Assembly: GCA_964610335.1 (NCBI GenBank)
Contig: CAZSVP010000001.1
Span: forward strand, 223,442-287,441
From: an uncultured Candidatus Saccharibacteria bacterium
Lineage (GTDB): Bacteria; Patescibacteriota; Saccharimonadia; CAILAD01; BJGX01
Length of the DNA: 64,000 bases
Reading direction: 5' to 3'
Shown here: positions 1-64,000 of the stretch, piece after piece
How the letters are laid out: each line of letters opens with the position of its first letter
Numbering within the stretch: the stretch's first letter is position 1
Notes under the pieces: model-generated
Databases searched by the model: none
What the model saw: the letters and a program-made list of their open reading frames with translations, nothing else
Told to the model about the DNA's origin: nothing
Program-made: the position numbers and the translations under genes

Positions 1-853
1 TATTCATAGGTATAGTTTGGTCAAAGCTGATCGTAAGATCCTTGTGAGCAACTTGTCTCTTGGACTCAAAATCTTCACGAGAGAAGGCACCGATACTTGC
101 TGCAACTGTCCGCCCACTGGTGTTGTTTAGTAAGTAGTGGTTTAGCAACTCCATTCCCGAAGATGGCGATAACAAAACAGAGTATTCTGCGCTTGGTAGA
201 GTAGCTTTGTTCTCTAGGCGAGTGGCGTATTCACCGACTATTTTAAAGTTGTCGTTCTTGATGGCACTGGAATATTCGACCCCGGACTCATATGTGCCGA
301 GCTCACCATTGTAGTCAGCAAAACAACCGTAGCTGGTGCTACTAGAAGACATATAGACATCCTCAGAGTTGGCAAAAAACTTTTCCATATGTTGCACTTC
401 CACTTGGCCTTCGGTTGATTTCAATTTACTATCTAGGAGTTGTTTTTGAAGCGCGCTTATATCTTCTATTACCTTGTTTGGATGATTCTGGATGATATCA
501 AGCGTTGTCTCGCTCGCGAGTTTGATGGGTTTGAAATCTTTGGGAGGTTGAGCAAGCGGGATAAGCTCATTAACTGCAATGGTGTTAGCAAGTATGTGAT
601 TGGCAGCATCCGTGGGCGATGTGAACATAAATTGGTTAAAGCTACCATAACCCATTTGACCACCTTTGGTGATTGCCAAGTATTTAACTCGCTGGCCAAT
701 ATGATCTTGGATGGGTTGGTAAATGCCCCCGAGCTGATCATTCTGGAAGCCAGCTTTTAGGCTATGCACTGTATTGCTATATAGCTGAAACTCAGCAACT
801 TCTGAATGTTTTGCCAGCTCTGTGCTAAGTTGGGCTATGTAGTCGGATGTCAT
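1..853 (-). CDS. pmbA: PmbA/TldE-like metalloprotease modulator, partial. The N-terminal part is in the window and the gene continues past the window start
   Basis: Not in the ORF track because no stop falls in the window. A minus-strand ATG at 853-851 overlaps the tldD stop (ATGA). A manual translation of the open frame reads protein-like (MTSDYIAQLSTELAKHSEVAEF...GGQMGYGSFNQF...), consistent with the TldD/PmbA family. It is adjacent to tldD, as is usual. Confidence 0.5.
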   Translation of the reverse strand, partial: MTSDYIAQLSTELAKHSEVAEFQLYSNTVHSLKAGFQNDQLGGIYQPIQDHIGQRVKYLAITKGGQMGYGSFNQFMFTSPTDAANHILANTIAVNELIPLAQPPKDFKPIKLASETTLDIIQNHPNKVIEDISALQKQLLDSKLKSTEGQVEVQHMEKFFANSEDVYMSSSSTSYGCFADYNGELGTYESGVEYSSAIKNDNFKIVGEYATRLENKATLPSAEYSVLLSPSSGMELLNHYLLNNTSGRTVAASIGAFSREDFESKRQVAHKDLTISFDQTIPMN

Positions 854-2352
854 GCTATTGTCACCTCATCGGTTGGGGCAAACATAATAAACTCGTTGCC
901 ACCATCACGCACATGAGCCACTTGGTCACTTTTGCCACAGTATCCTCCTGGCTCAAATATGACATCACCAAAACCAGCGGTGATTGATTTGAGCGCTCCC
1001 AGAACGTTGCCCGAAAAAGACACTGGTTGTTTGGGTACAACTTTATCGCGTGTTACTTCGTAGACAAACCCTGTGCCAAACATAAAAGTACCATTGGCTG
1101 GATTAACCATACCTCCAGTCATTTGCTGAAGGTAGTACACAACAGGATGTTCATCCAATATGCCTTCTTTAAGTAGCAATGCTTGTAGGGCAGTCGGGCT
1201 ATTACTATGGTCAAATTCAGTGGTATCAACTTCTTTGGTGTCGCTAACACTCACATAAGTATTGGACATGCGAGGTATGGCAGGGGCCCAGTAACCTTCG
1301 GAGCGCTCGCAGTTCTTGTTTTCTACACCAGTCTTGGAAGCTGTAAATACGTCACTGATTGATTCTCTCAGCACGCCGCGATCGATAATGGTTACAGGTT
1401 GACGCGCATTGCCAAAGGCACCATATGGATGGAAGCCGTGTGTAAGATTTGGCTCATGGTCAATGATGCTAACTATAGGCGAGGCAACTTTATCGCCAGC
1501 TTTGTATCGACCTTGGTTGGTAGTTAGAACACTGTTGTTGGTGACTACAGCATCAGATTCAGCTGGATGACCAAGCGCTTCGTGCGCAATCATACCGACA
1601 AGGTTGCTGTCTAGGACAAGTGGGTAGTGGCCAGCTTTGATGCTATCAGCGGTTATTTGATCTTTAAGTAGTTTGTAAGCATGCTTTAAGTCCTTGGTAT
1701 ATAGATTTATGCCCTTGAACAACTCTGTTGGTGTAGTATCGAAGAAACGAGCAGCTGTCGAGCTGCTAGCTGAATCCTTCTTGAGTGTCATCTGTACCAT
1801 AAGTCGAGTTTTTGGATTACTCCAATCTACATCGGTTCCATCAGATCGAATTATACGCCACTGATCGAGCTCAAAGTTGAACCTAATAAGCGACGTAAGT
1901 GCCTTGTCTATTACTATTAACTCATTGTGAATAACACTCAGTTTTTGATCGAGTTCAACAATATCAATATCAGCAGCATCAAAATGCATGTAGTGTAAGT
2001 CGTCTTGACCTATGTTTGGTTGCTTTGGAAGATCATATATTTCTGCAGCCGTAGCCAATCCGGCTTTGGCATTGGTTTCGGCAATATTTGCTAAGCGGTT
2101 GTACAACTGAGTAACGCTCTCTTCAGATAAGTTATTGGTTGAGCCAAATCCGACATGCCCAGACTTGGTAAACACGTACATACCGCAACCCACATCGATA
2201 TCAGTTCGTGCCTTGTAAATATTGCCGACCTTGTACTCGGCCTCAAAGAAGTCGTGCTGATGAAATCTCAAAACAACATACATACTATCCTGCTTAGCAC
2301 TTTCAAGAATCATGTTGGCAATATTGTCATACTGTTGTAGTAGCTTGCTCAT
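850..2352 (-). CDS. tldD: TldD family zinc metalloprotease
   Basis: 500 aa. Has the HEALGH motif and TldD/PmbA-like C-terminal region (GGYCGKSDQ...FMF). Paired with a pmbA-like gene. Confidence 0.8.
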   Translation of the reverse strand: MSKLLQQYDNIANMILESAKQDSMYVVLRFHQHDFFEAEYKVGNIYKARTDIDVGCGMYVFTKSGHVGFGSTNNLSEESVTQLYNRLANIAETNAKAGLATAAEIYDLPKQPNIGQDDLHYMHFDAADIDIVELDQKLSVIHNELIVIDKALTSLIRFNFELDQWRIIRSDGTDVDWSNPKTRLMVQMTLKKDSASSSTAARFFDTTPTELFKGINLYTKDLKHAYKLLKDQITADSIKAGHYPLVLDSNLVGMIAHEALGHPAESDAVVTNNSVLTTNQGRYKAGDKVASPIVSIIDHEPNLTHGFHPYGAFGNARQPVTIIDRGVLRESISDVFTASKTGVENKNCERSEGYWAPAIPRMSNTYVSVSDTKEVDTTEFDHSNSPTALQALLLKEGILDEHPVVYYLQQMTGGMVNPANGTFMFGTGFVYEVTRDKVVPKQPVSFSGNVLGALKSITAGFGDVIFEPGGYCGKSDQVAHVRDGGNEFIMFAPTDEVTIA

Positions 2353-2419
2353 AGTAGCTCATTATAACCTGGCTACCGTCAATTTCCAACCTGGACAAGC
2401 CAAGCGTATAATAAAGATC

Positions 2420-3829
2420 ATGAAGAAATGGTGGTGGCTGGCGATTGGCGCGACAGCAAGCTTGGTGCTAGTGTTGGCTTTGATTCTGTCATGGTACTTA
2501 TTGGGTCATCGTACCAAACCAGCTGTAGTCGCAAAACCAGTGTTGATACTACGCATCGATGATAGTTTGAGCACCGAGCGGAAAGCTACCATTACCAAGG
2601 TCATAACCGACTATATGGAGCAAAATGGCAAGTTACTGAAACTAGATAATCAAGCAAACGAACCGGATCTGACAATTTGGTCGCAATCAGGTGCGCGCAA
2701 CGAGCAACCGATTGAATTTGCCGACCAACCACAGCCACAGCAGTTAAGTGGGGGCGAGGTAGTTAAAAGTACAAAAACCCCAATTCTTTTTATGTCCTAT
2801 GCTGACTCGGCTTCAGCGAAATCGCTTAGCCAATTCGATGTAGGTCAACTCTCAGCCACTTTGCAAGATCGGCTTAAACATAGTGCCCAATCTTGGACTC
2901 TCAATGCGGTGGGCGACATCATCATCGGTCGTACTGTTTACGAGCAAGAGATGAAGCGGAATGATTTCACAAGCAGTTTTGTCAAGGTGGCAGACTTTTT
3001 GAAAAGTGCTGATCTTACGGTTGCTAACAATGAAAGTACCTTGGCCGATGGTATACCTTACCCGTTGGCTGGCTTGAGCTTCGCAGCACCAGCCCGAGCG
3101 ATTGACGGACATGTATTTGCGGGGATCGATGCAGTGGGGCTAGCTAACAACCATGCCTTCAATGGCGGCGCCGACGCTTTTTTACAAATGATCGATAATT
3201 TTCACAAACGAGGTATCCAGACCTTTGGTGGTGGTGCCAACGACACCGAGGCTCGCAAACCAGCTATTATTGATGTCAAAGGCACCAAGGTAGCGCTATT
3301 GGCCTACGACACCATACCAGGCAATGGTCGGGCTACTGCTACTAGTGCTGGTCAACCATTTATATCTATGGCGCCGTGGGGTCCATTTAGTGAGGCGGAT
3401 GTTGCTCAAATGGAAACGGATATCAAAGCTGCCAAAACTCAAGCCGATGTAGTGTTGCCGTATTATCACTGGAGTGAAGAGTATACTCACCAAGCCAATG
3501 AACAGATGCGCATAGTGGCACACCGTGCGATCGATGCCGGCGCTACTATGGTGATTGGCAGCCATCCGCATTGGGTGCAAGGCATCGAGTGGTACAATGG
3601 CCACCTTATAAGCTATAGCCTAGGTAACTTCGTGTTTGATCAGGAACAAATGCTCAAGACCAAGCAGGGATTGATACTTAGCGCTACATTTAACGGCCCT
3701 AACTTGGTATCAGCCAAATATACTCCTATTCAGATTGAACAGTATTTTCAACCACATTTACTTGAAGGGGCGCCTGCTAGCCAAGTACTTAACGACGTAT
3801 TCACTCATAGCTGGTGGTCAATTAGATAA
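2420..3829 (+). CDS. CapA family (poly-gamma-glutamate synthesis / metallophosphoesterase-like) membrane-anchored protein
   Basis: Start chosen at MKKWWW with an N-terminal TM helix. Carries CapA-like motifs (GNHAFNGG, HWSEEY, GSHPHWVQG). Divergent from tldD. Confidence 0.65.
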   Translation: MKKWWWLAIGATASLVLVLALILSWYLLGHRTKPAVVAKPVLILRIDDSLSTERKATITKVITDYMEQNGKLLKLDNQANEPDLTIWSQSGARNEQPIEFADQPQPQQLSGGEVVKSTKTPILFMSYADSASAKSLSQFDVGQLSATLQDRLKHSAQSWTLNAVGDIIIGRTVYEQEMKRNDFTSSFVKVADFLKSADLTVANNESTLADGIPYPLAGLSFAAPARAIDGHVFAGIDAVGLANNHAFNGGADAFLQMIDNFHKRGIQTFGGGANDTEARKPAIIDVKGTKVALLAYDTIPGNGRATATSAGQPFISMAPWGPFSEADVAQMETDIKAAKTQADVVLPYYHWSEEYTHQANEQMRIVAHRAIDAGATMVIGSHPHWVQGIEWYNGHLISYSLGNFVFDQEQMLKTKQGLILSATFNGPNLVSAKYTPIQIEQYFQPHLLEGAPASQVLNDVFTHSWWSIR

Positions 3830-3853
3830 GCATTAGTAATATGTGATAAAATA

Positions 3854-5386
3854 GTGGCAATGAAGAAAACAGTAAAAAGTAACGTCAGAAAAACTAGTCG
3901 TAAACAATCTAGTAAGATTAAAACATGGCAAGCAGTACTAGCTATTGTGGTAATTGCGAGTGTGGGCATTCTGATAGTTTATCGGAGCTTTGCTAGTACT
4001 GACTTTGTGTATAAAAAAAGCTACAAGAATGTGGATACAAAGGTTTTACAAACCAAAGACACACAACAAGCTATGTCGACTGGAGGTGCTAAGAAAGTTC
4101 CAGTAGTGCAACTGAAATCAGATGGTAAGTTACCAAATCCCAACAAAAATGCAGTCAGTTATCACTTCACTTTGCCGGTTGGGGAGTATAAGCTTTGTCA
4201 GAAGGGGCAAGTCTTAAGTGATACTGCAACGCTTGAGATTGGCTTGCTTGCCAATGGTGCTGATGCCACTGCAGGAACTGATAGTAAGACATTCAATAAG
4301 AATGAGAATATAGCGGAATTGCTCTGCGCAGAATTTAGTATCCCGCTTGATCTGCCTAAGAACGCAGGTGAAGTGGAATACATTGTTAGAGTGCCTCAGG
4401 ATCCTGCTAAGCCAGATGCGATTTCTTATATTAATCTGAGCAGTTTCGATATTTACGTCCAAAATGACATTAATGTAGGTACAGGCACAAGAAATAATGA
4501 ACAGCATATCGGACATACCTGTAATGGCAGTAGGGTTATTAAAGGTCAGATAACTGATCAATTGGGTGGCCCAGTGCCGGCACAAATAGGAATTGATTTT
4601 CACTATCCCGACAACTATACGGGTAGTAAAGAACAGGATACTAGTACTGGTTATGAAAGGCTAGTTTACTTAAACATTACTGACCCCCAAGAGAAGAATA
4701 AAAATTGGTGTGCCAATATTCCGGCAGGGGTAGATAGTGTTTCAATAGAGTCGTATTCGAGAACTGTTTATGATCATGCCGGACAGTTGGTTAACAACGC
4801 ATTAATGTTTGGGGATTCCCAAAACCATAGTATAGACTTACCAAGCACTGGTAATAAAACACAAAATCTAGTTTTACCAAATGTGTGTGGTACTCTGGGT
4901 ATCCCTGATTCGAACAGTACTGGTTCGGTCACGATGGAGAGTGTAAGAATTAACGGCGATCTACAAGACATTACACCTAATCCGAACGATCAGGCAAGTA
5001 ATAAAATATGGAGGAGTGTGGCTTGGTCAAGAAACTTAGATCCTGGTCAGACTATAGCGGGCTTTGGTGGAGTGAATGTTAAACACAAGGGTGAGCAAAA
5101 CGCCAATGTGCTTGATCGGCTTGCTCCTAAACAGAAATATTTAACCAAGTTCTTTGTGATTCGAGGCAACCACCAATATAAATTTGAGATTCCAGGTGTT
5201 TATGTAACAGGATGTGGTGATACACGACTGAGAGTAGCGATTAACGATAGCCAATTCGGCCACTACAACAGTACAGTATCGGGTTTTGCTAATGTGTATT
5301 TACCAGGTGGAGATCCAAACAATCCACAAAAGATTGACTTTTCTTCCATCGTTGAAGAGCCAGCCGAACAACTTATTATTCAGTAG
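3854..5386 (+). CDS. Hypothetical secreted or surface protein with an N-terminal signal anchor
   Basis: 510 aa with an N-terminal K-rich segment and TM helix, then an N/G/T/S-rich body. No recognisable domain. Confidence 0.5.
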   Translation: MAMKKTVKSNVRKTSRKQSSKIKTWQAVLAIVVIASVGILIVYRSFASTDFVYKKSYKNVDTKVLQTKDTQQAMSTGGAKKVPVVQLKSDGKLPNPNKNAVSYHFTLPVGEYKLCQKGQVLSDTATLEIGLLANGADATAGTDSKTFNKNENIAELLCAEFSIPLDLPKNAGEVEYIVRVPQDPAKPDAISYINLSSFDIYVQNDINVGTGTRNNEQHIGHTCNGSRVIKGQITDQLGGPVPAQIGIDFHYPDNYTGSKEQDTSTGYERLVYLNITDPQEKNKNWCANIPAGVDSVSIESYSRTVYDHAGQLVNNALMFGDSQNHSIDLPSTGNKTQNLVLPNVCGTLGIPDSNSTGSVTMESVRINGDLQDITPNPNDQASNKIWRSVAWSRNLDPGQTIAGFGGVNVKHKGEQNANVLDRLAPKQKYLTKFFVIRGNHQYKFEIPGVYVTGCGDTRLRVAINDSQFGHYNSTVSGFANVYLPGGDPNNPQKIDFSSIVEEPAEQLIIQ

Positions 5387-5424
5387 ACACCTGTTTTAGA
5401 TTAGTTTTGTAATACAATTGAGCC

Positions 5425-5838
5425 ATGGAAGATCACGCGGTACTGGTAATACAGCAAAGCGGTAAGTGTTTGTTTGTACAGCGCTCCATGCAAAAGAAAC
5501 ATTTGCCAGGAGCTTGGGCGTTTGCCTCTGGCACTGTTGAGGATGGAGAATCATTGGAAGATACTGCTAAACGTGAGGCAGTTGAAGAATTTGGGGTGCA
5601 AGTACGTCCGGTGCGAGTATTTGCGAAGTACGAGCTCGAAGATGTGTCTATCCGTCTACACTTCGTACTATGCGAACTCGTGAGTGGCGAACCGGAAGTG
5701 AAGGATCCAGCTGAAGCGGAACAGCTGGCCTGGTTGAGCATGAAAGATTTATTTGCCAAGTACCCAGACGATCAGATTGGACATGGTCTGCGCTGGCTGC
5801 GTGCTAATCCGGCTGTTTGGCAAAGTATAGGTTTATAA
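5425..5838 (+). CDS. NUDIX hydrolase
   Basis: Nudix box GTVEDGESLEDTAKREAVEEFGV. Confidence 0.8.
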   Translation: MEDHAVLVIQQSGKCLFVQRSMQKKHLPGAWAFASGTVEDGESLEDTAKREAVEEFGVQVRPVRVFAKYELEDVSIRLHFVLCELVSGEPEVKDPAEAEQLAWLSMKDLFAKYPDDQIGHGLRWLRANPAVWQSIGL

Positions 5839-5839
5839 A

Positions 5840-5895
5840 AACACGATGACCGGCGTGGAGGCTCCCGAAGAAGCTCCCACACCGGCCTGGTCATC
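5840..5895 (+). terminator. Imperfect GC-rich stem-loop immediately after the NUDIX stop
   Basis: acgatgaccggcgtgg...ccacaccggcctggtcatcgt inverted repeat. Confidence 0.4.
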
Positions 5896-5899
5896 GTGA

Positions 5900-6181
5900 C
5901 TACTCGTCCTCTTCGCGCCCCCAGAGGAGCAGACCGACGTCGGCCGAAACCGAGCACCGATGTAGAGGAAGAGTATGAACATCGCGAAGATCCAGAGCCC
6001 AGTCAACCAGCCAGTATCCAAACGAGGTATGGCTACACAGCCAGCAACAGGTAAGACGGGCGTCCACGAACTCCACGACCCCAGCTACAGCCTCAGCCCA
6101 CCAAGGGACGTAGGCCACAGAGAGCTCGTATGAGTACGGCTCATCACCTTCGTGATGTTGATGTACAGACCACGTACGCAT
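5900..6181 (-). CDS. Small Trp/Cys-rich hypothetical ORF in a high-GC islet. Coding status uncertain
   Basis: 93-aa ORF downstream of the FMN reductase on the same strand. GC-rich, with a gaaagg-like RBS. Overlaps an alternative 62-aa TTG ORF at 5833..6021, so the frame assignment is uncertain. Confidence 0.25.
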   Translation of the reverse strand: MRTWSVHQHHEGDEPYSYELSVAYVPWWAEAVAGVVEFVDARLTCCWLCSHTSFGYWLVDWALDLRDVHTLPLHRCSVSADVGLLLWGREEDE

Positions 6182-6296
6182 GTTGGTGCCTTTCAGGCCG
6201 CCCTCCGGGGTGGAGGGCTAGAGCCTCTCAGGCGCGCCGTTCGATCCCATCTCGTCTCCTTTCGGTAGACAGTACGATGACAGCTAGATATTATTC

Positions 6297-6851
6297 CTAC
6301 AAACTGAGGTTGTCAACCAAGCTGTCGAGATCGCGCACCATGCCGGCTACCATGTCTGCCAAGTAAGTAGCTTCAGTCTTACCCATCTGATCAATCACAT
6401 CTTGAGCCTTGCCGATACTAATGGCTGTTGATAGTGAATGCATACCTAGGTGATTTACCACTGGGAGTAGATGTTCGATCACGCGAGCGCCACCGACTGG
6501 GCCGGTAGAATAACTTACAAACCCAACTGGTTTGTTGTACCACTCAGGGTATAGCCAATCCAGCCCATTCTTGAGTGCGGCAGGGTAGCCATGGTTGTAC
6601 TCGGCCGTAACTATGATGTAAGCATTACAGCTAGATACAGCTTCCGACCATTTTGTCACTTCGTCGTGGTTGTATTTCCGCTCGGCATTGTGTGGCTCAA
6701 CAGCCATATCAAGCAGGGGCAAGTCGTAGTCTTTGATATCAAGCACGGTATACTCGGTCTGTAGATTACCAAGCTCAGTAATCAACCATTGTGTTACTCG
6801 GTCAGCCAATCGCCCCTCACGCACACTTCCTACTATTATTCCTAAATTCAT
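6297..6851 (-). CDS. NADPH-dependent FMN reductase (flavodoxin-like fold)
   Basis: Start at MNLGIIVGSVREGR with a GGGAG RBS. Typical FMN_red family N-terminus. Confidence 0.75.
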   Translation of the reverse strand: MNLGIIVGSVREGRLADRVTQWLITELGNLQTEYTVLDIKDYDLPLLDMAVEPHNAERKYNHDEVTKWSEAVSSCNAYIIVTAEYNHGYPAALKNGLDWLYPEWYNKPVGFVSYSTGPVGGARVIEHLLPVVNHLGMHSLSTAISIGKAQDVIDQMGKTEATYLADMVAGMVRDLDSLVDNLSL

Positions 6852-6862
6852 ACTTACTCCCG

Positions 6863-7258
6863 TTAATTTGTAAATATTGTTCGAACCCATGCAATTGCAA
6901 ATAGTATGAACATAGGGCCGTGAACAATGACTCCTAGCCAGCTAATAAGCCCTTGCAATGCTGCCACTGTGAGAAACACTGCCAAGAAACCATGAAAGAA
7001 TGTGAGTGTTGCAATCGGGACTAACCACTTCTGATCGCGGCCAACTTTGCCGTACTCTATCACAGAGTAACCGCTAAGTAATGCCATACTAAGTGCCATT
7101 ACACCGACAATTCGAAACAGTATGGCTGGCTCCTGTGTATGCACAAGTGTTTGAAACATGCTCGGAGCTATTAGCAGTAGTGAGCCGAGTACTAGCTGTA
7201 CTGCAGTGTTGAGGTTTAGTGCATAGTATTCGTACTTATGGCTAAGCTGCATAAGCAT
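6863..7258 (-). CDS. Hypothetical integral membrane protein (4 TM)
   Basis: 131 aa and hydrophobic. Confidence 0.5.
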   Translation of the reverse strand: MLMQLSHKYEYYALNLNTAVQLVLGSLLLIAPSMFQTLVHTQEPAILFRIVGVMALSMALLSGYSVIEYGKVGRDQKWLVPIATLTFFHGFLAVFLTVAALQGLISWLGVIVHGPMFILFAIAWVRTIFTN

Positions 7259-7302
7259 ATTGTAGCATTATTGGTGGTGTTATAAGTGATACAATGTAGC
7301 CA

Positions 7303-7776
7303 ATGGATACCATCAAGCCGGTAATTGTAATAATCTTGGGCATAGTTCTTCTTGTGGTGTTACTTGGTATGCTCTACGGTACGTTTGTAACTTGGCGCGT
7401 GGAACATGCTAGCCAGCAGGCTGAGTTCCGAGCTGGCACACTACCAACTGAACTTCCGGATGGGGCATATGATGGTACTAGCCCGGATTTGGAACGCCGT
7501 AGTTGGCATGGCAAAAGTTTTGATAGGGCCAAATCAAGTGGCCTGAATCGGATAGGAAACGAAGAGAAATACCCATTTGTTATGAGTTTTGGCAGTGGTT
7601 TGCGAGATCCAATCAAAGTAATTACTATCGACTACAATCTGCCAGAAAATCCATGGTGGTTACGGCTTGTTACAGATGAAATCGTTCAAACAAGCCCAGA
7701 TCAATTTTTGGGTAAAGTTCATGTGCACATATTAGGTTTAACCTTTTCGATCGGATACTTCGAACTACAAAAATAG
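7303..7776 (+). CDS. Hypothetical membrane-anchored protein
   Basis: 157 aa with an N-terminal TM helix. Confidence 0.5.
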   Translation: MDTIKPVIVIILGIVLLVVLLGMLYGTFVTWRVEHASQQAEFRAGTLPTELPDGAYDGTSPDLERRSWHGKSFDRAKSSGLNRIGNEEKYPFVMSFGSGLRDPIKVITIDYNLPENPWWLRLVTDEIVQTSPDQFLGKVHVHILGLTFSIGYFELQK

Positions 7777-7777
7777 C

Positions 7778-8161
7778 TTACTTTTTCTTGAGGTCAAGGG
7801 CACAAGAGTTGATACAATATCGTTTTCCAGTTGTTTCGGCTGGTCCATCCTCAAACATATGGCCAAGGTGAGCACCACAATTGCTGCATACTACCTCTGT
7901 ACGCTCCATACCATGACTATGGTCGATAACCAATTTGGTTGAGCCAGGAATCGCCTGATCAAAGCTAGGCCATCCAGTATCACTATCAAACTTGGTACCA
8001 CTCTCAAAGAGCTTTTGGCCGCATACGGTACAGTGGTAACTCCCATCGGCATGCTCATTTACATATTTGCCCGTAAAAGCTGGCTCAGTGCCTTTCTCTT
8101 GAGTAACTTCGTATGTCATCGAGTCGAGCTTTTGTTTTAGTTCGTTCTTGTCTACTTTCAT
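7778..8161 (-). CDS. msrB: Peptide methionine (R)-S-oxide reductase MsrB
   Basis: Two CxxC pairs and the CGAHLGHMFEDG active-site motif. Confidence 0.85.
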   Translation of the reverse strand: MKVDKNELKQKLDSMTYEVTQEKGTEPAFTGKYVNEHADGSYHCTVCGQKLFESGTKFDSDTGWPSFDQAIPGSTKLVIDHSHGMERTEVVCSNCGAHLGHMFEDGPAETTGKRYCINSCALDLKKK

Positions 8162-8170
8162 AATTATCTC

Positions 8171-9205
8171 CTAGTTTAAAGCTTCATTTATGTGTGCAGC
8201 AATTTTTTTGGCTTGACGTTGGCCTAGGGCATGGGTCTCTCCGGGGAGTAACTCCAGTCTTACTCGTTGGCGCATTACCTGACTGAGCTGTTGTTTGTAG
8301 AGCTTCATTATTGCTTCTGGGTTACTGATGCGGCTTTCTGTACCGTATATCAGTGTTATTTTGAGTCGTTCTTGGCTACCAAGCGCCATCATCATATCGT
8401 CTGCTAGATTACCCTTGGCCATTGCCCGGGTATAACTAAGGAAGTTGGTATCAAAGCCTTGACGGGCTAGTGATGCAAAGAATTTGATAGTATCTACAAT
8501 TGTGTCATTTTCTGTGTATCTAGGGTCGTGAGAAAGCTCGTTGTAACGCATCAGGTTTGGGTTCTCTCCCACAAAGTCCTTTGTTAGCCGAGCTAAGCTA
8601 CGATCCTCCATACCTGGTGGATCGATTAGTATAAGTGAATCTATATCTATGCCGTATCTGCTTGCATTGGCAGCGAGGCTTGCAGCTATGCGAGCTCCCA
8701 TGGAGGTACCCTCCAGACTAGCTCGATTTATTCCTTGTGTTTTTAGGGCTGATAACAAGGGGTTGGCAAGTGCTTCGAAACCACTGCCATGCTTCAACTC
8801 CTCGCGCTGCTCTTTTGAAAGTTTGTCACCGAATGCGCTAGTATTGGGGTTGTTTATTATCCACATCGGTCGGCCGGTCTGAATAGCAGTTTGTTCGGCC
8901 TCGTAGTTTGTACCTTCATGTTGGGTATTGATGCTCCAAGCTAGAGTCATAATAACGGGGTCGCCCTCCGCATCTCGATTGAGATGGAGGACCTCAAAAC
9001 TTTGACCTGTTTCAGGATCGGTTATAAGCATGGTATCTTCTAACTCGCGTTGCAGCTCAGCAGACGGTATCAACTCTTCGGCTGGTTTGAGATCAGTTTC
9101 AACTCCAGGCCTAAGCTGAAAATCGGGATTATTTCCGGTTATATTCAGGTTAAACTGTGCAATTGGATTTTGATCCATCGGAGTGTTTGGCTGCTTCTCA
9201 GACAT
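8171..9205 (-). CDS. Alpha/beta hydrolase family protein
   Basis: GTSMG nucleophile elbow. 344 aa. Confidence 0.6.
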   Translation of the reverse strand: MSEKQPNTPMDQNPIAQFNLNITGNNPDFQLRPGVETDLKPAEELIPSAELQRELEDTMLITDPETGQSFEVLHLNRDAEGDPVIMTLAWSINTQHEGTNYEAEQTAIQTGRPMWIINNPNTSAFGDKLSKEQREELKHGSGFEALANPLLSALKTQGINRASLEGTSMGARIAASLAANASRYGIDIDSLILIDPPGMEDRSLARLTKDFVGENPNLMRYNELSHDPRYTENDTIVDTIKFFASLARQGFDTNFLSYTRAMAKGNLADDMMMALGSQERLKITLIYGTESRISNPEAIMKLYKQQLSQVMRQRVRLELLPGETHALGQRQAKKIAAHINEALN

Positions 9206-9239
9206 AAGCATATTGTATCACGTGTGATATGATTGTCAG

Positions 9240-10025
9240 ATGGAGAAGGAGAGGGTTAGAACTCGTGTAGATAATCAAGAAGACGATGCTATTGATGCTG
9301 GTATGCGCAAGCGGTTGCGACAATTGCGTGCCGTAATGTTGGCCACTGGCATTACGCTTAGTGGTATGGCTTATCGAGAGGCACAGAGTTCTGCACAGCC
9401 TCCACCTAAGGTCAATGTAGCTTCGGCAAATGTTGTACATCGACCAGCTGAAGTAGCTACTCCAATGCCAAATCAATCAGAGTCGGAGCACAATGCCACG
9501 TCTGCAGTTGAGCCGATGGGTTGGCTGCCGGAGGAAGTAGTGCAAGAATGGCCTTTGATAGAGAAGTACGCTATACAGAACGACATTGATCCCAGGTTTT
9601 TGGCTGTTGTGATTACTGAAGAATCATTGGGACAGAATCTTCAAAATCCAAGTGGGGCATCAGGCCCAGCGCAAGTAATGCAATCAACAGCAGACGGACT
9701 AGCCACTTACTATAAAAGTGATCATCAGATTGACACAACAACTGTGGAAGGCAGTATCGAGGCTGGCGCGCTGGCCATGCGCTACATAAAAGAGCGGTAT
9801 CTGGACAAACTACCAATAGAGCCATACTCGAATGAATGGATCTACCTTATGACAATAGGGTATGGCGATGGTGAACCCGCGCTACTAAACTATTTTGCTC
9901 ACGGCACCCTAAGTCAGCAAGCTCAAAACGTAGCCCCAATCTGGATAAACATGTGGAATGAACGAAATCATAATACAAGCGTCACGCTACAAAACTCGCG
10001 AGGTATAAGACTAAATGACCAGTAA
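9240..10025 (+). CDS. Lytic transglycosylase (SLT domain) protein
   Basis: SLT-like motif EES..N.SGASGPAQVMQST. N-terminal basic region and TM helix. Confidence 0.6.
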   Translation: MEKERVRTRVDNQEDDAIDAGMRKRLRQLRAVMLATGITLSGMAYREAQSSAQPPPKVNVASANVVHRPAEVATPMPNQSESEHNATSAVEPMGWLPEEVVQEWPLIEKYAIQNDIDPRFLAVVITEESLGQNLQNPSGASGPAQVMQSTADGLATYYKSDHQIDTTTVEGSIEAGALAMRYIKERYLDKLPIEPYSNEWIYLMTIGYGDGEPALLNYFAHGTLSQQAQNVAPIWINMWNERNHNTSVTLQNSRGIRLNDQ

Positions 10026-10605
10026 AGAGTTTACAAAGTCCGAGCGTCAATTTACGGCAAACACACTTAGTAAGCTCACTCCATCCCAATGGCAGGATGA
10101 TTCACTTTGTGAAGGCTGGACTGTGGAAGATGTCGCTGCACACTTGATAGTTCGTGAGGGACTAATTGCTCCTATTGGCATAGTCTTTCATAGTTTGCAC
10201 AAGATTCATGACTACGCCATTAGAAGGGTGGAGAACAAAGGCCACGACTATATTATTGCGCGGGTACGCAAATGCCCATGGTATATGCCTGCAGGAGCAA
10301 ATGTGGCAGAGTTCTATGTTCATAATGAAGACATACTACGTGGCGGGCTGCATATTCATAGGCCTATTCCGACTGGAGAATCTGCAGTGCTTTTGTGGAA
10401 CAGCCTCAAAGGTATAGCCAGAATACGGCCAAAACTGGTATCGGATCTGGGAGAGGTAACACTAGTAAACAAACAGACGGGTCAAGAACTTCATGTCAAA
10501 GCTAAGGATGGCGATAAATCTACAACTATCACAGGAGACCCTGGTGAATTGTTATTATACTTTTATGGTCGTCGATCGGCTGCTAAAGTAACAATTATTG
10601 ACTAG
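10015..10605 (+). CDS. DinB_2 / maleylpyruvate-isomerase N-terminal-domain family protein (actinobacterial-type TIGR03083-like)
   Basis: The N-terminal WTVEDVAAHL motif is typical of the MDMPI_N/DinB_2 fold. 196 aa. Confidence 0.4.
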   Translation: MTSKEFTKSERQFTANTLSKLTPSQWQDDSLCEGWTVEDVAAHLIVREGLIAPIGIVFHSLHKIHDYAIRRVENKGHDYIIARVRKCPWYMPAGANVAEFYVHNEDILRGGLHIHRPIPTGESAVLLWNSLKGIARIRPKLVSDLGEVTLVNKQTGQELHVKAKDGDKSTTITGDPGELLLYFYGRRSAAKVTIID

Positions 10606-11257
10606 TATCTCGGCTAACCTTTTTGGCATTCTCAATAAGATCGTTGAGATTGGTTGGAATTGGGTTATCAGCAAGTAGCTGCGCCATATAAATAGTGTTG
10701 GCTACCATGTATCTAGTAGTTTTGTTGGTGTAGAGGTGTTGTTCTCCACCGGCCTCGACATAGCTTGGGCCAGGGCCAGCATCGCCTACCCAATAGGTAT
10801 CCACATTTGGTGGTACAGTGCAGCCCAGGTGGGTAAGGTTATAGAGTGTATTGGCGCAAACATTGTGTGTACCATCTTCATTACCTGTTACAATACAGCC
10901 GGCTACTTTGTTGTAGAGAGGAAACTGTCCAGTAGATTCATCACCTTCAGCATATGTCCCATCGAGCCGCTCCATTACCATCTGACAAACGCTGCTGCGC
11001 ACTCCAAACCAGATAGGGCTTGCCATGATCAGTATGTTGCAGGCTTTGATCTTCTGGAGAATCTCTGGCCATTGGTCACCGTGTCCCTCATCGGAACTTA
11101 TACCAAAACGGACCTTGTAATCTACTACTCGTAGTACTTCAGTTTCTACACCCCGTTCTTCATATAGCTCAACAGCTTTCTGTATTAATGCATCAGTATT
11201 TGACTTGTTAGGTGATGGCTTGAGTGTGCAGTTTAGTATAAGGGCTTTTAGCGCCAT
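10595..11257 (-). CDS. NAD(P)H-dependent FMN reductase / flavodoxin-like oxidoreductase
   Basis: Flavodoxin-like fold sequence (LILNCTLKPSP..., LIMASPIWFG). Confidence 0.7.
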   Translation of the reverse strand: MALKALILNCTLKPSPNKSNTDALIQKAVELYEERGVETEVLRVVDYKVRFGISSDEGHGDQWPEILQKIKACNILIMASPIWFGVRSSVCQMVMERLDGTYAEGDESTGQFPLYNKVAGCIVTGNEDGTHNVCANTLYNLTHLGCTVPPNVDTYWVGDAGPGPSYVEAGGEQHLYTNKTTRYMVANTIYMAQLLADNPIPTNLNDLIENAKKVSRDTSQ

Positions 11258-11278
11258 GTTGTTCTCCTATTAATTCTA

Positions 11279-11920
11279 TTGAATATTCTAACATGGTTGT
11301 ATAATGCAGTTATGAGTAACGGCGAGGGCAGTGGCCCACATGATCCAACAGACCAAGACAAACCAACAGAGGGTGAACTTCGGGCTGCAGATGAATGGGA
11401 GGGGCGTGAACGGCGCATGGTAGAGGAATTGCACGACCAAGATGTTGCGCGCCTAGAAGCCGAGGAAGCACGCCAGCAGCAGGCAATTCTAGCACAACTC
11501 GATCAGGCAGACCAAGCAGTGGCCGATAGTATCGAAAGTGCACAACGAGATGCTGTACTAGCCGAGGAGGCACGACGGGATCAAGAAAAGCTACGACAAT
11601 TACGCAAAGAGCAACAGGGCATACGAGCTATGAAGTGGGAGCAAGAGCGTATGTTGCAAGAGCAACGGGAAATAATTGCAGAGCGATTTCGTAAATTGGT
11701 TGGTGGACAGGAGCCAAGTGAAATTGATGAAAACCTTCAATCAGATGATCCAGAAGTTAGAATGCGAGCGTATCGTGATATGGTTGATAAGATCCGGCTA
11801 AAGCAAGGGTTACCATTGAGAAGATCTAATGTAGACACCAGTAATTCTGAGCCTGAAGTGTCAAGTAATCGAGTAGATAAGCATCAAGCTATGAGAGACA
11901 GAGCAGCAGATAGTATTTAG
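11279..11920 (+). CDS. Hypothetical charged coiled-coil protein (E/R/Q-rich)
   Basis: 213 aa of low complexity with charged repeats. Confidence 0.45.
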   Translation: MNILTWLYNAVMSNGEGSGPHDPTDQDKPTEGELRAADEWEGRERRMVEELHDQDVARLEAEEARQQQAILAQLDQADQAVADSIESAQRDAVLAEEARRDQEKLRQLRKEQQGIRAMKWEQERMLQEQREIIAERFRKLVGGQEPSEIDENLQSDDPEVRMRAYRDMVDKIRLKQGLPLRRSNVDTSNSEPEVSSNRVDKHQAMRDRAADSI

Positions 11921-11933
11921 TATAAGGAGGGTT

Positions 11934-12413
11934 ATGGCAAAGCAACTTGAACTAGCGGATTTTGGAGGTGGGTGCTTTTGGGGAGTGGAAGAAGTTTTTC
12001 GCACAGCCAAGGGAGTAGTTAAGACCCAAGTAGGCTATGAGGGTGGCCATGTTGCCAATCCCACATATGAGCAAGTAAGTAGTCACACTACAGGTCACGC
12101 CGAAACAGTGCAAGTCTCGTTTGATCCTGACAAAATTAGCTACACAGAGTTACTAGACTTATTTTTTGACCATCACGATCCTACTCAGGTAAATGGGCAG
12201 GGTCCAGACATAGGTGAAAATTACCGTAGTGTGATATTCTACCGCAGCGACGAGCAAAAGAAGCAAGCTGAAGCTAAGATTGTCGAGCTTGATAAATCAG
12301 GTAAATTTAGCAAGCCAATAGCCACTATGGTAGTACCGGCTAGCAATTTTTGGTTAGCCGAAGATTATCATCAACAATATCTACATAAACGAAATCTTGA
12401 TGTTTGTTATTAA
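11934..12413 (+). CDS. msrA: Peptide methionine (S)-S-oxide reductase MsrA
   Basis: GGGCFWGVEEVF active-site motif. RBS aaggaggg. Confidence 0.85.
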   Translation: MAKQLELADFGGGCFWGVEEVFRTAKGVVKTQVGYEGGHVANPTYEQVSSHTTGHAETVQVSFDPDKISYTELLDLFFDHHDPTQVNGQGPDIGENYRSVIFYRSDEQKKQAEAKIVELDKSGKFSKPIATMVVPASNFWLAEDYHQQYLHKRNLDVCY

Positions 12414-13069
12414 CGACTGAGCTTGGTTAGTATCTCTAAGTCAAGCTCATCAAAACTATCAATAATCATGTCTGCCTCGTGCAGGTCTTCAACTGTATTG
12501 AAGCCGTTGTGGTAGCCCACAGCTGTCATGCCGGCAGCGTGGGCGGCAGCAATTCCAGATGCGGCGTCTTCTACTACCACACAATGGCTTGGTGAGATGC
12601 TAAGTTTATGAGCGGCTGTGAGGTATATATCGGGCGATGGCTTGCCATGGACTACATCATCAGCCGTAACAACCTCTTTGAAGAACGGTGTGAGCTGATT
12701 CTTGCGTAGTAACACCTTGGCAACAGAGCGTTTAGAACCTGTGGCCACGGCCATTGGTACACCTTGGTCATATAGTGAGCTAAGAAGTTGAGGAAGTTGC
12801 TTGCTCATGAGTAACTCATGCTTCTGGTAGTATAGGTCACGTTCTAATTTAATCTGGTTGGCAAGCTTGGTGTTGTCTATGTTGACTCCAAACTGGCTTT
12901 CAAACACCTTCACTACGTCGTCAAACTCCATGCCGAGTATTTGTTGGAAAGCATGCTTGGAGAGTTCTATACCACTCTCATGCAAGTAGCTATGCCATAG
13001 TTTGTAGTTGAACGGTATTGTGTCCACAAGTACACCGTCCATATCAAATATGACTGCTAGTTTCTTCAT
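12410..13069 (-). CDS. HAD-superfamily hydrolase (beta-phosphoglucomutase-like)
   Basis: DMDGVLVDT motif I. 219 aa. Confidence 0.8.
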   Translation of the reverse strand: MKKLAVIFDMDGVLVDTIPFNYKLWHSYLHESGIELSKHAFQQILGMEFDDVVKVFESQFGVNIDNTKLANQIKLERDLYYQKHELLMSKQLPQLLSSLYDQGVPMAVATGSKRSVAKVLLRKNQLTPFFKEVVTADDVVHGKPSPDIYLTAAHKLSISPSHCVVVEDAASGIAAAHAAGMTAVGYHNGFNTVEDLHEADMIIDSFDELDLEILTKLSR

Positions 13070-13178
13070 AAGTCATATTATACCTCAATCTAAAGATACT
13101 AATGGTTAGCTTTTGCGAGACGGTTTGATATACTTACGGCGGAACTGTACACCTTGAGAATTGGGGAGGTGAACCCCC

Positions 13179-13574
13179 ATGCTACGAACCAAGTGTATCT
13201 TTGCCGAAGCTGAGCCCGATGACGGGTTGAGGATATCGGTGATGAGTCGGCACACGCTCGATGACGGGGTTACCCCAGACTTGCGCATCACTGTCGACTC
13301 GTTCGACTACCACTGGACGGTGTACGCGCCCAATCCTCAGTTGATCGGGAGCTACCTGCGCGACGAGGTCGACTGGACTGAATTTGACCAGCAATATCGC
13401 CAGGCGCAGCGCATGCCCGAACAAGTCGAGAAGCTCTGGACACTGATTCAGTGGGCAGAGGAGCGCAACATCACACTGCTGTGTAAGGAGGCCACTCCCG
13501 AACAGTGCCATCGTCGACTGTTAGCCGAAGAATGTCAGCTGCTCGACCCAACCCTGCAAGTCCATATCGCCTGA
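13179..13574 (+). CDS. DUF488 family protein (high-GC islet)
   Basis: The C-terminal ITLLCKEATPEQCHRRLLAEE matches the DUF488 signature. Strong RBS ggggagg and GC-rich codons. Confidence 0.55.
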   Translation: MLRTKCIFAEAEPDDGLRISVMSRHTLDDGVTPDLRITVDSFDYHWTVYAPNPQLIGSYLRDEVDWTEFDQQYRQAQRMPEQVEKLWTLIQWAEERNITLLCKEATPEQCHRRLLAEECQLLDPTLQVHIA

Positions 13575-13587
13575 AGGAGGCACCGCA

Positions 13588-13911
13588 ATGCCCGACATCA
13601 AACACCCTGGTCTATACAGTCTGTGGCTGTATGTTGACCGTGACAACGGTGCTCGTTTCACCTTCGTGGAGGTGACGGAGACCAGCACGTACGGTGCACC
13701 AGATGGCCATGTGGGAATGAAGTGGTACTCACTCAATGGTTGCACCGACAACCGAGAGTATGTGCACCGCGAAATTCCCGAAGAGATCCGGCGCCTCACC
13801 ATCGTCAAGTTCTGGCAGCTGGTGGATGAGCGCAAACTCATCTTCCTGAAGGAGCACCCTGGTGAGCACTTCGCGCCTGAGCCGATCTTGCAAGTCGGCG
13901 ACAAGGTCTGA
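13588..13911 (+). CDS. Hypothetical protein (high-GC islet)
   Basis: 107 aa. RBS aaggagg. No recognisable domain. Confidence 0.45.
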   Translation: MPDIKHPGLYSLWLYVDRDNGARFTFVEVTETSTYGAPDGHVGMKWYSLNGCTDNREYVHREIPEEIRRLTIVKFWQLVDERKLIFLKEHPGEHFAPEPILQVGDKV

Positions 13912-13927
13912 ACCCCAAGGACAACCC

Positions 13928-14086
13928 ATGCATGACCACCCCAACCCCTGTGAGAAGTGCAAGGAGCTCGGCGCGCCCACCGAGGGCATGACCAAGATGT
14001 GCCGTCACTGTGCCGGCAACTTCTGCTTCGGCCACATCACGGCTCACGAAGAGCAATGCGATGGGCCGATGAACCGCGACGACTGA
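13928..14086 (+). CDS. Small zinc-ribbon protein (high-GC islet)
   Basis: 52 aa from ATG 13928 (in frame with track ORF 13862..14086). Cys pattern CEKC...CRHC..C..H. Confidence 0.4.
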   Translation: MHDHPNPCEKCKELGAPTEGMTKMCRHCAGNFCFGHITAHEEQCDGPMNRDD

Positions 14087-14215
14087 GCACGGTTCGAACA
14101 CCGTCTGGGAGACTGCCCAGGCGGCTCCCTTCCAAGTGCTCAACCGGTTGAGTGTTTAGAAGGAAGCAACGCGATGCTATAATGCCCTTAAGCTAACATA
14201 AGGACTATAAAAATT

Positions 14216-14638
14216 ATGCGCATGAAGTATCGTTCGCTACTATCGATCTTGCTACTCAACATCATTACTCTCGGGCTATACCAGATCTACTGGTACTTCA
14301 TAACCAAAACCGAGATGAACACGTTAAACAAACGTGAATTGAAAGTGCCATTCTTTCTATGGTTTTTTATACCAATCATCAATATCTGGTGGTTTTGGCG
14401 ATGGGCTAAGGCGATTGAGGCTACCACCAAAGGCTTGATCGGTAGATGGGCAGCCTTTCTGGCGCCGTTTGTGATTGCGCTGGCTGTAAGCGTATTCTTC
14501 GGAATTACCGGACCGTTCAATATATATACCGACTCACTAACAAGCACACATTTCTTGCTTCAGGTGGCATTTGCCAACATCATTATCTTGCTGCCAGTTT
14601 TTTACTATCAATCCAATCTCAACAAAGTAGCTCGCTAG
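14216..14638 (+). CDS. DUF4234-like small membrane protein
   Basis: 140 aa, 4 TM, LGLYQIYWYF-type motif. Confidence 0.45.
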   Translation: MRMKYRSLLSILLLNIITLGLYQIYWYFITKTEMNTLNKRELKVPFFLWFFIPIINIWWFWRWAKAIEATTKGLIGRWAAFLAPFVIALAVSVFFGITGPFNIYTDSLTSTHFLLQVAFANIIILLPVFYYQSNLNKVAR

Positions 14639-14665
14639 AAACCACAAATAAGTTACAATAGGGCA

Positions 14666-15913
14666 ATGAATAGTCCGCAAAATCATCAAGCAATCATTTT
14701 GGCACGTGGCGGGGGCGGAGGCTCTAGCTCTGGCGGTGGAGGAGGTGGTGGTAGTAGCAGTAGTAGCCATAGCTCAAGTTATTCGAGTTCTGGCTCGGGG
14801 TCTGGCTCTAGTGCTCCTGGATGGGTTACGTGGCTATTCATTTTTGGCTTTGTCGGTATATGGATACTAATTATGGTGTTTTCCGCAAGAGCTAAGAAAA
14901 AGTCAGGCTCGACCCCACCAGCTGGCTTTGTTGATGCTAAGGATCTAGAAAATGAAGATCAAAAAGCTTTGGCTTCACGCGCCAATGATGTTTTTATGAA
15001 GTTTCAACAGGCATGGATGGAATTTGATCTTACTACTATGAAGAAAGTTACTTCACCAAGCTATTATGCCAAGATGGCGCTAGAGCTCAATGTACTCAAA
15101 AACTATCAACGCAAGAATTTGATGGAGAATACAGAGATACTAGGAACTTATATAGGCCAAAGCGAGAGTTACACAGATGAGTTTAGGGTGTTCTTTCGAG
15201 CTAAGTCCAACGATAAACTGATTGATACCAAAGAAAATAAGGAAATATTTACAGATAACAGCGAGTTTACGGAGATTTGGAATTTTGTAAAAGTAGGCAA
15301 GGAGTATGTACTGGATCGTATCGATCAGACTACAGCTGATGCAAGTAAGTTCGATGAGGGTATAGCTCAGTTTGCTAGCTCCAACAATTACTTTTATGAC
15401 CCCGACTTTGGTTGGCTGATGATGCCAACCCGAGGTGCAATATTTGGTCCGACTGGTTTTGGGAATGCCGACATCAACAATCATGTGATAGGTAGTTATG
15501 GCAAGGCAAATAAACAAAAGATTGTAGAGTTCTACAGTTATGAGCCCAAGGCTGGCATGGGTATGTCGCCCATCACGGTAGCTCAGGCCATACTACCTAA
15601 ACACTACGACGATATTTTGGTGACAGAAAAGAGCTGGTATAGATTCAAGCCTAAGGGCAAAGGCTTGGAGAAGGTTGAGACAGAGAGTGTGGAGTATAAC
15701 AAAAAGTTCGCAGTGTGGGCTGCTAAACCAGATAGAGCAACCAGTTTTGAGCTGCTAGCTACTAACTTCATGGAGCGGATTTACAAACTCGACTTCGAAG
15801 TGAACATAGAGGTGGTGGACAACGTGTTGTATTTGTATAGCCCCGACCACAAGCCAAACTATGCTGAGATGCAGGAGGTATTGAGCTGGGCATTTGAGGA
15901 GATGAAGTTGTAA
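14666..15913 (+). CDS. Tim44-like domain protein with a Gly/Ser-rich N-terminus and one TM helix
   Basis: GS low-complexity stretch followed by a TM helix. The C-terminal region resembles the bacterial Tim44-like domain (WMEFD...FTEIW). Confidence 0.55.
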   Translation: MNSPQNHQAIILARGGGGGSSSGGGGGGGSSSSSHSSSYSSSGSGSGSSAPGWVTWLFIFGFVGIWILIMVFSARAKKKSGSTPPAGFVDAKDLENEDQKALASRANDVFMKFQQAWMEFDLTTMKKVTSPSYYAKMALELNVLKNYQRKNLMENTEILGTYIGQSESYTDEFRVFFRAKSNDKLIDTKENKEIFTDNSEFTEIWNFVKVGKEYVLDRIDQTTADASKFDEGIAQFASSNNYFYDPDFGWLMMPTRGAIFGPTGFGNADINNHVIGSYGKANKQKIVEFYSYEPKAGMGMSPITVAQAILPKHYDDILVTEKSWYRFKPKGKGLEKVETESVEYNKKFAVWAAKPDRATSFELLATNFMERIYKLDFEVNIEVVDNVLYLYSPDHKPNYAEMQEVLSWAFEEMKL

Positions 15914-15915
15914 CG

Positions 15916-16176
15916 ATGGTCAAACGAAGTCAAAACAAGCTAATAGGCGAGGTGGTTGGGTGGTATGGCACGGCAGCAATAATAAGTGCCTACGCGCTAG
16001 TAAGCTTTAATATCATATACGCCGATTCGGTAGTCTATCAGTTATTAAACCTAACAGGCGCGGTTGGGATAATAGTAATCTCGGTAATCAAAGGGCTACG
16101 CCAAACAGTTGTACTAAATGTGTTTTGGCTAATAATAGCTATTGTGGCGCTTGCAAGGATACTGTTAATAAGATGA
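15916..16176 (+). CDS. Small membrane protein (2-3 TM)
   Basis: 86 aa and hydrophobic. Overlaps the next gene start. Confidence 0.4.
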   Translation: MVKRSQNKLIGEVVGWYGTAAIISAYALVSFNIIYADSVVYQLLNLTGAVGIIVISVIKGLRQTVVLNVFWLIIAIVALARILLIR

Positions 16177-16799
16177 GTGATAACTTTGATATTACCAAAC
16201 TGTTTCCCAGGCTTTACAAGGCCGATCCCAAGGAGCCTGTACTCATACACGTGCCAGCGCTCCGAGTGTTAGCAATCTCTGGTGAAGGCGATCCCAATAC
16301 TGAGTCGTTCCAACATGCAGTGGAGGCATTATACAGTACGGCATATGGTATCAAGTTTATGCCTAAGCGTGGTCCTGTACCCGAAGGTTTTGTAGACTTC
16401 AAAGTATCGCCACTCGAAGCTTTGTGGAGCATGAAAGATGGCAAAGAGTTCGACGCAAGTAAGCCTGATCAGTGGCACTGGGAGGCATTCTTGGTGGTCC
16501 CAGGGTTTGTTACACAGAATTTGGCACAAAACGCTGCTAAAGCCATGTCTGAAAAGCATCCTAACCCACAGTTTGATAACTTACACATCAAAACCCTAGA
16601 AGAAAAGCAGGCTGTACAAATCATGCATGTAGGCTCATACAAGAACGAAACTGCCGACATCGCCCTCATGCGTTCGTTTATGGAAAGTCATGATCTTAAG
16701 CCATCTTCTGCTCACCATGAGATATATTTGAGCGATCCGCGTCGAGTTGCTACCTCGCGGCTCAAGACTATCTTGCGTCAACCCGTGATTAAGAAGTAG
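16173..16799 (+). CDS. GyrI-like small-molecule-binding domain protein
   Basis: Start at MSDNF. Composition and length are GyrI-like. Confidence 0.5.
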   Translation: MSDNFDITKLFPRLYKADPKEPVLIHVPALRVLAISGEGDPNTESFQHAVEALYSTAYGIKFMPKRGPVPEGFVDFKVSPLEALWSMKDGKEFDASKPDQWHWEAFLVVPGFVTQNLAQNAAKAMSEKHPNPQFDNLHIKTLEEKQAVQIMHVGSYKNETADIALMRSFMESHDLKPSSAHHEIYLSDPRRVATSRLKTILRQPVIKK

Positions 16800-16840
16800 T
16801 TTCTTTGCATCAGATTTAGTAAAACTGTTATGCTATATGT

Positions 16841-18064
16841 ATGTCAGAAATACCTAGATCTCCTCTTGAAGACGATGAAACAACTACAAGCCGCTCGCCA
16901 AAGCCGAGTAAGGCTAAGCGAATTCTAACAACCGGCGCTGTGCTGGCTAGCTTACCTGGAGTAGCACATGCCACCACAACCGAACAAGGCCAGGTTCAGA
17001 CTGCTACTCCAAGAGTAGAGTTTGTGCAGACTCCAGTAGTTCAACATACAACAGCTCATGAATCAGCTAGCGTGAGTGTACCACAGGCAGAAATCTATGC
17101 GCGCGGATTCTCTCAAGATCCAAATGCTGGCAAGACGGTCAACCCGAACTCAGTTACTGAGACAATTAACACACTTAGGCAGCAGATCCCTGCAGAATCA
17201 ACAATAACAAATATACAGGTTACAGGAGGTGCTTCGGCTGAAGATGAGCATCACGATGATTTGGGTGGTGTCCAAGAACCTAGTGAGCCAAATCGACTGT
17301 TGGCAGAAACACGGGCCAATGTTTATGTTACTGAGTTTGATCCTCGTCTTCGACAAGAATTGACGAGTAAGGGAGTTGAAATACCAGACAATGTTGAGAC
17401 TAAAGTCGATGCTGTGGAAGATTTTTTGAAAGACAATGAGGTGTTGAGTATAAATGAGGTCATTGCCAGTACGGGCTATCATGGTACAGTCAATGATCTT
17501 TTAGAACAGTACAATACTGGTCAAACAATACCTTCAGAGGCCAAGATACTACTTGACCACTTCATACGCGACCGTCGCAAAGTGACAGTAACAGTTGATT
17601 TTAGCAGGCCAGTAGATCAGGCGGTCCAAGCTTATGTATATAAACCGGTTTTAAGATTGGAAACCACCACTGTACCAACTGAAAGGCCAGTAGAAAGAAC
17701 AGTATTGACCACCAATGAGCTAATTGGTTATAAGCCAGATAGCCCCGAGCCTGTTAAGCGAATTGACACAGATAGTACGGAGTCTGATCCACGAATTCAA
17801 CGTGGTGTACCAACTGTTGTAGATACCACCGGGAGAACGCCAATTGTTGAACCACCACCTCCACCACCTCCACCTCCACCTGGAGAACGCAGCTATGATG
17901 TATATGCCGGTAGAAGAGCTCAAAACCCTCATAGCTCCAGACCTAGCCAGGCGTTTGAACGAATCAAACAACCAAATACATCGAATTTTGAGCGAGCCAA
18001 AGGTTTAAGGGACAGAAAAGGTCGTGAGACAAAGTCCTCGTACCGTGGCCAAAAGCGTGGCTAG
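16841..18064 (+). CDS. Secreted proline-rich protein (contains a PPPPPPPPPPG run)
   Basis: N-terminal signal-like region AVLASLPGVAHA. Poly-Pro at about 17857-17890. Confidence 0.5.
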   Translation: MSEIPRSPLEDDETTTSRSPKPSKAKRILTTGAVLASLPGVAHATTTEQGQVQTATPRVEFVQTPVVQHTTAHESASVSVPQAEIYARGFSQDPNAGKTVNPNSVTETINTLRQQIPAESTITNIQVTGGASAEDEHHDDLGGVQEPSEPNRLLAETRANVYVTEFDPRLRQELTSKGVEIPDNVETKVDAVEDFLKDNEVLSINEVIASTGYHGTVNDLLEQYNTGQTIPSEAKILLDHFIRDRRKVTVTVDFSRPVDQAVQAYVYKPVLRLETTTVPTERPVERTVLTTNELIGYKPDSPEPVKRIDTDSTESDPRIQRGVPTVVDTTGRTPIVEPPPPPPPPPPGERSYDVYAGRRAQNPHSSRPSQAFERIKQPNTSNFERAKGLRDRKGRETKSSYRGQKRG

Positions 18065-18070
18065 GAGTTA

Positions 18071-18454
18071 CTAGTCTACAACTCGATCGTGAGTATTTGT
18101 ATCCGACTTGGCTTTCTTCTTGTTGGGATTACCAGTTGCGAGAGCAATAATTAGAATTCCAACTAGCATAATCAGTACTGGCTCAAGCACACTTACTTGC
18201 TTGAATACACCAAGACGACCGAGCGTCAGTACAAATCCTAATCCAATCAGTCCGAGCGGGAAGCCCATATGGTCTTTTGATGTCCCGAGTGTGAATAAGC
18301 CTACAAATATCAGGATTACAGGCCAATACATACCAAGTGTGGAATTGAGAGTCAGCTGATTGCCCAGCATGCTCAGGAAGTATAACCCCATTATGATAAT
18401 AAATGCGCCCAGCAAAAATGAAGCAAGTTTTGATTTCATAGCATAATAATACAC
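18071..18454 (-). CDS. Hypothetical integral membrane protein
   Basis: 127 aa, 4 TM. Confidence 0.5.
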   Translation of the reverse strand: MYYYAMKSKLASFLLGAFIIIMGLYFLSMLGNQLTLNSTLGMYWPVILIFVGLFTLGTSKDHMGFPLGLIGLGFVLTLGRLGVFKQVSVLEPVLIMLVGILIIALATGNPNKKKAKSDTNTHDRVVD

Positions 18455-18484
18455 CTTTGGAACAGATAGCGCTAGAATAGTAAT

Positions 18485-19426
18485 ATGCTCAAACCACCAG
18501 CTCGATTTAGTGAAGTGTTTATACTTGGTGTGGGCCGTAGTGGCACCACATTACTAAGAACTATACTCAATGGCCACAGCAAACTATATGTTACTCCCGA
18601 GGCTCACTTTGTGTTACCACTACTCAAGTATAAGAAACATTACGATGTGGCAACAGGATTTGATAAAACTCGCTTCTCGCAAGATCTAATGCAGGCGGGG
18701 AGTTTTACACATTGGCACATGGGTAGCAAAGATATCAACAAAGCATTCTCAGGTGCAGCAAACACCACAGATGCCATTGCCAGACTGTATTGTTACTATG
18801 CAGCTTTGCAAGGTAAGCAAATTGCGATCGACAAGACGCCATCACTTACTCAGCATATTGGTTTTATACTCAAGAACTATCCTAATGCTCGTTTTGTACA
18901 TTTGATTCGAGATGGACGTGATGTAGCAGTATCGCAGTATTCGGCCGGTTGGACTAAATCTGTTGATGAAGCGGCAGTGGACTGGTCGGTGCGAACCAAG
19001 CTTGCACAAAAGGATGGAGTAAAGCTTGGTAAGAAACACTATCTAGAAATTCGCTATGAAGACTTGGTGACTAAGCCAAAAATACAGGTTAAGGCATTAT
19101 GTAGCTGGCTAGGAGTAGCATACGAGCCAAAGATGTTGAAAGATACAAGCTCAAATGCCAAGCAACTACTCGGGAGTGTTTACCAGCCGAATCTTCACAA
19201 CAATTTATTGCAACCTATCAAACCACAAAAGCCCAAAGGAACTGCCGAGCAACGTCGACGTGTGGAACAGATCTCTGCGAAACAGTTGCAGTTGTTGGGC
19301 TATACAACTGTTGATGCATCAAACGCTCAATCAATGTTTACTTATAGTTATCTGCTAACTCGAAAATTTGGTGTTGCAGCACTGCGGCAACTGAGCTGGA
19401 GGTGGCGATTACCAAGAAACTATTAG
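18485..19426 (+). CDS. Sulfotransferase family protein
   Basis: 5-prime PSB motif GVGRSGTTLL and a 3-prime PB-like RDGRDVAVS. Confidence 0.65.
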   Translation: MLKPPARFSEVFILGVGRSGTTLLRTILNGHSKLYVTPEAHFVLPLLKYKKHYDVATGFDKTRFSQDLMQAGSFTHWHMGSKDINKAFSGAANTTDAIARLYCYYAALQGKQIAIDKTPSLTQHIGFILKNYPNARFVHLIRDGRDVAVSQYSAGWTKSVDEAAVDWSVRTKLAQKDGVKLGKKHYLEIRYEDLVTKPKIQVKALCSWLGVAYEPKMLKDTSSNAKQLLGSVYQPNLHNNLLQPIKPQKPKGTAEQRRRVEQISAKQLQLLGYTTVDASNAQSMFTYSYLLTRKFGVAALRQLSWRWRLPRNY

Positions 19427-19845
19427 GGTTTTGCTATTGCTTGGTAAAAACAAAGTTTGTATCGGTCTGGATCGCGTAGTACAAACTCACGATTTCCCCA
19501 AGGCCAATCACGCGGTTCTGAGCTAGGCTCGTAGCCTTTGTCGAGTAATCCTTGGTGAAACCCATCGATATTATCCACATTGATGTATATGTACATACCG
19601 GCGCCTTTTTGCTCGGCAAAAGCATCGTGCTCAAACTCAGAGTTACCCTTGGCAGTGGCTTGATTGACTAACCAAAGTTTAAAGCCATTGATATCAACTA
19701 TAGCCATATCGTCACCTGAAAATGTTTCTTTAAATCCCAAGGATTCATAAAACTCCGCCGATTTCAGGTGGTCAGCAACATATAGAGTTATAATATCGAT
19801 TTTCTGAATCATCTTGTTTGTATTATATTCGGTTTGAGTAGTCAT
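19423..19845 (-). CDS. VOC / glyoxalase-bleomycin resistance family protein
   Basis: Glyoxalase-fold sequence (ITLYVADHLKSAEFYESLGF). Confidence 0.6.
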   Translation of the reverse strand: MTTQTEYNTNKMIQKIDIITLYVADHLKSAEFYESLGFKETFSGDDMAIVDINGFKLWLVNQATAKGNSEFEHDAFAEQKGAGMYIYINVDNIDGFHQGLLDKGYEPSSEPRDWPWGNREFVLRDPDRYKLCFYQAIAKP

Positions 19846-19874
19846 TTCAACTTTAAAGTGTTCAAAATATCTGA

Positions 19875-19890
19875 CTGGCTATTTATAGCC
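19875..19890. promoter_or_regulatory. 16-bp perfect palindrome tggctat-tt-atagcca in a divergent intergenic region
   Basis: Seen directly between the start of the minus gene at 19845 and the plus gene at 19913. Confidence 0.35.
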
Positions 19891-19912
19891 ATACTATGCT
19901 AGCATAAGCATA

Positions 19913-20440
19913 ATGACCAGATCAAAAACTCATCACAACCAACATACGTGGCTATTTATTATTGTCGCTATCGTGTTAGTTGGTATTGTCGGTGCTTCTT
20001 TGTACTTTGTCACACAAAGCAAAAAACAACCAACTTACTTCTCAAGCAATGAGGTGAAGCTACTCGAGTTTGATAGTAGCACGGGACCAGTTAGCCCCGA
20101 GTACCAAGAGAGTAAGACTCTGATAATCACTCCTACTACATGTAGCTATACATTTACGAAGATACAGCCACAGAGTACAACTACAACAAGTTGTGTCATG
20201 ACTGAAACTATTTGGAATACTATTGTAGGGGATTTTGAAAGTAACAAGGTCAAATCAATCTTGGAATCAGCGCCTCAAAGTTCTGATCTTTTAGGTGGGC
20301 CACAAAAGCAGTTCACTGCAGTTTACGCCAATGGTGATACTTATAAAGCATTTATAAATGATTCTGTAAAAGAAAAGCTGCAAAGCTTCTTACAACAAGT
20401 TCAAGCTCAAGTACCAGATCTTAGTAACATTAGTTACTAG
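19913..20440 (+). CDS. Hypothetical membrane-anchored protein
   Basis: 175 aa with an N-terminal TM helix. Confidence 0.45.
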   Translation: MTRSKTHHNQHTWLFIIVAIVLVGIVGASLYFVTQSKKQPTYFSSNEVKLLEFDSSTGPVSPEYQESKTLIITPTTCSYTFTKIQPQSTTTTSCVMTETIWNTIVGDFESNKVKSILESAPQSSDLLGGPQKQFTAVYANGDTYKAFINDSVKEKLQSFLQQVQAQVPDLSNISY

Positions 20441-21506
20441 TTTTGGCCGACATCTTGCGTGATTTACTACCATTCTTGTAGTGCGGCAGGTTTGCATCGA
20501 GCAGTTCGTTGATAACTATTTGGGCTACTCCCACCAGTGGAACTGCAATAAGTGCGCCTAATACTCCAGCCAATGCGCTACCAATAATTACTGCAATAAA
20601 ACTAAGAAGTGGTGAAATATAGACCATTTTCTTGTATATGACAGGCGCTAGAACGTTGTTTTCTATTTGTTGGTAAACAATCAAGAACAAAATTGCTGGC
20701 AAGACTAGTTGAGGCGCGGTTAGGCCAAGAATAATAGCAACTATAATAGCACCAATCCCGGCTCCTACCAGTGGGATTAGATCACAAATAGCCACTACAA
20801 CTGATAATACAAAGGCAAATGGCGCATTGATCAACAACATAAACAGAAGCGTAGTCGAACCAGCAATTCCCGATATCAAGAAGTTGCCACCAATATAGCG
20901 AGCTATCACGCTTGTAGTGTGATCTGCAAGCTCGGCATAGTAACTCCTGGTTTTTGGGTACAGCGTGGCCTTGAGGAAGTTAGCAATTTTTGCACCTTCC
21001 AGTAGGAAGAAGAAACTCAATCCAATCATCATGCCTAGAGATACTAGGTTACTACTAATTTGTTTAAGTAGACTAAACAGTGAGGAACTGAGGGTAGCTA
21101 TTCCTCCAATTATCATTTGCTTGCTGGAAGAATCAATATTACTACTTAGTATGTTATTGATACTTTTTCCTATCCCACTATCGGATTGTAAAAAACTATC
21201 CAGTGTTGTGGGAAGATTTTGGGCTAGTTGACCCGCTTGGCCTACCAGTGGTGCCAATACAACTGCAATCAGAAACAGGCTAACTGCAATTACAATCGCA
21301 TAAGTGCACAAAGTTGCCAGAAGCCTACTATTACGAGGCATCCTAGGGAGTAGCCAATCAGTAATTGGGTTGAGAACAACGGCAAGAAAGGCTGCAAGGG
21401 TTATCATCCCGATTTGAGCTCGAAGTTTCCAGAATAAAAAGCCACCAACCACAAATATGGTGACAATTAACAAATATTTAGTAAAGTCTCGAAGTTTGAG
21501 AGGCAT
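20430..21506 (-). CDS. AI-2E family transporter (UPF0118)
   Basis: 358 aa, multi-TM, family-typical topology. Confidence 0.7.
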   Translation of the reverse strand: MPLKLRDFTKYLLIVTIFVVGGFLFWKLRAQIGMITLAAFLAVVLNPITDWLLPRMPRNSRLLATLCTYAIVIAVSLFLIAVVLAPLVGQAGQLAQNLPTTLDSFLQSDSGIGKSINNILSSNIDSSSKQMIIGGIATLSSSLFSLLKQISSNLVSLGMMIGLSFFFLLEGAKIANFLKATLYPKTRSYYAELADHTTSVIARYIGGNFLISGIAGSTTLLFMLLINAPFAFVLSVVVAICDLIPLVGAGIGAIIVAIILGLTAPQLVLPAILFLIVYQQIENNVLAPVIYKKMVYISPLLSFIAVIIGSALAGVLGALIAVPLVGVAQIVINELLDANLPHYKNGSKSRKMSAKTSN

Positions 21507-21553
21507 TTGCGATATTATAAACTAATAGTATGAAAAGTCAATATTAATAGCTA

Positions 21554-22738
21554 CTATTGTTCTTCAAAAAGCTTTAGCCTCCTTAGCTTGTTTGGAAGAA
21601 AGCCTTCTGGGTGTTTAAAGCCACTTTCCCACTTAGTACCCTTTTGGTAGCCTAAGTCTTTCATGAGCTTGGTAGGGGCATTACGTAAGTGTAGGGGGAC
21701 AGGTTCATCCGGATGCTCACTTGCTGCTTTGAGGGCGCGCGCCATGGCATCGGCTGTGGTACGAGACTTCTTGCTTTTGGCCAGAACAATTGCACATTCA
21801 AAAAGTGTGAGTTGACATTCTGGCAAGCCAATCCGCTCTACCGCCAAAAATGCACTAACAGCTAGATTCAGCGCTGCAGGAGCACTTAACCCTATGTCTT
21901 CACTTGCAAAGATAATATTGCGGCGCGCAATAAACTTGGGATCCTCACCTCCTCGCAGCATTCGTGCCAGATAGTAAAGAGTGGCATCTACATCGCTGCC
22001 ACGCATGGATTTGATATAGGCTGATATGAGATTGTAGTGGTATTCGCCACCCTTGTCGTATTTGGCTGTAACTACTTGCATAGCTTGCTTAACATCATCA
22101 GCCCCAACCTCCTTGTTAGTGATTGCCGCCGCCTCAAGTCCATTGATAGCCATACGAGCATCACCACCACTTAGTTCTGCCAATAGTTCTATTGCCTCTG
22201 CTTTGAGCTGCTTGTTTTTTAGCTCTCCACTGGCTCGGTTCAATATATCAACAATATTTTCTTTGCTAAGAGGTTCTAGCACTACCACGCGCGAACGGCT
22301 AAGTAGTGGGCCAATTACTTCAAAGCTTGGATTCTCAGTCGTGGCACCTATAAGAACAATAGTGCCAGATTCTACATGTGGGAGGAATGCATCTTGTTGA
22401 GCTTTGTTGAAGCGATGAATCTCATCGACAAATAGTACTGTTTTACGCCCTTGTGATAAGTCTGCTTGTGCTTGGGCAATAACTTTCTTCACTTCGGCTA
22501 GGCCAGCAGCTACTGCCGATATCTCTTGATACTCAAAATCCCCAGAATGGGCGATGATCCTAGCCAGTGTAGTCTTACCACTACCTGGCGGTCCCCACAG
22601 TATCATACTAACTGGCTGGCCTTTTTCTATAACAGTTCGCAAAAACTGATTTTTTCCGATCAGATGATCTTGGCCAACCATTTCAGCTAGATTCTTAGGA
22701 CGTTGTTGGTCAGCAAGAGGCTGGAGAACAGGTTTCAT
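21554..22738 (-). CDS. rarA: Replication-associated recombination protein A (AAA+ ATPase)
   Basis: Walker [10 protein letters not shown], Walker [11 protein letters not shown] and the MgsA C-terminal domain. Confidence 0.85.
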
Positions 22739-22771
22739 GTCCCCAGTATATCAAACAGTTACCGAACAGAG

Positions 22772-23092
22772 CTATTTTTTGTTCTTGCGTTCTTGTTGGC
22801 GCTGGTATATGCGCAAAACAATTGCTCTGGCAAGTGCTAGGAACACTGTTATGCCGATGATGACGTAGAAGATCGTAAATAGTTTTCCCAAATCAGTTTT
22901 TGGAACAATATCACCATAGCCTACAGTAGCTAGAGTTATTACGGTGAAGTAAAAGGAATCTAGCCAACGTAGGTTTTCAACATAGTGGTAGAATGTTGCA
23001 CCAACCACAATTAACCCCAAAGCGACTACAATGATTTTGTTGACAGTCTTATTGTTGTTGTAAAGATCTGCTATATCGTATTTTTTGGCCAT
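22772..23092 (-). CDS. Minimal 2-TM potassium channel
   Basis: Selectivity filter TVGYGD. 106 aa. Confidence 0.8.
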   Translation of the reverse strand: MAKKYDIADLYNNNKTVNKIIVVALGLIVVGATFYHYVENLRWLDSFYFTVITLATVGYGDIVPKTDLGKLFTIFYVIIGITVFLALARAIVLRIYQRQQERKNKK

Positions 23093-23097
23093 TTGTT

Positions 23098-24117
23098 TTA
23101 CTTCTTATGGCTACTGTGGGTTTGATGAGCGGTCGAGGTCTTGTGTGAGCGTTTTTTAATCTGTTGTTGAACCAGTGTTGTGCCTCGAGCTATTACGTCA
23201 AAACGGTACAGTAAGTACAACACTAATCCCACCAAGAGTAAGAAGAAGCCGTATGGTCGGGTGAGAGTGAAGTAAGTGTTGATTATGTCAGCGGTAGCTT
23301 GGTTGAGAGTATTGCCAATTACTTGATCAGTGCTTTGTGGCACAAACAAAAGTGTGATTGGCGCAAACATCCATGATCCTATAGTGACAATTAGGCCGGA
23401 TATCCCTAGTGTAAGCCCTGTAGTCCGTAGGATTGCTCGGTAGTTTCGGAAGTTGAGAGCTACGATACCGGCTAAGCTAAGGATTATTACCCACCATAGA
23501 ACTGTTACCAGCGTATTCAACTTCTGGAATGCCATTCGTAGCTTAACCATCATGAGCAGCGGGCTATCAGGATTCTTTTGCCCATCGACTACTGTAATGT
23601 CTCCTGGTACCGAGTTGATTAGCGAATTTAGCGGTTCGCTCAATACTGGTGGTAGCTTGGAATCACTTACAAACTTGCTTGCTTGAGCTTTGTATTTTCC
23701 GGATTCAATTACGACATTGTTGTTCTTGATCTGGGCATCAGCCTTGTCTGCAACCTTATAGGTAGTAGTTAGAATAGGCTCAGCTACTTTGGCAACGTTC
23801 TCAGGTGTTACTATCACATCAAGTAGTTTTTGGGCCAAGGCGTTTTGCAAGAAGTTGTCTTTAACTGATGAAGGTAGATTCTCAGATACCTCTGCTTTTA
23901 TCGCTGAAGATATGTGCACAAAAGTATTGGCATTGCGCATAAATACTACTAGCTTGGCAGCTGTGGCAAAATTATCGCGCAGGACTGTGCTGTAGGTACA
24001 AACCAAGATAGCCACTGCAGCTACTATCGCTAAAACGCGAGTCCAGCCGTGATGCTCCTTGCTCTTAGTGTTGGTTTCTGTCTGTTTGTGAGTATGTGTG
24101 GGCATGTTTCTCTCCAA
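23098..24117 (-). CDS. Hypothetical membrane protein
   Basis: 339 aa with N-terminal and C-terminal TM segments. Confidence 0.5.
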   Translation of the reverse strand: MERNMPTHTHKQTETNTKSKEHHGWTRVLAIVAAVAILVCTYSTVLRDNFATAAKLVVFMRNANTFVHISSAIKAEVSENLPSSVKDNFLQNALAQKLLDVIVTPENVAKVAEPILTTTYKVADKADAQIKNNNVVIESGKYKAQASKFVSDSKLPPVLSEPLNSLINSVPGDITVVDGQKNPDSPLLMMVKLRMAFQKLNTLVTVLWWVIILSLAGIVALNFRNYRAILRTTGLTLGISGLIVTIGSWMFAPITLLFVPQSTDQVIGNTLNQATADIINTYFTLTRPYGFFLLLVGLVLYLLYRFDVIARGTTLVQQQIKKRSHKTSTAHQTHSSHKK

Positions 24118-24206
24118 ATATTTTAAAAGTTACCTTGATTGTAGCTGGATGGCTTATCAAAATGCAAATATTCTTGTGCTTGTGAAAACTACAGTATAAT
24201 AGGATT

Positions 24207-24866
24207 ATGCAACAAGTTTGGGCAATACTACCATTTGCCATAGGCTCTGCGGTGAGCCCTCTTATCTTAACGGCTTCGATTTTAGCAATCTCTCAGCCGA
24301 AGCGACCATTGGCCAAGGCACTAGCATTCTTAGCCGGAGCGGCGATCTCAATTACAGTAATTGGCAGTTTTATTATATTGCTCAACCTTGGAGCCAAAAA
24401 AGCTTCATCTCAACCTAGCTTGGTAGATGCTGAGTTCCAGCTGGTTGCCGGTGTGGCATTGATAATATTTGCGCTTCGTAGATTATTGAAAAAGCGTACC
24501 AATACTAGTCAACATAGTGCCAAAGCTACCTCGGTTTGGAAGTACTTTGTATTGGGTATCGGCCTTATGGCGGTCAATACATCTACCATATTCCTCTACT
24601 TTCCAGCGGCCGTAGTGCTTACCAAAGAGTCAGCTACTGTGTCGGCCCGAGTGTTAGCGCTTGGTGTCATGATCCTATTTAGTTTACTACCAGCTATTGT
24701 CGCACCATTGTTGCTAGTAGTATTGGGCAAACATGCCCAACCAGTTTTGAGAAAGTTATCTGTCTTCGTTGAGCGATTTGGGCCGGCTATAATTGCTGTA
24801 CTGTTTGGTTTGATCGGAGTATTCTTGCTAATCAAGTCAATACTTGATCTAATGGCTTTGAGGTAA
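24207..24866 (+). CDS. Hypothetical integral membrane protein (6 TM)
   Basis: 219 aa and hydrophobic. Confidence 0.5.
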   Translation: MQQVWAILPFAIGSAVSPLILTASILAISQPKRPLAKALAFLAGAAISITVIGSFIILLNLGAKKASSQPSLVDAEFQLVAGVALIIFALRRLLKKRTNTSQHSAKATSVWKYFVLGIGLMAVNTSTIFLYFPAAVVLTKESATVSARVLALGVMILFSLLPAIVAPLLLVVLGKHAQPVLRKLSVFVERFGPAIIAVLFGLIGVFLLIKSILDLMALR

Positions 24867-24869
24867 CTA

Positions 24870-25121
24870 TTGGTGAGCTCCAGAAAATCATCTCAACAAA
24901 CTAGCCGTTGTGAACACCCCGAGAGTCGTATGCGTTCGGTTGTTAAAGCCATCGTTTATAGGTGTCTAATCATAGTTTCTATATTTGCTATAACTTACTT
25001 CGAAACCGGTAAGTTACAAGATGCATTGTCAATCACTGGTATTACGGCAGTGACTGGCACTATCATTTACTACTTACACGAGAGAGTTTGGAGCAGTATT
25101 AGTTGGGGGAGAACAAAATGA
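24870..25121 (+). CDS. DUF2061-like small membrane protein
   Basis: YYLHERVW motif. 83 aa. Confidence 0.45.
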   Translation: MVSSRKSSQQTSRCEHPESRMRSVVKAIVYRCLIIVSIFAITYFETGKLQDALSITGITAVTGTIIYYLHERVWSSISWGRTK

Positions 25122-25738
25122 GTAACTTCAAGGGCGAACTGAATAGCCACATATCAACTGCTCGAATCGAAGCGTTGAGTGATGGGGTGTTTGCTATTGC
25201 TATGACTCTTTTGGTACTCGATTTAAATGTACCAAACTTAGCTGGCACGGTTAGTAATCAACAGTTGTCGCAGGCTTTGTGGCAAATCTGGCCAAATGTA
25301 TTCGCATTTGTCCTAGCATTCTTACTACTTGGTAATGCTTGGGCCGTACATCATCGTCAGTTTGCACTAATCCAGAAATGGGACGATCGTTTTGTGATGA
25401 TCAATACACTTAGGCTACTGATAGTTGTGTGTATCCCATTTACAACATCACTAATTGCGCACTATGGCAATCTAACCAGTGGGGCATTGCCATTTGCGAC
25501 CAATTTCTTCTTACTAGCCATGGCTTCATACTGGCAGTGGGACTATGCTATCAAACACAATCTAATTGGATCGGTTTCGGCTCGAAGTAAGAAACTTGGT
25601 CGGCAAAAGAGTCTGTTTGCTGCGCTTGTGGCAATACTAGCTATGTTAACTTCGCTAGTCGCACCCGCCATATCACCAGCTGTATTTATGTTAAACTTTA
25701 TGGCTGAACCTGTATTGGAAAAAATCAATCATGAGTGA
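25118..25738 (+). CDS. TMEM175/DUF1211 family potassium channel
   Basis: RIEALSDGVFAIAMTLLVLDL signature. RBS ggggag. Confidence 0.7.
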   Translation: MSNFKGELNSHISTARIEALSDGVFAIAMTLLVLDLNVPNLAGTVSNQQLSQALWQIWPNVFAFVLAFLLLGNAWAVHHRQFALIQKWDDRFVMINTLRLLIVVCIPFTTSLIAHYGNLTSGALPFATNFFLLAMASYWQWDYAIKHNLIGSVSARSKKLGRQKSLFAALVAILAMLTSLVAPAISPAVFMLNFMAEPVLEKINHE

Positions 25739-25997
25739 ATTACCAAACCAGTCGGAACCAGCCCCAGACCCTGAGATTGCCAACTTATTTGATGTGATCA
25801 AAGGCGCACGCTATGAAAATTCACAAGATGGATCTATTTGGGTGTTGAATGGTGTATCCAATAATAGCCAAGGCCGCCAAGATAGTGACTATTCGCTTGA
25901 ATTTGTGAACAAAGACCAAGGGATATTAATCAAACCAGCCAAGAATTTTATTGCTGAGATACATCGTGGCGATTGGAAGCCTTATGCTGAGCAATAA
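25731..25997 (+). CDS. Hypothetical protein
   Basis: 88-aa ORF overlapping its neighbours. Confidence 0.4.
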   Translation: MSELPNQSEPAPDPEIANLFDVIKGARYENSQDGSIWVLNGVSNNSQGRQDSDYSLEFVNKDQGILIKPAKNFIAEIHRGDWKPYAEQ

Positions 25998-26733
25998 AAC
26001 TATTGCAAACTTACGCAGTGAGCTTAGATCACACGCCGATTCAGTTCGTGCCAAACATAGCCAACGTTTTTTCAAAACTGGACCGGGCGAATACGGGCAC
26101 GGCGACGTATTCTTGGGTGTTACCGTTCCTGTACAGCGCCAGATAGCCAAGAGCTACTATCACTTGAGCTTACATGACATAGAACAACTGTTACAAAGCA
26201 ATGTACATGAGCAACGATTGACGGCAATTATTATACTAGTCGCTCAGTTTAAGAAGGGTGATGCCACTACTCGTAAGTCAATCTACGATTTCTACCTAAA
26301 AAATACGAAGTATATCAACAATTGGGACATTGTTGACAGCTCCGCGCCATATATTGTTAGCGTTTACTTGTGGGATAACTATGCTCAAACCAGCTCGCCG
26401 TCGGTAGAAACTATCAAGATATTATCCAAGTTGGCAAGGTCTAAGTCTGTTTGGGATAGGCGGATCGCGATAATGTCCACTGCATACTTCATACAACAAG
26501 GGGACATCAATGAAACATTTGCAATTGCTGAAATTTTACTACACGACGAGCACGATTTGATTCAAAAGGCGGTTGGTTGGATGCTACGTGAAGTTGGTAA
26601 TAGCGTGGGGATAGAAAATGAAGAAGGATTTCTGAAAAAGCATTACAAAACAATGCCTCGCACCATGCTGCGCTATGCGATCGAAAAGTTTCCAGAAGCC
26701 AAGCGACAAGCTTATCTCAAGGGTGCCATCTAG
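25984..26733 (+). CDS. DNA alkylation repair protein (AlkD-like HEAT-repeat)
   Basis: HEAT-like repeats. Sequence resembles the DNA alkylation repair enzyme family. Confidence 0.65.
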   Translation: MLSNKTIANLRSELRSHADSVRAKHSQRFFKTGPGEYGHGDVFLGVTVPVQRQIAKSYYHLSLHDIEQLLQSNVHEQRLTAIIILVAQFKKGDATTRKSIYDFYLKNTKYINNWDIVDSSAPYIVSVYLWDNYAQTSSPSVETIKILSKLARSKSVWDRRIAIMSTAYFIQQGDINETFAIAEILLHDEHDLIQKAVGWMLREVGNSVGIENEEGFLKKHYKTMPRTMLRYAIEKFPEAKRQAYLKGAI

Positions 26734-26795
26734 ACTTTTTATCTGTAATTGTTTATAATCTGGCTCCAAGTGTCAACACAAAAGAGGGGGTACCT

Positions 26796-27041
26796 ATGAA
26801 GAAGGCACTTGTAATCTTGATCGTTCTTGGCGCAGTAACCACATGGTTGTTGCGCAAGTTTTCCATGACGCTTCCGTGCCCTGTGTGCCAGTGTCCTGCT
26901 GAGTACTCCGAGGAGAACTATGGCTATGTCTGCACCAACTCACGTTGCAGACACGTTGAGCGCAATCCCATGATGATGCGCCAAGATGTGCGGTCGGTAC
27001 GTTCAGCTCAGCCACCGCTTCACGGAGCTGGTAGCTCATGA
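26796..27041 (+). CDS. Mini-protein with a TM helix and a zinc-ribbon knuckle (high-GC islet)
   Basis: 81 aa. Hydrophobic N-terminus then CPVCQC...(17)...YVCTNSRC. RBS agaggggg. Confidence 0.45.
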   Translation: MKKALVILIVLGAVTTWLLRKFSMTLPCPVCQCPAEYSEENYGYVCTNSRCRHVERNPMMMRQDVRSVRSAQPPLHGAGSS

Positions 27042-27271
27042 AGGTTGTGCACAGATATCCACGAGCCATCAACCTGGCGGTTGTAGTAGGTTTGGTGGCA
27101 GTCATAGTGGTTCGTCACATCGATGGAGTCACTTGTCCCAAGCATGGAGTGGTCTTGTATCGTGACGGTCTGTTCAGTGGTCGTCGCTACTGTCCGATTG
27201 GAAGTTGCAACCACGAGTCGACGCGCGAGTACCGCCAATCGTTGCGCCAAGAACTCTCTGATCAGTTCTGA
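27038..27271 (+). CDS. Mini-protein with a TM helix and a zinc-ribbon knuckle, paralog-like (high-GC islet)
   Basis: 77 aa. ATGA overlap with the upstream ORF. CPKHG...(17)...YCPIGSC. Confidence 0.45.
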   Translation: MKVVHRYPRAINLAVVVGLVAVIVVRHIDGVTCPKHGVVLYRDGLFSGRRYCPIGSCNHESTREYRQSLRQELSDQF

Positions 27272-27295
27272 GCCGAGCCATAAGGAGGTGAAGAC

Positions 27296-27379
27296 ATGAA
27301 GAAGATCGCAGTGTTCGCGATCGTCGCGGCAGGGGGCTACGCCTTCTACCGCAAGTACTGGGGGCCGAACGCCATCTGA
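27296..27379 (+). CDS. 27-aa single-TM peptide (high-GC islet)
   Basis: MKKIAVFAIVAAGGYAFYRKYWGPNAI. RBS aaggagg 5-6 nt upstream. Below the track length cutoff. Confidence 0.3.
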   Translation: MKKIAVFAIVAAGGYAFYRKYWGPNAI

Positions 27380-27459
27380 GGCGTTTCCACAGAACAACAC
27401 ACGGCCTTGCGCCTCGGATTCGTCCGGAGTGCAGGGTCGTTGTTCGTTATAGGGAGTTA

Positions 27460-28068
27460 TTATATCTGTTCGAAGAACATCAGGCGACGACGCTCGTTGT
27501 TGCTTCCGTTGCAGGTAAGTAGTACTACTGTAGGTACCTCGCTTTGGCGGCTAAATATCTTCACATCGTCAGGTTCTACAAACTTGTCACTAACAAAACG
27601 CCATTTGGTAATCCTACCATCTGAGTGTGTTAGCAGCAGAGAGTCGCCACGTTGAATAGACGTCGTCTTGCCTAGAACAGCATCGGTGTTATGGCCATAA
27701 ATAATTGAAGTATTAGTGTCTTGAGCAGGCAAGCTCGACAAGGTTGCAAAAAAAGCATTCTTATCATCTATATACCAGTCATCAAGTGACTTATTGAAGC
27801 TACCCATCAATATTGACAAGTCAATCTGTTGGCGTGGTAACTGAAGCCTAATTGGTGCCTGGGTTAACGCGCTCTTTGACGCTTCTATCTCTGGATTCTT
27901 TAATACTGAGGTAGCTTGAGCTGATCGGTCAAGTAACTTGGGTGAGACCACAAAAGTAGCTATACCAAAGCCTATCGCCAAGCCTATCAAAAGCGCAAAA
28001 ACGACCCGGTGAATTTGATGTGGGTCGATTTGATTGATTCTAGATCTGAGTAGATGGAGAGTTTTCAT
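27460..28068 (-). CDS. Sortase family transpeptidase
   Basis: VVLLTCNG catalytic Cys motif and an N-terminal TM anchor. Confidence 0.75.
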   Translation of the reverse strand: MKTLHLLRSRINQIDPHQIHRVVFALLIGLAIGFGIATFVVSPKLLDRSAQATSVLKNPEIEASKSALTQAPIRLQLPRQQIDLSILMGSFNKSLDDWYIDDKNAFFATLSSLPAQDTNTSIIYGHNTDAVLGKTTSIQRGDSLLLTHSDGRITKWRFVSDKFVEPDDVKIFSRQSEVPTVVLLTCNGSNNERRRLMFFEQI

Positions 28069-28198
28069 AATGTATAGTCACCCTCCAGTAACGGCGCTAG
28101 TCTAACATGGCCTTCTTGGTAAGTCAATTGATCTGTGGAAAATACCTCTCTTATCTGGTAGTATTAGCAACCAAGTACCTCGACGAAGGGAATATGGT

Positions 28199-28393
28199 AT
28201 GTCAGCTACAAAGCTCAAGAAGTTGGTGGAGAAGCATCCGACGGCGAGCAATCTCGTGCTCATTGACCTCCCAGATGGTGAGTTCATGGCGCGCTTTTGC
28301 TTATCACCCAGCTCCACGGCGCCCCACGTCTATGGTTTCGGGGCTACTCCAGATACAGCCGCTCAAGATGCAGCTGATTGGTTCAATGGTTGA
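28199..28393 (+). CDS. Hypothetical small protein (high-GC islet)
   Basis: 64 aa with an aaggga RBS. Confidence 0.4.
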   Translation: MSATKLKKLVEKHPTASNLVLIDLPDGEFMARFCLSPSSTAPHVYGFGATPDTAAQDAADWFNG

Positions 28394-28396
28394 GCC

Positions 28397-28495
28397 ATGA
28401 TCGAACTGCTTGGCAAATCCATCGGCATCAGTCTCTATGGCGTCTGGCTGATCTTCAACAAGCTTCGTGATATAGTTCGAAGCGAAGGAGCATAG
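28397..28495 (+). CDS. 32-aa single-TM peptide (high-GC islet)
   Basis: MIELLGKSIGISLYGVWLIFNKLRDIVRSEGA. The start lies 3 nt after the previous stop. Confidence 0.25.
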   Translation: MIELLGKSIGISLYGVWLIFNKLRDIVRSEGA

Positions 28496-28496
28496 G

Positions 28497-28673
28497 ATGC
28501 GCAAGTCAATCCTGATAGCAAGTGGCATGTTGGTGGCATTCTCACTTTGGCGTTGGCATCGTGGAAATGTGCGGGTGGCGAATGGTTGCTGTCGGGCTTG
28601 TGGTAGCACGATTCACCCAGATCCTGTAGAGATGCATGTCTACTGTCCAGGTTGCAAGAAGTACATCTACTAG
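28497..28673 (+). CDS. Mini-protein with a TM helix and a zinc ribbon (third paralog-like member)
   Basis: 58 aa: MRKSILIASGMLVAFSLW...CCRACGS...(17)...YCPGCKK. RBS gaaggag. Start 1 nt after the previous stop. Confidence 0.4.
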   Translation: MRKSILIASGMLVAFSLWRWHRGNVRVANGCCRACGSTIHPDPVEMHVYCPGCKKYIY

Positions 28674-28735
28674 GTATGTACAAATATGCTCAATTGTTGT
28701 ACAATCTTGCCACCTCGATAAGAAAGGGGCTCGAT

Positions 28736-29098
28736 ATGGAGCCAACCAATAGTGCAGCGGATTTTTGGGGTCACATACACGCGCTCGAAGAGATGGTCAA
28801 CATCATTGAGGGTTGCAGTGACTTCCATTTCGGCTTTGTCGACAACGGTCCGGCGGATTGCTGGTTCGAGATCAGCTGGATTGATGCCACCCTCGAGGGT
28901 GGCGCGGTCAAGCTGACCAACCCCAACCATTTCCGGTTGATCGACGATGCCTACAAGTTGTTCACCGACCAGCATCGTGGCAGTTGGGACAGCTTCTCTA
29001 GGTTGTCGTCGCGTTACACCACGGCCGAGACCACAGCGCTGCGCGAGCGTGGCCGCAACAGCTGGCGTTCGCAGGTGACCTTCGGGGTGGGGACGTGA
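28736..29098 (+). CDS. Hypothetical protein (high-GC islet)
   Basis: 120 aa from the internal ATG (track ORF 28652..29098) with an agaaagggg RBS. Confidence 0.45.
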   Translation: MEPTNSAADFWGHIHALEEMVNIIEGCSDFHFGFVDNGPADCWFEISWIDATLEGGAVKLTNPNHFRLIDDAYKLFTDQHRGSWDSFSRLSSRYTTAETTALRERGRNSWRSQVTFGVGT

Positions 29099-29168
29099 GT
29101 CTCCACCCCGCGAGGGGAATCTTAGTTTGTTCTAGATATACCAGCTATGTTTAAAACAAGTTTAGATA

Positions 29169-30692
29169 TTATTGGGAAGTAGGAGTAGCAGTTTGGGCTT
29201 TTACAAAGTCATCACCAACTGTGATCTCAAAATCAGCCACAGGGTACTTAACCGGTGTTGCCGGAGGGGTTGGTTTGACGCCTACCAGTTTCTCGAGGTA
29301 TGCAGCTGTGTTTGGTTTGGCACCGTTTGTGTAGTCTATTATTGAACTTGTAGCATTATTACGTGTTTTGGCATTGCCAATGCTGAGTATTTGAATAACA
29401 TCACCATCGTTATTGATCTTGGTACTTAACTTGCCGGCAGCCCCCGCAGTAGCAGTACCGTTGAGTATTACTATCTTTGGCTCTTCCTTCCAAATTGGCC
29501 CAAGCACAAATACGTTTTTGATAAATGCTTGAATGTCATCAAAGTTACCGCCGATAGGCAACAGGTCGGAGCTTGAACTATCTGTTTTCAAGAAGCCTCC
29601 TGGTTTGATTGAGAAGACTACGTTTATTATGTTTTGGTTACTGAGGTCCTTGGTGAGCTCGCGAAGTCGTAGTATATTCTTGATACTTAAGTCAGTTTTG
29701 ATGTTGTTGGCAGCTGTTTGGATCAGGCTAGTAACCTTGCTTGGGTCAGAAAGAGTTTGGATGCTCAAGGCTTTTTCGCGCACTTTTTGTAGCACTTCTT
29801 GTTGTCGGAGAGCACGCCCAAAATCATCCCCACAAGTTCCTTTGCGGCAGCGTGCGTATTTAAGAGCCGTCGCACCATCCATATGCTGCTGACCTTTTAG
29901 TATACGTATGCCGCAGCTGCGGTATTCGTTCTTCTCACATGGATACTCAGTGTCTATAAGATCTTCTTTAACGTCTACATCTATGCCTCCTACCGCATCG
30001 ACAGCTTGTTTGAGACCGCTGAAGTTAGCGCGTACATAGTAATGAATTGGTATGCCTAAGGTATTCTCAACAGTTTTCTTTGCCAAATCAATACCTTTGC
30101 CACCTTGGTATAGCTCACCATCGGCATGGGCGTTATTAATCTTGTTGTAGCCAAAACCAGGTATCTGCACTCGCGTATCTCGCGGGATACTGATCATAGC
30201 AACTTGGTTGGTCTTGGTGTTAAGGCTTACTACCATGTTGGTGTCAGCCAGTGTTTCGCCATCATGTCCTGGATCGCCCACACCTAATAGTAATATGTTG
30301 ACCCTACCATCGTCTTCGCCTTTGAGTTTATCAGTAAGACTAAAAGGATTGGTACTTACAGAACTAAGGTTCATAAACAGGTATACAAAGTAGCCAATAA
30401 GGGCTAAAAAGCCAAGTAATGCAAAACAAAACAGTACTACTTTCCAGCGCTTCTTTTTGGGCTTTGGGTTGTTTAGATTGATTATCTCGGTATCCATGGC
30501 AGAATCTTTCTTGGATTTCTTTGTGTCAACTACAGCATCACCATGGCCGCCCTTGGTAGATATGTCATTTTGTGGTCGAGCTTTGGGCTTGTCTCGCTTG
30601 GGCGAGTAAACAAAGTCAATCGCTCGCTTGCCGGCCTTTTTCTTATCCTCGACTGGATCGTAGGTGAAGTCCGGCTGCTGACTCTTTTTCAT
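29169..30692 (-). CDS. LCP family (LytR-Cps2A-Psr) cell-wall polymer transferase
   Basis: N-terminal basic region and TM helix. LCP domain region (NTDTMMVVSLN-like: DTNMVVSLNTKTN). Confidence 0.8.
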   Translation of the reverse strand: MKKSQQPDFTYDPVEDKKKAGKRAIDFVYSPKRDKPKARPQNDISTKGGHGDAVVDTKKSKKDSAMDTEIINLNNPKPKKKRWKVVLFCFALLGFLALIGYFVYLFMNLSSVSTNPFSLTDKLKGEDDGRVNILLLGVGDPGHDGETLADTNMVVSLNTKTNQVAMISIPRDTRVQIPGFGYNKINNAHADGELYQGGKGIDLAKKTVENTLGIPIHYYVRANFSGLKQAVDAVGGIDVDVKEDLIDTEYPCEKNEYRSCGIRILKGQQHMDGATALKYARCRKGTCGDDFGRALRQQEVLQKVREKALSIQTLSDPSKVTSLIQTAANNIKTDLSIKNILRLRELTKDLSNQNIINVVFSIKPGGFLKTDSSSSDLLPIGGNFDDIQAFIKNVFVLGPIWKEEPKIVILNGTATAGAAGKLSTKINNDGDVIQILSIGNAKTRNNATSSIIDYTNGAKPNTAAYLEKLVGVKPTPPATPVKYPVADFEITVGDDFVKAQTATPTSQ

Positions 30693-30758
30693 ATTGGTTT
30701 ATTATAACCGAAATCAGCCGAGTCTGTGACTAGAATGCTTAGGCTATTTGGCGTATAA

Positions 30759-31502
30759 TTGCGAGCTATGTTTCTACCTGTACAAAGTTTTGTTATGGCA
30801 GTGTTGGCATTTGTGAGCACCTGTGCTGGGGGTGGCTTAGCATACATTTTTCAAGATAAGCTGCACCGAGTACTAGGCTTCTCGGCGGGGTTTATATTAG
30901 GGCTACTGTTTTTTGATTTATTTCCAGAAGTTTTTGGACAATCACAAACACTTTGGCCTGCGGTTGGTGTGGCGGCAGGATTCTTGGGTTTTCATATAGT
31001 TGAGAAACTGGTTGCTGTGCATGGTAATCATGAACACGAGTACAGCCAACATAGTCATGCTGTGGTTGGTAAGTTTGCAGCCGGCGCGTTGATTGTGCAT
31101 AGCTTGCTTGATGGTATAGCGATTGGGGCGAGTTTCTTAATCAGTTCAGCCGCAGGTCTGAGTGTCTCACTAGCCATATTGGCCCACGATTTTACAGATG
31201 GTATGAACACAGTGGCTATTATGCTGCGACATCGTGACAAACCTCGTAACACATTTGGCTTTCTGCTGCTTGATGCAGTTGCCCCAATTGTGGGTGTGGC
31301 TATAAGTCTTTGGCTACATCCATCGGAGCAGGTATTACAGATGATAGTTGCAGTATTTGCAGGATTTCTGCTATATATCGCTACAAGTGACATTTTGCCA
31401 GAAGCTCATAGTAAACATCCCTCTAAGCTTACGTTGGTGTTTACAATTTTAGGTTTATTGCTGGCATTTGTTATTTCGATGTTACTTAGGTCTATAGCCT
31501 AA
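30759..31502 (+). CDS. ZIP family metal (zinc) transporter
   Basis: His-rich loop HGNHEHEYSQHSH and HSLLDGIAIG motif. Confidence 0.8.
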   Translation: MRAMFLPVQSFVMAVLAFVSTCAGGGLAYIFQDKLHRVLGFSAGFILGLLFFDLFPEVFGQSQTLWPAVGVAAGFLGFHIVEKLVAVHGNHEHEYSQHSHAVVGKFAAGALIVHSLLDGIAIGASFLISSAAGLSVSLAILAHDFTDGMNTVAIMLRHRDKPRNTFGFLLLDAVAPIVGVAISLWLHPSEQVLQMIVAVFAGFLLYIATSDILPEAHSKHPSKLTLVFTILGLLLAFVISMLLRSIA

Positions 31503-31541
31503 GGCTGATTATTGTTACAATACAAATAGTCCGCTAGATCC

Positions 31542-32015
31542 ATGGGAGGATCCGTGAACCTCGACACAGCATTGCAAGAAGTTCGAAGTATCTTCGACAA
31601 TGACGATCGGCCTGACGATGCTGGATACGTCAGTGTTGAAGTAGCCGCCAGACAGTTCGTAGCGGGCTTGGATCAACAAGCCTTCTGGAAAGTCTTTCAG
31701 CAAGCCAGTACTGACCCGATCATCAAGGCCGAGGCGGGTACAGTCACGGTGACGAGCAGCATGCTTGTAGACGTGCCAGCATGTACGCTCAAGTTGATGC
31801 TGACCCAGTTGCTGCGCTGCGATGCCAAGCTTTGTCAGTTGGAGGAGGAGCGCCATCAGGAGGCCCGCGACTTGGGCATGTTGCCCAGGGTTGTTAAACG
31901 GCCAAACGGCAGTAGCGCAATCGTTTATGGGCCACACAGAAGTTCGAAACCGATCGATGATGCGAGCTTCTGGGATCAGCGAAGGGCCCAACAAGCTCAG
32001 CTTGCAAGCAGGTGA
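31542..32015 (+). CDS. Hypothetical protein in a GC-rich segment. Strand choice tentative
   Basis: 157 aa. The plus-strand frame has more protein-like composition than the overlapping minus ORF. Confidence 0.35.
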   Translation: MGGSVNLDTALQEVRSIFDNDDRPDDAGYVSVEVAARQFVAGLDQQAFWKVFQQASTDPIIKAEAGTVTVTSSMLVDVPACTLKLMLTQLLRCDAKLCQLEEERHQEARDLGMLPRVVKRPNGSSAIVYGPHRSSKPIDDASFWDQRRAQQAQLASR

Positions 32016-32095
32016 CAATCAGCCCATCGAGGCGAGCCAGAGGGGGCCCGCCTCGGCGGGTTCCCTACAGTTATTATTTACAGAAGGACAAATTA

Positions 32096-32538
32096 TGAGC
32101 AAAACTAGCCATGCTCGACACGAGCACAAGAAACACGCTAAATCCAGTGCAGCTATGGGGGACCATATTGATACAAGTTTTCACGAGCCCTCAGTATGGG
32201 TAGACGCCGGCATTGTGATCTGTTTACTTAGCCTGGCATTTTTCTTTATTGTGCCATTTGCAAGTTTTATGTCCACCAATCTAGTGCTAATAATGTTGGC
32301 GTTATTTTCTATCGTGATTGTAGTATTTATGGCTATGGTGTGGCGAAATCGCCCAAGTCAAAGTAGTCACCCACGCCACATAGAAGCAGGGCATGTTACT
32401 TATCTAGCGGCTATTGGGCTACTTAGTATAGCAATCGTTTTTCAGGTTATTAGGCATGAACTCGATGTATGGCTAGTTGTGATACTAGTCATACTAGTTC
32501 TGTTACATGCTATTTATCGAAGATCTGGGCGAAGGTAG
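32096..32538 (+). CDS. Hypothetical membrane protein
   Basis: Internal start MSKTSHARHEHKK with a His/Lys-rich N-terminus, then 4 TM. Confidence 0.45.
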
Positions 32539-32542
32539 GTAT

Positions 32543-32938
32543 ATGTCTGAAGAACAAATCAAACAAACTGCAGTCATCAAAGCCCCCGCGCAGGCTGTAT
32601 ATGATGCGCTTATGAACAGTAAACAACATGCCGAGTTTACTCGAGCTGCTGCAAATATTGAGAACAAGGTTGATGGTGAATTTAGTGTATGGGATGGCTA
32701 TGCAACTGGCAAGAACCTGGAGCTAGACCCTGGCAAGAAGATAGTGCAGTCATGGCATGCTAGCGATTGGCCAGATGGAGTGGAGAGTACTGTTATTTAT
32801 GAGCTTAGTGAGAAAGATGGAGCTACCACTATTAACCTTACTCAAATTGGTGTGCCTGAAGAGTTTGTAAATGATGTAGCGCAGGGTTGGCAAGACTATT
32901 ATTGGGAGCCGTTGCAGCAATATTTCGATAAGGGCTAG
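32543..32938 (+). CDS. SRPBCC / Aha1-like (activator of Hsp90 ATPase homolog) domain protein
   Basis: Length and sequence fit AHSA1/SRPBCC small proteins. Confidence 0.6.
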   Translation: MSEEQIKQTAVIKAPAQAVYDALMNSKQHAEFTRAAANIENKVDGEFSVWDGYATGKNLELDPGKKIVQSWHASDWPDGVESTVIYELSEKDGATTINLTQIGVPEEFVNDVAQGWQDYYWEPLQQYFDKG

Positions 32939-32940
32939 CT

Positions 32941-33369
32941 ATGAAGATAGTATTGTTTATACATATGTTCTCACTAGTGTTGGCATATGGTGCAGTTTTA
33001 CTAGTTGATTGGGCAGGACTATGGTTTGTAGTAGGTCAAAAACCCAAAGAAGACCTACTTAAGCTCAGCCGGACTGCGCAGCCACTAATATGGCTTGGGC
33101 TTATTGGCTTAATTGTCTCAGGAATATTTCTGCATCCACATCTCAACAAGCCCATAACACAACTTAAGATGATATTAGTTCTAATAATATTTTGTAATGG
33201 TATCAATCTGCATTTTGTACAGCGTGCCATGTCATCTGAAAAGGTTGAGTCGTTTTGGCAACTACCTAGTAAGCTTAAACTATGGAGCGCTATTTCTATA
33301 ACACTATCTCAACTGGCATGGCTGGGAGCTATGATCATTGGATTTGTAAACACGGCAAGCCGATTTTAG
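32941..33369 (+). CDS. Hypothetical integral membrane protein
   Basis: 142 aa, 4 TM. Confidence 0.5.
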   Translation: MKIVLFIHMFSLVLAYGAVLLVDWAGLWFVVGQKPKEDLLKLSRTAQPLIWLGLIGLIVSGIFLHPHLNKPITQLKMILVLIIFCNGINLHFVQRAMSSEKVESFWQLPSKLKLWSAISITLSQLAWLGAMIIGFVNTASRF

Positions 33370-33428
33370 GTTTGAAGAGGTAGTTAGATCTGGAAATTAC
33401 CTAGTTTTTAAGATATAATTCCACCATC

Positions 33429-34337
33429 ATGAGTAAGCCAATATATGTATTGTTGTACTACAAGTTTGTCGATGTTGCGGATGCCAGGTTTGAGGTAATG
33501 CAGCATAAATTGGTGTGTGAGGGAATTGGCTTAAAAGGCCGTATTTTGATTGGCGAAGAGGGGATAAATGGCACCGTTGCTGGGCCACGACACTTGCTCA
33601 AAGCTTATACTCGGTATATGGATGGACACCCATTGTTTAAGGGGATCGTATTTAAGTGGAGTCCTGCCGGCAAGATGCCGTTTCCAAAGCTAATTGTCCG
33701 ATACCGCACTGAGATTGTAACATTAGGTAAAAATGTGGACATGAACAAAACCGGTAAGCGCTTAAGCCCAGAACAGTTTCACGAGATGTTGTCGAACGAG
33801 CAAGATATTGCGATTGTTGATATGCGTAATAATTATGAATACGAGGTAGGACGGTTTGAGGGGGCAATCCAACCAGACACCACTAAATTCTACGAGCTAC
33901 CTCAAAAAGTGAAAAACTTAAAACTAGACCCTAAGAAGAAAGTGCTTACTTATTGTACTGGTGGAATTCGCTGCGAAAAAGCAACTGCGCTACTGGCTGA
34001 AGAGGGGTTTGAGGATGTTTACCAACTAGAAGGTGGTATAGTGAAGTATCTTGAGAAATTTCCTAATGGCTACTTCAAGGGTAAAAATTTTGTATTTGAT
34101 GATCGTATGGTAACCAATACCGACACTCCAAGTGGCGGAGTTGTATTGGGTGAGTGCGCGCACTGCAAAGCTGCTTGTGATCGCTACATAGATTGTGCCA
34201 AGCCCGATTGTCATCAGCTTTTTATTTGCTGCAAAACATGTGAATCCGACTATAAGGGGCTGTGCCCAGTAGCTGTAAAAGATGGCACAAAGCACAAGCC
34301 ACTAAAAAAGAAGCATACTGTCAATTCAAGCGGTTAG
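33429..34337 (+). CDS. trhO: Rhodanese-domain tRNA uridine(34) hydroxylase TrhO/YceA family (UPF0176)
   Basis: N-terminal YYKF...GRILIGEEGINGT, rhodanese Cys loop CTGGIRCEKA, and C-terminal Cys cluster. Confidence 0.75.
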   Translation: MSKPIYVLLYYKFVDVADARFEVMQHKLVCEGIGLKGRILIGEEGINGTVAGPRHLLKAYTRYMDGHPLFKGIVFKWSPAGKMPFPKLIVRYRTEIVTLGKNVDMNKTGKRLSPEQFHEMLSNEQDIAIVDMRNNYEYEVGRFEGAIQPDTTKFYELPQKVKNLKLDPKKKVLTYCTGGIRCEKATALLAEEGFEDVYQLEGGIVKYLEKFPNGYFKGKNFVFDDRMVTNTDTPSGGVVLGECAHCKAACDRYIDCAKPDCHQLFICCKTCESDYKGLCPVAVKDGTKHKPLKKKHTVNSSG

Positions 34338-34343
34338 CGCTTG

Positions 34344-35666
34344 CTAAAGTTTTTTCAGTTCTTCACGTACAACTTTACGATCGTCCCATGGTTTTGATTT
34401 GCCATCGATCACAATAGTCTGTTCGGCACCTTTGCCAGTAATAAATACTAAATCGCCCTTGTTGGCTAACTCTAGGGCCTTGTGTATGCCAGCACGACGA
34501 TCTTCTATCAAGAAGAGATCTTTGTCGCGTTTTTTGCTAGCTTTCTCTGTGCCCTTTGCTATGTCTTCTATGATAGGCATTGGGTCATCTTCGTATGGGT
34601 CGACGTTACTGATCACAACATAGTCGGCAACTTTGCCAACAATTTCACCCATGATAGGGCGCTTTTTCCTGTCACGGCCACCGCCTTCGGCACCAAGTAG
34701 TACTATGATTTTCAATGATTTTGACTTCATGGCTTGGGCGCTTTCCATCAAGGCCTGCATACCAGCTTCCTCATGTGCATAGTCTACAAACACAGTAAAG
34801 CTTTGGCCTTCGTCAATTGGCTCCATTCGGCCTGGTATTGATTCAAGATTGCGAAAACCCTGCTCGATTTGTCCTGGCAGCACACCTAGCTCTCGAGCTA
34901 CAGCAACCGCTGCAGTTGCATTGGCAACATTTACAGGACCGACTATGTTTATGTGGTAATCAACATCGCGAACTACAAAGTCAGTACCTTCTTTGCTTGC
35001 CTTGATACTGCTAGCTTGGTAATCACTATCAGCCTTAATGCTGTAACCAACCTTCTTCTTGATGGGAAAGTTGGTGTAGGCAGCCGCGTGCTCACTGTCG
35101 ACATTTGCCACTATCATTGGTTCTATTTTCTTACCAGCTATTATCTTAGGTTTTTGACGAGCTGTTTGTGAGAACACACGCTTATTGTGCTTGTGTAGTA
35201 TATCCATTCGAAAGTTGTGCGGAGCCATGAGTTCTTCGGTAACATTGGTAAATACTAAAACATCAAAATGAATACCAACATGTCGATACTGAGTTTGGCC
35301 TTCCGATGGAACTTCCAAGACAACGTATTTACAGCCAGCTGCCACCATTTCTGAAAACAGCTTTTGTAATACAAAAGCACCCGGCATGGTTAGGTGGTAA
35401 GGGTTAAGCCTCTCTTGCTGACCTATTCTGATGTTGGCGGTACCTATTAGGCCAGCTTTAGCACCAGATGCTTGAAGTGTTGACCAAATCATGTTGGCAG
35501 TGGTTGTTTTGCCCTTGCTTCCAACAATACCAATTACAATTAAGCTAGTTGTAGGGTCACGATGGATAAACTGTGCAGTCCGTGATTCGCCATAGTGGAA
35601 GGCGTTCATAAGTGGCTTAGGCGTCAGTGGGCGCAGTCGTTTTTTGATAGTTTTGGTAAGCTTCAT
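34344..35666 (-). CDS. Mur ligase family protein (MurE-like, short N-terminus)
   Basis: P-loop GSKGKTTT, FDVLVFTNV, GRME, DYAHEEAGMQAL and GGRDRKKRP motifs. Confidence 0.65.
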   Translation of the reverse strand: MKLTKTIKKRLRPLTPKPLMNAFHYGESRTAQFIHRDPTTSLIVIGIVGSKGKTTTANMIWSTLQASGAKAGLIGTANIRIGQQERLNPYHLTMPGAFVLQKLFSEMVAAGCKYVVLEVPSEGQTQYRHVGIHFDVLVFTNVTEELMAPHNFRMDILHKHNKRVFSQTARQKPKIIAGKKIEPMIVANVDSEHAAAYTNFPIKKKVGYSIKADSDYQASSIKASKEGTDFVVRDVDYHINIVGPVNVANATAAVAVARELGVLPGQIEQGFRNLESIPGRMEPIDEGQSFTVFVDYAHEEAGMQALMESAQAMKSKSLKIIVLLGAEGGGRDRKKRPIMGEIVGKVADYVVISNVDPYEDDPMPIIEDIAKGTEKASKKRDKDLFLIEDRRAGIHKALELANKGDLVFITGKGAEQTIVIDGKSKPWDDRKVVREELKKL

Positions 35667-35758
35667 AGACCTAAGTATAGAGTTGATAGTTGAAACTATC
35701 CAGACTTGCTCATGGGACTTTGTACTTTTTTCTTATTACTTATATGATGTGTAGTATG

Positions 35759-36661
35759 CTAAAAATTATTCAAGCTTGTACTAACCTAGGTAGTGACAAT
35801 GCCGGCACTGAGAAGGCTCCACCCTATATATTAGACAAAAGCCTTAGAGCTGGGTTGGAACACAACTCTATAGCATACGCTGAGGCTCCAGCTGTACATG
35901 ACCCTGTAGATATTGTAGAGAACAAAACCACAAATCTGCATAACCATGCAGCCGTTCTAGAGTTTAGCAAGAATCTCAATCAAACTATTTTGGATGCAGT
36001 TGAGGCTGATGATATCGCACTAACTATAGGTGGCGATCACTCAGTAAGTATTGGGTCGTTTTTTGCCACTAAAGCAAATTATGAAAATGCTTGTATACTG
36101 TACATCGATGCACATCCAGATTGCACTACACCATCAACAACATTGACTGGGAATATCCATGGCATGCCAGTTTCGACAGTGCTTGGTGATGCTCTATACA
36201 TAGAGTTTGGTTTGCCCAAGTATAACTATGACGAAGTATTTATGATCGGTGTTAAAGATATCGATCCGGCGGAGACGGAATATCTTAACAAGCACTCAAT
36301 TGTGTATAAAACAATCGATAATATTACCCACGATGGTATTGGCCCGACTCTAGACGCATTACTAAAGCTTATCGGCAATCGTCCGCTACATGTTAGTCTG
36401 GATATAGATGGGGTAGATATCAGTGAGGCTCCAGGAACTGGCATACTCAACAAGGGTGGTCTTAGCTATCGAGAAGTTAGTTACATTTGTCGCGCTGTGG
36501 CCCAGAGTTGTAACATAGTGGCAATTGACCAAGTAGAAGTAAATCCTGATCGTGATGTTGATAACAAAACTACAGAATTGGCAGCAGAATTATTAGTAAG
36601 CTTACTTGGCGGCAACTGGGATGCATATACAAGGTATATAGAACTTCAGAAACAACGCTAA
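35759..36661 (+). CDS. Arginase/agmatinase/formiminoglutamase family hydrolase
   Basis: GGDHSVSIGS, DAHPD and SLDIDGVD manganese-binding motifs. Confidence 0.75.
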   Translation, partial: LKIIQACTNLGSDNAGTEKAPPYILDKSLRAGLEHNSIAYAEAPAVHDPVDIVENKTTNLHNHAAVLEFSKNLNQTILDAVEADDIALTIGGDHSVSIGSFFATKANYENACILYIDAHPDCTTPSTTLTGNIHGMPVSTVLGDALYIEFGLPKYNYDEVFMIGVKDIDPAETEYLNKHSIVYKTIDNITHDGIGPTLDALLKLIGNRPLHVSLDIDGVDISEAPGTGILNKGGLSYREVSYICRAVAQSCNIVAIDQVEVNPDRDVDNKTTELAAELLVSLLGGNWDAYTRYIELQKQR

Positions 36662-36694
36662 AGCATAGCCATTTTGAGTACTTGTTTGGTATAA

Positions 36695-37954
36695 TTGTCC
36701 TTAACTATGCCAGATCCAGACAATACATTTCCTATACCGCCACTTTCACCAAAAACCGATGGGACAAGTGCGGCCACGCCGGGAATGCCACCACAGCCAG
36801 GGGCCACACCACCCGGCCCTATGCCAAGCAATGATTGGGTTGCACCTTCTCAGCCTGCTGCAGCTACGCCTCCTCCAGTGGCACCACCAGTCATGGACCA
36901 ACCTGCACCTGCACCCATGTCTGCTCAACCAGCACCAGCGCCGATCACACCCGCCCAACCTGCACCTGCCCCAGTGCCACAACCAACGCCAATCCCTCAG
37001 CCAAGCATTCCAGTCGACGATGGACTAGGCGCACCACCACCAGGGGCGCCCGTTTCTGGCCAACCAGCACCAGCTCCAGTGCCGCAACCAATACCGCCCG
37101 CTGAAGCCACTGTTCCTATGCCACCACCAACCACAGAACCTACCAACATGCTTGATCTATCAGCTTCAGCAAATGCTGGGGTACCAAACCAACCAGTTCC
37201 ACCACCGGGCATGAGCCCAGCAGGCACTGGCCTACCAACTGACATGAACACCGATCTTATGGCTGCTGACGCCGCTATGTTAGGTACTGATGTAGCAGTG
37301 GAGCAACCCAAAAAGAGTAAGCTCAAAATCGTAATAATTGTGGCCCTTGTGTTTGTTGGTCTTATCTTGGTATTGAGTTTAGTTTTGTATCTCACTGGTC
37401 GATCAAGCCGTAAACCAGCCATAGAGCTAAACGAGACGCAGAATACCCAACAAACTCAAACTCAACCAGCCACCGATCCAAACGCTCCAGCTGCCATCCC
37501 AGAGGGCTTTGTGAAGATTACTCGTGATTGCTACAGTTTTGGGTTTCCAGCCGATAACACTATTCCTCCAGCTGAAAAATCCTGTTCTCTAAACGCCAAG
37601 ATCGGCAAGCTTGGACTTGGTAGTATGACGGTTGTTCCGAGCACAAACGTGGTTAACAACCTCGATGATTTGTTGGCAGTCGCCAAAAGCTCCAACAAAG
37701 TGCTAAGTGAAGAAGATACTAAGATCAATGGCGTTGCTGCCAAGAAATTGGTGATAGATGGAGGTGCTTCCGGCCAGTCAGTGAAATACTTGGTAATTGT
37801 GAAGGACAAGGGTTATACGCTCAATGGCAAGCCAGTCCAAAGCTTTGATATTACTATCTCTACTGGCCAAGACTTTTTCAAGAAAGTCGCCGATACAGCA
37901 ATTAGCACTTGGCAATGGGCTACTACGACACCTGCCGCAGCAACAACTCCATAA
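36695..37954 (+). CDS. Pro/Ala-rich membrane-anchored protein
   Basis: Long PAPAP low-complexity N-terminus, a central TM helix and a C-terminal domain. Confidence 0.5.
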   Translation: MSLTMPDPDNTFPIPPLSPKTDGTSAATPGMPPQPGATPPGPMPSNDWVAPSQPAAATPPPVAPPVMDQPAPAPMSAQPAPAPITPAQPAPAPVPQPTPIPQPSIPVDDGLGAPPPGAPVSGQPAPAPVPQPIPPAEATVPMPPPTTEPTNMLDLSASANAGVPNQPVPPPGMSPAGTGLPTDMNTDLMAADAAMLGTDVAVEQPKKSKLKIVIIVALVFVGLILVLSLVLYLTGRSSRKPAIELNETQNTQQTQTQPATDPNAPAAIPEGFVKITRDCYSFGFPADNTIPPAEKSCSLNAKIGKLGLGSMTVVPSTNVVNNLDDLLAVAKSSNKVLSEEDTKINGVAAKKLVIDGGASGQSVKYLVIVKDKGYTLNGKPVQSFDITISTGQDFFKKVADTAISTWQWATTTPAAATTP

Positions 37955-38042
37955 CTTCTCTATTGTTGTAATTAGCTCATAAATATGATATTTTTGTTCA
38001 ATCCGTGACAAGAGGTAACGGATTGAGACCCCTAGGAGACGT

Positions 38043-38399
38043 ATGCAAGCTCTGTCATATTCGGAGCGAGCAGAACTGGAAGCGGAAGCATCCAAAGTGC
38101 TCGACAGACACCTAGAAGAAAGGGAGGAACTCAAGCAACTGGTGCCAGACAGCAGTCACCCTGCCTATGAGGATGCAGTTGGCTACTTGGTCCACAACTT
38201 CAGCTCGCAGTACAAGGGCGGTCGGCGTACCGGCTTCATCATGAGTACTCAGCTCAGAAGTGGACTGGAGACCCACTTGCGTAATCGAGCTGCTCGACGC
38301 TTCATCGAGGCAGAAGCAGCCGGTCGTACGCATCATCGCTTTCACAAAGGCAAGACACGTGAAGGTCAGCAGATCCGGCGGCGGAGTGGCAGACGGTGA
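38043..38399 (+). CDS. Hypothetical basic protein (high-GC islet, gene 1 of 2)
   Basis: 118 aa. RBS aggagacgt. Stop overlaps the next start (GTGA). Confidence 0.4.
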   Translation: MQALSYSERAELEAEASKVLDRHLEEREELKQLVPDSSHPAYEDAVGYLVHNFSSQYKGGRRTGFIMSTQLRSGLETHLRNRAARRFIEAEAAGRTHHRFHKGKTREGQQIRRRSGRR

Positions 38400-38695
38400 G
38401 CTCGGCGCAGCGACACAAGGTCGCAACTCAGCTTGCTGAAGCCATGTCTGGCAATCCCATGTATCAATCAGTAGTAGAGAAGTTTGGTTTCGATGCTGTC
38501 GTCGGTGAGCTCACATCTCGTATGGGCAACCGGCAACGGCTGCAGCCCAGTGAGATCGAGACCTTCTTGACCAACACGTTGCCTCGTCGAGGTGACAACA
38601 TGGTCAACGATGCGCTTCGGATCAGTCATTCTCGTGGAGGTCGGCGTGCTCCGGCACGTCGTTTGGGACAGACCCCATCCTGGTTTGCCCCATGA
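38396..38695 (+). CDS. Hypothetical protein (high-GC islet, gene 2 of 2)
   Basis: 99 aa. GTG start overlapping the upstream stop. Confidence 0.4.
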   Translation: MSSAQRHKVATQLAEAMSGNPMYQSVVEKFGFDAVVGELTSRMGNRQRLQPSEIETFLTNTLPRRGDNMVNDALRISHSRGGRRAPARRLGQTPSWFAP

Positions 38696-38724
38696 ATTGA
38701 GGGAGGTTCCTCAAGTCGCGGAAT

Positions 38725-38770
38725 CAGCCGTCTGCACAGCGTTGTGCGGACGGCTGTTCCAATTTGTAGC
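38725..38770 (+). terminator. Stem-loop terminator after the two-gene islet
   Basis: 14-bp stem cagccgtctgcaca/tgtgcggacggctg with one G-U pair, followed by a T-rich tail. Confidence 0.5.
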
Positions 38771-38785
38771 CATAATATTGTAAGC

Positions 38786-38821
38786 TTGATACTTCGTACC
38801 TGATAAGTGATACTTGGTAAC
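38786..38821 (+). promoter_or_regulatory. Putative leaderless promoter of dnaG: TTGATA-N17-GATACT-N7-ATG
   Basis: Read directly. The same architecture occurs upstream of fpg. Confidence 0.4.
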
Positions 38822-40561
38822 ATGAACGATGTTGAAGAAGTAAAGAACAGACTTGATATTGTTGAGGTGGTTGGTGGTTATGTACCGCTCAAACAGGCCG
38901 GGCGTAATCACAAGGGTTTAAGCCCGTTCAAGACCGAGAAAACACCTAGTTTTATGGTAAGTGCTGAGAAGGGCATATGGCACGATTTCAGCACTGGCAA
39001 GGGCGGCGACGTAATAAGTTTTGTTATGCTGATGGAGGGCTTAGAGTTTCGCGACGCGCTAGAAATGTTGGCTAAGCGCGCTGGGGTACAGCTAAAACCT
39101 CGATCAAAGAATGCTTCTGTCAATCAATCCAAAAAAGTTCGATTGTATGAAGCTGTTGAGCTGGCTATGCGCTATTATCACTACTGTTTGGGCCGCAATA
39201 AGACAGCATTTGACTACTTCACTAAACAGCGGCGACTTAAACCGTCAACAATTAAGAACTTCAAGTTGGGTTATAGCCCCGATGGGTGGGAGAATCTCAA
39301 GAATTTCTTGATCAAAAAGGGATTTACACAAACAGAGATTAAGGAAGCTGGGCTTGCTACCAACAAGCCGGGCAGCAACTCATACTACGATGTTTTCCGT
39401 GGCAGAGTAATGTTTCCGGTGTTTGATGCACAGAATCGACCAATCGGCTTTTCGGCCCGAATATTGGGGGATCAGAAAGCGGCCAAATACATCAATTCTC
39501 CTCAATCGCTGATTTACGACAAGTCCACAGCTATTTATGGTTATGCCCAGGCCAAAGAAGCCATTCGGGTGCAAGAAAAAGCAGTGATAGTAGAGGGAAA
39601 CATGGATGTGCTAGCACTGCATGATGCTGGGTTTCAAAACGTTGTTGCATGTAGTGGCACAGCATTGACCGCCCAACAGATTAAGACACTTAGTTATCTG
39701 ACTCCCAATATTTTCCTATGTTTTGACAATGACGAGGCTGGCTTCAATGCCACATTGCGCGCCATCGAGGTAGCAGCAGATCTAGACGTACGATTGTTTG
39801 TCATTACTCTAGATGGTGTTAAAGATCCTGGAGAGCTCAAGCAAATAAAGAAAGAATGGCCTAAGTCAACAGCGGCAGCACTATATGCGCCAGATTATAT
39901 ACTTTCATGGGTACGCACCAAGTTTGACCTGACTACTGCATTGGGCAAGCGTGATGCTACTACTCCATTGGTTTCTATGCTTGAAAGACTAGATGATGAT
40001 ATAGAACGCTCGCACTATTTGAAGAAATGTAGCCAGTTACTTGATGTGTCAGAAGCACAGCTACTGAATAAGCTTGGTTCACAAAAGACTCAGCCAAAAG
40101 CTTTAGAAAGTGAGCCAGTCGATCAAGCCCCAGTCAGTCAACCTTTGAGTCGACAGCAGCAGCTTGAGTTAAGTCTTTTTGAGCTACTACTAGTTCAACC
40201 ACAGGTACGTGATGTTGTGTTGGAACTGGACCTTTCAAAAGTGAGTGAGCGGTTTCGGCCATATATGCAGGTATTGTCGGAGCATCTTACTGCCAACCTG
40301 GAAACCATAGCAAAAGCCTTGCCAGATAAGGAAAATGCTGTTAAAATTGCTGCATTACGTGGGGAACAAGAATACTCCGACTTATCGGAGCATGACGCAA
40401 GGCTCGAAGCCTATACCCAATTGCATCGTTTGCAGCATTATTACGTACAACTCAATAAACATCAGTTGGCACATGCCATAGCCGAAGCCGAGGCAGCTGG
40501 TGAGCACAAACAGGTCAAAAAACTATTGGCCGAATACCAACAGCTTCTAAATCAAGAATAA
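38822..40561 (+). CDS. dnaG: DNA primase
   Basis: Start at MNDVEEVKNRLDIVEVVGGYV (zinc-binding N-terminus), TOPRIM region (EGNMDVLALHDAG) and a C-terminal helicase-interaction domain. Confidence 0.85.
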   Translation: MNDVEEVKNRLDIVEVVGGYVPLKQAGRNHKGLSPFKTEKTPSFMVSAEKGIWHDFSTGKGGDVISFVMLMEGLEFRDALEMLAKRAGVQLKPRSKNASVNQSKKVRLYEAVELAMRYYHYCLGRNKTAFDYFTKQRRLKPSTIKNFKLGYSPDGWENLKNFLIKKGFTQTEIKEAGLATNKPGSNSYYDVFRGRVMFPVFDAQNRPIGFSARILGDQKAAKYINSPQSLIYDKSTAIYGYAQAKEAIRVQEKAVIVEGNMDVLALHDAGFQNVVACSGTALTAQQIKTLSYLTPNIFLCFDNDEAGFNATLRAIEVAADLDVRLFVITLDGVKDPGELKQIKKEWPKSTAAALYAPDYILSWVRTKFDLTTALGKRDATTPLVSMLERLDDDIERSHYLKKCSQLLDVSEAQLLNKLGSQKTQPKALESEPVDQAPVSQPLSRQQQLELSLFELLLVQPQVRDVVLELDLSKVSERFRPYMQVLSEHLTANLETIAKALPDKENAVKIAALRGEQEYSDLSEHDARLEAYTQLHRLQHYYVQLNKHQLAHAIAEAEAAGEHKQVKKLLAEYQQLLNQE

Positions 40562-40631
40562 AATACAATTACATACCAATTATTGAGATTATTCTCAAGC
40601 TGTAGTTATTATTAAACAACAAGGAACTCTC

Positions 40632-41864
40632 ATGCCCCAAAAAGCCAAGCCCAAGGCCGCTAAACCAGCAAGTAAACCTACTAAGGCCACTAAGCCAGCT
40701 AGCAAGCCAAAGCCTAAACCAAAAGCCAAGCCCGCCAAGGCTGTAAAAGCTACAAAGAAGGCTACCAAAGGTGGTAAGCCAGTAGAACCAACCATCGAGA
40801 TTACTCCAGAGATAGAAACACTGGTTATGAAGGGTCGAGAACAGGGCTTTGTGACCCAACAAGAAGTTATGATTGCCATGCCGCAAGCTGAAGATGATGT
40901 GGAAGCACTTGATGACTTGTATAGCCATTTGATCGACCAAGGCATCGAAGTAGTTGACCAGAAGGACAAACTGATATGGCAGACTGAGCCAGAAGAGGAT
41001 GTTGAAAACGCTGTCAGCGAAGACTATATCAAAGATATTGCCGACGACTCTGTCCGGTTGTATTTGCGAGAGATTGGTAAGATACCACTTATCAAGGCTG
41101 AAGACGAAGTAGCACTAGCCAAACGTATTGAGAAGGGCGACAAAGCTGCTAAGGATGCTCTTGCTGAGGCCAATATGCGCTTGGTTGTGAGTATTGCCAA
41201 GAAGTACATTGGTCGTGGACTTGACCTATTGGATCTGATCCAAGAGGGGAACACTGGCCTTTTGCGAGCTGTAGAGAAATTTGACTACACCAAGGGGTTT
41301 AAGTTTAGCACTTACGCCACGTGGTGGATTCGACAAGCCATCACTCGTGCCATTGCCGATCAAGCTCGTGTGATCCGTATACCGGTTCATATGTTTGAGA
41401 CTATCAACAAGCTTATTCGCTTGCAGCGTCGCATGACCCAGGAACTCGGCCGAGAACCAACCTCTGAAGAGCTTGGTAAGGAGATGGAGATGGACGTGGA
41501 GAAGGTCAATCACATCCTCAAGATCAGCCAAGACACCACTAGTCTGGATGCTGCTGTTGGTGAAGATGAAGACAGTAGCCTTGGTGATTTTATCCAAGAC
41601 GAAGATTCTGTAAGCCCCGAGGAAGCTGCTACTTATGAGCTACTCAAGGAGCACATCAACGAAACTCTCGATCTTCTAACTCCGCGTGAGCAGAAGATAC
41701 TACGTATGCGATTTGGGCTCGAAGATGGTCGTATGCACACGCTTGAAGAGGTGGGGCAGGAGTTTGGTGTCACGCGTGAGCGTATTCGTCAGATTGAAGC
41801 CAAAGCGCTTACCAAGCTACGCAAGAATCGTGATAGCAAGAAGCTTGAAGATTATTTGAGCTAG
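40632..41864 (+). CDS. rpoD: RNA polymerase sigma factor RpoD (sigma-70) with a K/A/P-rich N-terminal tail
   Basis: Regions 2-4 conserved ([27 protein letters not shown]). RBS aaggaa. Confidence 0.9.
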
Positions 41865-41876
41865 AATAACTACAAG

Positions 41877-41910
41877 AAAAAGACCCTTTTTTGAAAGGGT
41901 CTTTTTCTTT
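41877..41910. terminator. Bidirectional rho-independent terminator
   Basis: aaaagaccctttt-ttgaa-agggtcttttt, flanked by an A-run and a T-run, between convergent genes. Confidence 0.7.
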
Positions 41911-42214
41911 ATAGGTTTACATCTGGGTATTTGTCTCTGGCTTCATCAAGCTTAGCTCGTGCCTCGGCAAAGCTAGCACGTACTTTGGCGCGCTCGGCAT
42001 CTTTGGCATTAGCTCTAGACTCTGGGTCCACCCCATGACCTTGATCAATTGCAGCCTCGCTTGGCGATCTTTCTGGCTGAGCAGCAAGCCTAGCTGCATG
42101 CTCAGACGCCAGCCTGGCTTGCTCAGCCCTACGTGCAGCTGCCTCATCAGTCAGCTCGGCACGCGCCTTGTCGGCCGGTGTTTGGTTGAACAAATTTCCT
42201 TGTTCTACAGTCAT
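41909..42214 (-). CDS. Hypothetical Ala/Arg/Glu-rich protein
   Basis: About 101 aa from the internal Met (track ORF 41909..42274). Low complexity. Confidence 0.35.
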   Translation of the reverse strand: MTVEQGNLFNQTPADKARAELTDEAAARRAEQARLASEHAARLAAQPERSPSEAAIDQGHGVDPESRANAKDAERAKVRASFAEARAKLDEARDKYPDVNL

Positions 42215-42258
42215 GTATACATTATACATCGTATCTGACAACAGGTATAATGTAGCTA

Positions 42259-45080
42259 TGACCAAACGCTCCAAATTCGTTATATTTGATGGCCACGCAC
42301 TACTTCACCGTGGCTTTCATGCTATTCCTTACCTTACCAACAAGGAAGGTTTGCCTACCAATGGAGTGTATGGCTTTGTGCAGATGATGCTCAATGCCTT
42401 ACGTGAGCTCAAACCCGAGTACGTTGCAGTAGCTTGGGATATGCCAGGTAAGACATTCCGTCACGATAAGTACGAGGCCTACAAGGCTACTCGCAAAGAG
42501 ACCGATCCAGACTTGGTGGCGCAGTTTGATACTACTCGTGAGCTAGTAGCGGCATTTAATATCCCATTGATTGGAGTAGAGGGTTATGAGGCTGATGATG
42601 TGATTGGCACCTTGGTAGAGCAGTATCAAGCCAAACACGATGTAGTGGTTGTCACGGGCGACATGGATGAGCTGCAGCTAGTGAGCCCAACCACCAAGAT
42701 CTACACATTGCGCAAGGGATTTAGCGATACAGTCATATACGATGAAGCCGCAGTGATGGATAAGTACGGAGTGAGTCCTCAGGAGTTTATAGTTTACAAG
42801 GCGCTCAAAGGCGACAGCAGCGATAATATCCCAGGTGTAGCTGGCATCGGCGACAAAACAGCTACAGAATTGGTTTCAGCCTACCATAGCCTTGATAACA
42901 TGTATAAAAATCTTGATCAAATCAAGCCAGCTGTAGCGCGCAAGCTTGAGGCTGGTCGCGAACTGGCCTATATGAGCGAAGATCTGGCTACAATTGAGCG
43001 CAATGTCCCAATCGAGTTTGATATGAAAAACGCCGTAATTCACGACTATGACAAACAGAAGGTATTTGATCTGTTTCACAAACTAGAGTTCAAGAGTTTG
43101 CTCAACCGTTTGCCTGCCCACATGGTTGGGGATAGTAAGTTTGTAGCTGAAGATCCTACTATTCAAGAGAAAACTTTCAACCGCAAGCATCTAGACACAT
43201 CGCGCTATCATGGAGTGACCTCCGAGTCGGAGTTGGATAGTTTGGTGGCTTTGCTATCCAAACAGAAGATCATCGCCTTTGACACTGAGACAACCTCCGA
43301 AGACCCAATCGACGCGCGGTTAGTTGGTATGAGCTTTGCTACGAAAGAGGGGGAAGCTTATTACATACCACTCACTCATGTCAAAGCCGACAACTTGGTC
43401 AAGGCGACGAAGGCCAAACAGACCAGTTTGCTGGAGCGAGAAGATGGCGACTTTGAGCTAGCCGAGGGGCAGTTGTCGGTGGCGACAGTGATAGATAAGC
43501 TCAAGCCGGTACTTGAGTCATCTAAGATTGGCAAGGTAGGTCACAATATCAAGTACGACTATGTGGTGATGCGCGAGCATGATATTACACTTGCTCCAAT
43601 TGTGTTTGACACTATGGTAGCCGCATACTTAGTCAACCCCAACGGCCGAGCACAAGGGCTGAGCCAGCTGGCCTATAGTGAGCTTGGTATAAGCATGATC
43701 GATATCGAGGAGTTGATAGGTAAGAAAGGGCGTGGCCAGCTGTGCTTTGATTGTGTACCAGTTGCAGATGCTATCAAATACGCCGCTGAAGATGCCGACA
43801 TCACACTACGGCTGTACAACAAACTTGTCCAACAAATCACTACTGAACCTACTGGCAGCAAAATGTTGGCTAAATTGGCTGACGTAGCCGAATGGCCGCT
43901 CATACCTGTGCTGGGTGAGATGGAATTGGCAGGTATTAAGCTAGATACAGATTTTCTGGCCAAACTATCAATCCAATACGACAAGCAGATCGATGCTGTG
44001 CAACAAAAAATCTGGAAGTACGCTGGCGGACAGTTCAACATTAGCTCACCTGCACAGGTACAAGAAATATTATTTGATACCCTCAAGATAGACTCGTCGG
44101 GGCTCAAGAAGACCAAGACTGGTATAAGCACCGCAGCTAGTGAGCTTGATAAACTACGCGGCAAACATCCGGTGGTGGATTTGATGTACGAGTATCGTGA
44201 GCTCACCAAGCTCAAAAGCACTTATATCGACGCGCTGCCACTGTTGGTCAAAGATGATGGTCGACTGCATACTAGCTTTAATCAAACCATTGCTCAAACT
44301 GGTAGGCTTAGCAGCACCAATCCAAATTTGCAAAACATACCCATACGTACCGAATTGGGTCGTGAGATTCGCCAAGCCTTTGTGGCTGAGCCAGGTAAGG
44401 TATTGGTAAGTGCCGACTACAGTCAGATTGAACTGCGATTGGCTGCTGAGCTCAGTGGCGACAAGCCTATGATTGAGGATTTTAAGAGTGGCACGGATAT
44501 TCATACTCTTACTGCTGCCGAGATGTTTGAGGTTGAGCCAGACAAGGTCACTAGTGAGCAGCGTAGGGCTGCCAAGACCATCAATTTTGGAGTTCTATAT
44601 GGTATGAATCCGCATGGGTTGTCAGTAGCGACCGGCTTTGACTATGCTCAAGCCAAAGAATTTATTGATCGCTACTTTGAGCTGCGTGACGGTGTGGCTG
44701 CCTACATAGCCAAGCTCAAGAAGCAGGCACATGACCAGCAATATACCGAGACTTACTATGGCCGCCGTCGGCCATGTCCAGATGTAAGGTCGAGTAATTT
44801 TGCTATTCGAGCTGCCGCCGAGCGCGCCGCGGTAAACATGCCGCTTCAGGGTACGGCCGCGGATATGATGAAGCTTGCCATGGTGTCTATAGCTCCCCAG
44901 CTACCAGAAGGTGCTAAGCTGTTACTACAGATACACGACGAACTTATCGTGGAGTGTGACAAAAAACTTGCCAAGCAAGTAAGTGAGCTGATGGTAGCTG
45001 AGATGAAGGCAGTTGCGCCGAAGTTTAGTGTGCCGATCGAGGTAGATACTGAGGTCGCAACCAACTGGGGTGAGCTGTAA
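42259..45080 (+). CDS. polA: DNA polymerase I
   Basis: Start MTKRSKFVIFDGHALLHRGFHA (5-prime nuclease). Also has the 3-prime-5-prime exo region and the polymerase motifs RRAAKTINFGVLYG and QIHDELIVE. Confidence 0.9.
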
Positions 45081-45103
45081 GATTGTATTAATTTTTCTTG
45101 AAT

Positions 45104-45156
45104 GCTCTCCCAAAAACCTAATGTTTTAGATCTTAGGGAGAGCGACAATCACGACG
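45104..45156. repeat. Stem-loop element CTCTCCCAAAA...GGGAGAGCGACAATCACGACG (copy 1)
   Basis: 8-bp stem gctctccc/gggagagc with a 24-nt loop that contains an inner hairpin. Related to the copy at 46248. Confidence 0.5.
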
Positions 45157-45192
45157 TTTCGGACGGCCCCTCTCCTTGTTTGTCATGGGTGA

Positions 45193-45378
45193 CTAGGCCA
45201 TGAACCCGGTGAGAACGAATGCGATGCCGATTGGCATCATGAAGTTGCCAGCCGCCGCTGGGGCGAGCCACTCTGCCTTGAAGTGGTTCTCGGTCAGCAT
45301 GAGTCGGCCAATCTGCCATTGCAGACGTACTCCTTCTGTGAACAGCAACACGCCGAATACCGCGAACATGAGTCTCAT
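45193..45378 (-). CDS. Small membrane protein (high-GC islet)
   Basis: 61 aa and hydrophobic. ATGA overlap with the upstream gene. Confidence 0.4.
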   Translation of the reverse strand: MRLMFAVFGVLLFTEGVRLQWQIGRLMLTENHFKAEWLAPAAAGNFMMPIGIAFVLTGFMA

Positions 45379-45752
45379 GACTCATCTCCTTTCGAGCGCT
45401 CCACGATCTTGACGTGACGTGGTTGGTGGTGGCGACGCGGAGAATCGTGGTGCGGGCGGGTTTGCTTGGGCGTCGGGCGCAACGGCTCGTCGTTCCATCG
45501 ACGGTAGATGTTGTCTACCTGGCGTGGGCAGTCGTTGAGTAGATCATTGGCGATGTAGAAGCTGATGGCGCTGACCGGGGTCATGAGCACCTTCAGCCAC
45601 ACCGGCCAGTCGAGAGCTCCGAACCAGGCGAGTGGCGCGGTGGCCGCCACGATTCCGAACAGCACGATCGGAAACCACAAGATCAGATGTGCACCCGTCA
45701 CGTAGCAGTACCAGCTGATCTCACCGATCACTTCGTTGAACTTGCTCTTCAT
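45375..45752 (-). CDS. Membrane protein with a basic Pro/His/Arg-rich tail (high-GC islet)
   Basis: Start MKSKFN with an aggagg RBS. The track ORF extends further upstream as a low-complexity artefact. Confidence 0.45.
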   Translation of the reverse strand: MKSKFNEVIGEISWYCYVTGAHLILWFPIVLFGIVAATAPLAWFGALDWPVWLKVLMTPVSAISFYIANDLLNDCPRQVDNIYRRWNDEPLRPTPKQTRPHHDSPRRHHQPRHVKIVERSKGDES

Positions 45753-45760
45753 GTGTCCTC

Positions 45761-45910
45761 CTAGCGGACTGTTGTGGTTTGCTGTCCGACCCCACCGGGA
45801 TTGAACGGCTTTGGCGGGGTTGGTTGTTGAGCTGCGATCCAGGTCACTATCACCGTGCAAATGAGCCCGATGACGATAAACCAGATGAATCCTCTGAGGC
45901 AGCCTTTCAT
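45761..45910 (-). CDS. 49-aa single-TM peptide (high-GC islet)
   Basis: MKGCLRGFIWFIVIGLICTVIVTWIAAQQPTPPKPFNPGGVGQQTTTVR. ATGA overlap with the upstream gene. Derived by hand. Confidence 0.3.
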   Translation of the reverse strand: MKGCLRGFIWFIVIGLICTVIVTWIAAQQPTPPKPFNPGGVGQQTTTVR

Positions 45911-46146
45911 GGGCCATACTCCTGGTAGGTGGAAGGTGAGTGTGGCTTACGGCTTTCGATAACGAACATCGTGGCCATAAATACCACGAGCAGACCAGCA
46001 AGCAAACCAAACGACAACTTGCGAAGTCGTATGGCCCGCTTGGTCTGACTGCAATATGCCCAGATTGTTACACCGAGCATTCCCATCCACCCTAACATAG
46101 AGACCAATCCAATGGTCCCCAGAGCTATGTTTGTCTCTGTGACCAT
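45907..46146 (-). CDS. Small membrane protein (high-GC islet)
   Basis: About 79 aa from MVTETNIALG, 2 TM. Confidence 0.35.
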   Translation of the reverse strand: MVTETNIALGTIGLVSMLGWMGMLGVTIWAYCSQTKRAIRLRKLSFGLLAGLLVVFMATMFVIESRKPHSPSTYQEYGP

Positions 46147-46247
46147 CGGGTATCCCTTCTTGTCGTGATTGTCGAGGTGTTCGCAAACCCAAAAAAATCC
46201 AGATTCGCGATCTGGCCAACTATACCATAATTTGTTCAACTTGTCTA

Positions 46248-46299
46248 CTCTCCCAAAACGTTCAAACCTTGAACACTTTGGGAGAACGACAACCAACTG
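46248..46299. repeat. Stem-loop element CTCTCCCAAAACGTTCAA-ACC-TTGAACACTTTGGGAGAACGACAACCAACTG (copy 2)
   Basis: 15-bp imperfect inverted repeat. Shares its 5-prime CTCTCCCAAAA and 3-prime GGGAGARCGACAAYCA with the copy at 45104. Confidence 0.5.
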
Positions 46300-46370
46300 T
46301 TGTGTCCTCGCCCGGCCAGTATCTTATCGCGGCCGGTATGGGGGATGTTAGCAGTACTTTCTTGTTTCTG

Positions 46371-46949
46371 CTAGCACGTTTGGCCTGGTCGCGTGGTCGA
46401 TGTGCCGTATGGAAGGCACATGTTGTCGACCTTGCCCTGTCGCTGCGTCGTGGTCGGAGCCAGGCAGCTGTCGGGCTGCACTACCACGATGGCTGAAATC
46501 GTGCCATTTGGATCCATCGATTGGATGGTGTTCTGTGTGCATGGATCAGCCTTGTACGCTTCGGCCGGCGTTGGGATCTCGGGCTGAACATCTGGCACTG
46601 GGCACTTCCCGGTTGGAACCGTGAACTTTGGTAGTTCGTGGTTCCAACCGTCAATGAATGCCGTGTCGGCCAGGTATCGGAACCTGATCTTGCAGGTACC
46701 ATTGTCCAACAGGCCTTGGATCTCGGCGAGCGCCAACGTCATACCACTCACCTGGTAGCTCGGTGGCTTTTCGCAGCCGCTGGGGCCACACCCTTTTTCT
46801 TGGGGAGGGACCAACGGGTTGTTGAGCGGCGATTGCGAGTCACCGATGGTGGTCGGGCTCTTCACGGCGTCGTCGTTGGCAGCGGGCTGGCCGTTGCACG
46901 CGGTGCACACGAAGAACAGAGTGGACAGGACTAGGATGAGCCGTTTCAT
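46371..46949 (-). CDS. Secreted protein or lipoprotein, Cys/Pro/Thr-rich (high-GC islet)
   Basis: Signal peptide MKRLILVLSTLFFVCTAC. GC-rich codons. Confidence 0.5.
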   Translation of the reverse strand: MKRLILVLSTLFFVCTACNGQPAANDDAVKSPTTIGDSQSPLNNPLVPPQEKGCGPSGCEKPPSYQVSGMTLALAEIQGLLDNGTCKIRFRYLADTAFIDGWNHELPKFTVPTGKCPVPDVQPEIPTPAEAYKADPCTQNTIQSMDPNGTISAIVVVQPDSCLAPTTTQRQGKVDNMCLPYGTSTTRPGQTC

Positions 46950-46970
46950 GGCTCACCACCTTTCATTTTT

Positions 46971-46983
46971 GTTGGTTGTCGTT
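46971..46983. repeat. Inverted copy (GTTGGTTGTCGTT) of the 13-mer AACGACAACCAAC found at 46285-46297
   Basis: Exact 13-nt reverse-complement match. The two copies flank the lipoprotein gene. Confidence 0.5.
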
Positions 46984-47078
46984 GTGGGGTGCTTGCTGGT
47001 TACCTGTTGGATAGGGAAATCAACAAACGCCAATATGTTATCATAATTTATACAATTTGTCAAGTACATTACACTCCA

Positions 47079-47115
47079 CTTGATACTTCTGTCTTGATAC
47101 TTAATACTTGATAGC
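47079..47115 (+). promoter_or_regulatory. 2.6 tandem copies of CTTGATACTT with 14-bp period, forming a TTGATA-N17-AATACT-N7-ATG leaderless-type promoter for fpg
   Basis: Read directly: cttgatacttctgt / cttgatacttaata / cttgatagc, then ATG. Confidence 0.45.
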
Positions 47116-48006
47116 ATGCCAGAACTACCAGAAGTAGAAATAGTTCGTCAGGGTTTGCAGCAGTATACTGCTGGCAAGCAGATTAAGGCTATCAAATCAG
47201 ATTGGCCGAAGTCGTTGCCGGTAAGCGATGTTGATGCGAAAAAGCATATAGTAGGTGCTAACATCAAATCTGTAGATAGACGAGCCAAGGTGCTCTTGAT
47301 ACATCTGAATAATGGTTATACCCTCATGTGTCATCTCAAGATGACCGGGCAGCTAGTGTTTGTAAGCAAGACCGAGCACTTTGGTGCTGGTCACCCCAAC
47401 GACAGCTTAATAGCCAAGCTTCCAGATCGCTCGACGCGGGTAAATATTACCTTTACAGATAGTAGCCACCTGTATTTCAACGACCAGCGCAAGTTTGGTT
47501 GGATTAAGCTAGAAAAGACTGAGGGGATAGATGATCGAGTAGATTTTTTGCGCAAGCTAGGCCCCGAGCCCATCTCCGAACAATACAACTTTGATGCTTT
47601 CAAAGCAGCTCTTCAGCGTCGGTCACGCACCACTATCAAAGCTGCAATTCTAGATCAGACAGTGATAGCCGGGGTAGGCAACATCTATGCCGACGAGGGT
47701 CTGTTTGCGGCTCGGATCCATCCGGCTACCAAGGTTGCAGATGTGAGTACCATCAAGCTCAAACGTCTCTTCGAAGCTTTGCGCGAGGTGATGTTACTTA
47801 GTATCAAACATGGTGGCAGTAGTGACCGTAATTATGTGAATGCCAAGGGAGAGAAGGGGAGTTATCTACGCTTTGCCAAGGTGTTTCGTCGCGAGGGTCA
47901 ACTATGCCCGGAATGTGGTGGTGAGATTGTGAAGATTCGCGTAGCTGGCCGTGGTACTCATATCTGTCCAAAGTGTCAAAAGCTGCCGAGAGGTAGCAAG
48001 AAATGA
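47116..48006 (+). CDS. mutM: Formamidopyrimidine-DNA glycosylase
   Basis: N-terminal MPELPEVE and a C-terminal zinc finger CPECGG...CPKCQ. Confidence 0.9.
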   Translation: MPELPEVEIVRQGLQQYTAGKQIKAIKSDWPKSLPVSDVDAKKHIVGANIKSVDRRAKVLLIHLNNGYTLMCHLKMTGQLVFVSKTEHFGAGHPNDSLIAKLPDRSTRVNITFTDSSHLYFNDQRKFGWIKLEKTEGIDDRVDFLRKLGPEPISEQYNFDAFKAALQRRSRTTIKAAILDQTVIAGVGNIYADEGLFAARIHPATKVADVSTIKLKRLFEALREVMLLSIKHGGSSDRNYVNAKGEKGSYLRFAKVFRREGQLCPECGGEIVKIRVAGRGTHICPKCQKLPRGSKK

Positions 48007-48935
48007 TCCTGTACTACTACGGCGACAATGAGTTTGGAATTGCCCAGGGCGTAAGAGAGTTGCGGCAAAAGTATATCGACAAGGTCGGTGATGAGTTGGA
48101 GTACGAGCGATTTGATGTAGCAGCAGCAGGGATACATAGTTTGCTCGATATGATAGCAACAGTGCCGATGTTTGCCACCAGTCGGCTAGTAGTTGTAGAC
48201 AATTTGAGCGCCGCCAAGCCAGAAGATGCCCAGCTCAAGACATTGATAGCCAGTGCCGACGCCACTACGGTGATAGTGGTGGTCGATCCAAACCCAGATA
48301 AGAGAAGCCGAGTCTACAAACAATTGAGCAAGCTCAAAGGTGCCAAGGCTTATCACAAGCTATCTCGGCCACAGCTAGTCAAGTGGCTACAAGCTACGGC
48401 TCAGCACAATGGAGCCGAGCTAGATCCAGCCACAGCCTCGTACCTGGTTGATTGGGCTGGCGATGATCAGTGGAAGCTTTACAATGAACTGCTTAAGATT
48501 GCAGCCAATACCACTGGTATCGACAAAAAGCTGATTGAACAACTTGTCAGTCCAAGTGTGGAAGCAAGTGGGTTCAAGATGCTTGATGCCTTATTTATGC
48601 CAGATGTATCTAAGCTGCTGGCGGAGTATGATCGTATGCTTGCAGATTCACAGAGTGATCAGCAGACTATCGGCCTGCTCAATTGGCAATTGAGGGTATT
48701 GGCGCTGGCACGAGAGGGTATGGAGTCTGGTAACAGTGATTGGATCAAAGATAACCGCATAGCACCATTTGTGGCCCAAAAGGCTCAGGCGTATGCGAAG
48801 AAGCTTACGATGCACCAGATCACTGATGCCTACGATTTACTTGTACAAGCTGACTTTGCGATCAAATCCAAGGGTTTGCCAGCCGAATCTACTGTGCGAC
48901 AGGCACTACTAGAACTGCATAGTTTGCTAAATTAG
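48003..48935 (+). CDS. holA: DNA polymerase III delta subunit
   Basis: 310 aa, ATGA-coupled to mutM. Sequence is HolA-like. Confidence 0.65.
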   Translation: MILYYYGDNEFGIAQGVRELRQKYIDKVGDELEYERFDVAAAGIHSLLDMIATVPMFATSRLVVVDNLSAAKPEDAQLKTLIASADATTVIVVVDPNPDKRSRVYKQLSKLKGAKAYHKLSRPQLVKWLQATAQHNGAELDPATASYLVDWAGDDQWKLYNELLKIAANTTGIDKKLIEQLVSPSVEASGFKMLDALFMPDVSKLLAEYDRMLADSQSDQQTIGLLNWQLRVLALAREGMESGNSDWIKDNRIAPFVAQKAQAYAKKLTMHQITDAYDLLVQADFAIKSKGLPAESTVRQALLELHSLLN

Positions 48936-49017
48936 TTGCAATGGTGGCTGTCACAGATCGTCGTTGTAATCGTACAATAGATTTAAGCCGACCACTGGTA
49001 GTTGGCTTCGACGTCGA

Positions 49018-49263
49018 TTGGGGGAGTACGTGCTTTCTTGGAAGGTTAAACGAAATCGAGTGACGCGCGTACACTCTGGTTTTGATGAAAGTGGTGTGTT
49101 TAGTGCGCGCATTGTACAGGAGCGCAGTAGCAAGGTGACCAACCTCAAGCTATTTTGCCCGCCGACTCGACTTGTTCAGACATTCGAGTACCGAGATGTG
49201 GCTCGGGCAAGGCGTTGCGCAGAAGAGTTTCTGGCCAACAGTGGCAATCGGAGGGGAGGGTAG
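49018..49263 (+). CDS. Hypothetical small protein (high-GC islet). Start codon uncertain
   Basis: 81-aa ORF with a TTG or GTG start. Confidence 0.3.
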   Translation: MGEYVLSWKVKRNRVTRVHSGFDESGVFSARIVQERSSKVTNLKLFCPPTRLVQTFEYRDVARARRCAEEFLANSGNRRGG

Positions 49264-49264
49264 T

Positions 49265-49492
49265 GTGTTTAGCTTGGTGCCATCCGAAGAAGGTGTTGTC
49301 CCGGCCCATTTCAGTTTTTACTACCAAGGAGAACTGGCAGGAGTGATCAACGTACTGGGGCACGGTGTTTACGATGCAATAGCACATGGCGATGGGCTAC
49401 CAGTTCAACTCAACCAAGACGGGCCAGTCACTCTTAGTGAAGCCCGACAACTGTTGCAAGTCTGGGCGACAGGACACAGTCGACAGAAGTAG
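49265..49492 (+). CDS. Hypothetical small protein (high-GC islet)
   Basis: GTG start preceded by ggaggggaggg. About 75 aa. Confidence 0.35.
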   Translation: MFSLVPSEEGVVPAHFSFYYQGELAGVINVLGHGVYDAIAHGDGLPVQLNQDGPVTLSEARQLLQVWATGHSRQK

Positions 49493-49500
49493 GGCTCGGG

Positions 49501-49530
49501 GAAGGACCTCCGGGTCCTTTCTCATTTAGC
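49501..49530 (+). terminator. GC-rich hairpin aggacc-tccg-ggtcct followed by a T-rich tail
   Basis: Read directly. Confidence 0.4.
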
Positions 49531-49609
49531 CTATGCTTGTAGTGATTGATTAAACCAGGCATTATTAGTAAGACCAATCATCCGTCAAAGTCACCAAGGA
49601 GGTGTAATA

Positions 49610-49936
49610 GTGCACGGATGGAGTACCAAATACAAAGCCGATGAGCCACACAGTTTCCAGTTGCACCTTCTCAATCGGTGCCAGACTGACGGGAGAGATC
49701 GACACGACGGCTGTGTGGTAGAGATGGAGCAAACTGGTCGTTTCTACCCCATGACATCATGGGGCTACATGCTGCCAGACGACTCGTGGTTGGAGGGGCC
49801 AGATGCCTTGGCTGTAGCCAAGCAACTGGTGGAGAAGGCACATCAGGCGACTTGTGATGGCCTGACAGAATCGGAAGCGGTGGAATTTGCCCTTCAAGTC
49901 GTTGCTCACGAGCCGCACCAAAACGCATCCAAGTAA
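49610..49936 (+). CDS. Hypothetical protein (high-GC islet)
   Basis: GTG start with an aggaggtg RBS. 108 aa. Confidence 0.4.
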   Translation: MHGWSTKYKADEPHSFQLHLLNRCQTDGRDRHDGCVVEMEQTGRFYPMTSWGYMLPDDSWLEGPDALAVAKQLVEKAHQATCDGLTESEAVEFALQVVAHEPHQNASK

Positions 49937-49972
49937 CAACCAGCTATGCAATGCTGGTCAGTGAATGAGGTT

Positions 49973-50009
49973 CGAGAAGGGGTCCTTCTCGGGCCTCTTC
50001 TTGTTTTTT
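49973..50009 (+). terminator. Rho-independent terminator cgagaagg-ggt-ccttctcg followed by a T-run
   Basis: Read directly. Confidence 0.55.
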
Positions 50010-50048
50010 ATGGCAACTAAAAAACCATCTAAAAATATCAACTATGTC

Positions 50049-50069
50049 ATGCCGGACTCGATCCGGCAT
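50049..50069 (-). terminator. Hairpin atgccgga-ctcga-tccggcat just downstream of the GIY-YIG gene
   Basis: Followed on the minus strand by a T-rich stretch. Confidence 0.45.
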
Positions 50070-50070
50070 C

Positions 50071-50361
50071 TCAAGCTATTTTTGGGTATAGGTCTTGGTA
50101 ATTTGGGTTATCTTTCTCTATAAGTTCTTGTTTCCAGGATCTATGCCATCGCTTCAATTTCTTTTCCCTAAGAATTGCATTCTTAGGGTCATCAAAAACC
50201 TCAAGATATACCAACTTTGTGACATTGTATTTATCTGTAAAACCCTCGACAAGGTGGTTTTTGTGTTCGTAAGTACGACGGACAAGATTGCTTGTGATAC
50301 CAACGTACAAAACAGAATTTCTAGAGTTGGAAAGAATATAGACGTAATAGTTTTTCTTCAT
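50071..50361 (-). CDS. GIY-YIG nuclease family protein (UPF0213-like)
   Basis: YVYIL..VLYVGIT.NL.RR..EH motifs. 96 aa. Confidence 0.75.
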   Translation of the reverse strand: MKKNYYVYILSNSRNSVLYVGITSNLVRRTYEHKNHLVEGFTDKYNVTKLVYLEVFDDPKNAILREKKLKRWHRSWKQELIEKDNPNYQDLYPKIA

Positions 50362-50371
50362 ATTACAAAAG

Positions 50372-50392
50372 ACCCCGGATCAAGTCCGGGGT
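50372..50392 (-). terminator. Hairpin accccgg-atcaagt-ccggggt downstream of rpsT
   Basis: Followed on the minus strand by cttttgt. Confidence 0.45.
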
Positions 50393-50398
50393 GACAAT

Positions 50399-50758
50399 TT
50401 ATTTCTTGGCTGTGGGTTTTTTGGTAGCTGGCTTCTTGGCGGCAGCTTTCTTAGTAGTGGCCTTCTTGGCTGTGGCCTTGCCGGTGCCGTAGGCAGCTGG
50501 AGCAGCGCCGTTGTAGGCTAGCGTTAGGCGAGATTTGCGTCGGGCAGCGGTGGATTTGTGTAATACACCTTTTTTGACCGCGCGGTCAATCTCAGAGATA
50601 GCAGCGACTAGCTCAGCCTCGGTCTTGATAGTACCGGCGGCTATAGCATCACGTACTGCTTTGGTCTTCTTGTGTACCGCAACCTTCACGTTTGTGTTGT
50701 AAACGCGGTTTTTCTGGGCTTGGCGGTTGCGCTTGATAGCTGACTGAATAATTGGCAT
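50399..50758 (-). CDS. rpsT: 30S ribosomal protein S20 with a K/A/T-rich C-terminal tail
   Basis: MPIIQSAIKRNRQAQKNR N-terminus. Confidence 0.85.
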   Translation of the reverse strand: MPIIQSAIKRNRQAQKNRVYNTNVKVAVHKKTKAVRDAIAAGTIKTEAELVAAISEIDRAVKKGVLHKSTAARRKSRLTLAYNGAAPAAYGTGKATAKKATTKKAAAKKPATKKPTAKK

Positions 50759-50879
50759 AGGGCTCATCATAGCTTATTTACCCTGGTTTGTAAAGGGTTT
50801 TGCAGTGATGTCGCAATGGTACTATACTGTCCATAAGCTTTTGTGAGCTTGGAAGTACAAAGTAGTGGAGCCTTCTTGG

Positions 50880-51900
50880 CTCAGTTGATCACGAAACGCA
50901 CTTCCGGGTGTTGTTCACAATCAAGCTTGCCTGCTGTGCCCCCGCGTCGAGCGGGGATAGATCCGAAGCAGTAGGTACCGCACCGCGACAACGTTGAAAG
51001 GGGGTATCCATGGTCGCCATCCGTGGATCCACCGCAGCCGTCGCTTCCATCACCGCAGCCAAGAAGAAGAGCTGCACCGGGAGCGCCCGTCCCTGATCCG
51101 CCCGACGACAACCAGGGGGAACCTCATGGTTCGTGACCGCGCATCGCCTGCGTGATCTGTAGGCTCCGGCCTGCAAACCGGCCGCTCCGGCGGTCCACAG
51201 GTGCACTGGGTGCCTCAAGGGGAAAATGGTAAGTAGGTGCTTGCACCGACGCCTCACCAGCCCGCAAGACCAGGCCCAATACCAGCCTGGCACATTCGAG
51301 CCGCACTCACAGCGGCATGTGCCGGCGAGCCCCAGGGTTCGCCGGCACAGCTCGTTATTATCGACAAATTGGTGTTTTTGCGCTATATTTCGGCTACGGC
51401 TCTTTTGCAACTGAAAGCGGTAGGGAAAGCAATCTGATGGGATCGAGCACCTATTAGAAACGCAATCCCAAACCACGATTTACTAGTGCCTGATCACTTA
51501 CTTCCCTACATAGTAAGTGATGATGCGCGGCATCGCGTCCGTGTGGGTAGCTTCATATGTTTGTTGAGGGGTCCGCCGCCGCCGGATCGCGCTCCAGGCC
51601 TCTATGTAGTGTAGCTAGTAAGTCGCAGTTGCAACTGCCAAGACCAGATCGAGTGTCGGTAGGGAGCTGCTATACCCTACAGAAGTGAGACGAGCGGACA
51701 CGTGATGTTGTCTGACTCAGAGCATCCCAAAGCTCGCAGTCTCACCGATCGACTGGCATGCCCTCCGTGTAGCCGGAGGCAGATGCATGTGGTTCTATTG
51801 GGCCTCACCACCGCTGCATCATGATACCAAGGCTCATAATCGTGCCCTTAGTGTCAAACCTCGCCACCCGTAGCCGTCGGGTGGCGTTGTCCGTTATTAT
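50880..51900. other. About 1 kb GC-rich, hairpin-dense segment with no credible ORF. Candidate structured RNA or decayed foreign DNA
   Basis: No ORF of 60 aa or more in any frame across 51480-51940. The only long ORF (50889..51476, minus strand) translates to implausible composition. Many perfect hairpins are present, including ggcacat..gccgc-actcaca-gcggc..atgtgcc, gccggcga-N10-tcgccggc, atcacttact-N9-agtaagtgat and gcagttgcaactgc. Confidence 0.35.
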
Positions 51901-51939
51901 GTTGAAATGTTTTGACAGTAGTGGTAGTATAGGCACGAT

Positions 51940-52716
51940 ATGCAGATACTCGAATTAGCAGCCAAATTACAATCGATCGGATTGAGCGACAAACAGGCCA
52001 AGGTCTATGTAGCCGCTCTTTTTTTGGGCCCCAATTCAGCCCAGAAGATCTCCCAACAAGCCGATGTCAATCGCGCTACCACCTATGTAATACTCGAGGA
52101 ATTGATGGAGATGGGCTTAATTAGCCAAAGCTCAGTGGGTAAGAAGACTGTGTTTGTCGCCGAGGGCGCCGATGCCATCGATCGCCACATCGAGTCGGTC
52201 AAGAAAGAACTCGAGGCCCAACAACAAGAGCTCAAGACGATTGCCCCGGAACTTGAATCAATTGCCCGCAAAGATTCTGCTTCGGCTCCTCAAGTGTTTT
52301 TCTTCAAGGGCAAAGAGGGTATTGAACAGATCAACAGCTACTACTTCAAGAATAGTAAGCCCAAATCTACTAGCTATATATTCTCTGATCGAGACAAGGT
52401 TAAAGAAATTATTCCGCATGCTTTTGAGCAGCACAAAGCTAATCGCAAAGCCAAACAGATTGCGTCGCGTGGAATAGCATACGATTCTACAGGTGAGTTG
52501 GTCAACGTTAAGTCAGAGAAGAAAGAGCGCAAGCTAGTCGACATTCGTCCGGCCGCTGAGATCACTATGCAAGAAGACTTTGTGATGTTTGCCACTTACA
52601 ATACTCATGAGCATGTTAGTGTAGTACTGGAAAGTCCCGAGATTGCTGAGGCTTTGCGACAGATATTTGATCTTGCTTGGCAGGGTCTTCCAGCCACCAA
52701 GAAGTCAAAAAAATAA
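51940..52716 (+). CDS. TrmB family transcriptional regulator
   Basis: N-terminal wHTH (LGLSDKQAKVYVAALFLGPNSAQKIS...VNRATTYVILEELMEMGLI) and a C-terminal TrmB-like domain. Confidence 0.7.
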   Translation: MQILELAAKLQSIGLSDKQAKVYVAALFLGPNSAQKISQQADVNRATTYVILEELMEMGLISQSSVGKKTVFVAEGADAIDRHIESVKKELEAQQQELKTIAPELESIARKDSASAPQVFFFKGKEGIEQINSYYFKNSKPKSTSYIFSDRDKVKEIIPHAFEQHKANRKAKQIASRGIAYDSTGELVNVKSEKKERKLVDIRPAAEITMQEDFVMFATYNTHEHVSVVLESPEIAEALRQIFDLAWQGLPATKKSKK

Positions 52717-53157
52717 CACCTTGATTAGGTGTTATCTTTATAATAATTGCTCATACATCGATGTCTGCAGTAAATAGCAGCCCCAAAACATCGAGACCTC
52801 CGAGGCTCCAACGAATGTACGTCAGAGCAGTGAGGGTGTTTTTAGTATCCATCTGGGGATGGATTTGAGTCACTTGTTAGGTGATCTAATCACAGATGCA
52901 GTTAATCAGTCGTCAGCGCCCATGGTGGGCCCCTTTCGGTCTGAATAAACCAGCATAGTGACTGCGCTACTAGGTGGTAGCGTGCACTTGGCAGATCACG
53001 CAGCGGACAGGGACGGTGGTACTTCGGTTGTTGTGGTACATTTGAACGTCTCCCGGTGTCGGGTGGATGTGACTGTGACCAAAAGCATTGGCTTAAAGTC
53101 ACCTATATCATAACTCTTTGCATTATTTTGTCAATATTTATCGACATAAACGGAAGC

Positions 53158-53184
53158 GACCCTAGCCCAGTTAGGGCTAGGGTC
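53158..53184 (-). terminator. Hairpin gaccctagccc-agtta-gggctagggtc downstream of the Cys-rich gene
   Basis: Read directly. Confidence 0.45.
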
Positions 53185-53263
53185 GTGACCCCATGTACTC
53201 GCTTTTGGTAAAACGAGCTGCAAGAGACACATGGCTTCCTTGGACGGCTAGAGCTGATCAGGC

Positions 53264-53887
53264 TCAGTGCCCATTGCACCAGCCGTTGTTGCAGTTGCTG
53301 CACTTGCCACATCCGCTCTCGGAGTGTGAGCAACCGCTGGCCAGGATCTGGGCGACCTCGCGATTGGCGCCGTTGATGCCGGCCACCTGTAGCTCTGCTT
53401 CGTTGCTCACGCAGTTGAGTTCCGCAGAGGGTGCTGAACGTGAGCACTTGCCGTCGTTGCCACCACCACCTCGTGCGTCGCAGAAGGCGGTGGCCGTCCA
53501 CAACACGGGGTTGTAGCTGATGCCGTGCTTGTCCATGAAGGCAGTGGTGTCGCCGATGGTCATGCCGGAGCTGGGTTGCATTGGGTTGTCGGCTGGCTCG
53601 TGGTGGATGAACCGTCCGGCCACGCGCTGGCAGAAGCCGGCGTAGGCCTTGGTGTACAGGATGAAGGTGTGCCAACCGATGTCGACCGGCTTGCTTGGCG
53701 CGAAGTTCTGGTCGGGGTAGTCGGCGCACATCTTCAGGAACCCGAGGGCTCCATCGATGATCAGCTCAGCGGCTTCGCGGGTGACGCCTTCGTCGTCGAC
53801 CACGCGGTTGGCTAGCCGGTCGTAGAGGACCGGATGCACCAGCTCGCTGATAGGTGGGGTGGCCGTGATGGCCTCGTTGGTAAGCAT
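53264..53887 (-). CDS. Hypothetical 207-aa protein with a Cys/Gly/Ser/Asn-rich C-terminal tail (high-GC islet)
   Basis: Start MLTNEAI with an aggaga RBS (the track ORF extends to 53929). Ten Cys in the last 75 aa, ending GCSHSESGCGKCSNCNNGWCNGH. Confidence 0.5.
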   Translation of the reverse strand: MLTNEAITATPPISELVHPVLYDRLANRVVDDEGVTREAAELIIDGALGFLKMCADYPDQNFAPSKPVDIGWHTFILYTKAYAGFCQRVAGRFIHHEPADNPMQPSSGMTIGDTTAFMDKHGISYNPVLWTATAFCDARGGGGNDGKCSRSAPSAELNCVSNEAELQVAGINGANREVAQILASGCSHSESGCGKCSNCNNGWCNGH

Positions 53888-53980
53888 GATGCTCTCCTGG
53901 GGGTGTCTCTTGCTTGTGGGTGAACACACAAACTGTCATGTATCATCAACAGTATGTGATATGCGTATAATATAGTATCT

Positions 53981-54018
53981 TATACTATTTTGTCAATAAC
54001 TATTGACAAAATAGTATA
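53981..54018. promoter_or_regulatory. Perfect 18-2-18 bp palindrome (T)ATACTATTTTGTCAATA-AC-TATTGACAAAATAGTAT(A) containing back-to-back TTGACA -35 boxes of divergent promoters
   Basis: Read directly. Downstream -10 candidates are TAACAT on the plus side and TATTAT on the minus side. A related half-site TATTTTGTCAATA lies at 53124-53136. Confidence 0.55.
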
Positions 54019-54097
54019 CAACGCGTAACATACAGTTATCACTTTGGTAAATCCTTGGTGACCAGTCTCAACCTTTACATCGAAAAGAGGTAGCACA

Positions 54098-54190
54098 GTG
54101 CGAGACAGACCAGTCCTGGCAGAACCGCTGCCGTCTCCCACATCTCCACCGACAGATCCCGCAACCCCCGAAGATATTCCTTGGAAGTAG
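54098..54190 (+). CDS. 30-aa Pro-rich peptide ORF
   Basis: GTG start after aagagg. VRDRPVLAEPLPSPTSPPTDPATPEDIPWK. Coding status uncertain. Confidence 0.3.
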   Translation: MRDRPVLAEPLPSPTSPPTDPATPEDIPWK

Positions 54191-54231
54191 TATCCAAGAC
54201 ACTTCGGCCGACTACATAGAGAGGAGGGGAC

Positions 54232-54324
54232 ATGTCAGGAGGCGACAACGCCGATTCGGCGAACAGCACCGGCGGCAGCCAGAGCGGCAGCCAGCAGGGC
54301 AACGACACCGGTTGGGGCAAGTGA
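54232..54324 (+). CDS. 30-aa Gly/Ser/Asn-rich peptide ORF
   Basis: Strong RBS gaggagggg 4 nt upstream of the ATG. MSGGDNADSANSTGGSQSGSQQGNDTGWGK. Confidence 0.35.
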   Translation: MSGGDNADSANSTGGSQSGSQQGNDTGWGK

Positions 54325-54344
54325 TCCCAGCCGACACCAGCTGC

Positions 54345-54388
54345 TTGTGCGAGCCCCCGAAAGGGGGCCGCACAGGTGGCGATTTTTA
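54345..54388 (+). terminator. Rho-independent terminator gagccccc-gaaa-gggggc with a T-run
   Basis: Read directly, immediately after the peptide ORFs. Confidence 0.6.
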
Positions 54389-54471
54389 TGTAAGTAGTTG
54401 TTGGAGCTTGTAAAACCTTGACAAAAGAGCTTATGTCGGGTATAATTGCGCATTAACTAAATTATTGAGCT

Positions 54472-55506
54472 ATGCAAAACGATCTTACCCCAAAACAACA
54501 AGCCGTTGAGCTGATGCGACAAGCCAACAACATCTTGCTTGTCACCGGCCAGCAACCCACCCACGACCAGTTCGCGGCAGTGATTGCTATGCAAACTGTG
54601 CTAACCCGCTTGGGTAAGCGTGTCGATATGGTAGTAAGCGATACTTTTCCTCGTAGTGCCGAGCTGTTTCACACTGGCAAGGTCAGCCGTGATATCAGCG
54701 GTATTCGTGATTTCATCATCAAGCTTCGCATGGACGACGTTGAGGTAGAAAAGCTCAAGTATCAGGTAGAGAATCAATCTCTAGATATCATCATCACCCC
54801 ACACAACGGCAACTTCAGCCCTGAAGACGCCACTTTTAGCTACGGTGCTTATCAGTTCGACCTAGTAATTGCTGTGGGCGTGCCACAGATCACCAAGCTC
54901 GACAAGATCTTGGCCGACAATCCAACTATCTTCGATGGCTTGCATTTGATCAATATCGACTACCACCGTATCAACGAAAACTACGGTAGTGTTAATCTGA
55001 TCGACCCTCAAGCCACAGCTGTATGTGAGATGCTGATTAGCTTGTTTGAAAGCCTAGATGCTGGCATGATCGACGAATATGTCGCTACAGCCATACTGAC
55101 AGGCATCATGAGCGCCACAGCCAACTTCACTGCTCCTCAAACTACTGCCAAGGCCATGACTATGGCTGCCCAGATGGTAGCTGCTGGTGCCAAACAACAA
55201 GAGGTGGTACGTGTACTCGGTGGTGGCCGCAACTCACAGAGCAATGATCGCTCTAATAACTCTGGTAGATCCGATAAGAAAGATGAGCCCAAACAGGATT
55301 TTAAACCTGTAGAAAAAGCTGCTGAAGATAAGATTGAGCAGCCAAAAGAAGCTCCAGAGCCTAAGCCCAAAGCAGAAGAGGCTAATCCTGTCGAGCCCAA
55401 ATCTGATGCAGAAGACAAAGCCGTAGACCAGGTTGAACAAAAGATTGATACGGACACTGGATTTGCAGGATCTACTCCTATTATTTCACCAAGTCCTCTC
55501 GGTTAG
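54472..55506 (+). CDS. DHH/DHHA1 family phosphoesterase (NrnA-like) with degenerate metal-binding motifs and a K/E/P-rich C-terminal tail
   Basis: DHH-like region INIDYHRIN (DYH where DHH is expected). The N-terminal motif is THDQ rather than DxD. Confidence 0.6.
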   Translation: MQNDLTPKQQAVELMRQANNILLVTGQQPTHDQFAAVIAMQTVLTRLGKRVDMVVSDTFPRSAELFHTGKVSRDISGIRDFIIKLRMDDVEVEKLKYQVENQSLDIIITPHNGNFSPEDATFSYGAYQFDLVIAVGVPQITKLDKILADNPTIFDGLHLINIDYHRINENYGSVNLIDPQATAVCEMLISLFESLDAGMIDEYVATAILTGIMSATANFTAPQTTAKAMTMAAQMVAAGAKQQEVVRVLGGGRNSQSNDRSNNSGRSDKKDEPKQDFKPVEKAAEDKIEQPKEAPEPKPKAEEANPVEPKSDAEDKAVDQVEQKIDTDTGFAGSTPIISPSPLG

Positions 55507-55512
55507 ATACAC

Positions 55513-55541
55513 TTGACAATATAGTCAATATGTGGTAATAT
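55513..55541 (+). promoter_or_regulatory. Near-consensus sigma-70 promoter TTGACA-N17-TAATAT with an extended -10 TGG
   Basis: Read directly, about 70 nt upstream of ORF 55611. Confidence 0.5.
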
Positions 55542-55610
55542 GCTAGCCAGCAAGATTTATCTTGCGGCTCTCTCAAGTACATCCACAACCCCTAGCCCCT
55601 AGGAGGGGAC

Positions 55611-55865
55611 ATGACACATCCGGATCAGATCCGAATCAACGAATGGTGGCTAGCCGAAGGGCTCGGCGCCAGCGCCGACATCGGCTTGGCCGCCACACCT
55701 CGTGGTTCCAACCATTCGATGATGGTGGCAGATCGTGAGCGGGGCATCAAGTCCACCGCGGCTGCCAAAGCCGAGCTCGTCGCCGACGGTCTCATCGACG
55801 AGGCCGGCCGGCTCACCACCAAGGCCAAGGAGATGGGTCTGCGCATGCCGGAGCGACACCGGTAG
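55611..55865 (+). CDS. Hypothetical small protein (high-GC islet)
   Basis: 84 aa with an aggagggg RBS. Confidence 0.4.
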   Translation: MTHPDQIRINEWWLAEGLGASADIGLAATPRGSNHSMMVADRERGIKSTAAAKAELVADGLIDEAGRLTTKAKEMGLRMPERHR

Positions 55866-56073
55866 CAGAACACTTCTCAAGAGTACCTGCATGAGAGCCC
55901 TCCGACCCACCAAACCAAGTGGCTCGGAGCAGCTCCCAGACCAATCATATTGGTTGGCCTAGGAGCTGAACGAAGTTCAGCTATTGCTCCTTGCAATATA
56001 TTTGTGTTCGTCGATTTGTTTACAAACTGTAAGCAGTTTGACGGACACAAAACTACTGAAAGGAAAGACCGTC

Positions 56074-56640
56074 ATGCATACCGTTACATGGGTTGTAGTG
56101 GCGGTTTTTCCGCTCATCTTCTTGGCACTACAACTGGTGATTGGAGTTCGCTCCAAGACTCCACGTGCCGACGAGAAGTATCCAGCAGTACCGGCGGAAA
56201 TGATCCTGAGGATGTGTGCGCTGACATTCATGGTGCAATACATCACCTCAGGCAAGCCGTGGATAGGCGTGGAAATGCCTGCCGCGGTAGAACTCTTGGG
56301 TATCGGGGTGATCGTGGCAGGACTTATCTGGCTGATCCGTGCTCAGACGGTTCTGGGTCGTAACTGGGTGCCAGGTGTGGGGCTTCACAAGAAGCACCAA
56401 CTGGTGACAGACGGTCCATACCGAAGGGTGCGGCATCCGATCTACTCAGCGCTGGGGTTGTCCGTGATCGGGCTAGCCATAGCGTCAGGTGATCTGATGA
56501 TGTTGTTTGGTGGTGCCTGCCTCTTCGCGGCTCTTGCTGTCAGGATTCCTCACGAGGAAGCTCTGATGGCCAAGAAGTTCAAGAAGAAGTGGGATCGCTA
56601 CGCAGCAGCCACGCCGGCAGTGATTCCTCGGTGGAGGTGA
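56074..56640 (+). CDS. Isoprenylcysteine carboxyl methyltransferase (ICMT/PEMT-like) family membrane methyltransferase
   Basis: QLVTDGPYRRVRHPIYSALG motif, 5 TM. Start taken at the internal Met of track ORF 55984..56640. Confidence 0.65.
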   Translation: MHTVTWVVVAVFPLIFLALQLVIGVRSKTPRADEKYPAVPAEMILRMCALTFMVQYITSGKPWIGVEMPAAVELLGIGVIVAGLIWLIRAQTVLGRNWVPGVGLHKKHQLVTDGPYRRVRHPIYSALGLSVIGLAIASGDLMMLFGGACLFAALAVRIPHEEALMAKKFKKKWDRYAAATPAVIPRWR

Positions 56641-56808
56641 GACAAGCAAGGAGCGCCGGGGACTGCATCCGCTATCCAGCGGAATGTGGTCCTCACAGCT
56701 CCCGAGTTTCGAACACACATTCGAGATTCAGGAGCTGGAGAAATTTCAGCAAGCATTTTTACAATCTAAATAATCAGCCCACCACAACCACGCCATCAGG
56801 AGGCAACT

Positions 56809-57222
56809 ATGGGTATCAACTATGCAGTGAGTGACCTGGGTGATGCAGACGGCCTGATCGACGGCCCGATCGATCAGCGCACCATCGACCTCGCCGAGGC
56901 GCTCAAGATGTTCGTCGAGATCACGAACGACATGGGTGCGAACCTCTTCGTCAACATCATCCACGTCGACGAGGCCAGGGTGATGGTCTACTACAACTAC
57001 TACCTCGGCACGTCCCCGTCGTCGAATCCCATGCAACTGCGCGTCATCAACCCCTTCGGCTTCTTCTACCAGTTCGAGAAGGACCCAGAGGACAACCTCG
57101 ACACGTTCGACAAGTTCGTGTTCGCGGTGTCGTGCATCGTCAAGGCGGTGCCGTGGATCTGCTCCCAGCAGGTGCTGCGGCGTGTCGTTGGCGGCGACAA
57201 GCTGGCCTACCAGCCGGCCTGA
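56809..57222 (+). CDS. Hypothetical protein (high-GC islet)
   Basis: 137 aa with a ggagg RBS and very GC-rich third positions. Confidence 0.45.
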   Translation: MGINYAVSDLGDADGLIDGPIDQRTIDLAEALKMFVEITNDMGANLFVNIIHVDEARVMVYYNYYLGTSPSSNPMQLRVINPFGFFYQFEKDPEDNLDTFDKFVFAVSCIVKAVPWICSQQVLRRVVGGDKLAYQPA

Positions 57223-57230
57223 TCATCGTT

Positions 57231-57285
57231 GTGGTGGGAAAGTGGGGGTCCTTCGGGACCCCTACCACCACAGGCTGATTGTTTA
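57231..57285 (+). terminator. Large nested hairpin terminator gtggtgg..gggggtcc-ttcg-ggacccc..ccaccac
   Basis: Read directly after the stop at 57222. Confidence 0.55.
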
Positions 57286-57299
57286 GATATAATACATAT

Positions 57300-57947
57300 A
57301 TGAATATCCAAGAAGGAATTATTTTAATCAACAAACCGCGCGGGCGGAGTAGCTTTAGCATGGTGGCGCAGGTCCGCCGGCTTAGTGGTATCCGCAAGGT
57401 TGGTCATGCCGGCACACTAGATCCTGAAGCAGAAGGATTACTGATTGTGCTGGTAGGTAAAGAGTACACTAAGCAATCTGATAAGTTTCTCAAGCAAGAT
57501 AAAACCTACGAATTTGACCTGAAACTAGGTGAAACTAGTACTACTGGAGATATGGAAGGGAAGAAGAGTACTGTATCGAGCAATTCGCTGGCCAGCGAAC
57601 CCTCAAAAAAGGCCATTTTGGACGTATTGGAGTGTCTACAAGGCACGATTGAACAAACTCCGCCCATTTATAGTGCTATCAAGGTGGGTGGCCAGCGAGC
57701 CTACAAATTAGCCCAAAAGGGTGAAAAACCGGATCTCAAACCCCGAAAGATAACAATCAACAGTATTGAGCTCCTTTCGTATAAGTATCCAATTGTAAAG
57801 ATTCGAGCCGATGTGAGTAGCGGTACATATATAAGAAGCCTAGCCGAAACTATCGGTGAGCAGCTTGGCACTGGTGCTTATTGCACAACTATAGTGCGCA
57901 CGCGGATAGGTGAGTATCAATTGTCTGATGCTGTGGCACTTGATTAA
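57300..57947 (+). CDS. truB: tRNA pseudouridine(55) synthase
   Basis: GHAGTLDP catalytic motif. Confidence 0.85.
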   Translation: MNIQEGIILINKPRGRSSFSMVAQVRRLSGIRKVGHAGTLDPEAEGLLIVLVGKEYTKQSDKFLKQDKTYEFDLKLGETSTTGDMEGKKSTVSSNSLASEPSKKAILDVLECLQGTIEQTPPIYSAIKVGGQRAYKLAQKGEKPDLKPRKITINSIELLSYKYPIVKIRADVSSGTYIRSLAETIGEQLGTGAYCTTIVRTRIGEYQLSDAVALD

Positions 57948-57977
57948 GTCAGCGCGATCTGTTAGAATGGAGTAACT

Positions 57978-58244
57978 ATGTTGAGTACTACTGCTAAGCA
58001 AAAGCTTATCAAATCCCACAGCACCCACGAAGAAGACACGGGTAGCGCTGAGGTACAGATTGCGCTGTTCACTGAGAAAATAAATCAGTTGACAGATCAT
58101 CTCAAACTTCACAAGGGTGACAATCACAGTCGCCGAGGTTTGCTTGCTATGGTAAGCAAACGCCGTCGCTTGCTGGACTATTTGAACAAGAAAAGCCCAG
58201 AGCGGTATCAGGCTGTGTTGAAGAAGCTCAAGCTACGTAGATAA
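57978..58244 (+). CDS. rpsO: 30S ribosomal protein S15
   Basis: 88 aa. [10 protein letters not shown] and LKKHKKDHHSRRGLL-like motifs. Confidence 0.9.
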
Positions 58245-58396
58245 TTTAGTATACTCATACTAGTATTGAAAACTGTATAACTAAGGTACTCGATGTAGTT
58301 AGTAATAGAGTAAGCTGCTTAAAACTGTATAAGTTTTTGAGGTGCCCACTCTAGAACTAACATTATGAAAAAATCGAGTCCAGACAAGGAGAACAA

Positions 58397-60544
58397 ATGA
58401 ATATAATTCATCCATTTGGTGGCAAAACCGAATCAGTTGAGACTGAATTCGCTGGCACCAAACTAACTATGACCAGTGGAGACATGGCTTTTCGTGCCGA
58501 TGGCGCAGTACGCGTACAGTATGGTGACACTGTAGTGCTGGCTACTGCTGTGGTAGAGCCAAAGCCTCAGCCCGATACCGATTTCTTTCCATTACTAATT
58601 GACTACGAAGAGCGACTCTATGCTGCTGGTAAGATCAGCGGCAGTCGGTTTATGAAGCGCGAAGGCCGCCCAAGTGATCAAGCAGTACTTACCTCGCGCT
58701 TAATTGACCGTCCAATTCGACCACTGTTTCCTAAGGGTTATCGCAACGACGTACAGGTAGTTACTACCGTGCTAAGCGTTGATCTCGAGCACGAACCCGA
58801 TATCGTAGCTATCATAGCTGCCAGTACTGCTCTCATGCTTAGTGGAGCACCTTTTGAAGGCCCAGTAGCAGCTGCGCGCATAGGTTACATCAAACACAAA
58901 TTGGTGGCTATGCCTACAGTTACGGCCCAGAAAGAATCGAAGCTCAATCTAACTGTTGCCGGTACCGCCGAAGCTATCATGATGGTGGAAGCTGGTGCCG
59001 ATGAGATCGACGAAGATACCATGACCGAAGCACTCGATCTCGCTGTCAAAAGCTGGCAGCCAGTGATCAAGCTTCAGCAAGAGTTGGTTGAGAAGGTCGG
59101 CGTGGTAGCGAAGCCAGTTGATTTATTTACAGCTGAAGAAGAAGTGATCGACAAGGTAGCAGAGTACCTCAAAGATCGTTTGGGTGAGGCAGTTCGCAGC
59201 GAGAACAAGCAAGATCGTCATGAGGCTATTACTACGCTCCACGATGAGGTACTGGCCGAGTTTGGTTTGTTGCCAGAAGATGTTGAGCCAGATAGCAAAG
59301 AGCGCTATGGTCACCCGGATGTTGAAGTAGCTTTTGAGAAGGTAGTCGATCGCGAGCTGCGTCGCGCTATCTTGGAAGAGGGCATACGCCCTGATAATCG
59401 CAAAAATACTGAGATCCGACCAATTAGCTCACAAGTCGGCATACTACCACGTACCCACGGCTCAGCACTGTTCACGCGTGGTGCCACTCAGGCACTAACA
59501 CTCACTACTTTGGCTTCAGCCTCGGCAGCCCAGCTGATAGATACTATGGAAGAAGATGGTGAGAAGCACTACATCCACCACTACAACTTCCCGCCATTTA
59601 GTACTGGTGAAGCTCGTCCTATGCGTAGTACGGGCCGCCGCGAGGTAGGGCACGGCTACCTGGCCGAACGAGCACTTTATCCTATGATTCCTAAGATTGA
59701 GGATTTTCCATACACCATTCGCGTAGTGTCCGAGCTTCTGAGCAGCGCTGGCTCTACTTCGATGGCCAGTGTTTGTGGTAGCACCATGAGCCTGATGGAC
59801 GCTGGTGTGCCTATCAAAAAGCCAGTTAGCGGTATTGCTATGGGGCTTATGATCAATCATGACGACCCATCGCAGTACGTGATACTAAGTGATCTTCAGG
59901 ACGCTGAAGATTTTGCGGGCGACATGGACTTCAAAGTAGCAGGTACTGCCGATGGCATTACTGCCTTGCAAATGGATATCAAGATCAAGGGTTTACCACT
60001 CGAGATCATGGCAGCAGCGCTCAAACAAGCCAAAGAGGGTCGAGCCGAGATACTAGGCCACATGCTAGAGACTATCAAAGAGCCCCGCGCTGAGATGAGC
60101 CCATATGCACCACGTATTACTACCTTGCAAATCAATCCCGAGAAGATTCGCGAAGTGATCGGTAAGGGTGGCGAAACCATCCAGAGTATCATTGCTGAGA
60201 CTGGCGTGGAGATAGATATCAACGACGATGGGTTGGTAATGGTGGCATCAGCCGATCAGGCTGCTAGTAAATCAGCTATTGATTGGATCAACTCAATTGT
60301 ACAAGATCCTGAAATTGGCAAGGTTTATCAAGGTAAGGTTGTTCGTCTGATGGATTTCGGTGCTTTTGTCGAGATTCTACCGGGCCGAGAGGGCTTAGTG
60401 CACATCAGCCAGATTCGCGATGAACGGGTCGAGAAGATCACCGACGAGCTCGAAGAGGGTCAAGAAGTAGCTGTTAAACTTGTAGAGATCGATGACAAGG
60501 GTAGACTCAACCTATCCATGAAAGCTGCCAAATCCGATAAGTGA
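58397..60544 (+). CDS. pnp: Polyribonucleotide nucleotidyltransferase (PNPase)
   Basis: Two RNase PH domains plus KH and S1. 715 aa. RBS aaggaga. Confidence 0.95.
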   Translation: MNIIHPFGGKTESVETEFAGTKLTMTSGDMAFRADGAVRVQYGDTVVLATAVVEPKPQPDTDFFPLLIDYEERLYAAGKISGSRFMKREGRPSDQAVLTSRLIDRPIRPLFPKGYRNDVQVVTTVLSVDLEHEPDIVAIIAASTALMLSGAPFEGPVAAARIGYIKHKLVAMPTVTAQKESKLNLTVAGTAEAIMMVEAGADEIDEDTMTEALDLAVKSWQPVIKLQQELVEKVGVVAKPVDLFTAEEEVIDKVAEYLKDRLGEAVRSENKQDRHEAITTLHDEVLAEFGLLPEDVEPDSKERYGHPDVEVAFEKVVDRELRRAILEEGIRPDNRKNTEIRPISSQVGILPRTHGSALFTRGATQALTLTTLASASAAQLIDTMEEDGEKHYIHHYNFPPFSTGEARPMRSTGRREVGHGYLAERALYPMIPKIEDFPYTIRVVSELLSSAGSTSMASVCGSTMSLMDAGVPIKKPVSGIAMGLMINHDDPSQYVILSDLQDAEDFAGDMDFKVAGTADGITALQMDIKIKGLPLEIMAAALKQAKEGRAEILGHMLETIKEPRAEMSPYAPRITTLQINPEKIREVIGKGGETIQSIIAETGVEIDINDDGLVMVASADQAASKSAIDWINSIVQDPEIGKVYQGKVVRLMDFGAFVEILPGREGLVHISQIRDERVEKITDELEEGQEVAVKLVEIDDKGRLNLSMKAAKSDK

Positions 60545-60555
60545 CCCTAGACTAA

Positions 60556-60575
60556 CTACCAGCAAATGCTGGTAG
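60556..60575 (+). terminator. Hairpin ctaccagc-aaat-gctggtag after pnp
   Basis: Read directly. No strong T-run, so efficiency is uncertain. Confidence 0.4.
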
Positions 60576-60604
60576 TGAACTAGGCTCATTTGAGCCAATG
60601 GCTT

Positions 60605-61183
60605 ATGTCTGACAAAACAGATCAGCTAAACGTAGTAGCACAGCCAGTCTTAGACCGGCAAGTTGATATCGATATAGCTAAGAGCTGTCTCAATCCAGTA
60701 TTTGGAGAGGGCAGTGTCAATGCTGAGCTGATGTTTGTTGGCGAAGCGCCCGGCAAAGCTGAAGACGAGCAGGGAAGGCCCTTTGTGGGGGCTAGCGGCA
60801 AGTTTTTGCAGGAAATGCTTGAAAGCATTGGGTATAAGCGTGATGATGTGTATATCACCAACATCGTGAAGTTTCGTCCACCTAACAATCGTGATCCGTT
60901 TCGTGAAGAGATTGAGGCCTGCCTGCCATACCTTCTCAAACAAATCAAAGTGATCGATCCCAAGCTCATAGTATTGCTGGGGCGTCATAGTATGAACGTG
61001 TTCTTTCCAGAGCTTAAGATAAGCCAAGCACATGGGAAACCCGTCAGGAGGTCCGGCCGAGTATTCTTACCGCTTTATCATCCAGCCGCCGCGCTATACA
61101 ACGGCTCTATGCGACAAACACTGCACGATGACTTTCAGCTTATTCCAGAAATCCTAACAGCCATTGATAAACCAAGTAATTAA
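60605..61183 (+). CDS. Uracil-DNA glycosylase, family 4
   Basis: GEAPG...GRPFVGASG motif A and HPAAALYN motif B. Confidence 0.8.
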   Translation: MSDKTDQLNVVAQPVLDRQVDIDIAKSCLNPVFGEGSVNAELMFVGEAPGKAEDEQGRPFVGASGKFLQEMLESIGYKRDDVYITNIVKFRPPNNRDPFREEIEACLPYLLKQIKVIDPKLIVLLGRHSMNVFFPELKISQAHGKPVRRSGRVFLPLYHPAAALYNGSMRQTLHDDFQLIPEILTAIDKPSN

Positions 61184-61262
61184 GTTCGACAATTTGTATT
61201 AATTAACAATCAACCCGTCATCTTGAGACAAGTGAAGTACTTTCTAGTTCATTTATCTCAGG

Positions 61263-63455
61263 ATGACAATTAACCAAGGTGAATCTATCACTAACAAGGA
61301 GAACAAAACTAAAAACATGAATGACAAGATCAAAAGCCGACCACTAACTGCCGAGGATCTGGGCATGAGCGGCAGCAAAGCCAAACCAGCTACTCCAAAC
61401 CAAAGCAACAAACCGCGTCCGGTTACCAGTAAAACCGATGGTACAAATGCAGCCAAACCAAACAACCAGACACGAGCCGCTAAGCCAACTAGCCCAAATC
61501 AGCCGCGCAGCAGCAAACCTGCAGCTGGTGGTAGTCAAACCAACCAGAACCGCCCTCGACCAACGAAACCACCCTACAACAAGCGCGGCCCAGGCCAAGG
61601 TGGCGGTGGAGGACGAGGTGGCAATCGCAGCAATCCCAACAACATCCGTCGCGGTAACTCACCACGTCCTCGCGGCGGAGGTCGCCGTCCTACCACCTTT
61701 ATGAATGGTAGCTTCAATACTGGTAACAAGCCTAGTGCCAATGCCCAAAAGGTTGGTCTCACTAAAATTGATGCTGGAAAGCTCAAGATTGTGCCACTTG
61801 GTGGGTTAGGCCAGATTGGTAAGAATCTCATGGCCTTAGAATACGAGAACGACATTATTGTTATGGATATGGGTTTTACCTTTCCTGGTGAAGATCAGCC
61901 AGGTATTGACTTGATTGTCCCGGACATAACTTATCTAGAAGAGCGCAAGCACAAGATCCGTGGACACGTTATTACCCATGCACACGAAGACCATGTGGGT
62001 GGCATCCCTTTTCTATTACCCAAGATTCCGGCGCCGATTTATGCTGCACAATTTGCAATCAAGTTTATTGAACGCAAACTTGAAGAGTATCGACTAGATT
62101 TCAAGCCAGAGTTTCATACTATCGATCCAGAGAAACACGAGAAGATCCAGCTAGGCTGCTTTACGGTCGAATTTGTACGTATTACTCACTCTATCCCAGA
62201 CGCCTGTCTGTTAATTATTGATACACCAGTAGGTAAGATCGTAAATACAGGTGACTGGCGCTTTGAGCCAGATCCAGTCGATGGCAAACCGAGTGATATG
62301 GAGACTATCAAGAAACTTGGTAAAGAAAACGTATTAATGCTGATGTGTGATAGTACCAACTGTGAGGTTATTGGTTGGAGCCCGCGTGAAAAAGACATTA
62401 TGCACACACTAGATGATCTGTTTATCCGTAACTACAACAAACGCATTATTGTGGCTAGCTTTGCTAGTCAGGTCAATCGTATGCAATTAGTCATAGACGC
62501 CGCTGCCAAGGCCAAGCGTAAGCTTGTGGTGGTGGGGCGTAGTATGCTTAGCAACATGGAGCTAGCGGTTAAGCTTGGCTACATCAAGGTACCGACTGGG
62601 CTAATTATTAAGGCCACCGATATGAATCGCTTCCAGCCAGGAGAACTGCTGGTTCTATCAACTGGTTCGCAAGGTGAGGAATTTGCCGCTCTTAACCGTA
62701 TGGGTAAGGGTGAACACAAGGAAGTTAAACTCCAGAAAGACGATGTAGTAATTCTTAGTGCTTCAATTATTCCTGGCAATGAGAAAACAGTTTGGGCTAT
62801 GGTAGACAATCTATTTCGTTGGGGAGCTTATGTATACCAAACCTACACCAGTAAGTTCGATGAGCTTGGTGTAACACATACCACCGGGCATGCCTACTCC
62901 GAAGAAATCGAGGAAATGCTCAATCTGGTACAGCCACAATACTACCTGCCAATTCACGGTGAGTACCACCACTTGGTGCACAATAGTCGAATTGCCAAGG
63001 AAGTAGGTATCCCAGAAGATAAGATTTTTGTAATCGAAGATGGACAGACATTGGTTGCTGACTCTGCTGGAGTAAAGCTAGGGCCAAAAGTCCAGTCCGG
63101 TGAGATCTTGATTGATGGCGCGGGTATTGGAGATGTACAAGAGATAGTGCTCAAAGACCGCATAGCCATGAGTACCGATGGGGTATTTACTACTATAGTG
63201 ACTGTCAGTAAGAAGGACGGAAAGCTTCTCACTAGTCCAGACATCATCAGCCGGGGGTTTATCTATGTCAAAGACAATACTGAGCTGATTGAAAACGCTC
63301 GTAAGATCGTGCGCAATGTAATAGCTACGCGGCCACCCAATGTGCCTGTCGGCTCGCCAATCATCAAAGCTCGAATGCGCGATGAGGTAAGTCACTACCT
63401 GTACAAGATTACCCAACGTAATCCGATCGTGTTACCTGTGGTAATTGAGGTTTAA
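61263..63455 (+). CDS. rnj: Ribonuclease J (beta-CASP) with an N-terminal basic Gly/Arg/Asn-rich extension of about 170 aa
   Basis: HAHEDHVG metallo-beta-lactamase motif and beta-CASP region. The true start may be the internal Met at about 61318. Confidence 0.85.
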   Translation: MTINQGESITNKENKTKNMNDKIKSRPLTAEDLGMSGSKAKPATPNQSNKPRPVTSKTDGTNAAKPNNQTRAAKPTSPNQPRSSKPAAGGSQTNQNRPRPTKPPYNKRGPGQGGGGGRGGNRSNPNNIRRGNSPRPRGGGRRPTTFMNGSFNTGNKPSANAQKVGLTKIDAGKLKIVPLGGLGQIGKNLMALEYENDIIVMDMGFTFPGEDQPGIDLIVPDITYLEERKHKIRGHVITHAHEDHVGGIPFLLPKIPAPIYAAQFAIKFIERKLEEYRLDFKPEFHTIDPEKHEKIQLGCFTVEFVRITHSIPDACLLIIDTPVGKIVNTGDWRFEPDPVDGKPSDMETIKKLGKENVLMLMCDSTNCEVIGWSPREKDIMHTLDDLFIRNYNKRIIVASFASQVNRMQLVIDAAAKAKRKLVVVGRSMLSNMELAVKLGYIKVPTGLIIKATDMNRFQPGELLVLSTGSQGEEFAALNRMGKGEHKEVKLQKDDVVILSASIIPGNEKTVWAMVDNLFRWGAYVYQTYTSKFDELGVTHTTGHAYSEEIEEMLNLVQPQYYLPIHGEYHHLVHNSRIAKEVGIPEDKIFVIEDGQTLVADSAGVKLGPKVQSGEILIDGAGIGDVQEIVLKDRIAMSTDGVFTTIVTVSKKDGKLLTSPDIISRGFIYVKDNTELIENARKIVRNVIATRPPNVPVGSPIIKARMRDEVSHYLYKITQRNPIVLPVVIEV

Positions 63456-63500
63456 CTTAGTCTATGAATCATGACGATCACAAAGTAATCGGGGTAGAAA

Positions 63501-63758
63501 ATGATTGATGGCATCACCATACTTGGGCTGGTAGCTACCTTGTTTATCATTAGCGCGCAAATCCCACAGATATATAAAAGCTACATAACCAAAAGCACTG
63601 GTGATCTGTCGTTGTGGATGATCCTGTGGCTAATTACAGGCGTTGGTTTGTGGTTGCTATATGGGTTATTGCGTCCAGACTATGTAATAGTTATCTCCAA
63701 TACGCTTGGTGAGATAGCTTTGATAACCTTGTTGGCACTCAAGCTCAAATACAAGTAA
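63501..63758 (+). CDS. SemiSWEET (PQ-loop) sugar transporter, 85 aa
   Basis: IPQIYKSYITKSTGDLS PQ motif, 3 TM, C-terminal LKYK. Confidence 0.65.
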   Translation: MIDGITILGLVATLFIISAQIPQIYKSYITKSTGDLSLWMILWLITGVGLWLLYGLLRPDYVIVISNTLGEIALITLLALKLKYK

Positions 63759-63764
63759 ATATAG

Positions 63765-63793
63765 TTGACATATCAGGTATATTATGCTATTAT
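63765..63793 (+). promoter_or_regulatory. Consensus-like sigma-70 promoter TTGACA-N17-TATTAT
   Basis: Read directly, upstream of the GC-rich partial ORF at the window end. Confidence 0.45.
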
Positions 63794-63845
63794 AGTGCAA
63801 CTTCGAGAAGTCCTCGGAGAGAAGGCCAACAGGGAGGTTACTCAA

Positions 63846-64000
63846 TTGGCCAGCTCACATTACTATCCCGACAACGGCCCAGTGCCGGTTCGGATCCCGG
63901 GCACCCGGGAATGGACGTTGCGCGAGATCGAGCGTGATGCCAGGCGCTGCACCCAGTGCAAGGCTCGGCCACGCACGCTCTACTCGTACGACGACAGCTG
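63846..64000 (+). CDS. Partial GC-rich ORF at the window edge (start of another high-GC islet)
   Basis: Open frame to the window end. A TTG start lies 8 nt after agggagg. Hand-derived. Confidence 0.3.
   Translation, partial: MASSHYYPDNGPVPVRIPGTREWTLREIERDARRCTQCKARPRTLYSYDDS

Follow-up and report, generated by a model that had tools for sequence, protein, structure and literature searches.

Two adjoining candidate structured RNA genes between rpsT and a TrmB-like regulator gene in Candidatus Saccharibacteria

Introduction

Bacterial RNAs that are large, structured and of unknown function make up a short list, and each class on it has proved informative once studied. The large ornate RNA classes were discovered by a recurrent signature that combines a long intergenic region, GC content, covarying helices and patchiness. 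Among these classes, ROOL, GOLLD and OLE assemble into higher-order structures. We know of no large structured RNA described as particular to Saccharibacteria or to the candidate phyla radiation, and a full-text literature search, non-exhaustive, found nothing relevant on such RNAs. Small-protein mRNAs whose translation is gated by an untranslated region offer another precedent, with the type I toxin mRNAs and delta-hemolysin in RNAIII as examples. Saccharibacteria are ultra-small episymbionts with reduced genomes. In such a genome a stretch of about 1 kb that is conserved but non-coding comes at a cost and probably does something.

Here we consider a sequence of this kind, in a window (the whole stretch of DNA analysed, 64,000 nucleotides) from an uncultured member of the Saccharibacteria (TM7). 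We describe its anatomy, conservation, covariation, strand and distribution, as well as its lack of match to known families. The gap between rpsT and a TrmB-like gene most likely comprises two separate RNA genes of about 0.5 kb each, RNA-A and RNA-B, the fold of which is kept by selection.

Results

A gap without a conserved long reading frame

The gap between rpsT and the TrmB-like gene spans positions 50771-51939 of the window. It is dense in hairpins and devoid of any conserved long ORF. An earlier note had proposed that about 1 kb of it was ORF-free, and might be a large structured RNA or decayed foreign DNA. The single ORF of at least 60 aa inside the gap (50889-51476, minus strand, 195 aa) is indeed as rich in R, C and W as that note had said (22, 13 and 5 residues). 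In relatives it is broken: it is shortened to 105, 74 and 75 aa and carries 1-, 2- and 4-nt indels along its length, hence is not conserved. Between 51476 and 51940 the longest ORF has 46 aa, so that the claim of no ORF of 60 aa or more stands there too. The description as ORF-free is therefore right for long frames, but RNA-A does contain conserved short ones, at 51010-51096 and 51126-51155. The GC content is 61.5% in RNA-A and 53.9% in RNA-B, against 46.9% in the whole window.

The hairpins quoted in the note were all found, within a few bases of where it had placed them: GGCACAT..GCCGC-ACTCACA-GCGGC..ATGTGCC at 51289-51323, a GC-rich hairpin at 51318-51349, and ATCACTTACT..AGTAAGTGAT at 51493-51521. 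The 14-bp palindrome GCAGTTGCAACTGC is also there (51624-51637), but it does not pair with itself: half of it pairs upstream, 51405-51413 with 51626-51634.

Two units on the + strand

Each unit has a promoter-like site and a terminator-like hairpin on the + strand. The promoter-like site of RNA-A (TTTGCA-18-TATACT, 50799-50828) lies back to back with the rpsT promoter, and both hexamers are kept in four of four lineages (TTGCAA-17-TACAAT in L021, TTACAG..TACAAT in L015). It would yield a transcript of about 525 nt (50835-51360), ending in a 14-bp GC-rich hairpin followed by the tail GCUCGUUAUUAU (51318-51360), with 11 of the 14 pairs invariant. The promoter-like site of RNA-B (TCGACA-17-TATATT, 10/12, 51361-51389) is invariant at every locus that carries RNA-B. 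The predicted transcript, about 505 nt (51396-51900), ends in a terminator-like hairpin with a U-rich tail (51858-51900). Promoters and terminators alike were called by match to a consensus only, and each tail is a poor U-tract, separated from its stem by a few bases; from them we infer transcription and the RNA ends. On the minus strand, the consensus scan found no promoter-like site within 50836-51900.

Homologs with covariation, the absence of which the earlier note would have counted against a structured RNA, were found, with 17 and 18 covarying pairs versus 5-7 in shuffles. For RNA-A (alignment A5, eight sequences from four lineages), 17 pairs change on both sides, against 5.4 ± 1.8 in shuffled alignments (0/500) and 3-8 with slid partners. 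For RNA-B (alignment A7, seven sequences, two to three independent lineages), 18 do so, against 6.9 ± 1.8 (0/500) and 1-6 respectively; across analyses the count for RNA-B runs from 16 to 18, against 5.9 to 6.9 ± 1.8 in shuffles. The proportion of paired cells, 96.1% in RNA-A and 97.8% in RNA-B, is inflated because the structures were predicted on the same alignments that were used to count pairs.

Strand follows from two features. G-U cells exceed A-C cells (100 versus 11 in RNA-A, 145 versus 6 in RNA-B), and the consensus energy is lower on the + strand, at -167.8 forward and -147.0 reverse for RNA-A, and -186.6 and -125.9 for RNA-B. MFE z-scores against dinucleotide shuffles are -3.40 and -4.73 for RNA-A and RNA-B on the + strand, and -3.17 and -2.08 on the minus strand.

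In rate of divergence both RNAs are about level with the slowly changing flanking genes and far below third codon positions. A comparison of the window with L015 gives identities of 77.5% for RNA-A, 82.3% for RNA-B and 79.4% for TrmB DNA, the last with 60 of 135 third positions changed; a comparison with L048 gives 78% for RNA-A and 64.8% for TrmB. Both units thus display what is generally expected of structured non-coding RNAs, namely compensatory changes beyond controls, strand-specific G-U pairing and divergence slower than at neutral sites. The covariation, the strand asymmetry and the purifying selection all support the earlier proposal of structured RNA. That of one RNA of 1 kb fails, for there are two units, each bounded by promoter- and terminator-like sites, and some relatives keep the first while precisely lacking the second.

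RNA-A: buried candidate start sites and short frames

RNA-A opens with a covarying 5' hairpin domain (50843-50918) that contains an invariant internal loop, AGUUGAUCA; six of the ten pairs of its helix 50847-50856 / 50900-50909 change on both sides. Further on, a 12-bp hairpin (51000-51033), with 11 of 12 pairs invariant across the four lineages, buries both an SD-like GGGGG (51000-51004) and the AUG (51010-51012) of a first short frame, sORF1. Another hairpin, CCAGGC-CCAAUACCA-GCCUGG (51270-51290), is nearly invariant in all lineages.

Three RBS-like motifs of the SD-AUGGU type punctuate the molecule, and two of them precede short frames that are open and conserved in all four lineages (28-31 and 9-11 codons). 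The pattern GGGG-N2-7-ATGGT has four distinct sites on both strands of the 64-kb window, and three of the four fall in RNA-A. G-to-A changes convert its G-runs to GGAGG, as in L021 for the SD-like run of sORF1. This frame (51010-51096, 28 codons, MVAIRGSTAAVASITAAKKKSCTGSARP) keeps its start, stop and phase in all lineages, and its only indels, of 9 and 3 nt, lie within triplet-repeat sequence, where slippage by itself would yield multiples of three. The second motif and its frame, sORF2, occupy 51115-51155 (SD 51115-51119, frame 51126-51155, MVRDRASPA). Here too start, stop and frame are kept, with the SD at proper spacing as in sORF1; the peptide is MVR[D/E/V]RASPA in all lineages, the SD is AGGAGGAG in L021, and five of six substitutions fall at third codon positions (binomial p of about 0.02 by our own calculation). 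Behind the third motif (51219-51230) the frame is not conserved: in alignment A5 the ORF 51226-51414 is frameshifted in L015 and meets a stop at codon 4 in L039.

For translation of the short frames the evidence is weak. In sORF1 dN exceeds dS in 10 of 10 pairwise comparisons, and likewise in the antisense frame in the three comparisons that ran. Values above 1 in both the sense and the antisense frames point to constraint on the RNA, not on the peptide, and no purifying selection (dN/dS <1) was found on the latter. The sORF1 products contain much Ser, Thr, Ala and Lys and lack a hydrophobic stretch of membrane-spanning length. A coding gene on the minus strand over sORF1 was rejected, since its frame is kept for about 36 codons only, has dN/dS >1, and is flanked by sequence frameshifted between lineages.

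RNA-B: a nearly invariant core and five hypervariable stem-loops

RNA-B has a predicted multi-domain fold with a nearly invariant core and five hypervariable stem-loops. Domain 1 (51401-51643) is multi-branched and closed by 51405-51413 / 51626-51634. It contains Hv1 (51429-51463) and Hv2 (51493-51521, the ATCACTTACT hairpin). Domain 2 (51644-51756) is a three-way junction that includes Hv3 (51692-51718). Hv4 and Hv5 follow as 3' stem-loops (51782-51856) and vary in L053 and L015. Relative to L002, the window differs at 17 of 39 positions in Hv1 and at 16 of 32 in Hv2, where G-U-compatible changes preserve pairing, while the TrmB genes of the same two strains differ at two of 777 positions (0.3%). 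These stems are thus about 45-50% diverged between strains with a 0.3% TrmB difference, and yet all alleles fold. Close strains show each of the four possible combinations of Hv1/Hv2 allele with Hv3 allele.

A 36-nt block (51747-51782, including hairpin 51759-51781) is identical in all RNA-B carriers; no exact match between the window and L015, whose overall identity is about 80%, is longer. The core motif CUGUUGAGGGGU-(stem-loop)-AUCGCGCUCCAG (51559-51599) is present once in the window, where chance would give 0 copies. It recurs in B', a non-syntenic ORF-free element of L040 and L048 (nhmmer E 3.9e-5; also by pattern search), in which covariance model R1 matches it with 25.9 bits and E 3e-4.

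A discrete 539-bp unit

The 9-bp direct repeat CGTTATTAT is found at 51353-51361 and again at 51892-51900. The RNA-B gene and the second repeat copy make up a 539-bp unit (51362-51900) that is precisely absent from L039 and from the L021/L040 lineages, which keep RNA-A. In L039 the empty site reads CTCGTTATTAT followed directly by GTTGAAA, with nothing between, and blastn and nhmmer alignments jump at this unit from query position 591 to 1113/1124. The unit would have been lost or gained between the repeats. Only GACAA (5 bp) is common to both its ends as a terminal inverted repeat, and neither the 64-kb window nor some 200 kb of related loci contained a second copy. RNA-B is dispensable, as it can be lost while RNA-A stays.

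Both RNAs are confined to a narrow clade of Saccharibacteria, with four lineages carrying RNA-A and two carrying RNA-B. Relatives with a TrmB identity of 70% or less have neither, and their gap measures 138-280 nt. So narrow a distribution would also be expected of a selfish or a recently acquired element.

Searches for known families

At the gathering score Rfam 15 gave no match in the whole window. With E<=10, the region 50600-52100 matched only P35, a chance match to the terminator hairpin that scored 22.5 bits where the gathering score is 70; with E<=1, five homologous loci gave nothing. The cmscan that the earlier note had called for, with GOLLD, ROOL, HEARO, OLE and raiA included, thus matched no family, in line with its guess of a non-canonical RNA. 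It had looked for RNase P, tmRNA and SRP motifs and seen none; equally, the Rfam models of RNase P, SRP and 6S RNA found none at E<=10, and ARAGORN found no tRNA or tmRNA gene in the window. No Rfam model of a group II intron matched (class C introns insert after terminators), and the 539-bp unit does not start with GUGYG.

No ORF piece of the gap matched Pfam or NCBIfam, and a word-indexed protein search with the 195-aa ORF, as a proxy for DNA homologs, returned nothing. An exhaustive phmmer search with one frame against 1.84 billion representative proteins retrieved only spurious ORF calls at the same locus, in three related clusters, all of the same clade. Plasmids and phages (blastn, distant mode) gave no match, nor did viral contigs scanned for one exact conserved block per RNA. 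A metagenome scan with GACCAGGNCCAATNCCAGCCTGG, a pattern probably too strict, gave three matches, all by chance and with no further similarity; the two inspected (L030 and L032) lie within long ORFs.

Several candidates were set aside. A protein-coding gene or pseudogene in the gap is contradicted by the breakage of the long ORF in relatives and by the lack of similarity to any Pfam or NCBIfam family. RNase P, tmRNA, group I and II introns, IS200/605-type ends, retrons and CRISPR or TIGR arrays had no supporting feature. A kissing interaction between RNA-A (AGGCCCAAUA, 51272-51281) and RNA-B (UAUUGGGCCU, 51796-51805) shows no compensatory change in L015; it was rejected because, by our own estimate, two 500-nt sequences would share such a 10-mer about 0.24 times by chance, and because the RNA-A loop is equally conserved in lineages without RNA-B. 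About one match such as the 9-mer CAAGACCAG common to both RNAs is expected by chance. The idea of RNA-B as one member of a multi-copy family was dropped, since in 206 kb covariance model R1 gave no further match but the 38-nt motif in B' of L048.

Discussion

What the two RNAs might be

We think it probable that the gap carries two independent + strand RNA genes, lineage-restricted and maintained for their structure. RNA-A would be a GC-rich structured RNA with three SD-AUGGU motifs, each in a conserved helix, and we do not regard it as the gene of a conventional protein. It may engage ribosomes, either as a dual-function or tiny-ORF RNA with structure-gated start sites, or as a mimic of ribosome-binding sites. 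RNA-B would be a non-coding, multi-domain scaffold or RNP-type RNA, in which five peripheral stem-loops around a near-invariant core change far faster than the flanking genes with pairing kept, and would either tolerate diversity or be selected for it. In short, our best guess from the sequence is a pair of accessory structured RNAs, the first ribosome-engaging or dual-function; any function that we propose is likewise what we infer from sequence.

Other explanations must be weighed against this one. It is unlikely that RNA-A is a small-protein mRNA, with sORF1, perhaps sORF2, encoding a functional peptide and the rest acting as a long, structured, translation-gating UTR. The start, stop and frame kept in four lineages, the sORF1 indels in multiples of three and the mostly wobble variation of sORF2 would fit, as would an SD and AUG sequestered in an invariant hairpin and strong SD motifs where only 9 of 47 ORFs carry one. 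Yet sORF1 has dN/dS >1 and a peptide that is not hydrophobic, no antisense-RNA promoter-like site was found, the frame behind the third SD-AUG is not conserved, Pfam and NCBIfam are silent, and about 300 nt outside the short frames are equally conserved. We find it quite unlikely that RNA-B, possibly with RNA-A, is a non-autonomous mobile or selfish element inserting after terminator hairpins, with a structure serving mobility, not the cell. The direct repeat CGTTATTAT and the precise absences in L039 and L021/L040 invite this thought; moreover, RNA-B presence disagrees with the RNA-A similarity tree (L039, 89.7% identical, lacks it; L015, 77.5% identical, has it), and the partly related B' follows another terminator at a different site in L048. 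Against it stand terminal inverted repeats of at most 5 bp, the lack of a second copy in the window or related loci, of any transposase, reverse transcriptase or Rfam intron or HEARO signal, and of matches in viral, plasmid and phage searches. RNA-B also matches the flanking genes in identity between the window and L015 (82%), consistent with vertical inheritance and a later deletion at the repeats.

It is very improbable that we are dealing with a long cis-regulatory leader of the leader-peptide attenuator type, in control of read-through into the TrmB-like gene. Short frames do precede a strong, conserved terminator hairpin, with the downstream gene on the same strand, and GGCACAU (51289-51295) can pair with AUGUGCC (51317-51323), overlapping the 5' arm of the terminator. 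But this pairing, 7 bp in the window, falls to 4-5 bp in L015 and L039, RNA-B has a promoter-like site to itself, and so does TrmB have a conserved promoter, beside the start codon; the same promoter is found in relatives without either RNA, which show the regulator to be independent of them. Least probable of all is decayed foreign DNA or a frameshifted pseudogene. GC above that of the genome, a patchy distribution and a 195-aa ORF resembling an out-of-frame translation might recall such a remnant, but conservation equals that of the neighbouring genes, with compensatory changes, no frame matches a protein family, and the exhaustive phmmer search found only ORF calls at the same locus. This part of the earlier note does not survive.

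Going beyond the preferred reading of two accessory structured RNAs, a bolder one joins RNA-A as a decoy of ribosome-binding sites to RNA-B as a new large ornate RNA class on an excisable cassette. We hold this combination to be decidedly improbable. The three structurally gated SD-AUG sites of RNA-A would bind 30S subunits or an SD-recognising factor, and so might tune translation in an otherwise largely leaderless genome; in RNA-B, stem-loops around the invariant core would be under diversifying selection as specificity determinants. If true, the pair would be the first case of large functional RNAs confined to the candidate phyla radiation. Testable hypotheses arise from three RBS-like sites in a genome whose genes mostly look leaderless, and from stem-loops about 45-50% diverged where the neighbouring gene differs by 0.3%. 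The two RNAs, known from a narrow clade and few sequences, could also be accessory or selfish elements peculiar to one lineage and of little importance in general.

Comparison with known systems

Like MITE-like elements, the RNA-B unit is discrete, bounded by 9-bp direct repeats and polymorphic in presence. Unlike them, it lacks terminal inverted repeats, is single-copy in everything examined, and has internal promoter- and terminator-like sites with strand-specific (G-U) covariation. RNA-A resembles type I toxin mRNAs of the hok/sok type in being long and highly folded around a tiny frame with sequestered SD and AUG; it differs in its peptide, which is not hydrophobic, in having no antisense promoter-like site in a consensus scan, and in persisting in lineages with or without the neighbouring RNA. 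With the RBS-mimic sponges of the CsrB/RsmY/RsmZ type it shares SD-like purine-rich motifs repeated on one structured RNA, but its motifs number three, include AUG and lie inside stems, in contrast to GGA in hairpin loops. As for dual-function sRNAs (S. aureus RNAIII/hld, SgrS/SgrT, SR1/SR1P), RNA-A has neither sequence nor structure homology to them, its sORF1 peptide is not under purifying selection, and it has three RBS-like sites, not one; it is similar in its size (about 500 nt), its own promoter- and terminator-like sites and its 28-31-codon frame behind a Shine-Dalgarno sequence.

Finally, the two RNAs differ from OLE, GOLLD, ROOL, HEARO and raiA in matching none of their covariance models even at E<=10, in a much narrower clade, in adjoining one another, and, for RNA-B, in hypervariable stem-loops and direct-repeat bounds. 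They are akin to them in a size of about 0.5 kb, a GC content above that of the genome, an unusually long intergenic region, many covarying helices, apparently independent transcription as predicted here, and a patchy, lineage-restricted distribution.

Two units between rpsT and a TrmB-like gene

The 1169 bases that separate rpsT (50399-50770, minus strand) from a TrmB-like regulator gene (51940-52716, plus strand) carry two conserved, strand-specific, structured elements, RNA-A and RNA-B, without match to a described family. The host genome belongs to the Saccharibacteria (TM7); ribosomal protein S20 and the TrmB-like regulator have their nearest relatives solely in Saccharibacteria MAGs. As an earlier note had read from the sequence alone, the gap holds a single ORF of at least 60 aa, rich in arginine, cysteine and tryptophan (50889-51476, minus strand, 195 aa; 22 R, 13 C, 5 W), and none in 51476-51940. 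The four hairpins or palindromes that it quoted are all found, a few bases from the positions it gave. Its picture of a hairpin-dense, GC-rich segment stands: GC is 61.5% in the first half and 53.9% in the second, against 46.9% for the whole window, and on the plus strand the MFE of both halves is more stable than that of dinucleotide shuffles (z = -3.40 and -4.73).

Across the whole window, the covariance models of Rfam 15 gave no match that reached gathering score, in keeping with the non-canonical nature proposed; at E ≤ 10 the gap segment matched P35 alone, by chance, on a terminator hairpin, and five homologous loci matched no Rfam family. ARAGORN found no tRNA and no tmRNA. Non-exhaustive full-text literature searches turned up nothing relevant on structured RNAs, whether from Saccharibacteria or from the candidate phyla radiation.

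Exact-protein look-ups, together with a single genome scan, supplied the rpsT-TrmB loci of relatives (L numbers). Close strains (L002, L003, L023, L052, L053) carry the whole 1.1-kb segment at 92-97% identity, and L015 carries it at about 80%. L039 (88%) and the L021/L040-L050 group (77%) have the first half alone. Both halves are missing in L011, L025 and L051, where TrmB identity is at most 70% and the gap spans 138-280 nt. ORF calls from this locus form three clusters only in the protein collection. From this count and the presence/absence pattern, the segment is restricted to a narrow clade and made of two separable units. A single RNA of about 1 kb, one candidate of the earlier note, is not supported. 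A metagenome pattern scan for the segment gave chance matches only. The L015 contig (CAVPRT010000011.1, 218 kb) shows the Saccharibacteria order fpg-holA-rpsT-RNA-A-RNA-B-TrmB; its assignment to an Acidimicrobiales MAG could be a binning error or reflect co-abundance of an epibiont with its actinobacterial host.

Consensus scans delimit the units, both on the plus strand. The predicted RNA-A (about 50835-51360) has a promoter-like site TTTGCA-18-TATACT at 50799-50828 and a terminator-like hairpin at 51318-51349; the predicted RNA-B (about 51396-51900) has TCGACA-17-TATATT (10/12) at 51361-51389 and a terminator-like hairpin at 51878-51893. A further promoter-like site, at 51902-51930 (plus strand), belongs to TrmB. 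The hexamers are conserved across all lineages, and the scan found no minus-strand promoter-like site inside the segment. We infer that RNA-A and RNA-B are independently transcribed RNA genes.

Conserved structure and selection

In the RNA-A alignment (8 sequences, 4 lineages) paired cells make up 96.1%, and both-side changes occur in 17 pairs, against 5.4 ± 1.8 in column shuffles (0/500) and 3-8 with slid partners; for RNA-B (7 sequences; pairing also computed on a 6-sequence version) the values are 97.8%, 18 pairs, 6.9 ± 1.8 (0/500) and 1-6, all these counts coming from few independent lineages and from structures predicted on the same alignments. G-U cells exceed A-C cells by 100 to 11 in RNA-A and 145 to 6 in RNA-B, and consensus folding energies are -167.8 on the plus against -147.0 on the opposite strand (RNA-A), and -186.6 against -125.9 (RNA-B). 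Divergence is slow: between the window and L015, identity is 77.5% for RNA-A, 82.3% for RNA-B, 79.4% for TrmB DNA (60/135 third codon positions changed) and 81.6% for rpsT, while against L048 RNA-A (78%) exceeds the TrmB gene (64.8%). Covarying pairs, plus-strand G-U bias and slow divergence bear out the structured-RNA reading, and on these comparisons both units appear to be under purifying selection.

Anatomy of the two RNAs

The 5′ part of RNA-A is a covarying hairpin domain (50843-50918, plus strand), whose main helix has both-side changes in 6/10 pairs. A pattern search (G-rich SD, 2-7 nt, AUGGU) retrieved 4 distinct sites on both strands of the 64-kb window, three of them inside RNA-A, on the plus strand at 51000, 51115 and 51219. 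L021 has GGAGG and AGGAGGAG in place of the G-runs, which retains SD character. The first SD and its AUG lie within a 12-bp hairpin, 11 pairs of which are invariant.

RNA-B has a first domain at 51401-51643 (plus strand), closed by 51405-51413 / 51626-51634, the latter arm being half of the palindrome quoted earlier, and a second, folded by consensus into a three-way junction (51644-51756, plus strand); three stem-loops and the terminator-like hairpin follow. The core is almost invariant, with a 36-nt block (51747-51782, plus strand) identical in L015. Five stem-loops (Hv1-Hv5) are hypervariable: the window differs from L002 at 17/39 positions in Hv1 and 16/32 in Hv2, against 2/777 nt in TrmB. 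Every Hv allele forms a hairpin. All four combinations of Hv1/Hv2 and Hv3 alleles are seen among strains; therefore the alleles recombine. The window and L002, so close in TrmB, differ at 31/372 nt in rpsT, a mosaicism which places a recombination breakpoint inside the RNA-A/RNA-B region.

Neighbouring features

A -10-like TANNNT box lies 4-12 nt before the start of 26/47 long ORFs, against 11% of random positions, and only 9/47 have an SD-like motif, strong SDs being unusual; this suggests that the genes of the window are mostly leaderless. Examples are 849-2352, 7302-7776, 12409-13069 and 51940-52716; rpsT and the TrmB-like gene are both of this appearance.

Next to rpsT, a free-standing GIY-YIG protein of 96 aa (50071-50361, minus strand) may be encoded by a mobile endonuclease gene; it is found in the window and L052, and other short ORFs occupy its position in L002 and L023. 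The region 48936-50070, 59-78% identical across all lineages, holds in the window only ORFs of 106 and 108 aa; in those lineages it has called ORFs (73-77 and 108-114 aa, no Pfam match), which are therefore probably real small proteins. Beyond TrmB, 52740-53136 (minus strand) resembles a further ORF-free unit: a TTGACA-16-TATGAT promoter-like site (about 53136-53100, minus strand) points left to the hairpin after TrmB (about 52717-52740), and the 547-nt gap 52717-53263 is shared by close relatives only (88-100% identity). A conserved 30-codon frame MSGGDNADSANSTGGSQSGSQQGNDTGWGK (54233-54325, plus strand), with strong SD and terminator hairpin, occurs also in L048, where B′, an ORF-free element of about 530 nt (L048:4499-3960, minus strand), separates it from a DHH gene; in the window this site lacks a counterpart of B′. 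GC islands of 58-64% in this 47% GC genome (53264-53929, minus strand; 45200-47000; 55550-56000) are possibly foreign; one codes for a UCP032817-like protein (PF27765, precomputed annotation) missing from the L048 lineage.

Interpretation

The likeliest rival is an mRNA for small proteins. Behind the first SD-AUGGU, sORF1 (51010-51096, plus strand, 28-31 codons) conserves start, stop and frame, and behind the second, sORF2 (51126-51155, plus strand, MVR[D/E/V]RASPA) varies mostly at wobble positions. On the other side, dN/dS of sORF1 exceeds 1 in sense and antisense frames alike, its in-frame indels fall in triplet repeats, and the frame after the third motif is not conserved. A selfish mobile cassette comes second. 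RNA-B is a discrete unit, bounded by a direct repeat CGTTATTAT (51353-51361 and 51892-51900); L039, reading CTCGTTATTAT/GTTGAAA, has the precise state without the 539-bp unit; RNA-B presence does not track RNA-A similarity; and the core motif GAGGGGU-(stem-loop)-AUCGCGCUCCAG recurs in B′ at another intergenic site (L040/L048), B′ and RNA-B not aligning outside this motif. Gain by insertion is possible; the simplest history is vertical descent in which some lineages lost the unit by deletion between the repeats, because RNA-B of the window has diverged from that of L015 about as far as the flanking genes have.

That the segment is a leader of TrmB, which it precedes on the same strand, ranks third; TrmB has its own promoter-like site, downstream of the RNA-B terminator-like hairpin. 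Least likely is decayed DNA: RNA-A and RNA-B are about as conserved as the flanking genes, which decay would not produce. A gene remnant is rejected as well: the 195-aa ORF is broken in relatives (105, 74 and 75 aa; indels of 1, 2 and 4 nt), and Pfam and NCBIfam gave no match to an ORF piece in any frame. Exhaustive phmmer with one frame against 1.84 billion representative proteins returned only same-locus, same-clade ORF calls and two low-complexity matches, and plasmid, phage and viral-contig searches were empty. The decayed foreign DNA of the earlier note is not supported.

We favour two structured RNAs. RNA-A is most likely ribosome-engaging rather than a conventional protein gene: it would act either as an RBS mimic or as a tiny-ORF or dual-function RNA gated by its structure. 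RNA-B is most likely of the scaffold or RNP type, with fast-evolving peripheral stems.

Follow-up and report, generated by a model that had tools for sequence, protein, structure and literature searches.

The locus described here lies in a 64-kb window, the term used for the whole stretch of DNA that was analysed, and centers on a perfect palindrome from which two predicted promoters point away from each other (Table 1). The leftward unit carries a gene for a 207-aa protein with a Cys-rich tail, and the rightward unit carries two 30-codon open reading frames, termed pep1 and pep2, closed by a terminator of their own. To the left of these units lies a gene for a TrmB/DUF7342-family regulator, with a third promoter facing its 3′ end. 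The neighboring genes are TrmB, S20, DHH, ICMT, TruB, S15, and PNPase.

Table 1. Coordinates of features in the window.
Feature	Position	Strand	Details
Degenerate dyad TGTTGAAATGTTTTGACA	51900..51917		4 mismatches; in the regulator's own promoter
TrmB/DUF7342-family regulator, candidate binder of the dyad	51940..52716	+	PF01978, E=4.5e-12
Conserved stretch, predicted to be transcribed from the third promoter	52730..53100	-	no conserved long ORF
Third promoter	53107..53146	-	-35 TTGACA 53129-53134; -10 TATGAT 53107-53112; degenerate dyad TGTCAATATTTATCGACA at 53129-53146, 1 mismatch
Intrinsic terminator, 207-aa gene	53157..53185	-	12-bp stem; conserved in alignment A6
207-aa protein ORF	53264..53887	-	Shine-Dalgarno AGGAGAG at 53892-53898
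Leftward promoter, 207-aa gene	53967..53996	-	-35 TTGACA 53991-53996; 18-nt spacer; -10 TATTAT 53967-53972
Palindrome	53981..54018		24-bp core 53988-54011, TTTTGTCAATA-NN-TATTGACAAAA
Rightward promoter, two-ORF transcript	54003..54031	+	-35 TTGACA 54003-54008; 17-nt spacer; -10 TAACAT 54026-54031
pep1	54098..54190	+	30-codon Pro-rich acidic ORF; GTG start; Shine-Dalgarno AAGAGG
pep2	54232..54324	+	30-codon Gly/Ser/Asn-rich ORF; Shine-Dalgarno GAGAGGAGGGG
Intrinsic terminator, pep1-pep2 transcript	54340..54387	+	18-bp stem (-36.8 kcal/mol), then T5
DHH-family gene promoter	54418..54446	+	TTGACAAAAGAG...TATAAT, 12/12 consensus; right-hand limit of the swappable right cassette

Genes flanking the palindrome

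The 207-aa protein is composed of a UCP032817-like (PF27765) all-alpha domain at residues ~10–133 followed by a 74-residue tail. An earlier note on this DNA, made from the sequence alone, located the gene correctly and counted 10 Cys in the last 75 residues; ten is the number for the whole protein, and the last 75 residues hold 8 Cys and 2 His. The same note found no known family for the protein, a statement now superseded by the precomputed Pfam annotation of PF27765 on the exact 207-aa protein (L003) and on all 107 homologues. Our own search had no Pfam hit because the copy of Pfam used predates PF27765, and neither NCBIfam nor PADLOC gave a match. None of the residues P64, D69, W72, H73, T79, C86, H95, H96, P98, and W130 varies among 102 sequences; with PF27765 the protein shares the annotation, D69/W72/H73/C86/H95/H96/P98/W130, and the C-terminal Cys motif. 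The fold has no solved relative. Short Cys-rich C-terminal tails are general across the whole family, at ~15–30 residues typically versus 74 here. PF27765 is distantly linked to PF07173 (GRDP-like/DUF1399), and the much longer tail sets the 207-aa protein apart. The PF07173 model gave no hit to it at E<=0.1 and scored 19.7 bits against a 178-aa divergent allele, below the 22.7-bit cut-off. A literature search returned no papers for UCP032817 and plant GRDP papers only for DUF1399. The GC3 of the gene, 82% versus about 47–55% in neighboring genes, suggests transfer from Actinomycetota.

The two small open reading frames, with their Shine-Dalgarno sequences and closing terminator, are as the earlier note described, and, as in that note, the peptides fit into no family so far. 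Pfam and NCBIfam returned no hits for pep1 or pep2, PADLOC returned no match for either, and P0228 had none in Pfam. Homologues were found by tblastn among 90 loci in near relatives only. Public data hold no gene call for pep1, and pep2 is called on 6 contigs. In pep1, L088 lacks 12 nt in frame, and of 13 substitutions 8 affect the third position of a codon; in pep2, five of the six differences from L001 are synonymous, and GC3 is 84% versus a GC1 of 52%. The Shine-Dalgarno sequence and ATG of pep2 are deleted in L088. The structure of the terminator is kept in L001 and L088 through different bases.

These genes could form a small peptide-natural-product or metal-handling module, in which pep1 and pep2 would be partners of the Cys tail, itself either a precursor or a peptide that binds metal. 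The 8 Cys and 2 His of the tail would suit such a role, as would the invariant D, W, H, C, H, and H of the domain, which could bind metal, and the tail survives alone as a 52-aa ORF (84% identical) in L120. We nevertheless regard this module as quite improbable given that no maturase, transporter, or protease gene lies nearby, NCBIfam, Pfam, and PADLOC searches gave no match, and short Cys tails occur family-wide. In addition, pep1 and pep2 contain no Cys, and unrelated peptides stand in their place in other strains. The absence of a nearby maturase and of a family-model match, together with the family-wide tails, also tells against the likeness to a RiPP core that the earlier note saw in the tail.

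The palindrome and its promoters

The palindrome reads TATACTATTTTGTCAATA-AC-TATTGACAAAATAGTATA, with 18 of 18 arm positions complementary around a 2-nt spacer and a TTGACA −35 box in each arm, as first noticed in the earlier note. No other hairpin-type palindrome in the 64-kb window is as long. Shuffles preserving local composition (n=20) had longest arms of 8–11 positions, versus 18 in the real palindrome, and the 18-nt half-site, allowing 3 mismatches at most, is found three times where 0.03 would be expected. Known RNA families were considered and rejected; Rfam, run on the whole window at the gathering threshold and on 52650–54480 at E<=10, returned chance miRNA-like hits to the palindrome itself and no others, and ARAGORN gave no match. 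A viral origin was also rejected, as a scan of viral contigs for the palindrome gave no match.

Both strands carry near-consensus −35 and −10 hexamers of the sigma-70 type at 16–18 nt spacing. The opposed −35 hexamers lie on opposite strands, separated by 6 bp, and the correctly spaced −10 hexamers claimed for both sides are borne out (TTGACA-18-TATTAT and TTGACA-17-TAACAT). The leftward promoter has an alternative −10, TATATT, at 16-nt spacing from TTGACA. Alignment A4 shows no variation in its TATTAT (plus-strand ATAATA), and the rightward −10 is TAACAT, TAATAT, or TAACTT among variants. Both −35 and both −10 boxes are kept in variants that have the window-type rightward unit. L121 retains the two −35 boxes and the leftward TATTAT and has TATACT instead of TAACAT as its rightward −10; the leftward −10 of L120 is degraded to TTATCA. 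Homology with L121 restarts at 54413, near the DHH-gene promoter. The promoter that the earlier note placed at 55513, in the next islet, is present as described.

The related half-site reported near 53124 is also present, within a site at 53124–53149 that overlaps the third promoter. This promoter is kept in L001, L087, L090, L120, and L121. The stretch that it is predicted to transcribe, toward the regulator gene, has 95.7% identity to L001, versus 71–88% for neighboring CDS, a fold z-score of −3.1, and no Rfam match. The stretch could thus be a non-coding RNA or a leader with mini-ORFs. An ORF of 33–40 aa at 52751–52873 was considered and rejected because L001 carries frameshifts within it.

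A conserved core with exchanged cargo

The 24-bp core is identical in seven sequence variants of the locus irrespective of the flanking genes, and the promoter region around it is only 77% identical to L001. Across these variants the perfect symmetric run spans 11–18 bp per arm. The outer arm positions are variable, and pairs 13 and 14 have changed complementarily on both arms (T.A to C.G and C.G to T.A). L090 is a half-changed intermediate of these paired substitutions. Complementary arm changes can also arise through template-switch mutation without selection, and as the arms are consensus −35 boxes, promoter function by itself accounts for part of their conservation. In more distant lineages, the orthologous TrmB loci have dyads at matching positions, with a perfect TTTTGTCAA-N6-TTGACAAAA at the third site in L117–L119 and a perfect 16+16 palindrome in L120; at the divergent promoter, the L118 lineage has only a partial dyad. 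Greater conservation of the islet than of its flanks was considered and rejected; compared with L120, the tail has 89% DNA identity and the flanks have 78–84%.

The core stays in place as the genes on either side of it are replaced. On the left, variants carry the 207-aa Cys-tailed protein, its divergent 178-aa allele, or only the tail as a 52-aa remnant, the last in L120, where the N-terminal domain is wholly deleted. On the right, some carry the two 30-codon ORFs and others a basic peptide of 52 aa. The left-cassette breakpoints fall not at the dyads but inside coding sequence, one at codon 13 and one at the stop codon, a pattern that fits homologous recombination via conserved flanks. The putative promoter–operator scaffold is native and stable, and the high-GC3 genes behind it look foreign (Actinomycetota-like) and are exchanged between strains of this Saccharibacteria-like bacterium.

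Strain-variable gene content could also be explained if the dyads were recombination sites, either as cassette boundaries or as the inverted repeats around a segment that can flip. The palindrome has exchanged cargo to its left and to its right, TTGACAAAA bounds the right cassette on both sides, and the related dyads at 53124–53149 and 53988–54013 (26 nt, 88% complementary) flank the 207-aa gene as the inverted repeats of an inverton would. Nonetheless, recombination at the dyads is very improbable in our estimation. A single orientation is found in all 19 contigs of the locus examined, rather than the two of an inverton, no recombinase gene occurs among the called neighbors, and the position of the left breakpoints speaks against it as well. 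Inversion would moreover leave the pairing of promoters and genes unchanged.

A candidate regulator of both promoters

Beyond the seven variants of the locus, exact copies of the core were found in 17 metagenome contigs. These represent ~12 independent loci with a GC of 30–53%; the search required a perfect core, so the frequency of imperfect dyads is outside its reach. Plausible −10 hexamers occur on both sides of the dyad in ~3 of the 12 independent loci and on a single side in 7 of 12, and in L094, L097, and L098 the second palindrome arm abuts a terminator. Since the dyad is kept at one-sided promoters and beside terminators, two promoters do not explain its symmetry. Symmetry beyond promoter needs, as expected of an operator, is seen both in the seven variants and at these one-directional promoters. 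Upstream of other Patescibacteria genes of the 207-aa protein family, no such dyad was found. In L110, the stretch after the palindrome was considered as a tmRNA on account of its GGGGATTGACACATTCGAC start, and ARAGORN and Rfam were negative.

The N-terminus of the regulator is a TrmB winged-helix domain (PF01978, 46 bits versus a 25.6-bit cut-off), and its C-terminal part matches DUF7342 weakly. The sugar-sensing C-terminal domain of archaeal TrmB was not found, as the NCBIfam TrmB/TrmBL1 equivalogs score 18 bits versus cut-offs of 600–650. A family HMM detected TrmB-like genes in L096, L107, and L110, or 3 of ~12 independent loci, each no more than 600 nt from the palindrome. The same HMM found 0 genes in 96 kb of unrelated Patescibacteria loci and the local gene only in the 64-kb window. 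A rough binomial estimate for this association is P ~1e-3, with a TrmB baseline density taken from ~160 kb only. In 9 of the 12 independent loci there is no TrmB-like gene within the DNA fetched, and one independent locus has an IclR-type regulator instead. Within the window, the dyad recurs at three sites (0, 1, and 4 mismatches), all inside 2.1 kb around the regulator gene; elsewhere it is associated with TrmB-like genes as well. The weakest of the three is a possible autoregulatory site. An element TGTTGAAA..TYTGACA is kept upstream of TrmB orthologues in L001, L111, L113, L115, L117, L120, and L121.

The symmetry might instead need no regulator, with the palindrome being simply a strong promoter module (TATTGACAAAAT...) present twice, in opposed orientations. 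Each spacer would then be the AT-rich upstream region of the other promoter, and intrastrand template switching or gene conversion, as is typical of palindromes, would keep the arms alike. In favor of this, each arm is a consensus −35 box that has a conserved −10 box, and of the five exact TTGACAAAA copies in 64 kb, four are promoters in one 1.3-kb stretch, as local duplication of the module would produce. A further back-to-back −35 pair occurs at 50789–50804. However, the same dyad is kept where a −10 is one-sided or an arm abuts a terminator, and TrmB-like genes are associated with it. A conserved degenerate dyad that promoter function does not need is also present in the spacer of the regulator's promoter. 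Simple duplication of a promoter module is possible, though we think it unlikely. If the link to the regulator fails, an unusually tidy yet ordinary bidirectional promoter remains.

On balance, the palindrome is probably a shared control region of two sigma-70-type promoters, the core of which would serve as the operator of a dimeric winged-helix protein, likeliest of the TrmB/DUF7342 family. The conserved core, the recurring dyad, and the TrmB association lend comparative support to the dimeric-regulator operator that the earlier note suggested between divergent promoters, and the TrmB-family protein is a candidate that this note had named. A dimer of the TrmB/DUF7342 protein encoded 1.3 kb away would bind the core, TTTTGTCAATA-N2-TATTGACAAAA. 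Because one bound dimer would cover both −35 boxes, both transcription units would be switched together, most simply by repression. The leftward unit would give the Cys-tailed UCP032817-like protein and the rightward unit a ~290-nt transcript with the two 30-codon ORFs and its own terminator. The weaker dyad would govern the third promoter and hence the conserved stretch toward the regulator gene, and a still weaker dyad would act in the regulator's own promoter. That both sides are transcribed, that the TrmB-like protein binds, and in which sense it regulates are inferences.

The locus belongs to an already known regulatory kind. TrmB-family regulators have palindromic operators, one example being the glycolytic motif of Thermococcales, TATCAC-N5-GTGATA. 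The system proposed here shares with archaeal TrmB the winged-helix domain PF01978 and an inverted-repeat site overlapping promoter elements, with half-sites GTCAAT and ATTGAC one helical turn apart. It differs in operator sequence, in having DUF7342 in place of the sugar-binding domain, and in its Patescibacteria-like host. A classical divergent promoter pair sharing an operator is tetR/tetA of Tn10, which likewise has two divergent units and symmetric sites in one short intergenic region. Here, in contrast, a single dyad lies on both −35 hexamers and the regulator gene is outside the divergent pair. Warman and colleagues (Nature Microbiology, 2021) reportedly described bidirectional promoters that arise through shared −10 symmetry, with start sites ~18 bp apart. 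Divergent transcription from promoter-element symmetry is common to both cases, whereas in the present locus it is the opposed −35 boxes that are symmetric, each promoter having a −10 box of its own.

To our knowledge, including the literature searched, little has been reported on transcription regulation in Patescibacteria (CPR). The search found no paper linking TrmB and Patescibacteria, or connecting their common TrmB-like regulators to a DNA site. The locus offers a concrete, testable pairing of one regulator family with one 24-bp dyad that recurs in unrelated contigs. It also places genes with an Actinomycetota-like codon signature, swapped between strains, under native control. A more tentative extension is that the stretch from TrmB-DUF7342 to DHH is a fixed “expression dock” in Saccharibacteria-like bacteria, in which native AT-rich promoters and a TrmB operator serve exchanged high-GC3 cargo. 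Acquired horizontally and Actinomycetota-like, this cargo would comprise tiny hydrophilic peptides as well as UCP032817/GRDP-like proteins with Cys tails. If so, TTTTGTCAATA-N2-TATTGACAAAA would be the first recognizable regulator–operator code common to Patescibacteria. Given that cultivated Saccharibacteria, as far as is known, grow on actinobacterial hosts, the cargo may reasonably be suspected of a role in stress or in interaction with the host. Conserved neighbors in actinomycetes were considered as a clue to function and proved uninformative; ~18 of 80 actinomycete loci of the protein family have XRE/WhiJ-like regulators nearby, and the adjoining proteins are, by sequence recognition, presumably DUF6879- and DUF397-like.

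Palindrome and divergent promoters

The sequence confirms the perfect palindrome described in the earlier note, with TTGACA in each arm. No other hairpin-type palindrome in the 64-kb window is as long. Arms in 20 shuffles that kept the local composition reached at most 11 nt, against 18 here, and the 18-nt half-site, allowing up to three mismatches, occurs three times where 0.03 occurrences are expected. By consensus scan, the leftward promoter reads TTGACA-18-TATTAT, or alternatively 16-TATATT, and the rightward promoter TTGACA-17-TAACAT. The ORFs, Shine-Dalgarno sequences, and terminators also match their earlier description.

Positions of the features discussed, in window coordinates unless a compared locus is named
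Feature	Position	Strand	Sequence or form
Palindrome	53981-54018		18-2-18, TATACTATTTTGTCAATA-AC-TATTGACAAAATAGTATA
Core of palindrome	53988-54011		central 24 bp
207-aa gene	53264-53887	minus	
pep1	54098-54190	plus	
pep2	54232-54324	plus	
TrmB-like regulator gene	51940-52716	plus	
Third promoter	53107-53146	leftward	
Second dyad	53129-53146		TGTCAATATTTATCGACA, 1 mismatch
Conserved segment	52730-53100	minus	
High-GC insert	50880-51480		
14-bp hairpin in insert	51318-51349		
Back-to-back -35 pair	50789-50804		
84-aa gene	55513-55865		
Second-longest palindrome	41874-41909		16-4-16, AAGAAAAAGACCCTTTTTTGAAAGGGTCTTTTTCTT
Cargo genes in L122	5313-5849, 6087-6245, 6392-6619		
52-aa gene in L120	240-398		
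Segment in L110	1925-2280		

Among 19 contigs of the locus examined, the control region occurs in seven different versions. The whole region is only 77% identical to that of the related locus L001, and none of the seven versions differs in the 24-bp core, TTTTGTCAATA-NN-TATTGACAAAA. Only L120 (TTATCA) departs from the leftward -10 TATTAT, and the rightward -10 (TAACAT, TAATAT or TAACTT) is conserved wherever the rightward unit is of the window type. The perfect run per arm varies, from 18 in the window through 16, 15, 14, 13, and 12 to 11. A change in one arm tends to have a counterpart in the other: pair 14 occurs as C.G, T.A, and an intermediate C.A, and pair 13 as T.A or C.G. This matching fits selection for symmetry and also template-switch mutation, which palindromes undergo, so the matching alone decides nothing.

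Recurrence of the dyad and the TrmB-like regulator

A search of public metagenome contigs for exact matches to the core finds 17 contigs with a GC content of 30-53%, in about 12 unrelated contexts; a viral scan finds the core in no viral contig. Plausible -10 hexamers lie on both sides in only about three of the 12 contexts and on a single side in seven, and in three contigs (L094, L097, L098) the second arm leads directly into the terminator of the upstream gene. Within the 64 kb, the palindrome and the second dyad are the only dyad matches with three or fewer mismatches. The left arm of the second dyad is the -35 box of a conserved leftward promoter, and the right arm is turned towards the 207-aa gene's terminator. 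In the more distant L117-L119 lineage, with a regulator of 59% identity, the corresponding dyad is a perfect TTTTGTCAA-N6-TTGACAAAA and again adjoins a terminator. Judged from sequence, the symmetry of the dyad is not accounted for by two promoters. Its recurrence across Patescibacteria is one of two points of added interest in an element of an otherwise familiar regulatory kind.

A profile of the TrmB-like regulator, made from 60 of its homologues, matches three genes in the 17 palindrome contigs (L096, L107, L110), all of them less than 600 nt from the palindrome. In the window it matches only the local gene, and 96 kb of unrelated Patescibacteria loci yield no match. Three genes in 12 loci correspond to a binomial P of about 1e-3, a rough estimate with a generous baseline of one gene per 100 kb. 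A third, weaker dyad with four mismatches lies within the regulator's own promoter; about 3.5 such dyads are expected per 64 kb, and the chance of one in the 60-nt promoter region is about 0.003. Upstream of regulator orthologues the element TGTTGAAA..TYTGACA is kept in six further lineages.

Regulators of the TrmB family are winged-helix dimers and recognise inverted repeats; here the half-sites GTCAAT and ATTGAC have a centre-to-centre distance of 10 bp. Together with the association of regulator and dyad, these properties suggest that a regulator dimer bound to the core would span the two -35 boxes and so control both units together. The regulator, already named in the earlier note, is the best candidate for binding the dyad, given the three neighbouring homologues and the dyad in its own promoter. 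Divergent promoters with a shared dimeric-regulator operator, the central reading of that note, are the best-supported explanation in light of core conservation, dyad recurrence, and the link to the regulator.

Genes behind the control scaffold

The locus lies among housekeeping genes (S20, the TrmB-like regulator, a DHH-family protein, ICMT, TruB, S15, PNPase) in a window with a mean GC of 47%. The genome is most likely Saccharibacteria-like, because the named homologues of the regulator belong to Saccharimonadales and other Patescibacteria. The 207-aa gene has a GC of 63% and a GC3 of 82%, and pep2 a GC3 of 84%, against a GC3 of 47-60% in native neighbours.

PF27765 (UCP032817-like) is the precomputed annotation of the exact 207-aa sequence and of all 107 homologues; local copies of Pfam and NCBIfam give no match. 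A scan of one genome per species finds 296 relatives in Actinomycetota and several Patescibacteria lineages. The gene lies 7-20 GC points above its locus in every Patescibacteria locus examined (L007, L008, L010, L024, L030, L031, L036, L047, L067, L077, L079, L081), even in a genome of 34% GC. Either repeated transfer from high-GC donors or unusually slow amelioration would be consistent with this excess. The Patescibacteria members fall into two groups in a rough neighbour-joining tree, each adjoining actinobacterial members, a grouping that fits repeated transfer between phyla.

Across 102 sequences ten residues never vary, among them D69, W72, H73, C86, H95, and H96. The protein does contain the 10 cysteines counted earlier; eight, not all 10, fall in the last 75 residues. 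The long Cys tail is shared only by the close orthologues P0001-P0004 and partly by P0018. Short Cys-rich C-terminal motifs are general across the family. The protein may have a function related to metals or redox chemistry, as a reasonable guess; the proposed RiPP-like reading of the tail finds no support.

The two small ORFs, pep1 and pep2, are probably translated. Five of the six differences between pep2 and its L001 counterpart are synonymous, its GC3 of 84% against a GC1 of 52% is frame-specific, its Shine-Dalgarno sequence is strong, and gene calls on six public contigs include it. In the related locus L088, pep1 has an in-frame 12-nt deletion and eight of 13 substitutions at third positions. 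Against translation, a deletion of 15 nt between AGGAGG repeats has removed the pep2 Shine-Dalgarno sequence and ATG in L088, homologues of either peptide were found only in near relatives, and unrelated peptides occupy the position in other strains. The terminator closing the unit is real, because its 18-bp stem is kept in L001 with different bases.

Four related loci, L121-L124, encode a regulator at least 90% identical to that of the window and combine an almost identical scaffold with different cargo. Between S20 and the 207-aa gene's stop codon, where homology breaks, identity is 92%; homology returns at codon 13 and continues at 91% across the 5'UTR and palindrome to 54013, breaks again, and resumes at 90% from 54413, immediately before the DHH promoter. 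The left cargo is a 178-aa protein only 36% identical to the 207-aa protein, a divergent UCP032817/GRDP-like allele that shares its first 11-13 codons and scores slightly below threshold against the GRDP-like model. On the right, a 52-aa basic Lys/Thr/Gly-rich peptide (GC3 89%) and a 75-aa AT-rich protein replace pep1 and pep2. In L120, an in-frame deletion between two AACGARGC repeats has removed the entire N-terminal domain of the 207-aa protein; the remaining 52-aa gene joins six N-terminal residues to a Cys-rich tail 84% identical to that of the window, behind a perfect 16+16 (32-bp) palindrome. L118 has several other small genes at the corresponding position. The scaffold is stable and the cargo variable. 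Because the left breakpoints lie inside coding sequence, the pattern argues for exchange by homologous recombination through the conserved flanks, not at the dyads. A control scaffold that outlasts the foreign-looking genes under its control is the second point of added interest.

Other features of the neighbourhood

Conservation in the neighbourhood is highest in the segment from the third promoter to the TrmB-like gene's terminator, with 95.7% identity to L001, compared with 71-88% in coding genes. The segment lacks a conserved long ORF and has a fold z-score of -3.1 and no family match in Rfam. Mini-ORFs with strong Shine-Dalgarno sequences encode MYHNNR... (15 aa) and MGADD; their counterparts in L087 and L120 are a 21-aa ORF (11 of 21 residues identical) and MTGGNGK. 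The segment has a 16-nt block, GCTGCTATTTACTGC, in common with L117-L119. In L110, about 350 nt without an obvious gene separate the palindrome promoter from the TrmB-like gene; their start, GGGGATTGACACATTCGAC, resembles a tmRNA 5' end, and ARAGORN and Rfam both gave no hit.

Between S20 and the TrmB-like gene lies an insert of 64-66% GC, present in L003 and L121 and absent from L001. A minus-strand ORF of 195 aa, the one long ORF of the insert, matches no family and appears to be non-coding; the insert also contains a 14-bp hairpin. Another back-to-back -35 pair serves S20 and this insert. A small, foreign-looking gene of 84 aa (GC 64%, GC3 76%), whose product has no family match, shares its Shine-Dalgarno and start context with pep2 (AGGAGGGGACATG), and its promoter contains TTGACAATATAGTCAATATG, with the two half-sites in reversed order. 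The second-longest palindrome of the window lies where two ORFs meet, both reading towards it, and looks like a bidirectional terminator.
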